A stretch of 62,672 nucleotides of DNA, filler included, from Perkinsus olseni (lineage: Eukaryota): assembly GCA_013115125.1 (NCBI GenBank). It is 12 parts of 12 records of this genome, joined end to end, with 100 filler letters (N's around TTAATTAATTAA, not from the genome) between each part and the next. Parts side by side here need not be neighbours in the genome. Positions count along the whole stretch, not along the records: positions 10,561 to 15,736 come from JABANN010001211.1; 11 more parts are not named here. One strand, 5' to 3'. The position numbers and the translations under genes were made by a program. Shown one piece after another: positions 1 to 62,672 of this stretch (the first letter of the stretch is position 1; every line of letters starts with the position of its first letter). The notes beneath the pieces are model-generated. The model did no database searches and was not told the DNA's origin. It saw only the letters and a program-made list of their open reading frames with translations.

Positions 1-1989
1 TCGATCAACAATCAGGCGTCACAGGCGAGCGAACTCACGACGCTAACAGCTCGCGCCCGGCTGGCGCTGCACACAAGTAACACAACGCTGCGTTCGTTTG
101 GGACACGTACTTGCTCTCCAGCTCTACAGCTCTCCGTCAAAACCAAATTTTGCAGTTTTCCTACGGATATACGGCAGCTACAACTGAGTCTTTTTGCGTG
201 ATGCTCATCATCATCATCCAATTGAGGGGAAGAACTCACTGCACGCGTAGATGGAACTGGAAGGGGAAGTTGACGATAATCCGTGAATCGAGCCTGGCCA
301 ACGGATACAAAATTAAGCGTACCTTAAGATGGTCGCGAAAGCAGCAGGAGGAGCAGAAGGGGAAGTGGTTCAAACTAAGTCCCTGGATGCAGCTATTCCC
401 TTCGCTGAGACAATGCCTGGTCATCAAACACACAAGTACATGAATGACGACGGGTGTTAAGAATCATCTCTTCAACGAACACGGCAAGCCGAACCCTCTG
501 CGGGGTGCCCTTCGTCGCAAGAGGCATGCCAAGGCACACAGGAGTCGGTGGTAAGACTCCCTCAGCAAGATGTTGTCGTCAGCGTCCGACGCTCAAAACA
601 ATGTTCATCTCTGGTGCGGTTTTTGGGTGGAGCTAGGTGGGTTCACTCGTACCACACCTCCCGTTCATCGTAGTTTCGCTTCTCGTATTGTCTCTTGAAG
701 AGCATGAAGAGTTGCGTGTAGGTTGAGAGCCTTGAACTCCGTATAATCGATCAGGAATACCCGGGATGATCAGGAATACGGTTCGGGCCATCCTTGAGAA
801 GACTCATGGTGCCGAGCGAATGCTTCCTGTGACAAGTACTTTTCAACCGCTCAAAAAAGTATCTTTTATTTGTCAAGCGCACGCTTCAACCTCCGGGAGC
901 TGCCAAAGGCTTTGGCCCAAAGCTATGCATCTCGTTGCGTAGAACCGAGCATCTTCCCCGTCACTAAGATATTTTTGGCATTACGGGAGCTGCATAATTG
1001 AAGCTACCAAGAGAGGGGTGCACCCCTTCATCTACTGAGATCGACCTACAAGCCCTGTAAAAAATCTTGAGCCGGAGTCCAACACCCAAAGCAGCCTGTT
1101 TACACCGATGTGCTCATTTCCCACTAACCAGTGCACTCTTGCCGGGAGGCAGAAGGAGCGACAGCGTCTGGGCGAGGAACAGAAAACAGACGGGTGACGG
1201 TGCCTGATATTTCCGCGGATGTCGCTAACAGCTGTTCTCAAAGTTACGCACCGAAACTCCTATGGGAGAGCATCTAGGGAAGTCGCCGTTTGAGGTTGAC
1301 CTCCGCGAAAGGGCCCATCACCGTCGGCCTGTCGACGGGTAGTCGACGGTATACCTCCTACGTGGAATACCACACCAAACGCAACTCTCCATCACTCATC
1401 AACGCCATCCTCATCATCATGACTGAGCGAATGTGATGCCAACAGACTCCAATCGGTCGGCCAGGAACTCGGCCACCGAATCTGGAAGGCATCCTACACG
1501 GCCGAAAATTACGTGAACCGACTCACCGTTCGCAGGCTGGTGGTCAACAATGGTTCGACACAGCGATTTCAGCGTGGCTATTAAGTGCTGCTGCTGCTCT
1601 TCAACGCCGCTCAGGCGGGCAGCAGTGGCTGTTACCTCAGACTAAAGGCACCGAGAGGGCTTCCATCAGGCCAACGCGAACGAAGCCACCTCCTGTTTGA
1701 GGTTGCCGCTTTGAATGGCTGAGGCAACTCTCTCCTGCATCGCCTCCAAGCTTCGGGACGCTCGCCCAACCTTAGCCGACCCCTCAGTGAGATCACGGGA
1801 CAGGCGGTTCTGAACCGGAGAAAGATAACTCATCTCTCCGAAGCAGGAACACGGGTGAAGGCAAAAGCCAAGGAACCCCGCGCAGCATCAGTAAAACGAC
1901 AGAAAAAACCCTGGAAATTGGAAAACCCGAAACCCGAAGATGCGTCCTTAGAATTTGTACTTCTCCTTTGGATTTAGGACCAACCCCAG

Positions 1990-4625
1990 GAGGGCTCACC
2001 TTGGCGTCAACGAGCCGTGCAATCTTGGCCCGCAAATGACGGGAATCTTCGATCATCTGCAACTTCCTCGCTTCATCAGCATCAGCGATAGCCGTCAAAT
2101 CAGCCATGCGCTTCTTCTTTTTGTGCAACACCTGAGCCAGTTGCAGAATGACCCTCTCCGAAGGTACCACTTCGAGCCGCACCTCGCTTGCGTGCCGAAG
2201 TTGACGCTCCAAGGCATCACCCTCGCCCAACACTGAAGAAGAAGAATAATCTCAGAACCACCACCGGCGCCCGGTTTACTATTATTATCACATACCATAA
2301 ATTGAGGTAATAGCGTTGAATTATACATCATTACTAGATGGGTCAATACGTTATCACAATCAAGGTTAATAACAAAACTGGCTATATAGTAAATGGCTTC
2401 AACAGGTCACCTTTCTCGTCTTTCCTCCTCTCACGCTCCCCAGCGCTCTTCAAGCCAGCTTTGTATCTGTCAAAAGCGCGCGCCCGCTTGATCGATAGTG
2501 ATAAAAGGAATCTCAGCCCACTTCTGATTGCTGTTGATCAGATATCCCAAAGAATTTTCCAAGCCATGCAACTCCTGCTCGGCAATTCTGATTTTCCGAT
2601 CGATCTCGTCGCCTTCCCGCTGCAAAGAATCTTTCATCTGCGCAGCTTTCAGCACAAAATACGCCTGCGACCTGCCAAAGACACCCACTAACCGCCAAAG
2701 ACCTCTTTTTCGCGAGCGAAGACTCTGAAGCCTGGGAAAATAAGATAACGGCTGTAGCGAGAAAATGCGGAAGCCGCAGACTTCCGAAACACGCATGAAA
2801 CGAATGATGAGCCGGAAGAGGAAACTTCGATAACGAGTTATAGTTTATGAATATTTAACAATAGTTTATACTATTAGTATTACTCTATATTGGTATTCAA
2901 TTTAGTATATTACATCAACACACAATAACGTAACTAGTAGGTATATACAATCAATAGAGGTACGAGTTGCTATGAGTAAAGAGAGGCGTTCCGAGAACCA
3001 AATCTGACTTCCTCGGTGATGATGAGACCGAGTCAGAAATTATTAAGGATACTAACGAGACGAGCAGCATTACGCGTATCTTCATCAGCAGCGCGCCAAG
3101 CGGCGAGCGACATTGATACTCATAGTGATACCACATTTTTCACAACAGATGAGCGAGGTTTGATCTGTGTGATGTATTACTTCTCCTCCCCTCCGTCCCC
3201 ATCAGCCATCATCGCCTTCCGGCGTTGGACCATCCCGTCGAACCTACGGTCAAGACAGATGGTCTCAGGCATCGTCCGTTGCGCAATGTGACGTGACGAC
3301 GGTTCTAGAAAAGCTATTCCGCCAGTAAATCTATCGTCCAACGACCAACAGAGGCGCTTAGCAGAGAACGCCCGAAAATAACCAGCAAGAGGATGACCGC
3401 ACGCTGATGAATCATCAGTGATGATCCTAATCACAAAGTCGCTCACTTTCTGACACCTTTAGCTTCGCCCATGATGATCCCCCTCCCGGTACCGCGACTC
3501 ACTTCGCCTTTATGTTGTATATTTTCTGTTTGCGCTCCGCGAGTTGCATTTGCAACGCTTGCTTTTGTTCATTAACCAGTCTCAGCTCAGTGCGAAGTTC
3601 TTCGCAAATAATGTGCAACTGGTAAGTTCACACAACTTCCATCCCAAAGACCCAAGTTCAATCCCTGACAGAGGTATTTTACCTCTTGTTCCTTTTCCTG
3701 GAACTCCAACTGCATCTGCATTTTCCTATTCTCGGCTGCGACGACATTTTCCACCAGCTCCAACAGGGGTGCCTTCAAGCGCTGCACTTCCAACTTCAGG
3801 CTCTCCCTTTGCGCCGCCGCTTCGTCACGTTCATCTATCACAAATTGCGTTGAGGAAATGCAAGTGTCCAAGATGAGCTACTCTTCTTCTGCGTGTCCTC
3901 TCGAGCTGTCATTTCTATTTCCCTTTCCAAGTCCTTCACCCGGTCCTCATTTTCCTGAGAACCCAAATCGCCGCAAACTGCCCCGAAAAGCGACAACGCA
4001 CCTTCTCGACCGCTCGAGCGCTGGCCAGGCGTTTCTTAGCCTCCCTCACTTCCCCTTCCTGCTGTTTGATCTGTCTACTCAGCAGTTGCAAGAGACTCTG
4101 AAGCACACAATGTCCATACCATCTCTTGCGTAATTCAGGCTCCCATCCGTGGGCAGTTGTGCAGTAAATCATAAAGACAGGGATGAGAAAACCCGTGACG
4201 ATTAATCACAGAAAATGACGGACAAGTCACCTTCAGATTTCTCGAAGGAATCCTGCATTAACTGCAACGCTGGAAAACCTTCCTTCTCTCTTCAAGAGTT
4301 GATGTCTCTTACGCTCAGCGACAACCAAAGTGTGATGGCGAACAGGCACCCGGAAGTGAACCACTCCTCACGACGATAAAACCCCAAACTCAAGGGGTTC
4401 TCTACAAACGCACGAAGATGGACACCCGAACGAAGCCATTCCGCGTTTGCTAAGGTGGCTCGTAGCGGCGACTGACCTGTTGTTCTTGGAGTTGCCCTTC
4501 ATAATTAATAATCTTCCGATTCAACTCTTCCTTCTCTTCAACGCTCCTCTCACCGCTGATTCGGGCCACTTTACGCTGCATCAATTGACACTCGAAATCG
4601 ACGTTGTAAAGCAGCTCCTGAAAGG
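1990..4625 (-). CDS. CCDC39: CCDC39/FAP59 axonemal coiled-coil protein, multi-exon, partial (boundaries approximate; N-terminal half not identified)
   Basis: Minus-strand exon translations QELLYNVDFECQLMQRKVARISGERSVEEKEEL, LKLEVQRLK...ENRKMQMQLEFQEKEQEV, LQMQLAERKQKIYNIKAK and SQAYFVLKAAQMKDSLQREGDEIDRKIRIAEQELHGLENSL match conserved CCDC39 blocks in the expected order. Confidence 0.8.
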
Positions 4626-5183
4626 CGGAGCGAAGCACCTCACAGTAGTTGTATAAAATCACAACAAAAATTATCGAAAAGAGCGACGATACTTCCTGCC
4701 AGATCGAAGACTGAAGTCTGCCGAGGCAGGCTTCTACGGGCTCCCCAACGACAACTCCTGGCTGGGTAGGGGGGATGAGGCTTCGACTGTCGCGACACCA
4801 CGAACGAAGGCGCTACGGCGCTCACGGAGACTTCAACCCCCTACTAAGGTAGAAGACGTCATTCCTGCCCGCCCCCTCCCGCTCGCCTTCCTCATCGAAC
4901 GGAGATCAGCTATGACCCGTACTGCCGAATGTCAACCCCGCTCCGGATGTTTTGGTATTGCTCACGACGAATATACTGCATATAATAAGACCACGTATTT
5001 AACGTAAATATCAAGCATCACTTTATCATTGTAAAAGGTATTATTTACTAGGCCTTCGTAACGAAAAAAGCGGAGCTCGGGACAAGTCTCGGGTTCGAAC
5101 CTCAGCCCGTGCTTTTTTCCGTATTTTTTCGGGTTCATCCACAACGGTCCACGACGGTTTTGCTCGGTAGAACACGGATGAGA

Positions 5184-5283
5184 NNNNNNNNNNNNNNNNN
5201 NNNNNNNNNNNNNNNNNNNNNNNNNNNTTAATTAATTAANNNNNNNNNNNNNNNNNNNNNNNNNNNNNNNNNNNNNNNNNNNN
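5184..5283. other. Artificial contig linker N44-TTAATTAATTAA-N44; same linker at 10461, 15737, 21009, 26272, 31497, 36721, 41943, 47154, 52355, 57518
   Basis: Identical 100-nt spacer with stop codons in all six frames; intervening segments decrease monotonically in length. Confidence 0.98.
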
Positions 5284-5516
5284 GAGTATCGCTGCCTTGA
5301 TGCTCCCTTACGCGTGATGATGATGCTAGGGGCTGAGCTACTGAGTATCGCTGCCTTGATGCTCCCTTACGCGTGATGATGATGATGCCAGGGGCTGAGC
5401 TACTGAGTATCGCTGCCTTGATGCTCCCTTACGCGTGATGATGATGATGCCAGGGGCTGAGCTACTGAGTATCGCTGTTTTGATGCTACGCGTGATGATG
5501 ATGCCAGGGGCTGAGA
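5284..5516. repeat. Tandem repeat, ~59-62 bp unit, ~4 copies
   Basis: GAGTATCGCTGCCTTGATGCTCCCTTACGCG(TGA)n...GGGGCTGAGCTACT starts at 5284, 5343, 5405 and 5467. Confidence 0.9.
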
Positions 5517-5527
5517 ATGACAGTCTT

Positions 5528-5624
5528 GAGGGATGTTTAGAGAATCAATTCTGGAATCGATTTTGAACCCTTACATGCGATTCCGGAATGAATTCTGAAA
5601 TTCAATTTCCTCTGAACAACCCTC
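5528..5624. mobile_element. Putative ~97-bp mini-MITE
   Basis: Imperfect TIRs GAGGGATGTTTAGAGAA / revcomp GAGGGTTGTTCAGAGGAA; internal GAATCAATTC-like motifs; no TSD seen. Confidence 0.4.
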
Positions 5625-6712
5625 TTTTTCCCAAGACTTGGGCTGCTCTGTTACGCTCCGCCTGTGTCCCAAGTATGAGTAAAAAGACTACAGCAAGCTC
5701 TGCCAGGCAGAGTCTGCCTTGTTGCACACTATGCTCAAGCTTTTGACAGGCTTCGACAGAGAATTCATTGGCCCTTGTACTCGGGTTACACTGCCGCCAA
5801 TAAGCGTGTTAGGAGACTGGCTAATTGAGAACAGAACGCCCGAGCCTTGCCCTCTGGAACCAATCCTTGACCCTTTGCCTTCTTATCATCAGCGTTCGCA
5901 AGCCTCTCATCGGAGCAAGGTAGGATAAGCGATTTTAACATCACAAGCGCCAACTAATTTCTATCAGCGTATGTCTGTCACGCCGTCAATCCAGGAGTAT
6001 GTTTTCCCCTAGGTTAAATGAGTTGCTTAGTCAACGGGAAATCTCAAAGGAAAAATTTCGTGTCCGAGTCCAACAACCCACTACGAACACAAAGCTGTTG
6101 ATAATGAGAAAGTTACATTATGAATTGTTCTGCAAACGAGTGCTGCTGTCTTCAGCTGGACGTCCGATAGTTTCCGAGTCCCTGACCGAGATTGACTGAC
6201 ACTCTCAAGCTCGAATCTGGAAATGCTTACCCGACTTCTTGCAGCTCCTCCCAGCCGTCACCGACTCTTAGTCGGACATCCCGGAATACCGACGAAAACA
6301 ACTAAACGGAAGAAATAATGCCACTGCCCGACTTGAGAGCGAGAGGTTTCGTTTCGTTGATTTAACGTCGCTGGATAACAACAGTTGTCTCTGGGTAGCA
6401 AGGAGCGAAATAGAAGGTTTCGCATATACTAGTGAATGTCACTAATAGCACAGAAGAAAACCAAAGTAATGGATTTCCTTCACGCGTAAAAGAATCTATA
6501 ATTTCGATACTTTCTTAAAAACTATCCTCTCAGGTAGAGCATAAAGTATCTTCTCAATGCCAAGAATGAAAGCTACGTCCGTTCAGTATTCCACGGGGAA
6601 GCGAATGGCGATCGCCACGCAGCGACAATCCCCCCGTTCAATAGGCTGATTCTGAATCTCACGATTCTAGAAGTTATTTTTACGAAGTGAAAGGCGGTGC
6701 CAGAATCGATTC

Positions 6713-8348
6713 TCAGTTCACACCCCCGGTATTCAGGACTGAATCAGCGGTACTTACCACTCCGACAGTGATGCTGAGCCAACCGACCCCGATGAGAATG
6801 AATGTGATTAGACCAGCCGTCCTGAGCTGCCCAACGGCGGAATGAGACGCTAACACTGATATTAAAAATCCAAAAACAATCTGAGGGAAGATGATTCTCC
6901 ATGAGTACGCAGCAATTGTTCTTCGGTAGACGTACCATAGCTCCAATAGTTGTCAACATCCAGAAAAAAGCAGCCAGACGCGGCGGATTCCGAAAGAGCT
7001 GACGGAAAAGCAAACAACAGTAATTGTCACACGCAAGATGCAAACGCTGGGAATTACACTGGATGATTCGAAACAGCAGCTCGGGGCCGAAATTTCTTTC
7101 AAGAGCTGCAAAATTTTTACTCGAAAATGGCCCATCCGTCATACTTCTAAGTTGCGGACGAGCTTCCACTTCGGGTGGGCAACAATCGAAAGCTCTCATC
7201 GTGAAGTGGACGACGCTGGAGCCGCACTTCCGTCACATTAATGAGCAAACGCCGAATAATTACCAACAATCGATCGCATGGCCAAAAATTTGATAGGCCA
7301 CCTGCGTGTGAATGAGAGCAAGCTCTGATGCAGCCGCAGTGGACATGCTCCTGCATTGGTCGAACAAAAACGCTTTTTTGTATCCCCCTCCCTCACTACT
7401 ACCCATCCAAAGCCTTTGGTAACAGCCTTCGCCAACAACGGCTGGGTGCGCTCAGAGTAGATCACGATGCCCGCTTGGATCGATATCAGGCACGCAAAAA
7501 GCAGCGATAAGAGAATTAACTGAGGAGCTTCGTTTACTCCTAACGCTGTAAAAATGCTATTACATTCGACTGGCGATGGTTGGCAGCGAAAATTGCAAAG
7601 ATGACGGAGGCGATCACTGAGAGGATCGACCACATGACGCAGAAAACGAGGAGGATCTGAAGTGACGAAAACTGATGACACCGGGAAACACGAAAGTTCT
7701 CTGTTCTGCTATTTCGTTCTTATTCGTATTTTCATTTATTTTTTGTTCTTTTTTTCAAGGCTCTGGAATGCAGGGTCGATCATGTCAACTGCCGTTCTGA
7801 AGGGCTCTTCGTGTAAACGACGGTTTGGAACACAATGAACACGATCGTGATCGCCACAATGACCACCCACTAACGCATACTCCCCTGAGGCTGAGGATGA
7901 TCCCCACCTCTGCCCGAGTAGGGCGATGATGAAGATCAGGTTCCGCCAGAGGGCCAGTGTGACTACGAAGGGCTCCACTTACTACTCTTACATTTCTTAC
8001 TGCTGATATCTAAGCGTTTCATCCTTTAGGGGTACCCCGTGAAGAACGCTCCGACCTATTAAGTAGTCGATCTACCACTAGGAGGCGACAGTTAGTGAGC
8101 TGCAGTGCTGTCATCTCGCCGAGAGAATTTACCGGACATAGTGAAAACCCCGGCCTACGTCGCGTCAAGTGAAGATGGTGCAGTACGGTCTCAGCTAGCA
8201 GTGTCGGGTTCAATTGGCAACCTACCATTCTGGAATGCCCTCTTTCCATGGACCTCTCATCTTCTGGTTCGTCGAAGTCCACACCTTCCACGCCGCCGGC
8301 TCGCCTGCGACGACGACTCCGTCTGCTCGGTACTCCATTCGTGGTCAT
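6713..8348 (-). CDS. Hypothetical multi-exon membrane protein
   Basis: Minus-strand ORF segments with hydrophobic helices (LILLSLLFACLISIQAGIVIY; IIFPQIVFGFLISVLA; GLITFILIGVGWLSITVGVV); candidate ATG at 8348; exon structure not resolved. Confidence 0.4.
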
Positions 8349-8483
8349 GATGTGAAAAATATTCAACTCAACGCCAAGAGGCGCGCTCAAAAAGAATCGA
8401 TCACGATGGCGCGCGCTTTCTACGTTGCAAGATCGCGATCCGACGCATCCTCAACGTTAGAAGTTGAGCTACTTATCATCGTA

Positions 8484-9871
8484 ATGTTGAGACCCTTCCT
8501 TTCTGCCGGCACTGTTGTTCGCATCGCTCCCGCGTATTCATGCGCAGCCCAGAGGAGGTAAGACCTCGTTAACCTGGCGAGGGTTTCATAGCCCTCAATG
8601 CAGGTTCTATCATGACAACGTGCTGGACCACTTCAAGAACCCTCGAAATGCTGGCAAGCTTGACAAGAAGGACCCCAGTGTTGGCACTGCTGTCGTTGGT
8701 GAGACAATCGGTCTTGCTGAATTGAATCTTGTTTCGTATCCCTATTACGTCGATGACGACGTAATGTCCTTTATCGGTTTGCCGCGTGTCCATCGTTCAC
8801 GATTTGTCTCACCTGATTTCCTAAACTCAACGCTCCCGATCTACATTTTTTGAATCAATTTTTTTTCGATTGCATATTTGGCGGCGTTCTGCGAGTCCTG
8901 GTTGATTTTTCAAATTCAACGGTGCCGATTATCGTCTTCAATACGCAGGTAAAGCTTCCTGTGGTGATGTTGTCCAACTGCAAGTCAAGATTGAAGACGG
9001 TGTCGTGCGTGATGCTAAGTTCAAGACGTTCGGCTGCGGGTCGGCCATCGCCAGCAGCAGTCTCGCCACTGAGATGATCAAAGGTCGGTCTTTTCATCGC
9101 GTCAAACAGTCTCTTGCGAGAACTGAAGATTTATTTCTCGTGGAACGCTCAGTCCGCTGTCGACTCACACGAGGACTCGTGTCTCGAACAGCCCAGCTGA
9201 CGTTTTTTGACTTTTCAGGGAAGACCCAGAAGGAGGCATCGGAGTTGAAGAACACGGACATATCGGGCTACCTCAAGTTGCCTCCAGTGAAGATCCACTG
9301 CTCTCTTCTTGTTGAGGAGGTGAGTTCAGTATGCCTAACTCTGCTAGAAGGTCTCCTGTCATCTATGATGACGTTGAAGCGCTAGGGCGGATCGCGGAGT
9401 CGTATTGGTTTGTATGCTGTTGAGCAGTTTGTTAGGATCGGTACACCAGTACGACTTCATATGTATCCAGGCTCTGTACGACTGCTCTGTACAGAGGTGA
9501 TTCAAGCGACCTGCACGTTAATTATCGAGCGCATTTTCGCCTTATGCAGTCACATCTGCAGGCAGACCTTTTCTCTGGTCCGTGAACATACCCGTTGTGA
9601 GGTCTACTGTCGTACACTACTTCTGCGGGCTAGAAGCTGACGAGACTTTGCCGGGGTGGAATTCTTCGAGCAAAATGACACAAGTGACGTTCACGTTTCG
9701 GAGTGGCTGCGCTTGCTGATGGCTGCTTTGGTCGCATTGCTAAGAATTCTTTCCAGTTCGATTTCCCGGTGGCTGATCACTGGTTCATTTCAGGCGGTTC
9801 AAGCAGCTTTGGCCGACTATGAGCGCAAGCAGGGTGAAATGAAGGGTGCCGAGGAAGCTGCGGTTATCTAA
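8484..9871 (+). CDS. ISCU: Mitochondrial Fe-S cluster scaffold IscU; exons 8484-8557, 8604-8698, 8949-9083, 9219-9319, 9794-9871
   Basis: Spliced translation: Arg-rich transit peptide, YHDNVLDHFKNPRNAG, GKASCGDV, FKTFGCGSAIASSS, LPPVKIHCS; all introns GT-AG and in phase. Confidence 0.96.
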
Positions 9872-11340
9872 GATTTATTATTCAATCGTCACGTATCATT
9901 GATGTATGCCTTCCAGCTCTAAGTGCGGCTGATTCGTTCAGTTAGCAGCCGACGGCAGTGGTCAAAAAGACCCTCCTAGTGCTTAGGCATGTGGCCTTCG
10001 AACTAGGTGTATTAGCCGATTATCACGCCGTTCGGGGATTCCTGTAGAGTTTAGTGTTAATCACTTTGTGTTGCCTCTGTCTTTCTTGAAGCTAGCCGCA
10101 CGAGGGGAAACAACCATTCTCGAAAGCGCTCGTTTGAAATTGTATGTTATTCGGATTCCACCATTCGTGGGAGGATGATGTATATTTGAGTTGTAGATTC
10201 AGGTCATACTCGAACTGCGTAGAGACCTCACCCGCCCTTAACTTCTCGTTGCTCTCACGTCCTTCCCCGCTCGACCAGACGTACCGTGTAAAACTTCCAT
10301 GTCGATCTGATACTTCCAACTCAATTATTATGCCCGGTACAGCGGTGGAGTCAGGGCGGCCTATTTATGTCCATACTATTCGTTTAAACCATTCAGAAGC
10401 CTATTTGGCGGATAGGGTTGCCGTTGCCGTAGCCTATATGGGGGTCGAGGATGATATCATNNNNNNNNNNNNNNNNNNNNNNNNNNNNNNNNNNNNNNNN
10501 NNNNTTAATTAATTAANNNNNNNNNNNNNNNNNNNNNNNNNNNNNNNNNNNNNNNNNNNNCTTTATCTTCAAGTTCATCACCTAGAACCTTTGTATACTT
10601 TGACGATCGTGATTAGACCAACGACTATGAGCTTTTGTCAACTTGCTGCTCAGCGTCATTACTGGGCAACCTTCAAAGTCTGCTGCACTGAAAAGAGCTC
10701 ATCCCCTCCGGCTCGGATTCGGCCAACTTCATCTCAAGGTACCCTCCAGAGCGTAGCATTAGTGGCGATGGGACTGGTATCGCATACGAACACCCAAAAT
10801 GTATCTGACGCCAGTATCTCATCAACTGAATGCCAACGTACGAGCTAGAAGTGACAGTTTTCTGCTATTTTCCGCCGCCTTATCTTCAAGTCGTCGGTGA
10901 TGGCCACCTTTACACTCCTTTTGGATTTTGGATATTGCATGATGAAGTCAGTAAAAGGTGACGTTAGCTCCGCCAATGACTTTTTAACTCTTGTCCACGT
11001 GAACGCTGATCTACAGCTAGTTGAGAAATCCCAATACCTTTCTCAGCTGTCCGACCGTTTCTGGAGGGGAAAAGAGGACCTCTGCCAGCTCAGACAATGT
11101 GCGATCTGCTAGTCGCCATCTTTTTGCGGATAGACAGCGGCAAGTACTCGATCTCCTGGACGGGTTTCCTGGAATCCTTCCGTTCAGGAAAGAGAACTCC
11201 TTGGCTTTCCATGACATTCACGGCCTCGACACTCGTCCTGGGTGGAGCCCCACACTAGAGCGCCATCTACGTAGGGAGCCACGAATCGATAATCTGAGCC
11301 TGGTCCTTGCCGCAGTAACTTAGTCAGACTATAGCTCCAC

Positions 11341-12067
11341 GGGTGTATTCCGATTCGTACATCGAAAACTCGTACACTATCACTTCGTACACGGCTCGCA
11401 CACTGAATTCTCGTTCAGTCATTGGATTCATACATCGCCATTTCGTACACTTGATACTCGTACACGTAATACTCGTTCATGTAGAAAGTCGTACACATAG
11501 AGTTTGTACACGTGAATCTCATACACTGACAACTCGTACACGAGCACGACTCGTACACTATGCTTGCTGAGTCGCATTTTTGGGCCGCGCGGTGGGTGCA
11601 ATGGCGGAGCGAAGGAAGTTATATTGTCTATAGGGAGCGAACTGTTCGCGCCATTCTGTGAGAAGAAGTCTATCAGGGTGACTGGTATGGTGGTTAAGGC
11701 AGCGGACTCTCGAAAATTTTTTAGGCAAGTCACGGAGCTGCTCCGCGACTTGCCTAAAAAATTTTCGCGGAGTGTACGAAATGACGGTGTACGACTTGAA
11801 ACTGGGCTTGTGTACGAAATGAGAGTGTGTGGAATCCTGGTATACGAGTTGAAAGTGTACGACTATTATGTGTACGGGTGTTATATGTACGGGTATTACG
11901 TATACGAGCACCATGTATACGAGTTTTATATGAGTTTTATATGTACGAATCTCTCGTGTATGACTACTCGGTGTACGAGTATTTCGTGTACGATTAGAAA
12001 GTGTATGAGTATTGGCGACATCAGTCGAAAATGAACGACTATTTGGTGTGCGAAACGTGAACATCCC
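11341..12067. mobile_element. Non-autonomous foldback-type DNA transposon (MITE) with 8-bp TSD
   Basis: AGCTCCAC at 11333-11340 and 12068-12075; termini GGGTGTATTC...GAACATCCC; oppositely oriented arrays of TCGTACAC / GTGTACGA at ~15-bp period. Confidence 0.8.
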
Positions 12068-13979
12068 AGCTCCACCAATGACTCGCGTACACCAATCCCA
12101 TCATGAGCTTGACGTGTAAGAAATATCGGTCCTTTTCATCTTCTGATATACCTTTCGCAACAGCTCCGGAGCAAATTCAGCCTTCGGCTGGCGAGGTTAC
12201 CAGACGGTGTGGCATTCCAGAAGCAAGGAACTCTGCGCCGTGCTCACCCGAACTATGCTCTCCGAGCTTTAGTAGAGTTATGACTCTGTGCCCTTACCCA
12301 GCTCTGAGGATCGTAGTCGACATCGGGTGCAACAACAAAGCTTCAGTTGCGTGAGTCAACGAACCGATTTCTCCGTAAGAAGACAGCGTTCGAAGCGGTC
12401 AGTGGCAGTTGAGAAACGGGTTATTTAGAGGCTTGTGCTTGCGGTAGCTGAGGAGTTCCGTACTCTACGAGAATTGCACCCTTCAGTCACATATACGGTC
12501 TACCATTCCGGTCCAGGAGTCATGAATCAGCTAGCTGATTCCCTCACTCGTGCCCTGGATCGTCCCTGTGATGGTACTGTCCCACTGCTGTCGACGATAC
12601 TCTCGTCGGTTCCTCGGATGGATTTTTCGGGCCCAAAATTGGTCGAAGAGGCAGTTGCTCAGGATGGGCAGTCTTCCTCAAATATATTTCTAGTGCACTC
12701 GTTAGATCTTGAAGTTGAGGATTCACTATTCCTTCCTTGTCCGATATTAGATCTTAGCCATAGTAAAGAATCTTGTGATAATTTCATGCCAATTTCTCTA
12801 TGCCATCCTAGGAAGGCGCAAGCTGATGCTACTACTGCGGCTGTGGGCGCATAACTAGCAATTAAGAAATTGGAGGATATGAGCAGGGATCTCACCGACA
12901 TTGGCACTATTGCTCTGGTAAGCGAAGATGTTGATTAGAGCTCGTTCCTTCAGCGGTTACTAGCGTACAAAGACGTCAAAGTTATCTACCGACTGGTGGC
13001 AGTGTTACGAGGTGTTACGCTTCTGGATTGCGTATTGTTGGTCTGAGATCGTCGTCAGGTTCGGACGGAGCATGGTGGCCCTTTCATTATAATTACGACT
13101 TCGATTTATGATTCGAAGATTACGACTTGGATGTCGTATTGAGCATACTTAAAGCCTGTGTGGCCGCGCGATGGTTAGACAGGACGAGGATATTCATGCC
13201 TCGTGGCAGCATCAGTATCGCCATAACTGCTGCCAGCAGGTGTTAAGAAACAAATACGCGCCGAGACGACTTTCTGACCGGGGCTGAAGTCTGGAACTAA
13301 ACTTCCCGCATTGTGTTCCATAGGGCTGACACGTAGGCTGTAGGGTGATTCACTGCGATGTGAGTGACTCTCAGCAGGGAACCAGCACCAGGAAGGAATG
13401 GATGTTTGGCCATAAAAATTGGGCCACACAGGCTCAATATCATAGAAAATGCGGCGCCGGAGTTTGATACAATCTCGAGGTGCGCCACAGTGTGTCAGAG
13501 TCACAACCCGAAAGAACCGCCAAGGAGACCAGCCAGGATTTTCTCGTGCTATCAAGATCCTGCTCGTTGATAAACATGAACGAAAGCCTATGGATCTCGT
13601 GTTCGATCTCGGCGGAAGGGCGATATCCTCCGGTGCTAGGCCGACCTCCTATGCATACGAAAGGATACGATGCATACGAGTACAATTATCGCCTTCTGCT
13701 ACGCTAAGGCCGACTTGGGTGATCCTTCAAAGAACGGTGGGCCAATTCGTTGGCATGCGCAAGTTCGGCTCACTTCTCCGTTTTCCAGTACATGTTGTCG
13801 TCAAGAAAGATGTTGCGTTCAAAACGGTGCATCATTCAGCAAGGGTCAGTGTCTTCTCCTTTTGCGCGTGCCACCTCTGGAAATCTAGCGTCGTGCCCTT
13901 TTGGAATCCTGGCGCCGACCGTTGTGGATGAAGCCGCTCTCCGCGAAAAGCTCTGCCAAACGGAAAACCTGGGTCAATT

Positions 13980-14185
13980 TGTAGCTGGCGCGGTGCCAGC
14001 TAGAGGTTGGCGCGCGTGCGGCGCGCGCGTGGAGGCTCAGGAGACGGTCACGGGTGACGTGACCGGCGGAGGGCGTCTCGCGGAGCGGAGAGATTGTGCG
14101 TAGCCATCTTGACTCGGGTCTTCCTAATGTCTGAGTTCACGTCGTCAATTGGGAGTGAAGCGGCTGAGGGGACCCGCTCACCACA
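13980..14185 (+). mobile_element. Solo LTR (206 bp) containing a spliced-leader-like sequence
   Basis: Starts TGTAG, ends CCACA; 5-bp TSD CAATT at 13975-13979 and 14186-14190; removing it restores the host integrase reading frame. Confidence 0.85.
14097..14118 (+). other. Perkinsus/dinoflagellate spliced-leader-like 22-mer
   Basis: TGCGTAGCCATCTTGACTCGGG versus the recalled Perkinsus SL ACCGTAGCCATCTTGGCTCAAG: 17/22 identical, 13 contiguous. Confidence 0.65.
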
Positions 14186-16040
14186 CAATTGGAGCGGTGG
14201 TACTTGGCCCGTTGGCTCGGGCCCTTCACGATCACGAAGGTTCCCAAAGCCTTTACGGTCGCTCACGGGACCTCGTTAGTTATCCTGACTTGCGGGAGCA
14301 CTGCCGCGCGTTTGTTCGCGATTGCCCTTCCTGCTCTGTCGGAAAAGTCACGGTTTCTGCCGCAGTGGAGTGCGGTCTGGCGGATCGTCCGGTGGTCCCC
14401 CGAGCTTCGGAGCCCTGGGAAAGTGTTCATATGGACATCGCCGGCCCGTATAAAAGCCAGGAATTGTATGTCACCACCCTGGTTGACAACTTTAGTGGCT
14501 ACCTTGTCACCAAAGTTTCCAAGTCCACTCCCACCGCCCATGTGACTTCTGCGCTGTTCCGGGAGGTGTTAGAGCGCTTCAACACTCTCCCGCGGACCGT
14601 CTATCACGATGGCGGGTCCCAGTTTTAAGCTGCTGAGTTCCTCGCGGCTATCCGCTGGGCACCCGCCGCCGTGTGCCGGTCCCCTGTGCATAGTTCGTGG
14701 GTCAACGGAAAGGTGGAGCGAGTACACCGCGTGCTTAACGAACGGCTCCGTTCGCACGTTTCCGGTTCTCTCACTTTCGCTGGCTTCAAGGAGGTTATCT
14801 CTCGCACCACGCAGATGTACAACACTTCTCCTGTGCGTCGTGGTGGGCTCAACCCACATAGTCTTGTTTTTACCTTCCCGGCCTGGCCATATCCTTCGGT
14901 TTCTTCGCGGTTTCGCCCCCCGCTCGCTTCGGCCGCCGATACCGCCGCACCTGTGGATCCTTCTCGGCCTTTGCGGTCTCTTCCTCTTCCTGGGGCCTAT
15001 TCAAGTGCCCCTTTTTCCGAGGAAATGTTTTCCGACACGAAACGGGTACTGATTCCGAGCCCCTACTTTTCCGAGTTTCCGAGAAACCCTACACCGATTG
15101 TGAATCAGTAATACCACACTTATCAAACTACAGTGGCCACCACACTCGAAGATACTCACAGTTTGCTGTTCAGCAGACTCGTTTACGGTAAAAAATACCA
15201 GACTGCCACTTACAACAACCGCTACCCTAAGAAATAAGACCGGCAATTTATTGGAGATAAATAATATCGCACAACTTCTAATTCTAATCATCTTCAACAT
15301 ATTCACTGCTCTTAAGCAAATGAGGCACCTCAGTCATTCTCTGATTCGACAACCTTCACTCCTTCAGCTCTCATCCTGCCGCACATAAGGCGATAATAAT
15401 CGGACTTGTGTAAGGCGTACTGTGTCTGGGCTCTTATCAGATCCAGTTTAGCTGCATGTATCTCCTCCAAAGCAGAATTCTCCCTTCGCCCTCGTTTTCG
15501 AGACTTCACTGACTCCCCCAATTCGCGGCTTGAACCTCGCACGCATTCTGATGAACTGGACGATGATGTACTCAAGACTTGGTCTGCAGGTTTCTTGGGC
15601 TCCTGATAAACGTCAAGGACCCCATCATCATCGTCCTGGATGAGCCCTTCAGTTTTGTCACCAACATTATCTTCGGCAACCTCTACTACTTGCCTGGGAC
15701 CATCGCCGCAGTCAGACTCCACATCCAAGCCTTGCGNNNNNNNNNNNNNNNNNNNNNNNNNNNNNNNNNNNNNNNNNNNNTTAATTAATTAANNNNNNNN
15801 NNNNNNNNNNNNNNNNNNNNNNNNNNNNNNNNNNNNGATGGTGAAAAAAGACTGCCGAAAAATAGAGTTGAAAATGACAGTGCAAGTGGTGCAAAAACAG
15901 GTGTTTAGAGAAACTCCGGTGAGGAAAAACGATTTACTCTTAGCCTGGAAGTCTCAGGACGCAACAAATGAAATGTAAAAAGCGCTCGCCCCGAATCTTG
16001 CGCTGCGGTTTTTCCCAAATGCGTTCAATGGAATTAGAAC

Positions 16041-16350
16041 GGGTAATTCCCAAAATCCAAGGCAGCACTTTCGGGGATCTTGTTGCCCACGGTGATAGTT
16101 CGGGTTTCTGGTTGCCCTGGGTAACTGTTCCGGGATCGGGGTGCCCTGTCGGGTTTCGGGAAGGGTACACCGTTCCTGCCTTCACCCACAATTCGCTTTT
16201 TCTTCTGTAAAAAATCCATTCTTCAAAACAGTTCGCATTCTGTTACCCAGGGCAACCAGAAACCCTAACTATTACCGTGGGCAACGAGATCCCCGAAACT
16301 GCTTCCTTGGATTTTGTACCCTTCCCTTCAATTTTGTACTTCACCCTAGA
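16041..16350. mobile_element. Mutator-like MITE with ~80-bp TIRs and 9-bp flanking direct repeat
   Basis: Left arm GGGTA...CAAAATCCAAGG...GGGTAAC pairs with right arm GTTACCC...GGATTTTGTACCC (ends 16321); AATTAGAAC at 16032-16040 and 16351-16359. Confidence 0.75.
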
Positions 16351-16423
16351 AATTAGAACAGAGTGTTCTTCTGAGGTGCTCAATCCCTTCTGAGATTACC
16401 CATCTCGTTGTTGTTTTTCAAAC

Positions 16424-17936
16424 ATGGAAGCCCCAACCATGCGGCCTCGTCGCGACTCGAAGGTTAAATTTGACGAAGACACCATAGCCGAGCACGACAA
16501 ACTCAGGTTGGGTACTGGGAGAGTGTCGGCTTTCTCTTCGTCGTGGGTCGCATCCGAAAGGTTTTTCAAAGTGAATTTCCCGTTCCAAGTACTCCGAAGA
16601 GGGTAATAGAGTTCACCTTGCCGGTTTGGATGGACTGGTCAAACTGCGTTCGTCTGTGTAACGGAAAGTAATCATCCTGATTGAAAGGCTAGGGCTACTC
16701 GGCGCATGGGGTCCGAAATGATGGCGGACATCTTCATCGTCGCGTCCAGACGTTAATATTAGTCGTAAACAGAAGCGAGGATGAGACTCCGTGACCGTTT
16801 GGTGTCGTGCCGCAGGTGTCGGGCACGTCATTGTTTGTGAGATTGTCTGCTTCTGCTAGGCTTAAGTGAGTTACCATTGATCTGTTCATACGTTATTGAG
16901 ATTGACCTCTCCAATATCCTGGCTTGTGCTTCATGGATGACGCCGTTGCATGTAATATTGTTACTTGAAGGCTAAGTACTGATGATTATGTAAAAATTGT
17001 ATTTTTGAAAAATGAAATGGGAAAGTGGTTAATTTCGGTATAATTTCGGATTGAATTACTAATGATGAGAATGGAGTTCTCATTGTTGTTTCACAGCGAG
17101 TTATCAGTAATTTGCCTGTAAACTTTGACGCTGCTGATTTTTCTCACTCAGGGGTACGCGCATGGTCATCGATGAACCGGATACTCCCTTCATAAAGGAA
17201 ACGGCTCGGCATGGCGACAGCGACGAGGAAGATACTCGCGCGCAGCCGAAAGATTTCGGAAATGAACTCGCTGAGATGCTGGAGAAATTGACGGTCACGA
17301 AGGAGGGCACGGTAGTATCTGAGACGAGGGAGCTCGGTTTTGCTTCATGAGATTCAGCAAGGCGAAACTTTTCGGTTTCTGGGGGGGAAATTTCAGAAAT
17401 TTTGCACGGGACGGGTCACTCTTCGCATGGCACTGTGTTAGCGAAAAATTAGAGGTCGAAAATTAAAAGTTTGGCAAGATATTTTCGCCCTTGTTGTGGC
17501 CCAGATCGGAAAAAGAAACTTCTGGGCTAGAAAGGCAACACAACTCGAGTAGCCGCACGAAAGGTTGAAAATTATCGAGCCCACGAGACTTCGATGCTAC
17601 GATGGTGCTGCTGCGCTTGCAACTGTGGGGCTGAGCGGCCTTGCAGGTCGACCGAGAAGAAGCTGATTCTCAACTTGCGCAAGAGAGGTCACGGCAGGCC
17701 TTCAAGGATAAGCGAAAGAATCATTACAATGAGTTCCAGGTGAGATTTTCCGTATCTTACGGGCTTCGACATAGGATACCTTCGACCGATAAAACTTCTC
17801 ATTATCTGATTGATAATATTCATCATCCGCACATACCACACCTTCCCTTTCTCTCGGGCGATGGGAGATCCCTGTTCGGCTTCAGGCGGTAAAGGTGCTC
17901 GGGAAAGACTTGACTCGAGAGGACGAGGATGAGTAG
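16424..17936 (+). CDS. PPP1R2: Protein phosphatase 1 inhibitor-2; exons 16424-16506, 17152-17311, 17647-17739, 17886-17936
   Basis: KVKFDE (RVxF), MVIDEPDTPF and FKDKRKNHYNEF motifs; GT-AG introns in phase. Confidence 0.92.
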
Positions 17937-18204
17937 TTGAAGGAGTGGTACGGCAAGTTATCTTTACATGGATTGTCTGATTGCAATTGTTGTTCGATAA
18001 CTCCGTTTTTTGTGTTAATAGTATGGAGTTCTCGAATCATTGAACCAAACGGTTTTCACGAATCGAGAAAGACTGCTGTTCAAAGTGGTTCGAAATGATA
18101 TTCGTGATTTACGTGGTGTCGCTGATTCTCTCATTTAGGGGAATCTTTCGAATTATGACTAACCATAATCGACCTAAGATTCTCAGTGTTTCACAGCTCT
18201 TTCG

Positions 18205-19889
18205 ATGCTTGCATCACTCTCAGCCGTCGCGACGCTCAGTGAGAATCTCCAAGCGAATGCAGATTCCCGAGAAAGCGTTGCTCAGTTGATGGCGTCTCAG
18301 CTAACACCATCACAAAAAGAATCGTTCCTCGAAGACCTTCTCTCGGCCATTCTGCAAGAAGACGGGAAATTGGTGAATGATCTCAGCGCGACCATTGCCG
18401 TATTGATTCTCGAGGATTTGCGCACAGCGAAGATTTTGGATTCGTCCGAAGATATCCGGACCGCATGCGGAAAACTGCAGCTTTTGAGCGCTCGAGAACC
18501 GGAGAGGGAGGTGCCGCTGAGTCGACTGTTCGCGAGACTGGCCAGTGCCTTGGGGCCGGCATCAATGGCTGAGCTGCTGCTCCCCGAGGCGGCGACGGAT
18601 GTGAAAGATGTGCAGTTCGCAAGCGCGGCCATGGGAGAGGTAGTAGGGGGGTGGTATTTATTCGGATTTTACCCGCGATATAAAAGACGCATTTCATATT
18701 TGTCAATTGGGAACCACGTGAAACGCTTTGGGTGTTTTTTCGCGAAGTGATTTGACTTAATTTCACATCGCGATTTTTGCGGTTTTTACTTTGCGAAAAA
18801 CGCCACTTCACGTAGTACGGGTGAAGCATCAATAGAATCAGACAGCAGGCCCCGTTGTTAAACCTGTGTGATGATTTTCCCTCTTCGAGAGGGCCTCTCG
18901 TCGATCCCCTCCCGGATGTGCAATAAGAGATTGTACCACTTCCTTATATTATTGCTCTTAATAGCGGTTTTGAACCATAGGTGTCTTCAACGAACCGTTG
19001 CCTCTCTTGAAAGTCAGGAGCGCTTCTAGGATAGAATCTCACGTGAAAAGGAAAATCCTGGGAGTGCTTCTGAAACTCAGGAGAGGCCGTCTATCGACCA
19101 CCCAGATAGTAATACCTTCATCCCCTGATTTTTTATGCTGCAAACCATAGCTGGAAAATCACCCGTAATACCTGAAGTGCCATTTCTCGCGAAGTGGAAA
19201 ATCGCGATGTAAAAATTTAAAAAGTTTATCAAAAATTTTCCCCAAAAAATTTCGAAAAACACACATTTTCGGTCAGGTTTTCTCTCGAGAATCTCCTGCG
19301 AAGGAAGAAGTGGCCGCCGATCTCCGTCGTCGGGTCCTCGTCGATCTGCCGGACATGTCGCCTGAGGTTCGCGAGGTCTTCTACTGCAGAATTCTTCCGT
19401 TAATTGAAACTCCCGAGTTCATTCGAGCTGCTCGAGTTCACCAAAGGAAGCCATGAGGGACGGATCGTTACCTATTGTCAAATGGTCGGCGAAATCGATC
19501 GCGTGATCGATTGGGATGATGTGCGTGCGTGCATATCGAAAAGCACTGGAATGATTCACCGGAAGCGTGCGAGATGGTTGCTTGAACGCCGTTCAATGAA
19601 CGGGTTGGAGGTCCCGAGGTTTTAAACTCGACTTGGCAGTGGTACTGGGCGTTGGTGGAATCTCTCGACGAGTTCGCTTGCCACATGTAAATGGGGGCTG
19701 CACGTTGGCCGGGTTGATCGCCCCAGCAGGTTCAAGGAGTTGTTCACACCGAAGCTGCTGATAGTTGCCTCGGAGGCATCCAAGGTCGAAGCTGGCGCAA
19801 TACAGGGATGGAAGATGTCATCGTTGTGGGTGGAAGCACTACTGGAAGCTTGTCTGGGTAAACACGATTATGAGGCAATAGCAAAGTGA
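18205..19889 (+). CDS. Hypothetical helical protein, multi-exon (3' structure approximate)
   Basis: ~145-codon first exon from ATG 18205 and further GC-richer coding-like segments at ~19277-19615 and ~19730-19889 separated by intron-like stretches. Confidence 0.45.
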
Positions 19890-21196
19890 GCCCTTCCATG
19901 GGAGATGACCTTCCCGGCTATGGTATTCTCGGAATGGTGGAGGGCGCACGTCCGTCCGCCCGGGAGTCAGTACGAAAATTTCTACACAATAAGACGGTGC
20001 TTAGCAACAAACTAGGCATCAGCAAGCGCGCCATACTATTCTGATGACGGTTAAAATGTAGCGGGGTTTAAATTATTCTCTTCTCCACTTCCCAGAGAAG
20101 ATGACTCAACACGTGCTTCACCGCACCGCATCAGTTAACTGGAAGTGTTGGGTGAGACTGTGGCGTAAATCAGCCCGAGAATCGCAGACCGACAGACATC
20201 GCCAGGATGTCCAATACACTTCGGGCCAGCGGCCAATGCAACACCGCAGTCACATCATCGCCTTGCACGCGAGCACACAGGAACTGTCTCCCAGATATGT
20301 AACTAACCAAGGGTAAAAGAAAAAAGCCCTCGGAACCAGCTCCAAAGAGTCATTCGAAAAGACCTTCTCACGCCAGGGTCCGCTCCCTACGAACACGAAC
20401 GCAACATACCGTTGCTATCACCGCGCGAGCACCTCGCGCACAAACTATGCTTGCTGCGCTCGCTTGAACTTGCTCCAGGCAGGCGAAGCCCGGACCTTCA
20501 CTTATTGCGCGACCGTCAATGGCACATTGGTTCAGTAGGTTGAGGTTCTAGCCTCTCATCCCATTCACCCAGGTTTGATTCTCACCAGCCGAACTTTTCT
20601 CGTCTTTTCCCTTTCTTGTTCCGAGGCTGTTTCCGACCATATATTTTTTCGATTCATTAACGCCAGCGAGCTTCGCCCACCTTCGCACCGAAGGCCTAGT
20701 TCAACTGCTGCGATGGTCCATCTAAGCGGGATGTATGTACCGTTATCTACACCCACAACTGCGTGATCCTGCAAACTCGGCTTCTACGTGGCGCAATCTA
20801 TGATACTCGTAGTGCAATCAGCCAGTTGCCGGTGAGTATCGTAGGTTGCACCGAGAGGCGTTCGATATAAGAAAGCGTATAATGTGTCTCACGTCAGCTG
20901 CCATGAGATTAATACAGATCTCTGGCTGTTGTTGGTTCAAAGAAATTCTTTGAAAGAATATACGGTACGTGCCCCATAGTAATTGCTTTGCAAGAGCAAA
21001 CTTTGCCGNNNNNNNNNNNNNNNNNNNNNNNNNNNNNNNNNNNNNNNNNNNNTTAATTAATTAANNNNNNNNNNNNNNNNNNNNNNNNNNNNNNNNNNNN
21101 NNNNNNNNGAAATGTACGGCATATTATTGATCTTTTCGGTCAGTTGATGATAATCTTGTGTTTTTCTTGGATTTCTCGCTGGTTTCACTTTACTCG

Positions 21197-21808
21197 ATGG
21201 TTGTTCTTTCGTCCCTGCCATTCTGTCTCGCGATTTCTCTTGTTCTTGCACAAGGCAACGTGAGCAGCCCTACGCCCTCGTCCACTACTGGTGCCAGTAC
21301 CACGCCTACCGTTACCAGTACTACACCTACCGTTACCAGTACCGCACCTACCGTTACCAGTACGACTTCACCTGGCCCTGTGAGTACCACTCCTCCGCCG
21401 ACTAAGTATTGTCCTATCGGTTGGTGCCTGGACACGCAGTGGTTCAAGGGGCGTCCATGCATCACGCCCAAGCCGAGCGATTTGAAAATATGTTGGGATA
21501 ACTTCTGCAAGGCCGATGCGAACAATCGAGATATCCACCCTACAAATGCTCAGGGCAGAGGACAAGGCACTTACTGCAAGGAATGGCAATACCCTGCTGG
21601 GCGTATCTGCTTTCACGACATCAAGCTACCTTGTCATTGTGACGGCTTCAACTCCACGCCCTTTGCTCTGTCTCCTAGAGACGGTTGGTCTGTGGCCGAT
21701 CCATGCAGCTATACCACTGTCCCTCTATCTGACAGCAGCGGTGTGAGACCGGCTGTCATCCTGTACATGGCTCTGGCCTGCATTGTGAGTTCATTTTTCG
21801 TTAGATAG
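21197..21808 (+). CDS. Secreted Thr-rich, 10-Cys, putative GPI-anchored surface protein (paralog 1)
   Basis: Signal peptide, (TTPTVTS)n mucin stalk, YCPIGWCLD...GTYCKEWQYPAGRICF...CHC domain, hydrophobic C-terminus; intronless. Confidence 0.85.
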   Translation: MVVLSSLPFCLAISLVLAQGNVSSPTPSSTTGASTTPTVTSTTPTVTSTAPTVTSTTSPGPVSTTPPPTKYCPIGWCLDTQWFKGRPCITPKPSDLKICWDNFCKADANNRDIHPTNAQGRGQGTYCKEWQYPAGRICFHDIKLPCHCDGFNSTPFALSPRDGWSVADPCSYTTVPLSDSSGVRPAVILYMALACIVSSFFVR

Positions 21809-22272
21809 ACGGTTGGTGGTCGAGCGTGGTGATTATACCGGTCGTCAAAGGGGTTCATTTGTAATTCTAAGCCGGTAGTCTGGTAAATCGTCTTTTAGGC
21901 GTTTCTTCTACCGTATTCGTAGACTACTCGGCCTTGCGTTTGTTAGGATGTTAACCAGAAGGATTTGGCGATTTTTGCGTGATGGTAGATTTTTTGGCGT
22001 TGCTAGGGTCGTTTCTTTCGCGGGTTAATTGAGAATATTTTAGACCTGTTTATAATGTTTCCAAAGGTTGAAGCGCTCGATACTTGAGGTTCTCCGAAGT
22101 TAGAGTGTTAATTGTCGCCGCAGTGCTTGCGTTAGGGACGATTGCTTACGGCGTGGCGAGCGGCGAATGAGCACTGTAGCGGCGTCCAACGATGAATTTG
22201 ATTTCTTTGCCGTGTGGGAAGATATCTTCCCTCAGCCGTTTCGTTTGAGTGTGCGTTCTTGAGTAGTTCTTT

Positions 22273-22815
22273 ATGCGCTTAAAGCTCTCTCTTCCACTGC
22301 TACACCTCGGTCGGTGTGAGAATGTGTCTACTACGGCCCCGCTGAGCACTACGACTGGCCCCCCTCGTGACTACTGCCCGGATGGTTTCTGTATTGATAG
22401 TCGGGTGGTGGGGAGTGTGAGCAGCCCGCAGTGTATCTACCCCTCGCCTGAGGAGTTGGGAAAGTGTTGGGATGATTATTGTGTTGATGAAGCACGGCAT
22501 CTGAACACCTCCATCCAGGGTGCATACTGTAAGGACTGGCAAGACCCTGCTGGTCGAGTGTGCTTCCCTTTGTCTAACTTGACCTGCTACTGTAAAGAGC
22601 TACGGCAGATCGCTCCTATTGTATCATCCTTCGGTCAACAACCGCCTGGCTGGGTGTCAGTCAATTGTGTCTACCCGACTACCACTCCGCCACCACCATC
22701 CCCTGCGACTTCTACTGGTGGGCCTGATCCGCCCTCCCCCGGAGGTGATGCGAACCGCATTGGCGTGGGCTCGATCGCTGTGCTGCTTGTCGCGACTCTG
22801 TACCTATATGTTTGA
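22273..22815 (+). CDS. 10-Cys putative GPI-anchored surface protein (paralog 2, divergent)
   Basis: YCPDGFCID...CWDDYC...GAYCKDWQDPAGRVCF...CYC; Pro/Thr linker and hydrophobic tail. Confidence 0.8.
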   Translation: MRLKLSLPLLHLGRCENVSTTAPLSTTTGPPRDYCPDGFCIDSRVVGSVSSPQCIYPSPEELGKCWDDYCVDEARHLNTSIQGAYCKDWQDPAGRVCFPLSNLTCYCKELRQIAPIVSSFGQQPPGWVSVNCVYPTTTPPPPSPATSTGGPDPPSPGGDANRIGVGSIAVLLVATLYLYV

Positions 22816-22952
22816 TTGCCTCCAGGCTCCTGTGTGAGATCGTCCTTGCCAACTTTGTTCATACTTAATTCGCTCTTATCTGTTGTCCAGATCTCTTGCT
22901 TTTTCGCGTTGCGTTGCGGGCGAGTCGAGATCTTCAGTTTATTTGGTCAACG

Positions 22953-23495
22953 ATGATTCTATTTTTCGTTTTATGCGTCGCTCTTGTCCGGGCACAAACA
23001 AACGTGACGTCTCCTCCTACTACATTGACTACCACTTCAACAACACGGCCACCGAAGTATTGTCCCATCGGCTGGTGTCTTGATTCTGAATGGTTTAAAG
23101 GCCGTCCATGCATCACACCAGCGCCGAGGCAATTGCGGGACTGTTGGAACACGTTCTGTAAAATTGACGCGAATCACCGAGGGATTCGCCCTACGAATGC
23201 TCAAGGCAGAGGGCAAGGGACATTCTGTAAAGACTGGCAAGATCCCGATGGACGAGTTTGCTTCCACGACTTCACACTGCACTGCCATTGTGACACTTTT
23301 CAGTCCACGCCGTTCTCCCACCAGCCAAGGGAAGGCTGGTCGGAGGCAGCGGGGTGCAGTTACCCGCCTCCCCCGGGTGTTTTGACGACAGCTTCGCCGC
23401 CGTCGTTCGACCCAAGCTCGAGCGCTGGTGATGCAAGAGTAGAGGCTGTTGTTTACCTTTCTAACACTTTTCTATTGTTTTTGGCGTTAATCTAG
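22953..23495 (+). CDS. 10-Cys putative GPI-anchored surface protein (paralog 3)
   Basis: MILFFVLCVALVRA signal peptide; Cys domain closely similar to paralog 1; hydrophobic tail. Confidence 0.85.
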   Translation: MILFFVLCVALVRAQTNVTSPPTTLTTTSTTRPPKYCPIGWCLDSEWFKGRPCITPAPRQLRDCWNTFCKIDANHRGIRPTNAQGRGQGTFCKDWQDPDGRVCFHDFTLHCHCDTFQSTPFSHQPREGWSEAAGCSYPPPPGVLTTASPPSFDPSSSAGDARVEAVVYLSNTFLLFLALI

Positions 23496-23649
23496 AGGAG
23501 TAAATCGTCTTGAGGCGAGAGGCACTCTGCTGAGGGTTGAGTTGAGGTCAGTTAAGACAGATCGGAAAATTAGATTCCTTTGATTTGGGTAATTGAGGTT
23601 GATAGAGGTCCAATGGGGTACGGTCTGGGAGCGCGCCTTCGCCCGCCGC

Positions 23650-25690
23650 ATGTTGGTTGAAACGGCTCCGTCGATCGCGCACGCCCAAGTGATCGATTAT
23701 CAGCGTAACTTCATTTGAGGTATTACTTTGTCTTTAGGGATATACCACCATCACCGCAGCAGGATTACTTAGTCAGCAGATGTCTTTACCGTCTACACCG
23801 AGCGGCCGGTCTCCCGAGCCCCTCTTGCCGCTGTCCACCGCAGCTTCTCCTCAACGACGACTCTCCTACGCCGCCCACCCGACTCATCGGTAGCATCTTT
23901 CCCGACCTTATCAACGAAGATTGCTTGTTGTTGTCAGGTATTCCCTGCGCATGTCTCCGCAGAGGAAGAAGTGGATTCATCAGCGTGTGGTCAGCTGCTA
24001 CCCCTGCGACAGCACCCAGTGTTGTCGACGCAAGAGAGCTCTCAACGCTGTCGGCTCTTCACTCTTGGTGAGCTCCGGACGCCCTCAGATTGGTCGTAGT
24101 GTTCATGTCAGGACTACACTTCCGCGGCGGCCTTTGCGGCGAGCTGGCAGCGCCTTCCACCCGGTGGTTTCGACGGTCGCTCCGGCCACGCCCTTACCGC
24201 ATGCTGGGATCAGAACACCGTCTTTCTCGCCGGCGGCCTCGACAGCATGTCTCGTTCCATGAGCGACGTGTGGGTTCACCACTTCAGGATCAACCTCGAC
24301 AAGCTGACCGTTTTTCGTGGCAGATACTGCAGCATTGACGGCGGTCGATCTTGGGAGTGCCGGGTGGCTTCGGCTGAGTGGTCCCCGCGTATGGGACACT
24401 GTATGATACCACTTCGTGACGACAGCGCTTTGATTCTTCTCGGTAACCTCCCTCCCCGCGCCCTCCTTTCTTTACTTTACTTTTTCAGGTGGTTGGGACC
24501 GTCACTTCAACTTCAAGAACGACGTGTGGAGGTCCTCTGACGGCGGTCGAACCTGGTCGGAAGTCGTCCCTGCCGAATCTTCCCGCTCGTTTCCTCCGCG
24601 CTGCAACTTCGCCTGTACTGTCCTGCGCACCGGCAGGTGAGAAGATGCTTGCCTTTCTCACCAGTCCACCGTTTCCTGCCTCAGGATTGTGGTTTGTGGA
24701 GGCCTTGGGACGAACAATGTCCATCTCAACGACGTGTGGTGTTCCGACGACTCCGGTCGCAGTTGGCGGCAACTGCATGAGTGTGCCCCATGGGAACCCC
24801 GATGGGCCATGGGTTTCACTACTATCGACAGTAGGACATCTTTGAGCGTATCTTTGCGTATCCTTCGCTGTGCGCAGGTGGCCGATCGATGATCATAGTC
24901 GGCGGAACTACCATGACCGGTTTCCTCGCTGATGTGTGGAGGTCGGACGACGGCGGAGCGACGTGGACTCCGGTAGGGTACACAGAATCGTCATTAGTGT
25001 CATGTGTCGTTTTCAGATTACCTTTGACGGAGACTTCGGTCCTCGTGGCGGAATGGCAGTCGTTCAACACAACCCAAGCGGCATGCTCGTTTTGTGCGGA
25101 GGAGAGATAACCTCTACGACCTCTCAAACTGGTAGGGATGTTCGCCATCATTCGAGTTGGACTTGTTGTTGTTGCAGGGCTCGGGGAGCCGAGCAGTGAC
25201 GTCGATCAGTGCAGTTCTGATGTGTGGGTCAGTCGTGACGAAGGGTACTCGTGGACGAAGGCGTCAGCGACTACCAGCGAGTCTTGCGGATGTAAGACTC
25301 GTTCTGATCATGCTGTTTTTATCAGCGTTCTTGTCAGGTCTTCCGCCGCTGGGCGTGTCTCAAGACGGCCTCCCGGAGACTATCCCTCGTCGTTGGCAAG
25401 CACGATGTTTAGTTCGTTGCGTTGCGCTCCACTCCGATCGTCTCCTGCTGGTCGGTGGTGAACTTCGCTCCGAAAAACGTGTAAATGATGCTTGGCTGTG
25501 CACCGGCGCCACTGACGCCGCCGCTGCTAACGATCAACACCAGTGGCTACTTCGATTGGGCGAGTACGTCTCGGGTGATCGCCCGCAGTCCGCCAAAAGA
25601 AGGCGGTCAAATTGCCGTACGGCTTTGCCGTGTCTACCCTTCCATCTATGGATGGGTAATATAATGCCGTTCATCATGGAAGATATATAA
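23650..25690 (+). CDS. BNR/Asp-box (sialidase/kelch-like beta-propeller) repeat protein, multi-exon (start approximate)
   Basis: Five SxDxGxxW boxes: SIDGGRSW, SSDGGRTW, SDDSGRSW, SDDGGATW, SRDEGYSW, separated by short introns. Confidence 0.75.
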
Positions 25691-28600
25691 CATCATCCGA
25701 TCACTGATTAGTGGATGTTGTCCATGCACCCTATAATTACCATTATTGATGATATTACCATTACAGCTCGTCGTCTGTGTCGACCGTCTGGTCGCAGCGG
25801 CGCTTCTGTTGGTTACGTGAACATTTACAAGTGTTTTGGTTTGCGATAGTCATTCATCAGGGAGGATGGGAAGTTGCACTCGGGTCACCCGAGTCGGGTG
25901 TGTGGATAATTGCAATCGCTCAGTGCTCCTTTGGTCGTTACCCAATGGATTCACTGAGCATAGAAGACGCGCACAGCGCCGTTACTGTTAAGGTTCGCGA
26001 GGTGCACCCGCAGCGTGATGTTATTACAAACCAATTTATCAAGGAAGGATGCCCAGGTTGAAGCGTTCAGCACTACTGTTGGAAATGGTTGAAGCAACTA
26101 AAACCTCACTCCTCCCTCATCGTGTTGATCCCGACTGTGCGACGATTGCCTACTGTCCTATTGTCCGGAGACGTCACCTTGTAGATGTGAAAATACGGTT
26201 TAATTGACCGGTCAATTTATTGGGCGAGTTTAAAGCGAGGCGCGCGCGATCGCGATTGGGAGGGAACATATNNNNNNNNNNNNNNNNNNNNNNNNNNNNN
26301 NNNNNNNNNNNNNNNTTAATTAATTAANNNNNNNNNNNNNNNNNNNNNNNNNNNNNNNNNNNNNNNNNNNNCGGGCTCTCGGCGTAGTGCCAAAGAAGGA
26401 AAAATAGCAAAGTACAGGAGAGACAAGCAGCGCGTAGTAGGGCATAACCCCGGGGATGAATAGATCTTGAAGAAAGCCGATTCATCGTGGACGAATACTC
26501 TCCTATGAAATGACGGAGGACCGAAGTCGCACCCAGAATATAGACAATACAGGCTAACAGTTCTAAGAGATTGCCGAGTCATGAAAGCAATGATTCTGGT
26601 AGCTTGGCACGTCGGAAGTACTCGCTTGGCGGGAATATCGTGAAGGGCGAGCACTCTAGATCACCGTAGAGGAGCTCCTGAGAGTGGTGTACTGTTGGAA
26701 GGAGGGCGGCAGGCGTACCATGCAGTGCTGCTGGATTGTACCATCATCGAGGTTGAGCTGCCAGAGGATATCATAGCGATCATCAGCCCACACTAGAGGT
26801 CGAGCATCTTCATACGAACGTTTGAGTCGAGAGATGAGGGCGAGGGCCACCGCGGGTATTCGATAATGTTCCCACACCAGTAGAGAGACGTCGCCAGCTA
26901 GGGCACGGTCCTGGAGGTACTCGACTAAGAAGGATTCATCGGTGTGCCTGGGCCACGGGTGAGGAGAAAGGGCAAGAGTCGAGGGCCGAACTTGAACTGT
27001 CTTGGCGGAGCAGAGGTGTGACGGATGATAGCCTGTGCTGTGTGTAGCTCTCGTCTGATCGGGTAGTCTTCAGAGGGCTGCTGGGCGACCACGACGTCTG
27101 AGAAGGCAGTCCCTTGGACACCGTAGAAACCGGCAAACTCCTAAACCGAACCCCTAAAGATTGGTATGCAAGATCAACATCACCGTAACCTAGCTAAAGC
27201 ACCCATCACGTGGTCTGTTGAGCCGTTCTTAGTGCTCGACACGGAGAAGCCGACGCCTACCTACCTATTGGGCGATACCTGGACGGGTTGTGCTGCGGAA
27301 AGAATGCGCCAGAAAGTGCTGCAGCCCTGATCTCGCCCCTGGATGAGAACAATCAATTCCAATCGACAGCTGACCGTCGCACTTCTCGCTCCACTAAACC
27401 TTACAGTATAACACCGAGACAACAACAGTCAGACAAAGGAAGACAATACAAGGCCGGAAGGTCTATTAGAAATTCTCTTCGGGCGGATGGAGTGACTCCA
27501 TTGCTCAGCCTCCGTTGGAGTCTGAGGTGGAAGGACTCCTTGCCAAGGAGTCCGAGAAGTCTGAGTAACAAAGGAGGGAGCGCCCCTACTGGACAATCAT
27601 TTCTCCTGCGGGAACGTTTAGGGCACGTCAATTTGAGTTAAATCTTTTGAAGCTCGGACCCTGGCTCGATTAGAAATGGCGGCGCCCGTAGTGTTTTCAT
27701 TGGGCGGGTTGAGGTCACCTAGGGGCACACCTTCTTTTCCTTATTGGTCTTTTAGATTGCTGAGCAGTGCTAAGTCAGCACTGCTGTAGGCCTTCGTCTC
27801 TGCCTGGCAGAGAATCACCGCTGCCACCAGTGAGCGGTCTCGACGTGTTATCCGATGGTTGCGCCGTGAGCGGTGAGGCCGCTAATTCTGAATTGGCTCA
27901 TCCATACGGATGTTATCCGTTGTGGATCACTACCATAACACGGCAAGATGAAGTTCATCAAATGAACCATCGTGCCGATGCGTGATGGCCACGCGGGGAA
28001 GATCGAAATTCGATCTTCGGTATTGATAGAAGATTCGCCAATTTCTTGTTGGACTCTAGCCGACTAATAGTCGGCGACTACTACTAACGGGCAGAACACG
28101 AAGCAAGCGATGGGCGGGAAGTTGACAATATCATGGTATGAATCGTTAATAACGATTCGTTATGGAAGTCCACCGCAGCGTGAACCGAATATGGCGTGCT
28201 GTTGGGAACAGCATGTTTCCTTGTGACACTACAGGAATCGTTCGTAGACCGTTATCCATGCAGTCGTAACACCAGAGCCGGAAGCCCTGATCATTACCTG
28301 ATCGGGAAGACCGACATGATGACCTGGGAGGTGTCTCGTATTGAATTACACAGTGTGGGATCGCGAGTAGTGTGGGGCGCGACAGTAAAGGATCCGCAGA
28401 GTCCAACGCAATCTCCGAAAGTCGTGGGTACATCTTGGCGAAACAAGCATCCATCTAAGGCAAAAGTTTCTACGGAGGCTCTAGTTCGTCCACCTACACT
28501 CCCAAATTGTGTTTCCAAGTCGGAAGTCATGCGAACATTCATCGGGAGAGATGCCTGGTTTTCGATACTTTCCGTTAGGCGACAGTCGTTCACTGCGGTC

Positions 28601-30096
28601 TGAGAACGACTCGGATGAATCGGATGCTCTTCCTGTTCTGAATTCCAATATGGACGGTTACCTGTATTGAAGCTGTCTCCCAACGGTAGAGGCAACAGTC
28701 CAATAGTATAACGAACAGAAACAGAGTTATGTTTTCTGGTAACCGCGTGAAATGCAGCAGAAGGGCCTTGAAACAAATACAAGTAGTGAAATCCGGCCAC
28801 TGTAGCAGCCGAAGTTCCGCTGCTGCACAGCGAAAGAACGTGAGATCTCCTACATCGCCGAGACTTGCTATAAATATCAAGCACATCGCTATCACATTTC
28901 TTCGACCGAGGATAGTAACATCAGAGGTTTTCTTAGTCGCTTGATGGATCGCTACGATGTAAAAAGTCGCAAAGTCAATGGTCCGAAATCCTTCCCAGAT
29001 CCACCAGAGTTTCGCGGATCTCAGTGCGGCCGTACCTGAAAAATACGTTGCAGTCAGTGAATGCGTACATCACTAACGATCCTACCATTCTCACAGAAAC
29101 TACATATATCCTGCTGTATAATTAGCAAGAGCCTCGAGGTCTACGGTGCCGGGCTCGACAGCTACAGTAGCTCGTCGATAGAGTGGCTTTCAGCGAATGA
29201 GGCATGGCAAACATTCCCTAAGTGGGCTCTTCTTGTCTCCCCAGCTTTGGCCTTAGCGGTGACCATCATGATGGATAGGAGGAGAGGTATCTACATTAAA
29301 TCGAAGTCATATTACAACCATCATAATGCCGCTATTTGTACAACATCGCTATACCCTACCTTGCTACTCAAATGCACTGTGAGATTGAACCCCAAGACGA
29401 GAGCCGAGGCATAGTTGAAGCAAGCATATGACAGCATAAGTGCGCCTTTGAGAAAGCTTCGCAACATGCCACTTCTTTCTTTGCCGGCGTCCAGCATGAA
29501 GATGTCGAGTCCTTCTTTAGTGAACCGACGGACAGGAAAATCTGAGGTATTCGAAGACCAATTACGAGTAGCAGTACAGTATACATTCGCAAGGCAGCGA
29601 TTGAGAGTATTCTGAAGAACGCTCTAACCTCTGTCTGTCCGTGATCTAAATGCCGATGCCCAATTAGATATGACCCAGTCCATGTAAACGAACGGTATAG
29701 CAGCGTCGCTTGAAGAGGTGGACATGTTAACCAGCTATTTGCACTGCTAATTTTGCAGTATGTATAACAGTATGACGCAACGTTCCCACATGCATACAAC
29801 GCGTTGCGTTCACGCACGCATCACTATAGCGTCAGTTACAAGTTGTTACTAACAACTCAAAACAAAACTTAAATAACAAATAAGGAGCAATGAGCGTAGA
29901 GACTCCAACTGACTTGAGAGGAGCTGAGAACGGAATTCGCCGCAGGAAGCTGAACAACCATCTTACTTCGATTGCCGTCCCGTTGAAAGATGATCAATCT
30001 CAACTTTTCAAGGACGATGGGCTTGGAGAAATGCTGGTGTCACGTCGCCTGATGAGCGCCAATCACCGTATCAGTGAGTAAAACTTATGCATGCAC

Positions 30097-30846
30097 TCAC
30101 TTGCCGTTTGCACATACCTGACCGTCACCCACGTGGTTACTCTCCCTCATCAGAGACTCTGGAGTTGGTTTTCCCACTTCATAATACATCTCTATGACAA
30201 CACCCAGTAGCTCATTCGCGTCAGAAGTAATGAACGGATGGCAATTCCGATCACAGAAGCGTCGGAATATACCAGAATTAGGGTTTGAAGGGGTGCACTG
30301 AAGACCACGACTATCACCGCCAGCTTGAAGGAAGTTGATAGCAAGTGGGTCATCAGAGTTCAAAGAGCATCTCTGAACTCCGAAAGATGTTAGACCATCA
30401 TAGATAGCAGACTGAGGCGTTACACTTCCCACTCGTACTATTTGCCTCCCAAGTTTATCTCGGCATAATCTGACATAGTGCGCCACCATAGCAATGCTAC
30501 ATGCCACTGTCATCTGACCAGCGACCAGTTTAGTCGAATCAATCATAACCCTGTCTGAGTTTATCAGCACAATTCCCACGTTGTGTTCCTTGTGGTATCT
30601 CATGAGCAAGCGTAGCTCATCAGTTCCTCCAGGAGCGACCATGCCAATTATTCTAATACCATCCTTCTCAAGATTATGCCTCCAATCACCGTCAACCCAT
30701 TTGAAATTGACACTGTCGCAAGAGGCCGCGAGACCTCCCTGATTGAACAAGGTTCTGATCGCTCCAATGTGCGGATGCTCTGGGATTCTCGAAGAGGGTT
30801 CATCCATCGCCGGGATGCGAAGAGGTTCGGAAGAGGTGCTGCCCAT
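30097..30846 (-). CDS. Hypothetical intronless ~249-aa protein
   Basis: Long ORF with globular alpha/beta-like composition; no family recognised. Confidence 0.5.
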   Translation of the reverse strand: MGSTSSEPLRIPAMDEPSSRIPEHPHIGAIRTLFNQGGLAASCDSVNFKWVDGDWRHNLEKDGIRIIGMVAPGGTDELRLLMRYHKEHNVGIVLINSDRVMIDSTKLVAGQMTVACSIAMVAHYVRLCRDKLGRQIVRVGSVTPQSAIYDGLTSFGVQRCSLNSDDPLAINFLQAGGDSRGLQCTPSNPNSGIFRRFCDRNCHPFITSDANELLGVVIEMYYEVGKPTPESLMRESNHVGDGQVCANGK

Positions 30847-32128
30847 TTGAAGACGCAATAACCTGATAAACGCCAATGCAGCTTTGAAGCCTTCAATCGG
30901 GAATTTTCGGGGCCCCTAGTCGAACGGAGAGACAGAGCAAAGAATGCCGGTGAAGAGGAGACGGGACTTAGAGGCAGAACACCATGTCTCGTCTCGTAGG
31001 GCGAACGAGGACTCGGGAGTTGGCTCAGCCAACTTGGCTGACCGGTCGCAACGTGTGCGGCTTTCGGTCCCAACGTATGCAACCTGATTGCTGCGTGCGC
31101 ATCTTTCTTACGTTCTTTCTTTTTCTCTGCTGAGTGTAAGTAAATGTCTACAAGTAAATGCCTTTTGTCGGCAAGTAACATGACTGCGTCGGCCGTTTCG
31201 GCTGATACTGAGCGCTGTATATTGGACCCTTGACTACTGGCCTTCTGGCCCACACCGCTATGACCGCGTTAATACTTAGGACTATATACCGGTCCAGTAT
31301 TACTGGATCACGTACTACTGGCCTCACGAGTCGTAATAGTCACTAGTTGTAACCACGAATCCCGCCAAGGCTGTCGGTTCGATCCCCACAGGCAGCCTTT
31401 TTAAAAATTGGCAGTGCATGTTAGTGCAAATCCTGCTCCGATGCACACGACCCACCCTAAACTCGTCGAACTCGACTCGTCCCGCCCTGCCGATGANNNN
31501 NNNNNNNNNNNNNNNNNNNNNNNNNNNNNNNNNNNNNNNNTTAATTAATTAANNNNNNNNNNNNNNNNNNNNNNNNNNNNNNNNNNNNNNNNNNNNAACG
31601 ATCCAATGTGACTCGACGCGTCACCGATACATAAGCCTGTACGGCACGACTAATACTCATTCTTCAACAGAACTATCAGGCTCATCTCGAGTGTGGGTCC
31701 TTCTTGATTTACAATGACTCTTTCTAGGGTCATTACACTTGCCGTGGCTCCATCAATAGCTGTGCTATGTTGAACGTTGCAAAGACCGTTTCACGGAGAA
31801 GATACGTTACACAGGGATCGCCAATTGCTCCTCCTCCTGGATCAGAGAAGGGTGTTATGGTCTTCTTACTCGTACATGTAACACGAGGCCGAAAGGGGCT
31901 AGTGAGATGGATCTTTATAACGATAGCTAACGCCCAGACTACTCTTCACGCATAAACGTAGACTGAGCGTAACAAGGGGGTGGCCAGGGCGAAGCAATGG
32001 TACAACCGAAACGAACGGTACTCCGACCTCGTGGGTCGCTCCATAACGATTCACGGATCCTCTGGAAAATGGAGAGAGTCGTCAATGGAAGATCGTCGCG
32101 GAAAGTTGGTTGTGGTTCTCGCAGAAAA

Positions 32129-32320
32129 CTACCAATTCGGCTTACAGATGCACCCAAGGGCTTCGAAAGAGAAGTCACAGATGTACCCGGGGAGGCATGT
32201 ACTGCAGGTTTGGGGGCAGGCAGAACTCCCGAGGGCACGCAGGTAGGCATCGCACTGCGGGAGACCAGATAGCATGCCGAACCAGATAACGGGGATCAGG
32301 GAGAGGTAGGTCTTAGCCAT
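32129..32320 (-). CDS. Small secreted 6-Cys peptide (copy 1)
   Basis: MAKTYLSLIPVIWFGMLSGLPQCDA-YLRALGSSACPQTCSTCLPGYICDFSFEALGCICKPNW; paralog at 33547-33742. Confidence 0.65.
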   Translation of the reverse strand: MAKTYLSLIPVIWFGMLSGLPQCDAYLRALGSSACPQTCSTCLPGYICDFSFEALGCICKPNW

Positions 32321-33546
32321 ATTAATGATAACCTGTAATGAACAGCCGTCAGCTCCGCTCAGTGCTGGGGACGCTAGCTGGAGACGCTAGCAGGAAATTG
32401 GTGTACGCGAGTCCATGAGCCGCTCATGGGCTCGCGTACACCAATTACCTATTAAACGCTGCGTTTATGTTGTTGTTGTTGTTGCTCGGTACGGCAGGGC
32501 TGGCTTTAAGGTCTCACGATAGCACCGTATCCAAGCTCTAAGCGTGCATCGGACAGAGTCGTCTATGTAGACTCGGTACACGGAAGTGGTAAGGCCTCGG
32601 GGCCGGGTGACACGTCTAGCTAGGCTAGTAGCCTGGTGTACGCGCGCACCGTCCATGCTAGCGCGGTCACCGCGCCCGTCCGGGCCTCAAACAGGGGTGA
32701 TCGATTATACAAATTAGCCCGGTGGCCGTCACTTGACCGTTTCATGTTATACACCACTCAGTCTCGGTGTTAGTGAATGATCGTCCACTCTGGTCTGTTA
32801 CACTTGAGCAACCACCTGACTACTCTCTCATAAGCAGCTTCTAGTGGATTCTCTCACAGACACTCTCGCGATGATTCGTGCTGCCAGCACGGTGTTGGTG
32901 TTCCTGGGAGTAGCAGTACTAGAGAATGGCAATACGACTGTGATCGTATTGCGATCAAACAGCGGTCGGTGAGGAAATCCTCTGCATACACTCAGACTGT
33001 GACAGCAGCAGAGTATTCGCTCTGTTCGTGGTGGCCCTCCAACGGAGAGGATAACAAGCCTTCATCTCTGCGCGGGGCACTTGTTCTGTAATTGCCACAG
33101 CCGCATTTCCTCTCCCTTTGACCCCCGGCTTTCGGGTTGCCCCGGACACTAGCGGCTAGTGACTAGCCCAATCCTGTGCAGCAGCCATCGGGCTCCGGGA
33201 GTTTGGGTTTGTTTTTCGGCCTCGCAAGGACGGTTCAATCGTCGGCAATGCTGGAGGGGACAGATCAAGGGTCATCATTAACCACCACTGAGCGCAAGGG
33301 AATGATGATACTGCTACAGAGACTGACTTTGACTAAAAACAGCAAAGGATTGTCTTCGGCGGCTCCACTCAGTGCCTCACAGTGGACCTGGTGGAGGCCA
33401 TGGAAACGGTGGGCGAGGATGATAATGATAATTGCTGCTTGTGGAGCACTCGCGCCTGTTGAGACCTTCCGATGGAGGGGCTCCTCTAGAGAATGGAGGA
33501 AAACGTCAACGGAAGAATCGCGGCCACGGCGTTGTGGCTCGCATGG

Positions 33547-33742
33547 CTACCGCTCATCTTCGCAGATGCATTTGAAGATTTCGAGATCAAACGCACATTC
33601 GTACTTGAGGGGGCATTTACTGCAGGTGCCGGGACAGAGAGATCTTCCGAGGGCACGGAGTCGGGCATCACACTGTGGGAGGCCGGCCAGATAGCAGGGC
33701 GAACCAGATAATAGTGGCAAGGGAGAGGTAGGTCTTAACCAT
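33547..33742 (-). pseudogene. Small secreted 6-Cys peptide (copy 2), frameshifted
   Basis: MVKTYLSLATIIWFALLSG, then a 4-bp GGCC duplication (33681-33688) shifts the frame away from LPQCDARLRALGRSLCPGTCSKCPLKYECAFDLEIFKCICEDER. Confidence 0.65.
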
Positions 33743-36700
33743 ATTAATAATAACCTGTAATGGATAGTCGACAGGAGCCCCACTCATCTCTCACAGGACT
33801 GAACTTTTTATCAGCTGGGAAGGCGAACTTTATGTAAGCAGCGCCTCGCAGGTGGGAAACCACGCTTAAGTGACGGACCATGATAAACCCAAGCGATCTG
33901 AACGGCTCAGACAGCATGCGTGTTGTTGCTGATGTGAAGCTCTCGGGTAGATGAGCTACTCTATAGTATTTGATATCATTGTCGCCTGACGTACAATGGT
34001 AGCCCACTGCAGCGGCTTGGACGAGTACATACCTGAGTTGAACACGAGTACATGTGCACTATAACTCAGTACAGTGTGGCTATTTGAGACGGGGCTCAAA
34101 GCGTGGTAACTTACCGCAGGTAAGATGGACTAGATGGCAGCTAAGCAATAATGTGGTTTACAGCTTACTACGCTAGCTTAGTGTAGCACGTATACTCCTG
34201 CACGCGAGTGCAGGGCGCGTAGTGAACTCAGATGGTTGTCTGATGCTAATGATACGCAGTTGCAGTAAAGGTGAGTGTAGCGATGATAGTCTGACAGCTG
34301 AGTAGTATTGAACCAGACTGTAGCTGTTACATAGCGCATACTATAGTCGTCACTATGTTGTCACTAGAGTGCAAACCTTAGATAGCTCAGTGGCCGTGCC
34401 TATCCTATCCTATTTAGTTTGGGGCTGCTCTCACTTCTTCCTGGTCATCATCACTCTCACCTCATCGCCCGACCTCGTTAGTAGCCTACCACCACATATC
34501 GTCCGCTCGCGATACCACTACACAATTGGACACCGGAGCTGCTTTGGTATACGCACAGACCGTTAGTGCCAGCTCTACCAGCGCCATCGGGATTCGTCAG
34601 TCAGCGTCCCCTCGAGCTTCCTTCGAGTAGAGCCGTCTCGAACGGCTTCCGCCAGAGTCATCGATTCGTCTCCGATGAGGCGGATTTTAGACTTTGCGGG
34701 TATGACTCTCTTCTTCAGTCGGTGATACAAATTTGTAAAGCAGCAGAACTGTCGACGTAAAGGGGGAGGAAACTCGTTCAGCGGCACCGCCTCTCAGGCA
34801 GCATGCACTACGAGTGATGAGTTTCCAGTGTTGCAACCCTGAACCTTACATCAACATTTACAGTAACAGCAAGAGTACGGTAGCGGGCCACCGTGATAGT
34901 AGCTCCAACTGCATCCTCCGATATAAAAACCTGCTCTTAAATACCGATTTTGGTTGCCATTCATCGCATGTGGACCATCGCATGATGCGATTCGCATCCG
35001 TCCCGTTAGCTTCCCGCGAGGCAGTTGTAAGTTAGATCATCAGTGACTCCTGGCCGCCGGCTTCAACCCACCTCCCGATAGAAGTAAAGTACACGGAGCA
35101 CGTAGACATAGAAGAGGGCGAGCGGAGGTGTGTGGAAACCAGTGTGGCTCGACGGATATCAGAGGGCGAGCGAAGGGTCCCTGAGCTCGTCGACGAAATT
35201 CCACCGGCCGAAGGCTCATCCCCTCCTGCAATGCGAACCCTGCTCATCCTTGCGGTTACGCTGGCACTCACTGTGCATACCGTTGGAGCCTTAGAGACGT
35301 GGAAATCAGCGAAGGCGCTCCTTAAAACTAAGAAAAGTGAAATTTGGAAGTCGATTAAAGTATGGTAGCAGCCGATGTACGGCCGCGGAGCTCTGCCACG
35401 CTGATGGCAGGGGACTCGGAGCAAGACTAGGGGCGAACTCGAAGGTGCTGAGGGAGAAGGCAGCCAAACCCAGCCACGGGAAGAGGAGGGGACAGCTACT
35501 TCCGTCTTCCCATCAAGAATGGTGGTAGGAGCGGCAAGTGTCACGACTTGGTGGCACCGTCTATTTTTCCTAGGGCTTCTGCGCTCTCGCTTACACCTGC
35601 CCGCTGGGCTCTGAGAACCGGGACTTGGTAGGCCGTGAACGACCCGGCTACGTCGCAGGATGTGCTTCAGGGGGGCATCGTCGCGTATGCTAAGGAGCTT
35701 GCTTACGGCGAAGGCGCTTCTCCGGTTGAATACGCCCTGGACTACCTCTACTTTTGGGATAGTGTGTAAGAGCATGGGCACGCCTTCGCTAGAAGCTTTT
35801 TAGAGGGGCGCGCAGTGTCGCTAGTAGCGCTTTTAAACCTAATTTATGAACTGAAAAACAGACCCCTAGCCAGAAGCGCACAAACGTCTGTACATGATGT
35901 TTGTGGATTTCCTCTACTTCTGGGATGACTAGTTAGGATGGTAGCAGGCTCTCCGATCGGTGTATCCCTCAGGCACCACAGCAAAGACATGAGCCGCATG
36001 AATGTGCTTCTTGACCTCTCTGATATTATACCGCATGAGCAAGCTAAGATTCCAAAAGATACGTGCCATGAACAAATGGAAAATTGGGCTGCGAAGGGGC
36101 TACAGCGGGTTAAGCAGGAAGGGAGCAAGCCTTCTTCTGAGTATCTAGAAAACGAGCGGCTCTCTCCGCGGAAACCGACTGGACTTATTGAGCACATCGC
36201 TACGCTAGAGGGGGAGGCCGCGAGGGGTTATTACGAGGGAAAAACAGCCGCGGGGTTCCTTTGGGGCTTCGTGCATGATAAGTTGAATGCGCAGAGGAAG
36301 GAAGGCGAACTCTTCCTGTGTCCAGCCGTCGCTGCGGTAGGGCCGCATTCGGGGAAGCGTCTAAGAAACATATCTGCCTTCAGAATGTTGGAAGCGACAG
36401 CGTGACGATCACTCTTGGAGCGAAGGGATCGGGAGAGTTGAAAATACACGAAATAGAGATCATTGGGTCTAGGTGAGAATGGCGTCTCCAGCAGGGAGAC
36501 GAATCAGCGAATCTGGGGACTGAGATCGGACAGCTTTACTCTTGGTTAGGGTGTGGAAGTGGGGCGACGTGCATGGCAACAACGTGGACATGCTCCACAG
36601 GATTGAGGAGAGCGCTTCTCGCGTGAAGGGACCTCGAGGCGTGGAGACAGGGTTGTCGAAAGCTGAAATTCCTGAAATTTCAGCTTGCGGAAATTTCCGA

Positions 36701-36820
36701 AATTTCGGAAATGAAAAATGNNNNNNNNNNNNNNNNNNNNNNNNNNNNNNNNNNNNNNNNNNNNTTAATTAATTAANNNNNNNNNNNNNNNNNNNNNNNN
36801 NNNNNNNNNNNNNNNNNNNN

Positions 36821-36892
<72 letters not shown>
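36821..36892. repeat. (TGT)n microsatellite; this contig is also rich in (CAT/GAT)n tracts
   Basis: Direct inspection. Confidence 0.95.
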
Positions 36893-37667
36893 GAGGTACT
36901 CAGCCCAGGAGCGGAGTAGGACCCAGTTCTTACATTCTGATACTTATCATGCTCTACGACATACCATAGAGGACGATCTTGGATGGCCATTATACACAGC
37001 CAATCAATCAGGAGAGGTCGTCCACTGTTGTCCAATAATCATCACAACCCCCACTGCCATCATCAGGTATATCACACCGAATTCATCAGCGATAATACCC
37101 CGCCATCCCCATCAATAGGGTCTTCTGTACCATCCAGTGATAGGCGTACTATCCCCTCCCATCATCCTCGCTGTGCCGTACTGTTGTAGGTACCGCTATT
37201 GTCTGTATAAAAGCTTCGGATGAGTTACGTTACTACAGAGCATCGATTGGTGGTAGTGTGGTATCGGATAGTGGAGGGCCAGGAGGAGAGATGGGTAATA
37301 CTGATGATCCTGTTGGGGGGGTAGTATTGTCAGTATCATCAGGTGAGTATAAATCAACCAGGGTTATGATAGGGTCGTCGTTGGTGAAGGTTAGACATCT
37401 TATTAGCCTCGGATGGAAGGTGCTACTACTACTACCACTACTGTCATCCGTCGGACCCCTCATGCCCGGTGCCAGGTTGTACCTGTATGGCTGTCTGAAT
37501 GGTCTGATATGAAGTCTGATAAAGACAGGGCTGAGTATATGATACAACAGTCGACCAGAGCGTACGCCCTAGGCCCGACCCCTGATGATGATGGTGTACT
37601 ATCTAATGATACATGCCCACTGCACTGCCTTCATCACCATCAGGTACATGATGAATATTGAAGCCAA

Positions 37668-37703
<36 letters not shown>

Positions 37704-39192
37704 GTGCAGTGATGCCGTTGTTGTGTTCGCGTTGTGTTTCTGTGCTGCTCTACTGAGCTGTTAGTGTTGTTAGTATTACATGGGGGTTGGGGTGGTGGTG
37801 AGGTTAATGGTAGCTCTCATCGTCATGGCCATTAGAAGGAGGGAATCATCACCTACCCTCACCACTACTGATGATGATGATGAATGTAATGTCACACCAT
37901 GGGCTAAGAGACGAAGGAAGGCGGCCACCATCACATCACCACCATCGATAGCATTACTTCAACATCATCAGTTCATGCATGGCAAGGTTAGTGATAATAG
38001 TAGTGATGATGATGATGATGATACCCGATGCGATGATACTCATGTTATCGTATCAACTACTACAACTAGCGATGAGGGTAGCAGTAGGGAGAGTAATGAT
38101 GGTATGCATGATGGGTTGGGCGAGGAGCGGTACTCCGATACCATGGTCATCGCTGCTAAAACAGCCGAGGGGCAGCATACAAGCAGCAGTAGACGGTACT
38201 CTATAGTCCTACCGTCCATTCATGATGACCCACATGAAGAGTGTGTGGTCGAAGCTGAAGTTATACTACCTCATCATCATCCTGCTGCTCTACTACTACC
38301 ACAATATCCCGATCACTGCCCCAGTGAACAGCGGGGCCAACATAGAGGTAGTAGCAACAGTAACGACATTATCATCAGGGTACGTATGCTGTAGTAGCAA
38401 TAAGCATCCTCTGTAATACTCAAGACAACTTGTCCATATCTTCGATTCGTGTCCAATCCTTCAGTGATGATCAGCTATCCCACTCTTGGCTAGGACGTGG
38501 CTAGGACGCTACGCCGGCTACCTTAACAGCCGTAGTACCAACACCTCCGCTAAAACCTGGGAGACAGCAGGATTGATCGTTAATCAGCAGCAGTCCTCAT
38601 CCTCTGCAGGATGATGCTTGCTGCTGGACTTCAACTTATCAAGGGTTCATCATGTCCCTCCCTCTTGAACCATTTTCTATGCTCAACGTTCGGATGTTGT
38701 TGTAGCGGCCGTTGTTGTTGTTGTTGTAGCCCCCCATCGTGACACTCGCTGCATGCTTTACCGACTTTCAGTTGGATACATCGATGATGAAGAGGTGACA
38801 ACGCAAGTTGATATCGATCACGCTGGCGATGATGGTCATAATGATGGTTATGAGTACCACGGAGATGAGGATGATGATGATGATGATGATGATGATACCC
38901 CACCTCTCGTGGTCAATCTACACCTAGTTGCCCACCCCCATCAGAAATATGAGGTAAAGGGCGGAAGGAGTTCGTCGTCTACGCTAGGCATATCTATCAG
39001 ATACGGATATCCCCCAGTGGGGATGTAGAATATACGATTCAGCCGAGACCATTGATGAGTGAATTGAAGGATGTCATGTCAGCAACATTATCACCATCTA
39101 CTTGCTCACCATCATCATGATGTGCAGGTCCACGATCGTTGGTAAGTTGAGATCAATACTCATACCCAATAGGGTATGTGAAAAGGCTGAGC

Positions 39193-39228
<36 letters not shown>

Positions 39229-39415
39229 TTGATAAGAAGGCCTCCTCATCGCTGATGATTGCTGGGGATGGTCACGAGGCTCTACCCGCCGCTATTCTCG
39301 ACAGTCATCATCACCTGCCTGTGAGTGGAGCCTTTTATCATCCATTATTAAAGACACTATCAGGTTGGCATGCCCATAGCATTGGAGTCATTCCATAATA
39401 TCCCCGCGTTGCCGC

Positions 39416-39451
<36 letters not shown>

Positions 39452-39599
39452 TACCACTACCATCACCCTTCACTCATGACAGTAGTAGTGAAGGCAGCAG
39501 CAGCAGCAGCAGCAGCAGTGTTAATGATGATGATGATGACAAGCAATAGTTTTTGTCTAGCATCATGATGATGTTAATGAAGAGTGATTATTCATTATC

Positions 39600-41040
39600 C
39601 CTCACCTTTCGTGTTGGTAAGTTTATGGACTATGATTGGTAGCCTTTGTTGTTTTATGGATACATCTCCCACTGTCCGCAGACAGCAAGGGGAAGAAGAG
39701 GAGAGAAGTAAGCAGCTACCCGGCCATCGGCCCTCTCGTCACGCCACCATCCTCATCAGATGGTGGTGTAGTAAGAAGGGTCATCAGGGCTATATTCACT
39801 CCCTCAGAGGAGGAGAGGTTGAGGATAAGATCCTTGTACCCCGAAGGCCCATCGACTATCATCATCACCTGCTCACATCATCAGGTACCGCACTACCACT
39901 ACTAGTAGGGCATATGCCACCAGGGACAATGGCAGTAACACCCCTATGACACCCCCGATACAGAGTCATCAGCAGCAGGAAAGTGCTGCACCACTACTGG
40001 ATGATGTTGATGATGTTGATCATGACACGCCGCAGCCCCTCCTCCCATCACACTACAAACCTCGATATCTCTACCGCTATATCAATGTATCACACGAGCC
40101 CTCCTCCCCTTCCTCCTTTTCTTGGTAGTAGTAGCATTGTGTGGTATTAGGTATTGAGATGGCTACTATTGTTGGCTGCTGGGTATGCATATAATAGATT
40201 CTTCTGTGAGATGTATAACATCCCTAGGGACTCTGATCGGTAGTAGCAGCATTACCATGGACATTATCATTATCATCATTACTATGATGCCAACAGATAC
40301 ACCTACCTCGGTCACAGTACAAATCTAGCTAATTTGGCAATGTTCGGGATAGTAGGTGTTCGCTGCTGATGATGACCTGCAGCTATCAGTACCAGCAGAT
40401 ACAAGCCTGGTTCGTCGAGGTTATAGATGACCCTAAGAGGTCTAAGTGGATATTCTCCTTCCCGAGATGGTGGTTCTTCATCACGTACGACCATCACCAG
40501 CTGCTACTACTACTGCCATCACCAGCTTACTGCAGGTTCTTTGCTGCATCCACTGTATTTACCCTCCTCGGGATGCTGGACGCATTGAGCCACAACTCGA
40601 TATCACCATCCGGTCACCTGGACAGATGGAATGCTTTCAGCACAGTAACCACAGCTCTATGATTATCATCAATATCGTCTCACCACCATCAGGTTTTAAC
40701 GGTTCTAGCGTCCCTATTGTTGCTACTGATACTGTGGCATGTATGGTATTCAATCAAGGTCTTACCGACCTATCCCGATGCTACTGTCTATATCCTATCA
40801 CGCTTTGGAGTTGTAATAATGATAACACCACCACCACCGCCACCGCCATCACCTCGACTCACACTCGAACCCAGGACAAGGTGTCTTGCTGCTCAGATAT
40901 GCACCTTTGGCGTCACGTTTCTGTTGATACACTTTGATGATGAACACAATCATGATGATGTAGTCTTGACACTTATCATTATCGTCTACCAGTCTAGTAC
41001 CTTCAGAATCCCGTTACATTCCATCTACATCACTACTTCA
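39600..41040 (+). CDS. Hypothetical multi-exon membrane protein (boundaries uncertain)
   Basis: Short coding-like segments with hydrophobic helices (VLRWLLLLAAGYAY; FFAASTVFTLLGMLD) separated by CAT-rich GT-AG introns. Confidence 0.3.
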
Positions 41041-42042
41041 TAGCCTGGTTACTATCCCTCATAGCAGCATTCGACCATCCAATATCCCTCATCATGTTGG
41101 CGATAACCTCGGGGATATTTGTACGCCGCTGGCAGGGCTATCATCATCGAGTCAATACAGCTGCTGCTGATGCTGATGCTGATGCTTCCCAGGTACAAGG
41201 GATTGCAGCATACTCAGCCGCTGGTATATTCTTCCGTCCAAGGAACGGCAATGGTAGCATTGACGATACTAACTTTCTCTTCTGATAATGATGATATAGC
41301 ACGATCGTCATCTCTGTCATCTTTAAAGAGTCGGCCGTGCCAAGTGGTGTTAGTGTAGTTATTGGGCCCTCCCCACCATACTTGTTCTACTTCTCACCAA
41401 TACCTGCAGTTGTAAACTCCCGTAACCTGTGGCCATCCATCCATCCACATCATCATGATCAACCTTATAACGCTTGAGAAGAAGAAATTCCGACTTAGGA
41501 CCCGATGCTTGAAACCTCGCTGTGATCACCGATAAGCTAAGAGATCACCTTAGTAAAGATGAGCCCAGGACTTCAGGTAGGAAAACTAGTGGGTGTTATA
41601 TGACAGAAGGTCCTACAGATGTATCGCGGACATGAAGGAGATTTTGCCGTGGCGACTCCCAATCAGCATGCTGAGGCATGCTGGCAGTTACCCGGGTAAC
41701 TGACTGTTCCAAAGAGAACGGCGCGGAATGGTTCCGCTCTAGACTGTCCTCCAGCATCGCCTACGCAGTGTGGTACCATGGACGATCTGGCACAGCAACA
41801 AGTTGGACGACGCCTTGCGACCTTATCTCATCTACCAATCGTAGCAATCGTAGGAGTATCGGCGTCGTCTGATGAGACCGAAGACAGTCTCATAGATGAG
41901 CCGCTTCCCTCTCGTGTTGGGATGCGCATCTCTGTCGCTACTNNNNNNNNNNNNNNNNNNNNNNNNNNNNNNNNNNNNNNNNNNNNTTAATTAATTAANN
42001 NNNNNNNNNNNNNNNNNNNNNNNNNNNNNNNNNNNNNNNNNN

Positions 42043-42659
42043 AGTAGAGCTGCTTTCTCCGCGCGCCTTGGAATGTACACTCACCCTCGACCAGTATAAA
42101 GTGGTCCACCAAGTGGGCAAGTAGCTGTCGACGAAGCTGCCACATGCGTTGCTCTCCATTGTAAAGGAAGGCATCGATGACCCGCGTGCGGTGACGGAAC
42201 ATGATCTCTGAGCATTCGAACTCATGGAGATTCCTCGCCATCTTTCAACTCACCTTCATCGCCTGCTGAGCGAATCTTCTCTACAGCCGTGTTGACCACT
42301 TTATCGGTCATTTCCTCGATACCTCTTCTCACAACCGCTTGGATCTCGGGCCGTTTTCTCACCCAGAAGTTACCCAGCCTCTCCTCGACGAAAGTTCTGA
42401 CCCAGGTAGCGTTGGCCGAATCATAGGTCGGAGCTGGTGAGTGGCGGCGGAAGGTCGGGTCAGCTTGCCGTTCTACAGCTAGTGCGGTTGAATTGCTGTC
42501 AAGAGCATCTAGCCTAGACGCCAGCTCAGCCACAGTTTCCTTTAGAAGGAGGAGATCGGCGGTTCGATGGTCGATGACTTGATGGTATAACCAGAAGTAT
42601 ATCAGAGCAGAGAGAGTGGCGATGAGCAGAATGTTGAGAAGATACTTCGCATTGGGCAT
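42043..42659 (-). CDS. Glycosyltransferase family 17 (GnT-III/MGAT3-like), 5' part, truncated by contig end
   Basis: Type II membrane anchor (YLLNILLIATLSALIYFWLY), stem, ~45-nt intron, then RVIDAFLYNGE...VDHFILVEGECTFQG typical of the GT17 N-terminus. Confidence 0.8.
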
Positions 42660-42957
42660 TCGATGAGGCAACTGAGGTTCTCCCACGGCTGAGTCGCGAG
42701 GACTGCCCCTTTGGACCCAGCATCCTTAGTCCACGCAAGAGTTTGCTAGCAGCAGTGTTTCCTTCCGTTACATAAGCAGCTGAGACACTCGATAAAGCTG
42801 AGTCTTGTGCACATTCTGAAGAAGACATCTTGTGCCGATTCCCAATCTAATAGACAGAAAGTGTCCATCGGATGGGATACTATCTCGATTCTCAAGACAA
42901 CCCCCAGGGCAGGAAGTCGTACTACACTCAACGACCTGTCGGTGCCTAACACGTCAT

Positions 42958-44400
42958 TCAACAACATACAATGCGACCTTTACGACGAAGCTCATCTACA
43001 AGGAGCTGTCCGTCTTTGGAAGCCGTCAAAAAGTCTAATAAATTGCCAATGACTCTCTCGTCTTGCTCTTTCTTCAACCTCAACATAGCCAGTCTGTACC
43101 GCAACGAAGTAGCTTTTTTGCGGAGCTCGTGGACGTCCTCCTCGGTATCAAGATTTGTCTGGCTGTTGCTGGATCTTCTTCTGTACTTGAAGAAGTGGTC
43201 ATGACCTAAGAAGCTCCTGCGCGGTACATCTGTCAGCTTCGCCTTCTCCATGCTGCTTATGATCGCCCTTTCTCTCTTCTCAGCTGCACCATCATCATTC
43301 TGCTTGGCGACCATTCTCTCGGATTTGGTTTCAAGCCCATCGGCCGGTGGAGCTTGTTTGACGGTGGTTGCCTCACTCTGAGGCTGCTGCAGGGGTTGCA
43401 AGGGAGGGGCCCCAAGCAAGGAGGGCCGCTTAGTGACGACAGGCTTCCAAGTGTTGAAGAGAGGCTGGCCAGGCCCCTGCAAGAGGGCGGGCACTTGAGG
43501 AGAGAACATAATATGAACTTCGTCAATGCTTGCATCAAATCAGTCAGAACCGAGCCAACCTCCTCCAACAGAACAGGCGAGTTGAGGTTGAGAAACACTT
43601 GGGCGGTGCTACCGCGGTAACACGATTATTCAACATCAAGACCAAGTTCATTGAAGACATCTTCTTTCGACAGACTCATCAGCTCTCCAACCCTTGACAC
43701 AATCGACATGCACTGAGATGAGCAACGGTAGCGTCATAAAAAGCAGTAGCTGGGCCGCATCCAGTACCAGCCTTCTCCGCTTCGCCAGGGTGTTGTGCAA
43801 GTCACCGTATCTAAAAAAGCGACCAGGAGCTGTCCTCCAATGGAAAGGGCGTGGATCGCCTCCAAAAGCTAAGATATCACGGATGACTTCGTCTGTGCTT
43901 CGGCGAGTTTTTGCCCGAGATCTGACACTCCAGCCTTCTCTCGTTCTTTCCTGATGACGTCCACTCTCTCCTCCAGCTCCCGTACCTACTCCAACGCCAC
44001 TTTTCATAGTTACTTCTCAAGTATCTTACACGCTTCCTGCTGCTCGCTACTTTGCCTTCCAGCTCGCCCTGACTACGGAGCTGACTGATCTCCGCGGTGA
44101 CTAAGCAGTGCCCCGTCATGGAGTCCGCCCGACAGGCCTCACCCTTGCCGAGGGCTGCCCGTACAGAGGGCAGCTTCTTTTCGACCTCCGCGACGTCGGC
44201 GTTCAACTGCAACACACTCTCGGGCGAACAATCACCAAACAGGCTCTGATTGCACAGGAACACCTTCTGAGCACCGTATCTATAACACAGTAAGAACGAA
44301 GAAATAGAGAAATGCAAAGATGAGACCCCTATCGCCTGCGGCTGCTGCCATTTTCCGCGCGACGTACTGCGACCAATTTCGTGGCGCAGTGACACTTCTT
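42958..44400 (-). CDS. Hypothetical coiled-coil/low-complexity protein segments
   Basis: 183-aa and 172-aa minus-strand ORFs with charged heptad-like runs; no family recognised. Confidence 0.3.
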
Positions 44401-44948
44401 TCCTACTCTTTCATGACAAGGGGAGGCTCTCCCTCCGAGCCTGGCTCTTTTGACAGTTTTTCCATCAGATTCTGGACCTGAGCCTTCGGCACAACACCAT
44501 GAAGGTTGTCGAAGACGTTCTGAGCACTGTATGGCCGGTTCTGTTCTTTCATGTATCTAACCTCGGGAGATCATTTCCTCACACCGGACGCACCTCCTCA
44601 CGTCGCGATCTTCGTCTCAGCTTCTCGCCCTTGAGCTTTCGAACCCTCAGTGGAGCCCTTCGACTTCGGAGCAGCCTTCCTGAACCGACCGCAGGCCTCA
44701 TTGTGACAACGCCACCCTACTTTTTCGGCTTCCCTTTGGCCTTGACGGTTTTTTTAGTCGATGTCGGCACTACGCACATCTTTTCCTGTCAACTAACGTC
44801 GTGCATCAGAGCTGTGACGAACGCAACATCCTCGGGAGATGAGAAAAAACAATTCCCATCGCGATACATCCCGACCTGCCGCTTTGCACGGAAGCCACCC
44901 CCGCGCTGACCAAATCATGATAAGCTCACGATGACACAGTGAATGAGT

Positions 44949-46504
44949 TCACTCGGCAGCGCCCTCTCCCAACTCAAGTGCTTCAGGCGTTGTCGGCTCG
45001 GAGTCGATGGCTTTGTGAGGCGACTTCGACTGCAGGTAGGTGTAGGTAAGAAAACCGAGGACGCTGATACTGTAACCGATGAATTGTAGAGTGGATACTT
45101 TCTCTTGAAGCAGCAGGACGGATACCACTACGGGGAGGTTATTGCGGAAGATTCCGAGGAGCTTCATTGCTAGACCAGATGTGCAGTTGATGACGGCAAG
45201 AGTGAGGAGATTGACGGCCACGCCGAGAAGGCATGATACTGAAAAGGACAAAAATTGGGGTTTTCGACTGACTGCCTCTCCGGATTTTCAAGGATCGTCT
45301 TTGAGTCGCTAAGTTCAATCCTGGGAGCGCTCTTGCAATTCCGATCCGAATTTTCAACAGCGGAGGGAAGCCAAAGGGAACTCACGTGAAAGAAGCGCTA
45401 TAGTGAATGGTGGTTGATATGATACTGAGGGTAATGCTGCTGGTTCGAGGAGGAGGCCAAGACAGGCCTGGCAGAAGGCTGTGGCCATAGACATGTGGAG
45501 AAGGGAGTCGAAGGGAGAGAGTTTGTCGTCTGAGGGGACGGATCAGTCCAGATACAACGACACGTCCGAGCTGATGGTAACACCCAATGTCGATAAGGTT
45601 CTCAGTATACCGAGAATTTCAAGTTCTCGGAGTGAATTTCATTTCCACTCATTCTCATTTCCGCGAGTGGAAATGGAGTGTCTCCTTCTATGAATGGAAT
45701 GAAGGCTCTATGTGCGTTGCCAGTTCATTTCCGTCTACACGTCTTTCCCGAGGTACTGAGGCCCTGTTCGAATTGACGGGGAACCGCGGCGCCGTGAAAT
45801 TGAAGCCTTGACCTACCAGCCATTGAAGTCTGCAAGAGCACCAGCTTAGTCGCCTCTGAGATGTCAGCTGCGGTTTGCAAGGCGAAGCCCGTCCAGGAGA
45901 ACTTGAGTTCGCCTACAGACGCAACACACGTCCCGATGCAGATGAGTATAACGGCGATAACTGAGCCACAAGAAGGTATCTGAGCATTGGGAGAGGTACG
46001 GTTCGACTTCTTTCCAGATAAGTATCTTACACGCACTCGGAAGATTAGCATAACGATGAGGATATAAACAGGAGTCTCTGCTTTGAGCATTTGAGTGAAG
46101 GACACCGATAAATAGCGGTAGACGTTGTTGCCTGCTCCACTAGCGATCGCAGTGAGAACCCCGAGAGGGACGATACGCCGTAGCCAATACTTATTCGTTA
46201 CGCTCGTTGGAGTTGAGCAAATACCTGAGTCGGGGTCTACCACCGGTTGATGTTTTGGAGACGTCGCACCCGTCTTGACGGCCATCCTGGTGACGAGAGC
46301 GCACACCCACGTCCCGAGGCTGGACACTGTGATGGGGTAAGGGAAGGCCGTCTTGTTGTAGATGTGCGCGTTCAGCAGTATGAGGGCTGGCCCAGCCAAA
46401 CAGTATAGTGAACAATAGGCGATACAGCGCAGATTGACTGCTACTAGCGATCGCAGGCGGGACCATGCCCTCCGGCGACGGGCATTCAGTGCAGCTAAAT
46501 TCAT
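44949..46504 (-). CDS. TPT / nucleotide-sugar transporter family (DMT, SLC35-like), multi-exon
   Basis: ILLNAHIY..FPYPIT, NNVYRYLSVSFTQMLKAETP, GELKFSWTGF..Q...EATKLVLLQ, AVNLLTLAVINCTSGLAMKLLG..RN, QFIGYSISVLG. Confidence 0.88.
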
Positions 46505-47325
46505 CTGATGAAATCAAGGAGCCCCACCATAGCCTACCGACGGGCTATTGACGACGGTATGCTGATCAACTCAACTATCTTGCCAGAATGCTTAATAGAA
46601 AGACAAAGATGCCGCTGCGGCCACCTCAGTGGCCAACAACAGTGGCCACCTCAGAACAACTGAGTTTGCCGTTAACTGGAAACAGGACTGGTGCCGCCGG
46701 GGCTCAGATGCAAAGAATGCTAGTTAGTCACTTTCCGCGTGCTCAATAGATCTCTCTTGAGTTTCAAGACCGCTCCCGGGAACGTATTTTACACGTTGAA
46801 TTCAATCCTGGGAGCGCTCCTGAAATTCAGGAGCGGCTATTGAACACCCACATTGATTTTCATCCGATGAGCCCTGGCATTCCCTCATCGTCCGTGAGGG
46901 TCCACCGCGACATGTCGAAAATCCGGTGGGGATTTTCTGTGTAACCCAGTTGCACCTGTAAGTATCAGCCTTCCGAAGGCTCTCGGGGGTCGTCGTGGAT
47001 TTGGAGGGAAAAACCATATTTCTAAAGAAAGTAGCCATTTTCTAAAGAAGTTTCGCGCTCGCCCCCTCGCTTAGATTTTCTTCTCCTTCCTCGTTTTGGC
47101 TTGTGTTACGGCTTTGCCTTGGGTAACAGCCTTCACCCGTGATTTCGGCTCTCNNNNNNNNNNNNNNNNNNNNNNNNNNNNNNNNNNNNNNNNNNNNTTA
47201 ATTAATTAANNNNNNNNNNNNNNNNNNNNNNNNNNNNNNNNNNNNNNNNNNNNATACTAGCGCTAGCTGTGCAGCTGGTGTCCCAAAGCTGCCCCTTTGT
47301 GTCGAATGTCCCCACACGGCCGGCT

Positions 47326-50300
47326 TTACCGACGGTATGTGACTTCGTCCATACCTCCAGAGGATGCTGGCAGTTCCACCTCCCGACGGTGGGTGCTGGG
47401 GACGCTGCGGGCCGCGCGTCCAGCGTAAAGATCACTGAGTTCGTTGAACCGGTGTCCGACATGGCCCTTCACCCACCATAGGTAGGCTTGGTAGCCATCC
47501 GTGCCTTGGCCTATCCATCGTCGGATAAGGCCCGCCACTTCTCGGGTCAACTCAGTAGAAGCCCTGTCGCTATCGCGAAGGACGTTAGCTACCGATCTTA
47601 TTGCTGCTTGTGAGTCGCAGCAAAGATACGCAGTCTTGCGCGGATCACCTTGCATCCTTAGCTCCAGCGCCCACGACATGGCAGCCCATAGCCCCACGGC
47701 TTCACATTGCAGAATATTGGCATGAGGGCCTGTGTTGTAACAACGCCCCTCGTGCCCCGACTGGTGCCCGGATACAAGTCTGACGACTCCAGTGCCCGTT
47801 TTTGCCACGACGTTGCCCCGGTCAACGACGGAGCCGTCGCTGTAGAAGTAGTGCGCTGAATTATTCGGCCTCGGCGGCATACCAGAGGTCATTTCACAAT
47901 GCCAACCATGCAGTGGTTGGGCTTTGTGTGGATCATCCACGATGCGTGGTACCTCACGCCCCGAGCAGTCCTCTATTCCCCACTTGGAGAGCGTTGCCCG
48001 GATCCTCGTGGATAGGGCTCCCTGCGATCGGTGGAGGTGGTAATCAGCATATCGTACTCTAGCTTGCAGCCAAAGAGGCTCCGTTATCATAGCAAAGCAT
48101 CGCGATGCGAAAAGAGTCGGTGTAGATCTGCACAGCCCACACACTGATCGGAAGAATACCGCTTCTAGGCGAGAGCATCGCTTCCTGAACCATTCGTAGG
48201 AAGCGACCCCGCCCCAGAGTTCAATTCCGTATAACAGTATTGGCACCACGTGCGTCCGCCAAGCGCATAGTGCCACACCGGGCGATACGCCCCAGGATCT
48301 TCCAGACAGTCGCCGGATTATGGCTAGAGCTCGGAGAGCTTTGCCGAAAGCATAGTCCACATGGGTGCTCCAGCTCAGCGATGGCGTGAGCCAGAATCCC
48401 AACCATTTGATGTTACCTTTGATGCTGTCACTGACGAACTGAGTGTCCTGACCCTCAAGTTCGTCCTTGAGCAGCTCGGCTGTTAGGCTGCAGTCGGTCA
48501 GCGCCTCCGTTTTCTGTCTGTCAATCGACAGGTCCGCGTCTTCCGTCCATGCCGACAGGGTATCAACAGCCTGTCTGACACCCTCGGAGAGTCCGAGCAG
48601 GCCGAGTGCGACGATACGTATACAGAAATCATCAGCGTATATCGCGACCCGGATCGAGAAAGGCCCTCTGAGCTCACCGATTCTCTTTCCGACTCGCCAC
48701 GTCGATGCACAAAAGCAAACAGGCGAGATGATCCCACCTTGGGGGATTCCTGCCGCTCGATAGGTTTTTAGGCCGTCAAGGTGCACGTCTCCACCGTGTA
48801 AATACGACTCTATCAAAGCTCCCCACTGAGGGATCCCGGTGATCGCGGTGATCTCCGTTACAATGTAGCTGTGAGCGATCTTGTCGAAAGCCGAGGCGAC
48901 GTCGAAAGTGACGGTGATGGCGCGAGCCTCCCTATCCTGTTGCTGCTGGTGGTCGATTATCGACTGGACTGCAGTGACAGTGCTGCGGTGTGGGACGTAT
49001 CCATGGACGCATTCAGGGGGTATCCCTAGAGCCGACAGGAGTCTGCGCTTGAGCAGGAGCTCAAAATATTTGCCCAGGCAAGACCCCAGGGCCACGGGGC
49101 CGTTGGCTTTAAACAGTAGGCAAAGGTCGGACCGCTTGTAAATGGTAGGGTAATAAGTGAGCCTGAGGATCGAGTTGAAAACGTCCCCGATGGCGTCGCG
49201 GAACCAGGGTACTTTCTGGCACGCATACCTCACATGCTCGTAGAAGATACCGTCATGGCCGCAAGACTTCCGAGTCTTGAGGCTGCGTCCAGCAGTCTCG
49301 ACTTCCTCATCCGTCAGCGGACCTCCCAAGGCTGCCAAGTTCCCACTGTAGTCACCAGAAAGGTGGTTAAACCTCCCATGACCGAGTGCCGGGGGCTGCT
49401 GCCTTAGGCCGAAGAAATGGTCGAGGATCTCAGCTTTGTCGTACGTGGCCGTGGCCGGAGTACGTGTTTTGAATCGTCTGTGGACCCCTGTTTCGTCCAT
49501 GGAGCTGAGTTCTCTCCCCAGGCGGTCCAGTTTAGCTTGCTTGATGCCGTTGAAATACGCTCGTTTTGTGCGGCGTACAGCTTCCCTCCCATCGGTGGAG
49601 TCAGCCCCTGTTGAGCGATGGCGATTGGTGGAACGAACCAGCTTCCGGGCCCTATTGTACTCGCGCCGGAGTCCATCCAGATTCTTATTCCACCAGACAG
49701 GCTTCTTCAAGCCGGCGGATTGGTCTCTGCGAGTCGCCAGCGGGGTGGACCGTTTGATTGCGTTGGTCAGTCTATCAGAGATGGCAGATGCCATCTCGTC
49801 TAGTTCTGCTGTTGTGCTCGCCAACCCGAGCTTGATGGGAGCTCTACTCAGAGTTTCTGAGAAAGTTTCCCAATTAGTACGGGAAGGGTACCTCTTGGGA
49901 GAAGATGCCGGCTTAGAGGCGAGCTTTCGGTTGCTACACGGTAGTGTAACCCTGAGGCAGACATGGTCCCCACACGTCGGAGCAAAACCAAAGCAGCAGT
50001 CTGGAGCCCGTTTACAGGCCAAGAGGTCGATGTACGATGCTCCGAGAGAGCTGGTGTAAGTTGGGACGGGAGGCTTAAACACCTCAAAGCCTTCTTGCAG
50101 AATAAACTCCTCAAAAGGGCGTCCTCGGGCGACCCGGATGTCGTTCGTAGGGAGGGAGCGGGCCGACCAGAGATATGAGTGGGAGTTTGTATCCCCGCCG
50201 ACCACAGTCACGCAGTTGCCGCCGCTCAGTTCAGCGAGATGCCTGCAGACGATATTACTATCCTGCAGCTTATCTGCGTAGAAAGAGATAAGGCGTAGTG

Positions 50301-50652
50301 GCTCTAGCACCCCATCTTGGTCGCAGAGACCGACATCGACGGAGACCACATCAGGTTTTGTAATGGTAGATAGAATACATGCGGCTCGTGGAGCCAGTAT
50401 AACCGCACGCGACCATTCCCTAGCCCCGGGAAGGGCATCAGCGTTACACTCGGCTTTAATGACGATCAGATCGCGGAAAGTGTTTCCGATACGATTCGGA
50501 GGTTCTTGGACTAGATATAGAGTGGTCACTCCACCATTGAGAGGGGTAGTCTCGTTGGCAAAGAAATCTTCAAATACTCCCCAGCTGCGGTTGGAGTTGA
50601 AGGATGCAATTCTACAGGAGGGCAGTGGACCGGCTACACCCGCAGGGAGCAT
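47326..50652 (-). CDS. LINE ORF2: APE endonuclease, reverse transcriptase, RNase H (1108 aa)
   Basis: LVQEP, GGDTNSHSYLW, SYIDL, GDH (APE); FDVASAFDKI, GIPQGGIISP, YADD, KWLG (RT); YSDGS, CEAVG, CDSQAA, WVKGH..NELSD (RNase H). Confidence 0.95.
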   Translation of the reverse strand: MLPAGVAGPLPSCRIASFNSNRSWGVFEDFFANETTPLNGGVTTLYLVQEPPNRIGNTFRDLIVIKAECNADALPGAREWSRAVILAPRAACILSTITKPDVVSVDVGLCDQDGVLEPLRLISFYADKLQDSNIVCRHLAELSGGNCVTVVGGDTNSHSYLWSARSLPTNDIRVARGRPFEEFILQEGFEVFKPPVPTYTSSLGASYIDLLACKRAPDCCFGFAPTCGDHVCLRVTLPCSNRKLASKPASSPKRYPSRTNWETFSETLSRAPIKLGLASTTAELDEMASAISDRLTNAIKRSTPLATRRDQSAGLKKPVWWNKNLDGLRREYNRARKLVRSTNRHRSTGADSTDGREAVRRTKRAYFNGIKQAKLDRLGRELSSMDETGVHRRFKTRTPATATYDKAEILDHFFGLRQQPPALGHGRFNHLSGDYSGNLAALGGPLTDEEVETAGRSLKTRKSCGHDGIFYEHVRYACQKVPWFRDAIGDVFNSILRLTYYPTIYKRSDLCLLFKANGPVALGSCLGKYFELLLKRRLLSALGIPPECVHGYVPHRSTVTAVQSIIDHQQQQDREARAITVTFDVASAFDKIAHSYIVTEITAITGIPQWGALIESYLHGGDVHLDGLKTYRAAGIPQGGIISPVCFCASTWRVGKRIGELRGPFSIRVAIYADDFCIRIVALGLLGLSEGVRQAVDTLSAWTEDADLSIDRQKTEALTDCSLTAELLKDELEGQDTQFVSDSIKGNIKWLGFWLTPSLSWSTHVDYAFGKALRALAIIRRLSGRSWGVSPGVALCAWRTHVVPILLYGIELWGGVASYEWFRKRCSRLEAVFFRSVCGLCRSTPTLFASRCFAMITEPLWLQARVRYADYHLHRSQGALSTRIRATLSKWGIEDCSGREVPRIVDDPHKAQPLHGWHCEMTSGMPPRPNNSAHYFYSDGSVVDRGNVVAKTGTGVVRLVSGHQSGHEGRCYNTGPHANILQCEAVGLWAAMSWALELRMQGDPRKTAYLCCDSQAAIRSVANVLRDSDRASTELTREVAGLIRRWIGQGTDGYQAYLWWVKGHVGHRFNELSDLYAGRAARSVPSTHRREVELPASSGGMDEVTYRR

Positions 50653-52244
50653 TATTCAGATCTCCCGTCGTCCAAAGCGACGGGAGAGAGAGCATCAACG
50701 GCCATGTTCATGGCCGCGCTGTCAGGCTGGTCAGCAGTTGGGGATGCATTCCCAGTTCTCACGGGATCAGCCCCCGGTGGATCACCGATTCTGTGGTAGA
50801 TTGGTTTACAACAGTGCTCTATTGCACTGTGAGCACCATTACAGTTAGAGCAGGAACGTAGTCCCTTATAGTATTTCGGGTGAGGACAGGCCTCTAGGCT
50901 ATGGCTGCCTCCGCAACGGACACATCGCGCTGGTGCAGAACAAGCGGCGTTCCCGCCTATTGGGTGAAAGCGGCCACATTTGTAGCAGAGAGAGCCCTTG
51001 CTACTCATTTTAGCCACCTTACAGCTCGCCAGTCCCAAAAATAATCGACCCTCTGCCGCGAATCTCGCCAAGGCAGAGCTGGGCCCACGGACAACCGCGA
51101 AGGCCTGCGTCTGCTTGATCACGGTGATCCTGGAAGTGTCTATTCCGTTTTTCCTTCCCAGGTCGTTCAGCAGGAATTGCCCGGAATACGAACTGAGTTC
51201 GGACGCAACCCGCGGGAATAGAATCTTAATAGTAGATGTACTTCTCAGAATCTCCTTGCAGATGAGGTTGGGGTCTCTGCCGATCATGCCCACCGCAGCG
51301 GTCCACTGTCGTCTATCAGGGAGGAGCAGACCCAGCCCTCCGCCAACGGCGAAGGTGCGTGTAACCCGCACACCGTTCAATAGCCCGGATGCGGCAGTGC
51401 GAACCGTCTCTAACTCATCTGCCGAGAGGTTCTCCCAGCGCCCAGTAGGCCCAACCTTTCCTCTGAGAGTGACACACAGGATGGTTGACTCGCTTACAGG
51501 TGGACCAGGTGGCCTAGTAGTGGGGTTGCTGACCGGAGTCGGCGTAGTAGTCGGATGGTTTGCGGCGCGTTGTCCGCGTTGTCGGCCCCTCCTACGTGGC
51601 GCAGCTAGTCTCCAGCCAGCGGTTTCAGTAGATTCCGCGTCCGATGTGACGGCAGTCGTGGGAACCACGGGTCGACCAGTCGTGGATGAGACCCTTCCAG
51701 TTCCTCCTGCCGCAGAGGCGATAGCGGGGAGGCTGGGAATGGGCTCTTCAGGGACGTCATTTCTTGAAGATGACGAATTAATCGAGTGGGCCGAGACGCA
51801 GTCAGACTCCTGTATGCTGCGAAAAATCTCGGAGTCCACCGATGCTCTACGCTTTTTACTACCCGATGATGCTACTGCCCTACGAGTCTCATCTATCTCA
51901 CTTTTAATTTCTACCATTTTCTTTCTCTCATTAGCTAATTCTAAGTATATGTGCAATAGTTCACAATCTTTCTTACTCTGAGTCTCTAGACTCTCTAACC
52001 AACGACCGCGGAGCTCAGAAATTACCTCCTTGAGCTTACCTGCTGCCGCCTTACTCCATACAGATTTTCTTGACGCAAAGGTATCCGTGGCGGCTACTAT
52101 CCATTCCAATAGTGCAGAAGTACTACTCGTTATATCTACTGATATATCTATAGGGGGACGCCTTGTTCTCCGTTCCTCCGCGCTTCCATCTCCAGCTTCA
52201 TCGACGATGGACTGGGAGGTGCGAGGGGGTGGAGACGCCGGCAT
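50652..52244 (-). CDS. LINE ORF1 gag-like nucleic-acid chaperone (530 aa)
   Basis: N-terminal coiled coil; three knuckles CYKCGRFH...C, CVRCGGSHSLEAC, CSNCNGAH...C. Confidence 0.9.
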   Translation of the reverse strand: MPASPPPRTSQSIVDEAGDGSAEERRTRRPPIDISVDITSSTSALLEWIVAATDTFASRKSVWSKAAAGKLKEVISELRGRWLESLETQSKKDCELLHIYLELANERKKMVEIKSEIDETRRAVASSGSKKRRASVDSEIFRSIQESDCVSAHSINSSSSRNDVPEEPIPSLPAIASAAGGTGRVSSTTGRPVVPTTAVTSDAESTETAGWRLAAPRRRGRQRGQRAANHPTTTPTPVSNPTTRPPGPPVSESTILCVTLRGKVGPTGRWENLSADELETVRTAASGLLNGVRVTRTFAVGGGLGLLLPDRRQWTAAVGMIGRDPNLICKEILRSTSTIKILFPRVASELSSYSGQFLLNDLGRKNGIDTSRITVIKQTQAFAVVRGPSSALARFAAEGRLFLGLASCKVAKMSSKGSLCYKCGRFHPIGGNAACSAPARCVRCGGSHSLEACPHPKYYKGLRSCSNCNGAHSAIEHCCKPIYHRIGDPPGADPVRTGNASPTADQPDSAAMNMAVDALSPVALDDGRSE

Positions 52245-52480
52245 TAAATGAGGGTTGTCGAGTCGTAAGTGCGCAAAGGGGTAGTAGGGTCGCTGTGTGT
52301 CTGGGGTCCAGTTGTTGTCGTTGGTGATGTTCTCGTTGTGGAGGTAGTCGAAGTNNNNNNNNNNNNNNNNNNNNNNNNNNNNNNNNNNNNNNNNNNNNTT
52401 AATTAATTAANNNNNNNNNNNNNNNNNNNNNNNNNNNNNNNNNNNNNNNNNNNNAGGGTATACAGTGCAGTATTCGTATA

Positions 52481-54903
52481 CTATATGACGTATAGTATAT
52501 CATACTGACAGCCGATCGCTCCAACCTTCGGTGGCCGGCTCCCCAAGTAAAGCTCGACTGCGTATCCATGTCCACAGCATCCCCAATCGCGATACTCCTT
52601 GCAAGTACAACTCGGTGGGGTCTTCTGGTCTATGAAGCCTATTTGTTGCTGTTGTGGCGCAAGAGCAACGAGATAGTAGCAAAAGTACCGCTTCATGACC
52701 TCCGTCAAAGTTAAGGCTACACCTGCAAAGTGAGAAAATTCTCTTACCAGCGAGTTCTGAATGGTATCACCCTCGTCGAGCTCATCCAGCAACATTCCGC
52801 GAAGGAAGAGCTGCGTGCTCGCTCTCGCCTGAACGTCATCTTCGCCCCTAGGCGTACGATTGTTCGGGAGTAGGAAATATCATGCCGCAATGTTGCCATG
52901 CATGATATTACCGACTATATCCGTAACCTACGAAACCTCAGTACGATAATGGTTCCGATGATTTCGATAACAACATCAGTATTCGGCATTCACCTCCTTT
53001 ATGCATCTCCGCTGATGGAACTTAGTCCCACGAAGTCTCATGTCTCCTTTATAATCAACTGCGTTGATAACTTCGGGCCTTCTAACGTAATGCTGGGGGC
53101 TCGATAGCTTGAGCGAGGTTATAACCTGCCGCACATGTCCTGGGATCATTCCGGTACTCACAACCGTGGTCATACTTTGCGAATCTTCGCGGCGAAGAAG
53201 GAAATATTCAACCTCTTCTTGCCCATGATACGAGTGTGGGTCTTATGGAAAGACTCCACGATGTTAGTCAAAACCTAAGCAGGGTTTAGTGGGTCTAGCA
53301 GCCTGTACTTCGAGGGAACTTCGTGAGGAAGTCACCCGTGGGTCATTACCTGATTTCCAACAACACCCTCGCCCGTAATGGCTATGTTAGGATGGCCATA
53401 TTGGTGAGGATCCAAAGTCCTCTCGAGATACTCCCCACCTCGAGGACAGACATCGGTGACGGCGTCTATGAGGGTTTCAGAGACCAAATCATACAGAGCA
53501 TCCGTAGGAGATGCGTGCAGCCAGTATTTATGCCGTTTCACCTGAAGGGCTCGGAGTGAATTTGTAATTATTCATTTCGCGTCGTTTCATATGACTTTCA
53601 AGCCGTTTTATAGCACGTACAACAGGAACTCACAATATCAAAGCCTTCGCCAAGGGTGCTTTTGTTGTCTTTCAAATTCTTAGTCAGATGGAAGTAGCAC
53701 CGAGCTAAAGGAGGAAAATAGAAGGTGCTTGAGTATTGGATCAAGCCTACCATTCCTAACGTTCGGAAGGACCTCGTGGCATGCTTTTAGCGCACCTTGA
53801 TGAGCATCGTGAACACAAAGGCTCACGACGCTCTGAATCGACTTCTCACCCCGGGTTAAGGCTTTCACAAGGGTGTCTAGATGGAGTAACAGATGATGAT
53901 ACACGTCGTAGCATTCCTCATTGATAATTGCCATGAAGAACGGCACGAAAGTATGCCTATACTGCCTGCGTGAAGTATCAAACCTGAAACGCTGAAGTAC
54001 CATCGCTGTTCCATATGGAACTGCTACCATATTCTTGAAGATCCGACCCACGCAACCTTCTGGCTCCCACGTATTATTTTGTTCTGTGCGTCCATGTACA
54101 GCGGGAATCCGGAAGGCATAGAACGGATGAACCAGAATAACGACGCTAACATACCTGAAATCGACGCTGCTATACTGCTGCCGTCCTTGGGGATGCTTTA
54201 CTTGCTCCTCCGACGACGCAGGCAAAGTTATCTCTCCAATACCCGCCATGGAAAACAAATTCCTTGGCGGGTAGTTTTTCTTCCCTGATAAAGTCGATGA
54301 GTTCTTGGCTTATCCGCGAGTCTTCGAAGACTTCCTCGAGCTCGAAAAAATTGCTGACCGGACGCACGCCTGCATCCCGTCTTCGAGGAAGGCCGGATAT
54401 GATATTTTGTACCTACGGTAGCTCAGATTCCACTATCCGAGCAAGAGGGCTACCATACTTGATTCCGGGTGATTCTTCCACATTCAACATAGTCTGGATA
54501 ATCCTCGGTCAAATTGTTGAATATATCACTCGCGGTATTTCCCCACCTTGAAGCCTTATCCACGATGTACGAGATAATCTTACGCGGATGCCGGGTCCTA
54601 TTTCTCTCACGTAAGATATCGCTGTGGTCTCCTGAATAAAGATACTTACTGACTTATAAAGCGATCGTGAAATTTAGCACCTGCTGTGAAAACAGCAACG
54701 TGATCGCCGTTGCTCACGAGCTTCCACTTCTTACTACAAGCGAGGTGATCGCCACAGTGATACACTTCGTAGTTGTCGCGACGGTAAGAGAGTAACGCGA
54801 CTTCATCCAGCTGAAGGCGGTCGAGAGCTGTTTTGAAAAAGTTGGCGCCAGCAGGAATTCCGTGGATCTCATTCTGTTGTTGCCAGTTAAGGTGACGGGG
54901 CAT
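52481..54903 (-). mobile_element. Mutator/MULE transposase gene, intron-containing
   Basis: N-terminal YHCGDHLAC zinc-binding motif, LYMDAQNK, HDAHQGALKACHEVLP, SWIM finger CTCKEYRDWGCCGH. Confidence 0.8.
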
Positions 54904-55050
54904 AGTGGATTTGCCGTTAAGTAAACCTGATATCCGACTATTGACAAATCATATCTGATATCCGTCAATTCCCTACAAATTTATCCAGCTACTCGACACA
55001 ACGCGCGATCTCAGAGCGAGTACAAGAAACCAAGCAGAAGTAGATGCCAA

Positions 55051-57060
55051 CTATTTGCGAGTGAGCCGGCGTATAACGATCCACTGCCTCGGATCGTGGT
55101 CGGTTTCAATGTGGAGGGTACTATTGCGAGCACCTGGAGACTTATCCAACCACTCTAAGGCCTGCTCATCAGTCAGTATAAATTTCACCGTCTGCTGTGC
55201 TGGCAGCACGGCAGCACCCAAAAAGATGGGCTGATTGTCTGCACTGAGCCGGCCAGGTGGTTTCACTACCACTCTGATATGACAAGTCGCCTTGAATGCT
55301 GAGACTATTTTTAGTCCCACTTCTCCATTTTCCAGCCATTTCGCTGTACCGTTCATAGAGGTGCTCGCCTTGGTTTTTTTAGAGAGAGGAAAACTCTCCG
55401 GCAACTTTGGAACAGGTGCCTCGTGACTATCGACCGCCTGCTGAATGACGAGTACACTCGATGAGTCCAGGTTGCTAGCACACCTTCCGTTTCTTCGAGG
55501 TTCTCCGAATAGCATCGAGAGTGCCGTCCTGTGTAACTGCCAAAGGCGATTCTGGTGTCGATGATGTGATGAAGGAAGGCCTGAGAGTCATCACAGAGCC
55601 CGTCGACGATTCTATAAAGTTGCGTGTCAGTTCGATTACACTGTCTTTTTAACGCCCGCAGCGGCTTGAGACGTTCGACCGCCGTTGGGGCTCTCAAGTA
55701 CCACAGTAGGCGAAACGGAGTAGGCAGATGTCTCGTCCTCCTGGCTCCGTAGCAACGAAAGCTGAGTTTCGAGCTTGTTGATTTTCTCGAATGCGACCGC
55801 CTGAGGCACTGACGTGTAGGATGAGACCACAAATGAATCACGCCAGCCAACGAGCGAGCGTGCCTACTGAGCAAACCCTACTCTAGTTTTCTGAAGGTCT
55901 TTCATCATGTCGCTCGTTTCATTCTCCGAGCGCTTCCGCTCCGCCTAATACACGACAATATGTTGTAGTGAATAATATTCACTGAATATGTGACGCGATC
56001 AAACCTCCACCAAGTGGAGTCCACTTGTGTTTACCTTCTCAGATTCCACTTCTTTCTCGAGACGAGCAATTTGCTTTTCCATGTTAGCCTACCACAAATG
56101 CAAGATGGTTAAGGTGGTTCACCTCTGCAGAAGTGCGAGTGAAACTTAACACATATCCACACCTTCTCCTCCTGTAACTCCTCCAAGGCTCCCTCTGCCT
56201 CCTCTGCCCTCTTGTCTGCTTCGGCCTGCGAAAGAAAAACATCAACTAGCTACAGAGAAGTTGAACATCCTCAAACGAGTTTACCTTCTGCGCCGTCAGC
56301 CTCTGCAAGGCTTCCTGTACCTCCTCAACCTTTTTGTTTGCTTCAGCCTGCGAAAGAAAAACATCAACTAGCTACGGAGAAGTTGAACATCCTCAAACGA
56401 GTTTACCTTCTCCACCTTCAGGCCCTGCAAGGCTCCCTCTGCTTCCTCTGCCCTCTTGTCTGCTTCAGCCTGCGAAAGAAAAACATCAACTAGCTACGGA
56501 GAAGTTGAACATCCTCAAACGAGTTTACCTTCTCCACCTTCAGGCCCTGCAAGGCTCCCTCTGCTTCCTCTGCCCTCTTGTCTGCTTCAGCCTGCGAAAG
56601 AAAAACATCAACTAGCTACTAAAAATTCAAGGTACGGAGCCTAAGTTCCGCAGGGTACTGTTTACCTTTTGAGCTGCGAGCTCTTCCTTGAGTGCCTCTG
56701 TGGTGGCCAACAAACCCTGGCTTCTAGTAGTAAGGTCAGCGATTTGCTTCTCTGCATCAGCCTAACAAAAGCCCATAATGCGCTGTTATAATGGATAGTG
56801 AGTCACTATTAGTCATTATCGTGTTTCTCTTCACCTTTCGGTTCGACAGTAGTTGCTTGGCTACGTCTACGGTAGCTGATGAATCACCCTGGGCAGTCTC
56901 ACAGCGTTGACGTAAATCGTCGAGCTCTGCCCTGTCCTGCGCCCGCTCTTCGGCCTAATGAGTGAGTTGAGGTAGTCACACGATGATGTCACCGCTGACG
57001 ATGCAAGAAACCTACGAATCTCTGGTTCATGCGACTGCGCCGCTTAGACCTTGTTGTCAT
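55051..57060 (-). CDS. Multi-exon coiled-coil protein upstream of the MULE transposase
   Basis: ATG at 57060 (MTTRSKRRSR), many short exons including four 63-nt repeat exons, final ~154-codon segment ending at 55051. Confidence 0.55.
56163..56618. repeat. 122-bp tandem exon+intron repeat, ~4 copies
   Basis: 63-nt exons at 56163-56225, 56285-56347, 56407-56469, 56529-56591 separated by 59-nt GT-AG introns. Confidence 0.9.
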
Positions 57061-57348
57061 ACTCAATGTGATCTACAGAACTAGAAGAGAAGAAAGCTGG
57101 TCGCAACGAATTATTGACTAGAACCCCTTGAATTGACTACTTCATGCGCAAGTTGCGCAGCGCAACATATCTGGGTGGGTCGAGTCCAAACCTAGACTTA
57201 GATCTCAGCTGATGAATCACCATGTGAAAGGTCATGGCGTGAATGATTGAAAAAGTGAGCGGATCACATCGATGCCGAAACTGAAAGTCATGAAGAGCCC
57301 GTGCGAACCCAGCGTGCTTTGTATGAGATGATCTATTTGACCGAGACG

Positions 57349-57517
57349 ACTTATATACGATAAGGTAAACACGTGGCGCACTCACGGCCTACACTTATAT
57401 GTGATAAGGTAAACACGTGGCGCACTCACGGCCTACACTTATATGTGATAAGGTAAACACATGGCACACTCACGGCCTACACTTATATGTGATAAGGTAA
57501 ACACGTGGCGCACTCAC
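57349..57517. repeat. 44-bp tandem repeat, ~4 copies, running into the contig end
   Basis: ACTTATATGTGATAAGGTAAACACGTGGCGCACTCACGGCCTAC. Confidence 0.92.
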
Positions 57518-57920
57518 NNNNNNNNNNNNNNNNNNNNNNNNNNNNNNNNNNNNNNNNNNNNTTAATTAATTAANNNNNNNNNNNNNNNNNNNNNNNNNNN
57601 NNNNNNNNNNNNNNNNNCATCGGAGGTGGGTCGTCATACACTTACTCAGACTTAAGTTCGCGTGTTAAGTATATTTATATGGGCTCCAGTATGCATCCGT
57701 GATTTCAACATGTCCTTTGATACTGAGCCTCTGAAATCGTGAATACCTTCAGGATCACCAAACTATCACGGTATCTGGGATTGACACATACGAATTATAA
57801 TTGCGATGAAGAGATCATCATGGGGCAATGATATCGTGTATTTGCATTGATTCAGCGGACTTCATACAACGGACTATTCCTACCTATAACTTACTGAAGC
57901 TCAAGATTCTCGAGACTCCA

Positions 57921-57999
57921 GACCAGCTAAATCACTACCTCAATTCTCATTATTCTTGAGTCAAGAATGATGAGAATTGAGATAGTAATTTAGCTGGTC
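57921..57999. repeat. 79-bp near-perfect palindrome
   Basis: 39-bp arms with 3 mismatches and a 1-nt centre. Confidence 0.85.
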
Positions 58000-58523
58000 G
58001 ACGCTTTTTGCCGACTCGCCAATGGAGAGCCGAGCTATTTCTGAGTATCGTCACATCTCACCGGACCGGTGGCACCGGTGTGTTCTTTCAGTCCATGCCC
58101 TACACGAACATCAAAAATGTTGCTCTGGCAGTACGGGAGAGAAGTGGATGTTAGAATCCAACAGTTGGATAGGCCATGGTTGAGTGGCGATGGAGACTCC
58201 GTCACGGAGCTAGATAGGTAGCACACACAATGTAAATTGCATAATGTATTGCATCATTGTCGGACCAGTGATTAAAATGAATTGATTTGAGTCGGATCCC
58301 ACCTGTGTGTGTTCTGTGTCGGGATTGTAGTTGAGTCCCGACACAGGACACACACAGGTGGGAATCATTCCACGTTGTCTTCACAATGAATACTTTTGGA
58401 TTGACTAGCACAACAGCAACGAGTATCACAGAAACTTCCAACTGAAACGGGCGCGACAACTTAATTTGTACTTAAAAATTGTGATAAAATAATCAAAATT
58501 CTTGAGTGAGAATAGGGCGACAA

Positions 58524-61500
58524 TCAGAAATTCATGAAGCGATTTTGCGCCGCCGCATCTAGTGTCAGACTTTTCGCTAATGCGGGTTGCGCTTTTCTAG
58601 GACGACCAGGCTTACGAGTGTTCCTCTGTATCGGCATCGAAAATCTGTCCGCCTGGTTGAGCATTCCTCGCCGGGCTCCTACTCCAATGCAATGAAGGCA
58701 CTGCTTGTTTTTCAGGAAGCTTGGACAAGTACAATTAAAGTGCCTCCAATTTGTGGATCCCGCCGGTATGGTCACCATATAGATCTTACTCAGCATAGCG
58801 GCGATAGATACGAAATTTGGATGCTCGAATCTCCCATAGAGAGTGCCAAGGAATTTGTGCACATTCTCCAGAGACAGGTAGGATGGAGCGGCACCTCGGG
58901 ACCGGACAAACACATATGTCCCTTGTGGCAGCTCTACCATCCTCATGGCCTCATTCTCCGCCCACTTCGCGGCGGATACGAAGAGAGATTTTGATGCCCC
59001 GAGATCATCGATATCTTCGAACTGCCTATCTCCGGAACCACTAGCATAATTGAGAGCCTCACTGTATCCCGGAACCACCTTGCTCTGCACTAAGGTAAGA
59101 AATGTGCCCAAGGGCAGCTTCTCTCGTAGAGTTTTTATTTTCAGCTGGTTATTCATGGATTCCAACCCATTATTAGTGGATGGCAGCCGGGGTGCAAAAC
59201 CCTCCCACCAGGTGTTGTAGGGAGGATTTTGCACCCAGCTTTCCCTGATATACTTCAAGAGCTCCGGGTGTCGTGGCTCGTGTTGAGCTGCGAACAACCG
59301 GAACATTTCGAAGAAGGCTTTTTGGGAAGTAGCAAGCTGCACGTAAGAGAGATCACGCATGATGATATTCTCATCCCGCTCCTCCATTTTCAGGCCCCTC
59401 ATGAACGTCTCAACATTCTTCTTCATATGGTACCAGCACATGGCCCTCCCGGCAGCTGGGAAGACTTGCCCCGCAGNNNNNNNNNNNNNNNNNNNNNNNN
59501 NNNNNNNNNNNNNNNNNNNNNNNNNNNNNNNNNNNNNNNNNNNNNNNNNNNNNNNNNNNNNNNNNNNNNNNNATGTCCTTGAGAGTGTTACTGTCTTTGC
59601 TGTGTGTCCTTGAGACGGTCCTTGCTGTGTGTCCTTGAGAGTGTTACGGTCCTTGCTGTGTGTCCTTGAGAGTGTTACTGTCTTTACTGTGTGTCCTTGA
59701 GAGTGTTACGGTCCTTGCTGTGTGTCCTTGAGAGTGTTACTGTCTTTACTGTGTGTCCTTGAGAGTGTTACGGTCCTTGCTGTGTGTCCTTGAGAGTGTT
59801 ACTGTCTTTGCTGTGTGTCCTTGAGACGGTCCTTGCTGTGTGTCCTTGAGAGTGTTACGGTCCTTGCTGTGTGTCCTTGAGAGTGTTACTGTCTTTACTG
59901 TGTGTCCTTGAGAGTGTTACGGTCCTTGCTGTGTGTCCTTGAGAGTGTTACTGTCTTTACTGTGTGTCCTTGAGAGTGTTACGGTCCTTGCTGTGTGTCC
60001 TTGAGAGTGTTACTGTCTTTGCTGTGTGTCCTTGAGAACGTAGAACGTAACCTGTCCCCGTGACACCCGTGTGATAACCACTTGAGACTTACGACAAATG
60101 CTTTGTCAGGTTCTTGATCGCCAGGAAGCTGCGAATGCTCCTCCGTCATGGATATGAGGTCGCTCATGGTAATCACCATACTTCCTCCATTTGTGGCCTT
60201 CTTGACTCGTGCGAGGTAATTCTTCACCTATCCAGTAAGAGCAGTATCGAGAGAGTGACTCATATTCAACCTACCTGGCGCTTGTCTTTCGGTCTATCTT
60301 CCTGTTGGATTTTCCCTTTGTTGATCCTTCTCAATATTTTGTCCCATATTGTTGGTAGGTCCACTACACCTTCCCCTACTTTACGCTCAATAAACTCCTT
60401 GACTTCCTCAGCAAGACCTCTCTTCTTGGCATCCTCGTCATGGAGATGGGTTCCATCATTGGAAAACATAACGACCCTCGAAGAGGTGGTCTCATAATGG
60501 AGGTAAATTTGATGCCCCACGGGGTTCCCTCCAGCCATCACGGACGTTGTAGACTCTTCTCTATGGTTGGCCGGCTTACCGCAATCGCGGCAGTAGTAAT
60601 ACCGCTTGAATCCATACTTCTTCGTATAATTCGTCCTGAGACATATCAGGCGAGCAGATGATGTACCTGCGATCTGCGAGATTACCTCTGCAACCCGTAT
60701 GAGTGGGTTTCCAACCACGCATCAGCATCGTCTTCATTGTCGAACACTTTCTCTCTGTTCCAGGCGATAGCGTCACCGCGTCCACGCTTGACGGCTCCGT
60801 GTTCTCCCTCTCCAACCGATTCGGCACTGCTGTCATCCTCATCGGCAGCAGCGTGGTCTTGCCCTGCCGGTGGTAACAGCAGCTCATTGACCTCGTTTGT
60901 AGGGATTCGCCCTTGCGAGAGGAGCCGAGCGATGTCGTGGAGGATCTGGTGAGCAATATTCCGAGGTACGCAGTAATGGTGAGATGCACTTTCAGGCCCG
61001 GCTTTTACCTCTCCCGCGTCCTGGCGCGCTGCCTCGGCAGTGGATGATACCGACTCACCCCGAGTGGGACGGCCTGATGGACTCTTTTGCGAGTACGGCA
61101 TAGTTGTACCTTTAGCTTACCACCTCGCGAAGCATCCATTGGAAGCATTTCAGGATCCAACAGCATTTCGAGCTCCTCCTCTGTGAGTGATGAAAGGTAC
61201 CTGATTCCTTCGTGGATAGCGATGGAGGACTGGTGAACGTAAGTAAGTACTTGAGTATCTCGTCTTGGTCACTCCCATCCATGACTACCATCTCGCCGCA
61301 GCGACGGCCGGAAAACCCTTCGTTCATATCGTTGCATATCATCGGATTTTGATCAATCTTATTGGTATTCTGTGGAGGTTGCCGAGATGACGAGCTCGGA
61401 ATCGAAGGTAATACCACAATCTCCGTTCCGCCACTGCGTGCATCAGAATTGTCGGAAAACTTGTCGTCAATCGGGTCTTCTATATCAGCGGGCAACGGCC

Positions 61501-61828
61501 TGGTCGAGAACCCACCATTGCTCTCCTCGGAGGGATACATCCTTGTCTCAGGTGGACTGTTCAGTCCAAGTCCGCTTAACGGCCCATAAGGGAAGGCCTC
61601 CATGCCAACGTTCAGAGTAGGGTTAGCCGAAGAATTTCCCTTGGGATCACTCCTAGAACTGGTACTACGCACCCGTTTTGTATTAGGCAAGCACTTCGCT
61701 TTCGGCTTCGGCCTAGCCCTTCTTTTCGCCTTCGCCTTAGGTACCGGTTTACCCTTATCGTCCGTACCAGGCTGCTGATAGCGCGAAGGCAACTTTATCG
61801 GCGTGCCGGTAGATTTGCGGGTTCTCAT
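58524..61828 (-). mobile_element. Mutator/MULE transposase gene, spliced, interrupted by an assembly gap (5' extent uncertain)
   Basis: YYYCRDCG...HLH zinc domain, MCWYH (CxxH), TNNGLESMNNQLK (catalytic Glu), SWIM CTCPSFLKNKQCLH, basic tail KPGRPRK. Confidence 0.88.
59575..60036. repeat. 31-bp minisatellite with alternating variants, ~15 units
   Basis: TGTCCTTGAGAGTGTTAC(TGTCTTT/GGTCCTT)RCTGTG repeated. Confidence 0.95.
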
Positions 61829-62672
61829 GAACTGTATTGAGGGGAAACTACGGGTCACAGCTGTAATCCAATCTGAGAAAGCCAAGATCAGTTCCTCTCG
61901 ATAGAATGACGGGTATGGATCAGTGATCCCTTTACTCCTACCAGAGAGTGGTGCAATTTGCAGTACTCTAAGGATGAACCCCCGAAAGCCAGGAGTCGGA
62001 TGCGAACGCTCTGCGTTGTTAGCTGGTCTCTTGTCGTCACCGGCGCCCCTATTCCCGCACTGACGCGTTTTGTCGTCCCTTTAAAGTGGTATAGTTTCTA
62101 CGTGAACTGTGTTATTTTGACTGTGGGTGGACTGCGTGACGGATGGGTTCCTGCCGGTGGTGTTCGAGAGATGAGTTTTCTCGTTTCGCTGCTACGAGTG
62201 GCAATAGCGATGAATCTCAACGGCTATCCCGTAGAGAGGCTTCGGAGTTCGTGATCTCCTTTATTGGGCTTCCAATTGATGTCTTCAATAAGTAACTTGG
62301 TTACTGCAGAACACAACGCTCCTTTCTCGGAATGAACATGACGCTGATCATCATCGGCTGAGGTATAAACGTGGTTTCACATAGCGAAGCAACGAGGGTC
62401 GTGTTACGGATTGGGCGGCGTGGCTTATTCATCGTCGAACAAAGCCGAAGTGAGCAGAAGGCGAAAGACAGTCTAGAATGCACCTATCATCACGGCGCAG
62501 CACCGACGACTCAACACGATTGACCGACCATAAACAAGCGTGAGAGGGCGTGATACCCAATAGTCATAGCCCCTTCCCGCTGACCGATGTCTCAACTAAT
62601 CTAGCGAATCAGGCAGAAGGCATTGCAAAACATGCGAGCGCCCTGAAGGGACAGGATTGTGTTTCACGCAGC

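Follow-up and report, generated by a model that had tools for sequence, protein, structure and literature searches.

How does a stretch resembling the spliced leader (SL) of Perkinsus mRNAs come to lie inside a short repeat that has the ends of a long terminal repeat (LTR), and what might it do there? We address this question for a 206-bp unit at positions 13980-14185 (+ strand) of a 62,672-nt stretch of Perkinsus olseni DNA, referred to here as the window. The window is composed of 12 contigs (5055-5183 bp), arranged from the longest to the shortest and joined by runs of N around TTAATTAATTAA (e.g. 5184-5283, 10461-10560 and 15737-15836, with eight more), and adjacent contigs are not genomic neighbours. 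The unit lies on the contig spanning 10561-15736, so that its true context extends over about 5.2 kb. The reading that we favour, with a probability of about 60%, is that the unit represents a solo LTR belonging to a small retroelement family with dispersed copies, and that its SL was captured by reverse transcription of a trans-spliced element RNA.

The unit reads TGTAG...CCACA from end to end, with TG at 13980-13981 and CA at 14184-14185, and its termini form a short imperfect inverted repeat (TGTAG at the start, TGTGG as the reverse complement of the end). The five letters CAATT lie immediately to its left (13975-13979) and occur again at 14186-14190, adjoining the unit end. A target-site duplication of 4-6 bp is what a solo LTR should carry on its two sides, and a 5-mer such as CAATT would match by chance in 1 of 1024 cases. 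An initial annotation of this DNA had described a 206-bp TG...CA unit with a CAATT duplication and an SL-like 22-mer located 117 nt in, all of which is read directly from the window sequence. The window contains no second copy of the 206-bp unit, and no tRNA gene was found in it.

The SL-like 22-mer, TGCGTAGCCATCTTGACTCGGG, occupies 14097-14118 (+ strand) and is preceded by 117 nt of the unit (13980-14096, + strand). This upstream segment is U3-like and has a G+C content of 0.718. It contains palindromes – a hairpin at 13982-14002, and also GGTCACG...CGTGACC – and has a fold z-score of -2.88, with 3 of 200 shuffles folding equally well; a promoter role for it is putative. The 67 nt located 3' of the SL (14119-14185, + strand) are R/U5-like. 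It is the position of the SL within the unit that suggests a U3/R boundary at this point.

Comparison with the published leader shows that 14097-14118 is identical to P. marinus SL1 (PmaSL1, 22 nt) at 17 of 22 positions, with SL positions 3-15 forming a contiguous run of 13. The SL that the initial annotation had named is PmaSL1 as published (PMC3101222; PMC9399869), and recomputation of its comparison returned the same 17/22 identity and the same 13 contiguous bases, with internal transitions (mismatches G>A, A>G and A>G). Its premise that the host group has such an SL is also sound: the Perkinsus leader is in the literature, and the coding sequence on the contig is Perkinsus-like. A central TCTT sets the Perkinsus SL apart from that of dinoflagellates, which has TTTT (PMC9399869), and PmaSL exon probes hybridise in two species, P. 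marinus and P. chesapeaki. The window contains no further relict of the full SL at <=3 mismatches, and the SL 15-mer has 2 matches in the window against 2.13 expected.

Additional copies of the unit are present in public DNA sequencing data. Eight sequencing runs, from two studies of one organism, contain the stretch or part of it and are available as contigs, and those of the DNA runs X1, X3 and X7 were placed on 13600-14600 at 80% likeness (26, 22 and 25 contigs, respectively). None of the eight is recorded as RNA, and a presumed RNA run, X9, yielded 0 contigs at this likeness, a result that has no bearing on expression. Loose ends fall exactly at 13980 in three contigs of X1 and in two of X3, and to the left of this point the agreement is 0.61 in X1 and 0.67 in X3, about the level of unrelated sequences. 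One contig leaves the unit exactly at 14185. X7 contigs 17 and 18 start at 13980, and in this run the unit is covered and most of the left flank is uncovered. In X1 and X3 the contigs over the unit add up to ~3-5 times the depth of the flanks, and the summed depth is also higher in X7, although overlapping contigs add to this sum and it does not represent a copy number. The 206-bp unit is a dispersed repeat with exact ends at 13980 and 14185 and with unrelated flanks: several copies with the same ends lie in unrelated places, as contigs of X1, X3 and X7 show, and this is a further property expected of a solo LTR. The reading as an LTR, drawn from the ends, the duplication and the copies, is well supported; the assignment to the LTR class, the capture by reverse transcription and the placement of the SL at the start of R are what these observations suggest.

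No joint corresponding to an empty-site allele was found among the X1, X3 and X7 contigs over 13600-14600. Sequence-pattern scans of metagenome, genome and viral collections returned no other family members, and the viral and genome collections gave 0 matches with two patterns. Neither a complete element with paired LTRs nor a primer-binding site or polypurine tract was found in the window or in these collections, and this counts against the favoured reading. In the left flank, 13838-13905 has a small rise in summed depth with a loose end at 13885 (X1 and X3), and is a short stretch repeated elsewhere.

The other copies are closer to the SL than the copy in the window is. They differ from it within the 22-mer at 14098 (G>C; two contigs each in X1 and X3, one in X7), at 14112 (A>G; 2 contigs in each of the three runs), at 14116 (G>A; 2 contigs in X3) and at 14117 (G>A; 2 contigs in X1 and 3 in X3). 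With C, G, A and A at these four positions the match to the SL rises to 21/22, and the best copies differ from the SL at nucleotide 1 alone, where they have T and not A. The forms seen among copies range from 17/22 in the window through 19/22 and 20/22 up to 21/22; the contig of another copy carries CGTAGCCATCTTGGCTCAAG, and loose ends in X7 carry CGTAGCCATCTTGGCTCAAGTCTCA and AAGTCTCAGTCTT, one X7 loose end having 20 nt identical to the SL. The initial annotation had proposed that other copies be searched for a closer SL at the same offset, and the 21/22 form is precisely that. All four internal mismatches of the window copy are replaced by SL letters in other copies, which confirms that the SL-like stretch is real.

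Across the 93 positions 14023-14115, an X7 contig departs from the window at 12 letters and by 3 gaps, and X7 appears to contain a diverged lineage of the unit in which, judging from its loose end, the SL stretch is intact. The SL exon of the window copy is a decayed one, with 4 of its 22 positions changed relative to other copies, and the differences listed elsewhere in the unit are much sparser. Decay confined so strongly to the SL stretch is not predicted by plain neutral decay, and this counts against a reading of capture followed by decay.

The sequence immediately following the SL bears on where it came from. In the window the SL is followed by TCTTCC, and in other copies by TCTCAG and then by TATTCC or TCTTCC, such that removal of one hexamer (TCTCAG), located between the SL and the AG that follows, turns the X7 form into that of the window subfamily. 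Slippage between TCT repeats, or duplication of 6 nt, would account for this difference just as well. The SL RNA genes of P. marinus have a T tract at their end and give an RNA of 80-83 nt, and the real P. marinus SL RNA reads CTCAAG and then GTARATATCAG, according to the 3' RACE primers in Table 1 of PMC3101222. In an SL RNA gene a GT donor and conserved intron lie right after the SL; here TC occupies this place in the window and in the other copies, and 14119-14185 contains no T run of >=4. The initial annotation had suggested comparing the LTR with SL RNA introns, and this gave no similarity above shuffles: aligned with the window copy, the two intron primers scored no better than shuffled sequences, 58 of 300 and 278 of 300 of which score as well. 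The segment from the SL to the unit end folds no better than shuffles (z = 0.34). The window has no match in Rfam at the gathering score, and Rfam may hold no Perkinsus SL model. By eye, the part 3' of the SL resembles the 'SL-like' primers that Zhang et al. used, but for the window copy this likeness was rejected, as it is not above shuffles; what is left as a lead is the TCTCAGT common to these primers and to other copies.

The unit thus contains a DNA-encoded SL exon without an intron, and this is the content of a spliced RNA and not of an SL RNA gene. It also departs from a relict SL of the kind that heads a retrocopy and is followed by host coding sequence. The unit spans 117 nt before the SL and 67 nt after it, and no host gene was found inside the 206-bp unit after the SL.

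Immediately to the right of the unit lies a piece of another retroelement. A 5'-truncated integrase fragment extends from 14209 to 15111 (+ strand) and matches the Pfam families Integrase_H2C2 and rve, which correspond to the zinc-binding and core domains, with an in-frame stop at 14626-14628. Its identity to two polyproteins of Perkinsus olseni is 73% and 70%, and its alignment covers residues 1029-1172 of one 1374-aa protein (P0027), in which the domain order is protease, reverse transcriptase, DUF7047 and integrase; approximately 1000 residues of upstream polyprotein are therefore missing 5' of the fragment. Other copies of the integrase element in X1, X3 and X7 diverge to the left of 14210, and the 30 letters with which they continue there are absent from the window. 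No Pfam family was found in the left flank or in the rest of the contig. The LTR sits in a broken retroelement neighbourhood.

Three other explanations have to be weighed against a solo LTR with a captured leader. Chance is one of them, and for the single copy in the window an SL likeness by chance is only moderately unlikely: Markov simulations of the window produced a site with <=5 mismatches in 15 of 300 cases, and many windows were scanned. A site with <=5 mismatches that also has a run of >=13 arose in just 1 of 300 simulations, however, and the conversion of the four internal differences to SL letters in other copies, on a contig whose coding sequence is Perkinsus-like, makes a chance match extremely improbable, provided that the contigs of those copies do not stem from some unrelated sequence. 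A different proposal concerns the identity of the unit, which could be the 5' LTR of an internally deleted integrase element, or some other short dispersed repeat. The integrase frame runs in the same direction as the SL, its homology begins only 24 nt past the unit, and the integrase-element copies part from the window precisely at 14210, as expected of a deletion joint. But CAATT on both sides fits insertion at this very spot, no second LTR was found in the ~500 nt after the expected end of pol, and the junction contigs at 14144-14239 have depths of 313 and 266, approximately those of the flanks (336-379), which indicates that the 24 nt past the unit are not common to further copies. We consider such a deleted element quite unlikely. 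The duplication, the flank-like depth at the junction and the lack of a second LTR past the end of pol lead us to favour insertion of a solo LTR at CAATT.

The third explanation derives the unit from an SL RNA gene or pseudogene – an exon with a degenerate intron – that became a repeat, without passage through a spliced RNA. The distance from the SL start to the unit end is 89 nt, near the 80-83 nt of the SL RNA. There is also a P. marinus 'L2-like' primer, CTCAAG-GTCTCAGT, with GT directly after the SL as a possible splice donor, and the TCTCAGT after the SL is common to this primer and to other copies of the unit, as far as the available text of PMC3101222 describes it; P. marinus may therefore have a related family that resembles the SL RNA gene more closely. 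In the copies seen here, however, the SL is followed by TC and not GT, neither real intron is similar above shuffles, and the T tract and a fold better than shuffles are both lacking. The mobile unit moreover has 117 nt in front of the SL, TG...CA ends and a 5-bp duplication, which retroposition of a small RNA would not yield. An origin from an SL RNA gene is accordingly one to which we give little credence.

We therefore return to capture from a spliced RNA, which is favoured by the position of the SL after 117 nt of the unit, the missing intron, the several dispersed copies that all bear the SL, and the fact that the X7 lineage has it too. In this scheme an element RNA would have received the SL by trans-splicing, and reverse transcriptase would have copied the SL-headed 5' end into minus-strand strong-stop DNA. 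One illegitimate strand transfer, which is a rare event with an unmatched 22-nt tail and is assumed in this scheme, would then have fixed the SL at the junction of U3 with the remainder of the LTR; thereafter both LTRs of each daughter copy would carry the SL while the family kept transposing. The initial annotation had listed an SL captured from reverse-transcribed trans-spliced RNA as its alternative. That alternative is now the favoured reading and has gained the intron-less SL exon, with the capture event itself probable.

This scheme departs from what is familiar in LTR elements at one point. During their replication the 5' end of the genomic RNA is the first part to be copied, giving strong-stop DNA, and comes to adjoin U3 in both LTRs, so that the R region of retroviruses and LTR elements has the same position as the SL has here. 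R is normally element-templated, and to our knowledge a host-donated leader is not part of the known scheme. Other retroelements have a biology that is tied to the host SL system, as that of the 206-bp unit is. SLACS, CZAR, CRE and NeSL-1 are site-specific non-LTR elements that insert into SL RNA genes, and trypanosomatid retroposons, in the portion of their description that was available, have a Pr77 internal promoter and unspliced RNA. We know of none among SLACS, CZAR, CRE, NeSL-1 and the Pr77 retroposons that carries an SL exon in a terminal repeat.

DNA-encoded SLs as such have been reported before, in dinoflagellates and in Perkinsus. Dinoflagellate genomes contain SLs that arose via reverse transcription of trans-spliced RNA (PMC3229502; PMC5585692, both in part), and the relict SLs of retroposed genes, or 'recycled cDNAs', were described by Slamovits and Keeling 2008 (as related in the accessible part of PMC3229502). 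These are similar to the SL described here in that an SL exon is present as DNA derived from reverse-transcribed trans-spliced RNA, with AG acceptors available for a further round. They differ in their location: in these excerpts the dinoflagellate relicts lie upstream of retrocopies of host genes, whereas the SL here is inside the terminal repeat of a retroelement, where 117 nt of the element precede it, and unlike the relicts of host genes it spreads along with the element.

Unpublished data on numerous encoded 22-nt SLs are referred to by Joseph et al. 2010, and Zhang et al. 2011 (PMC3101222) reported >100 P. marinus genomic PmaSL1/PmaSL2 sequences without a recognisable intron, which are left unexplained in the available part of that paper. 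The same text describes these intron-less copies as mostly starting with T and as having variable downstream regions and tandem-repeat arrays. Like the SL of the LTR, they have no intron and mostly start with T; in contrast, they are in tandem arrays and are cast there as non-functional SL RNA genes, and the flanks of the 13980-14185 family are dispersed and unrelated, a difference that weighs against the favoured reading. Mobile elements, TG...CA ends, target duplications, relics and retroposition are not mentioned in the part of PMC3101222 available. That the intron-less P. marinus loci belong to the same family as the 206-bp unit is a lead and not a result, the comparison being by description and with a partial text.

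The initial annotation had left open whether an LTR with an SL is undescribed. Intron-less genomic SLs are already in print, so that this part is not new, and the LTR context was not found in print in the texts available. The literature on spliced leaders together with LTRs or retrotransposons, on dinoflagellates and on Perkinsus, in which few subscription journals were covered and some papers in part, yielded no description of an SL inside an LTR. Nor is there a link between an SL and an LTR in the accessible portions of PMC12014239, PMC3706591, PMC9911081, PMC7245778, PMC5890265 and PMC5776459. What seems to be new here is a relict leader inside a retroelement's own repeat; relict leaders as such are already known.

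What the encoded leader might do for the element can be considered apart from its origin. It could be a built-in leader, the main idea of the initial annotation, such that transcription of the element would start at SL base 1 and the resulting RNAs would mimic trans-spliced mRNAs, which is compatible with an origin by capture. The SL does follow 117 nt of 72% G+C, palindrome-rich sequence that is a candidate promoter, and it is kept at 21/22 in several copies, with 20 nt identical in the diverged X7 lineage. Nucleotide 1 is T in all copies seen, however, versus A in the mRNA leader. In other SL systems the SL RNA donates a cap or nucleotide modification, and an encoded leader would lack what the real SL RNA donates. 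Furthermore, the SL-like loci of P. marinus gave no clear 3' RACE or RNA blot product (Zhang et al., PMC3101222, in the part available). From the sequence alone, a built-in leader seems unlikely, although conceivable.

The element might instead use the host SL as its R repeat, a tentative proposal that we put forward as a doubtful one. In transcripts passing through the 5' LTR, the terminal AG of the encoded SL, or else the following AG (that of TCTCAG), would act as the acceptor for trans-splicing, and an SL-headed 5' end would be rebuilt whatever the start site. At the first strand transfer the strong-stop DNA would pair with the SL encoded by the 3' LTR, and each new copy would get a freshly donated SL. 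Such a cycle would explain the intact 20-nt SL beside the diverged X7 contig, the two subfamilies that differ by a hexamer between the SL and the next AG, and the many intron-less SL copies in Perkinsus genomes. The intact X7 SL and the hexamer difference, both read from contigs, would lean that way, with no proof. A further possible role for the encoded SL, by analogy, is as a core promoter motif, as was proposed for relict leaders by Song et al. 2017 (PMC5585692, in part).

The many DNA copies of the SL in Perkinsus and dinoflagellate genomes are taken as the footprint of reverse-transcribed mature RNAs, although where the reverse transcriptase comes from and how the copies re-integrate are not known, according to the accessible text of PMC5585692. 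An SL-bearing LTR family, if true, would mean that retroelement RNAs are themselves trans-spliced and copied with their leader, and would help to explain at least some of the >100 SL-like loci of P. marinus. If the leader were also the R repeat or the head of the transcript, this would be a new form of retroelement dependence on a host RNA-processing step. LTRs that carry an SL can also mislead SL-based annotation of gene ends and SL-primed PCR in these parasites.

A scan of metagenomes with the SL plus GTCT returned six loci, none of them a family member. Two of them, L002 and L005, have the sequence GGCTCAGG within a gene array of bacterial type and were set aside as chance matches. The other four are G+C-rich with a T-starting SL and have none of the LTR flanks, and were rejected as members of the family. 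They carry a Perkinsus-type leader (central TCTT) on contigs of 58-63% G+C, at L001:16-37, L003:1133-1154, L004:294-315 and L006:85-106 (-), preceded by TCC in the first three and by CAC in L006. The L001 leader is at the contig start after a G run, and that of L003 is between two open frames. These four loci possibly represent other leader-using alveolates with encoded or spliced leaders.

Several other features were noted in the window. On the contig that carries the unit, 11400-12100 has long stop-free frames on both strands with Y/V/H-rich translations, and looks like a degenerate short-period repeat and not a gene. A further retroelement is located at 47326-50655 (- strand), where an open frame of 1109 aa with Exo_endo_phos_2 and RVT_1 domains corresponds to a LINE-like non-LTR retroelement that looks intact; the 566-aa frame upstream of it (50652-52352, - strand) matches no Pfam family. 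An exon of the triose-phosphate-transporter family lies at 45725-46513 (- strand), on another contig than the unit, and shares 81% identity with two P. olseni proteins, the matches after these being at <=47%; together with the integrase fragment it places the coding sequence closest to P. olseni. Tandem arrays are present at 59543-60088 (period 31 nt), 56161-56619 (period 122 nt), 57349-57517 (period 44 nt) and 5315-5500 (period 62 nt).
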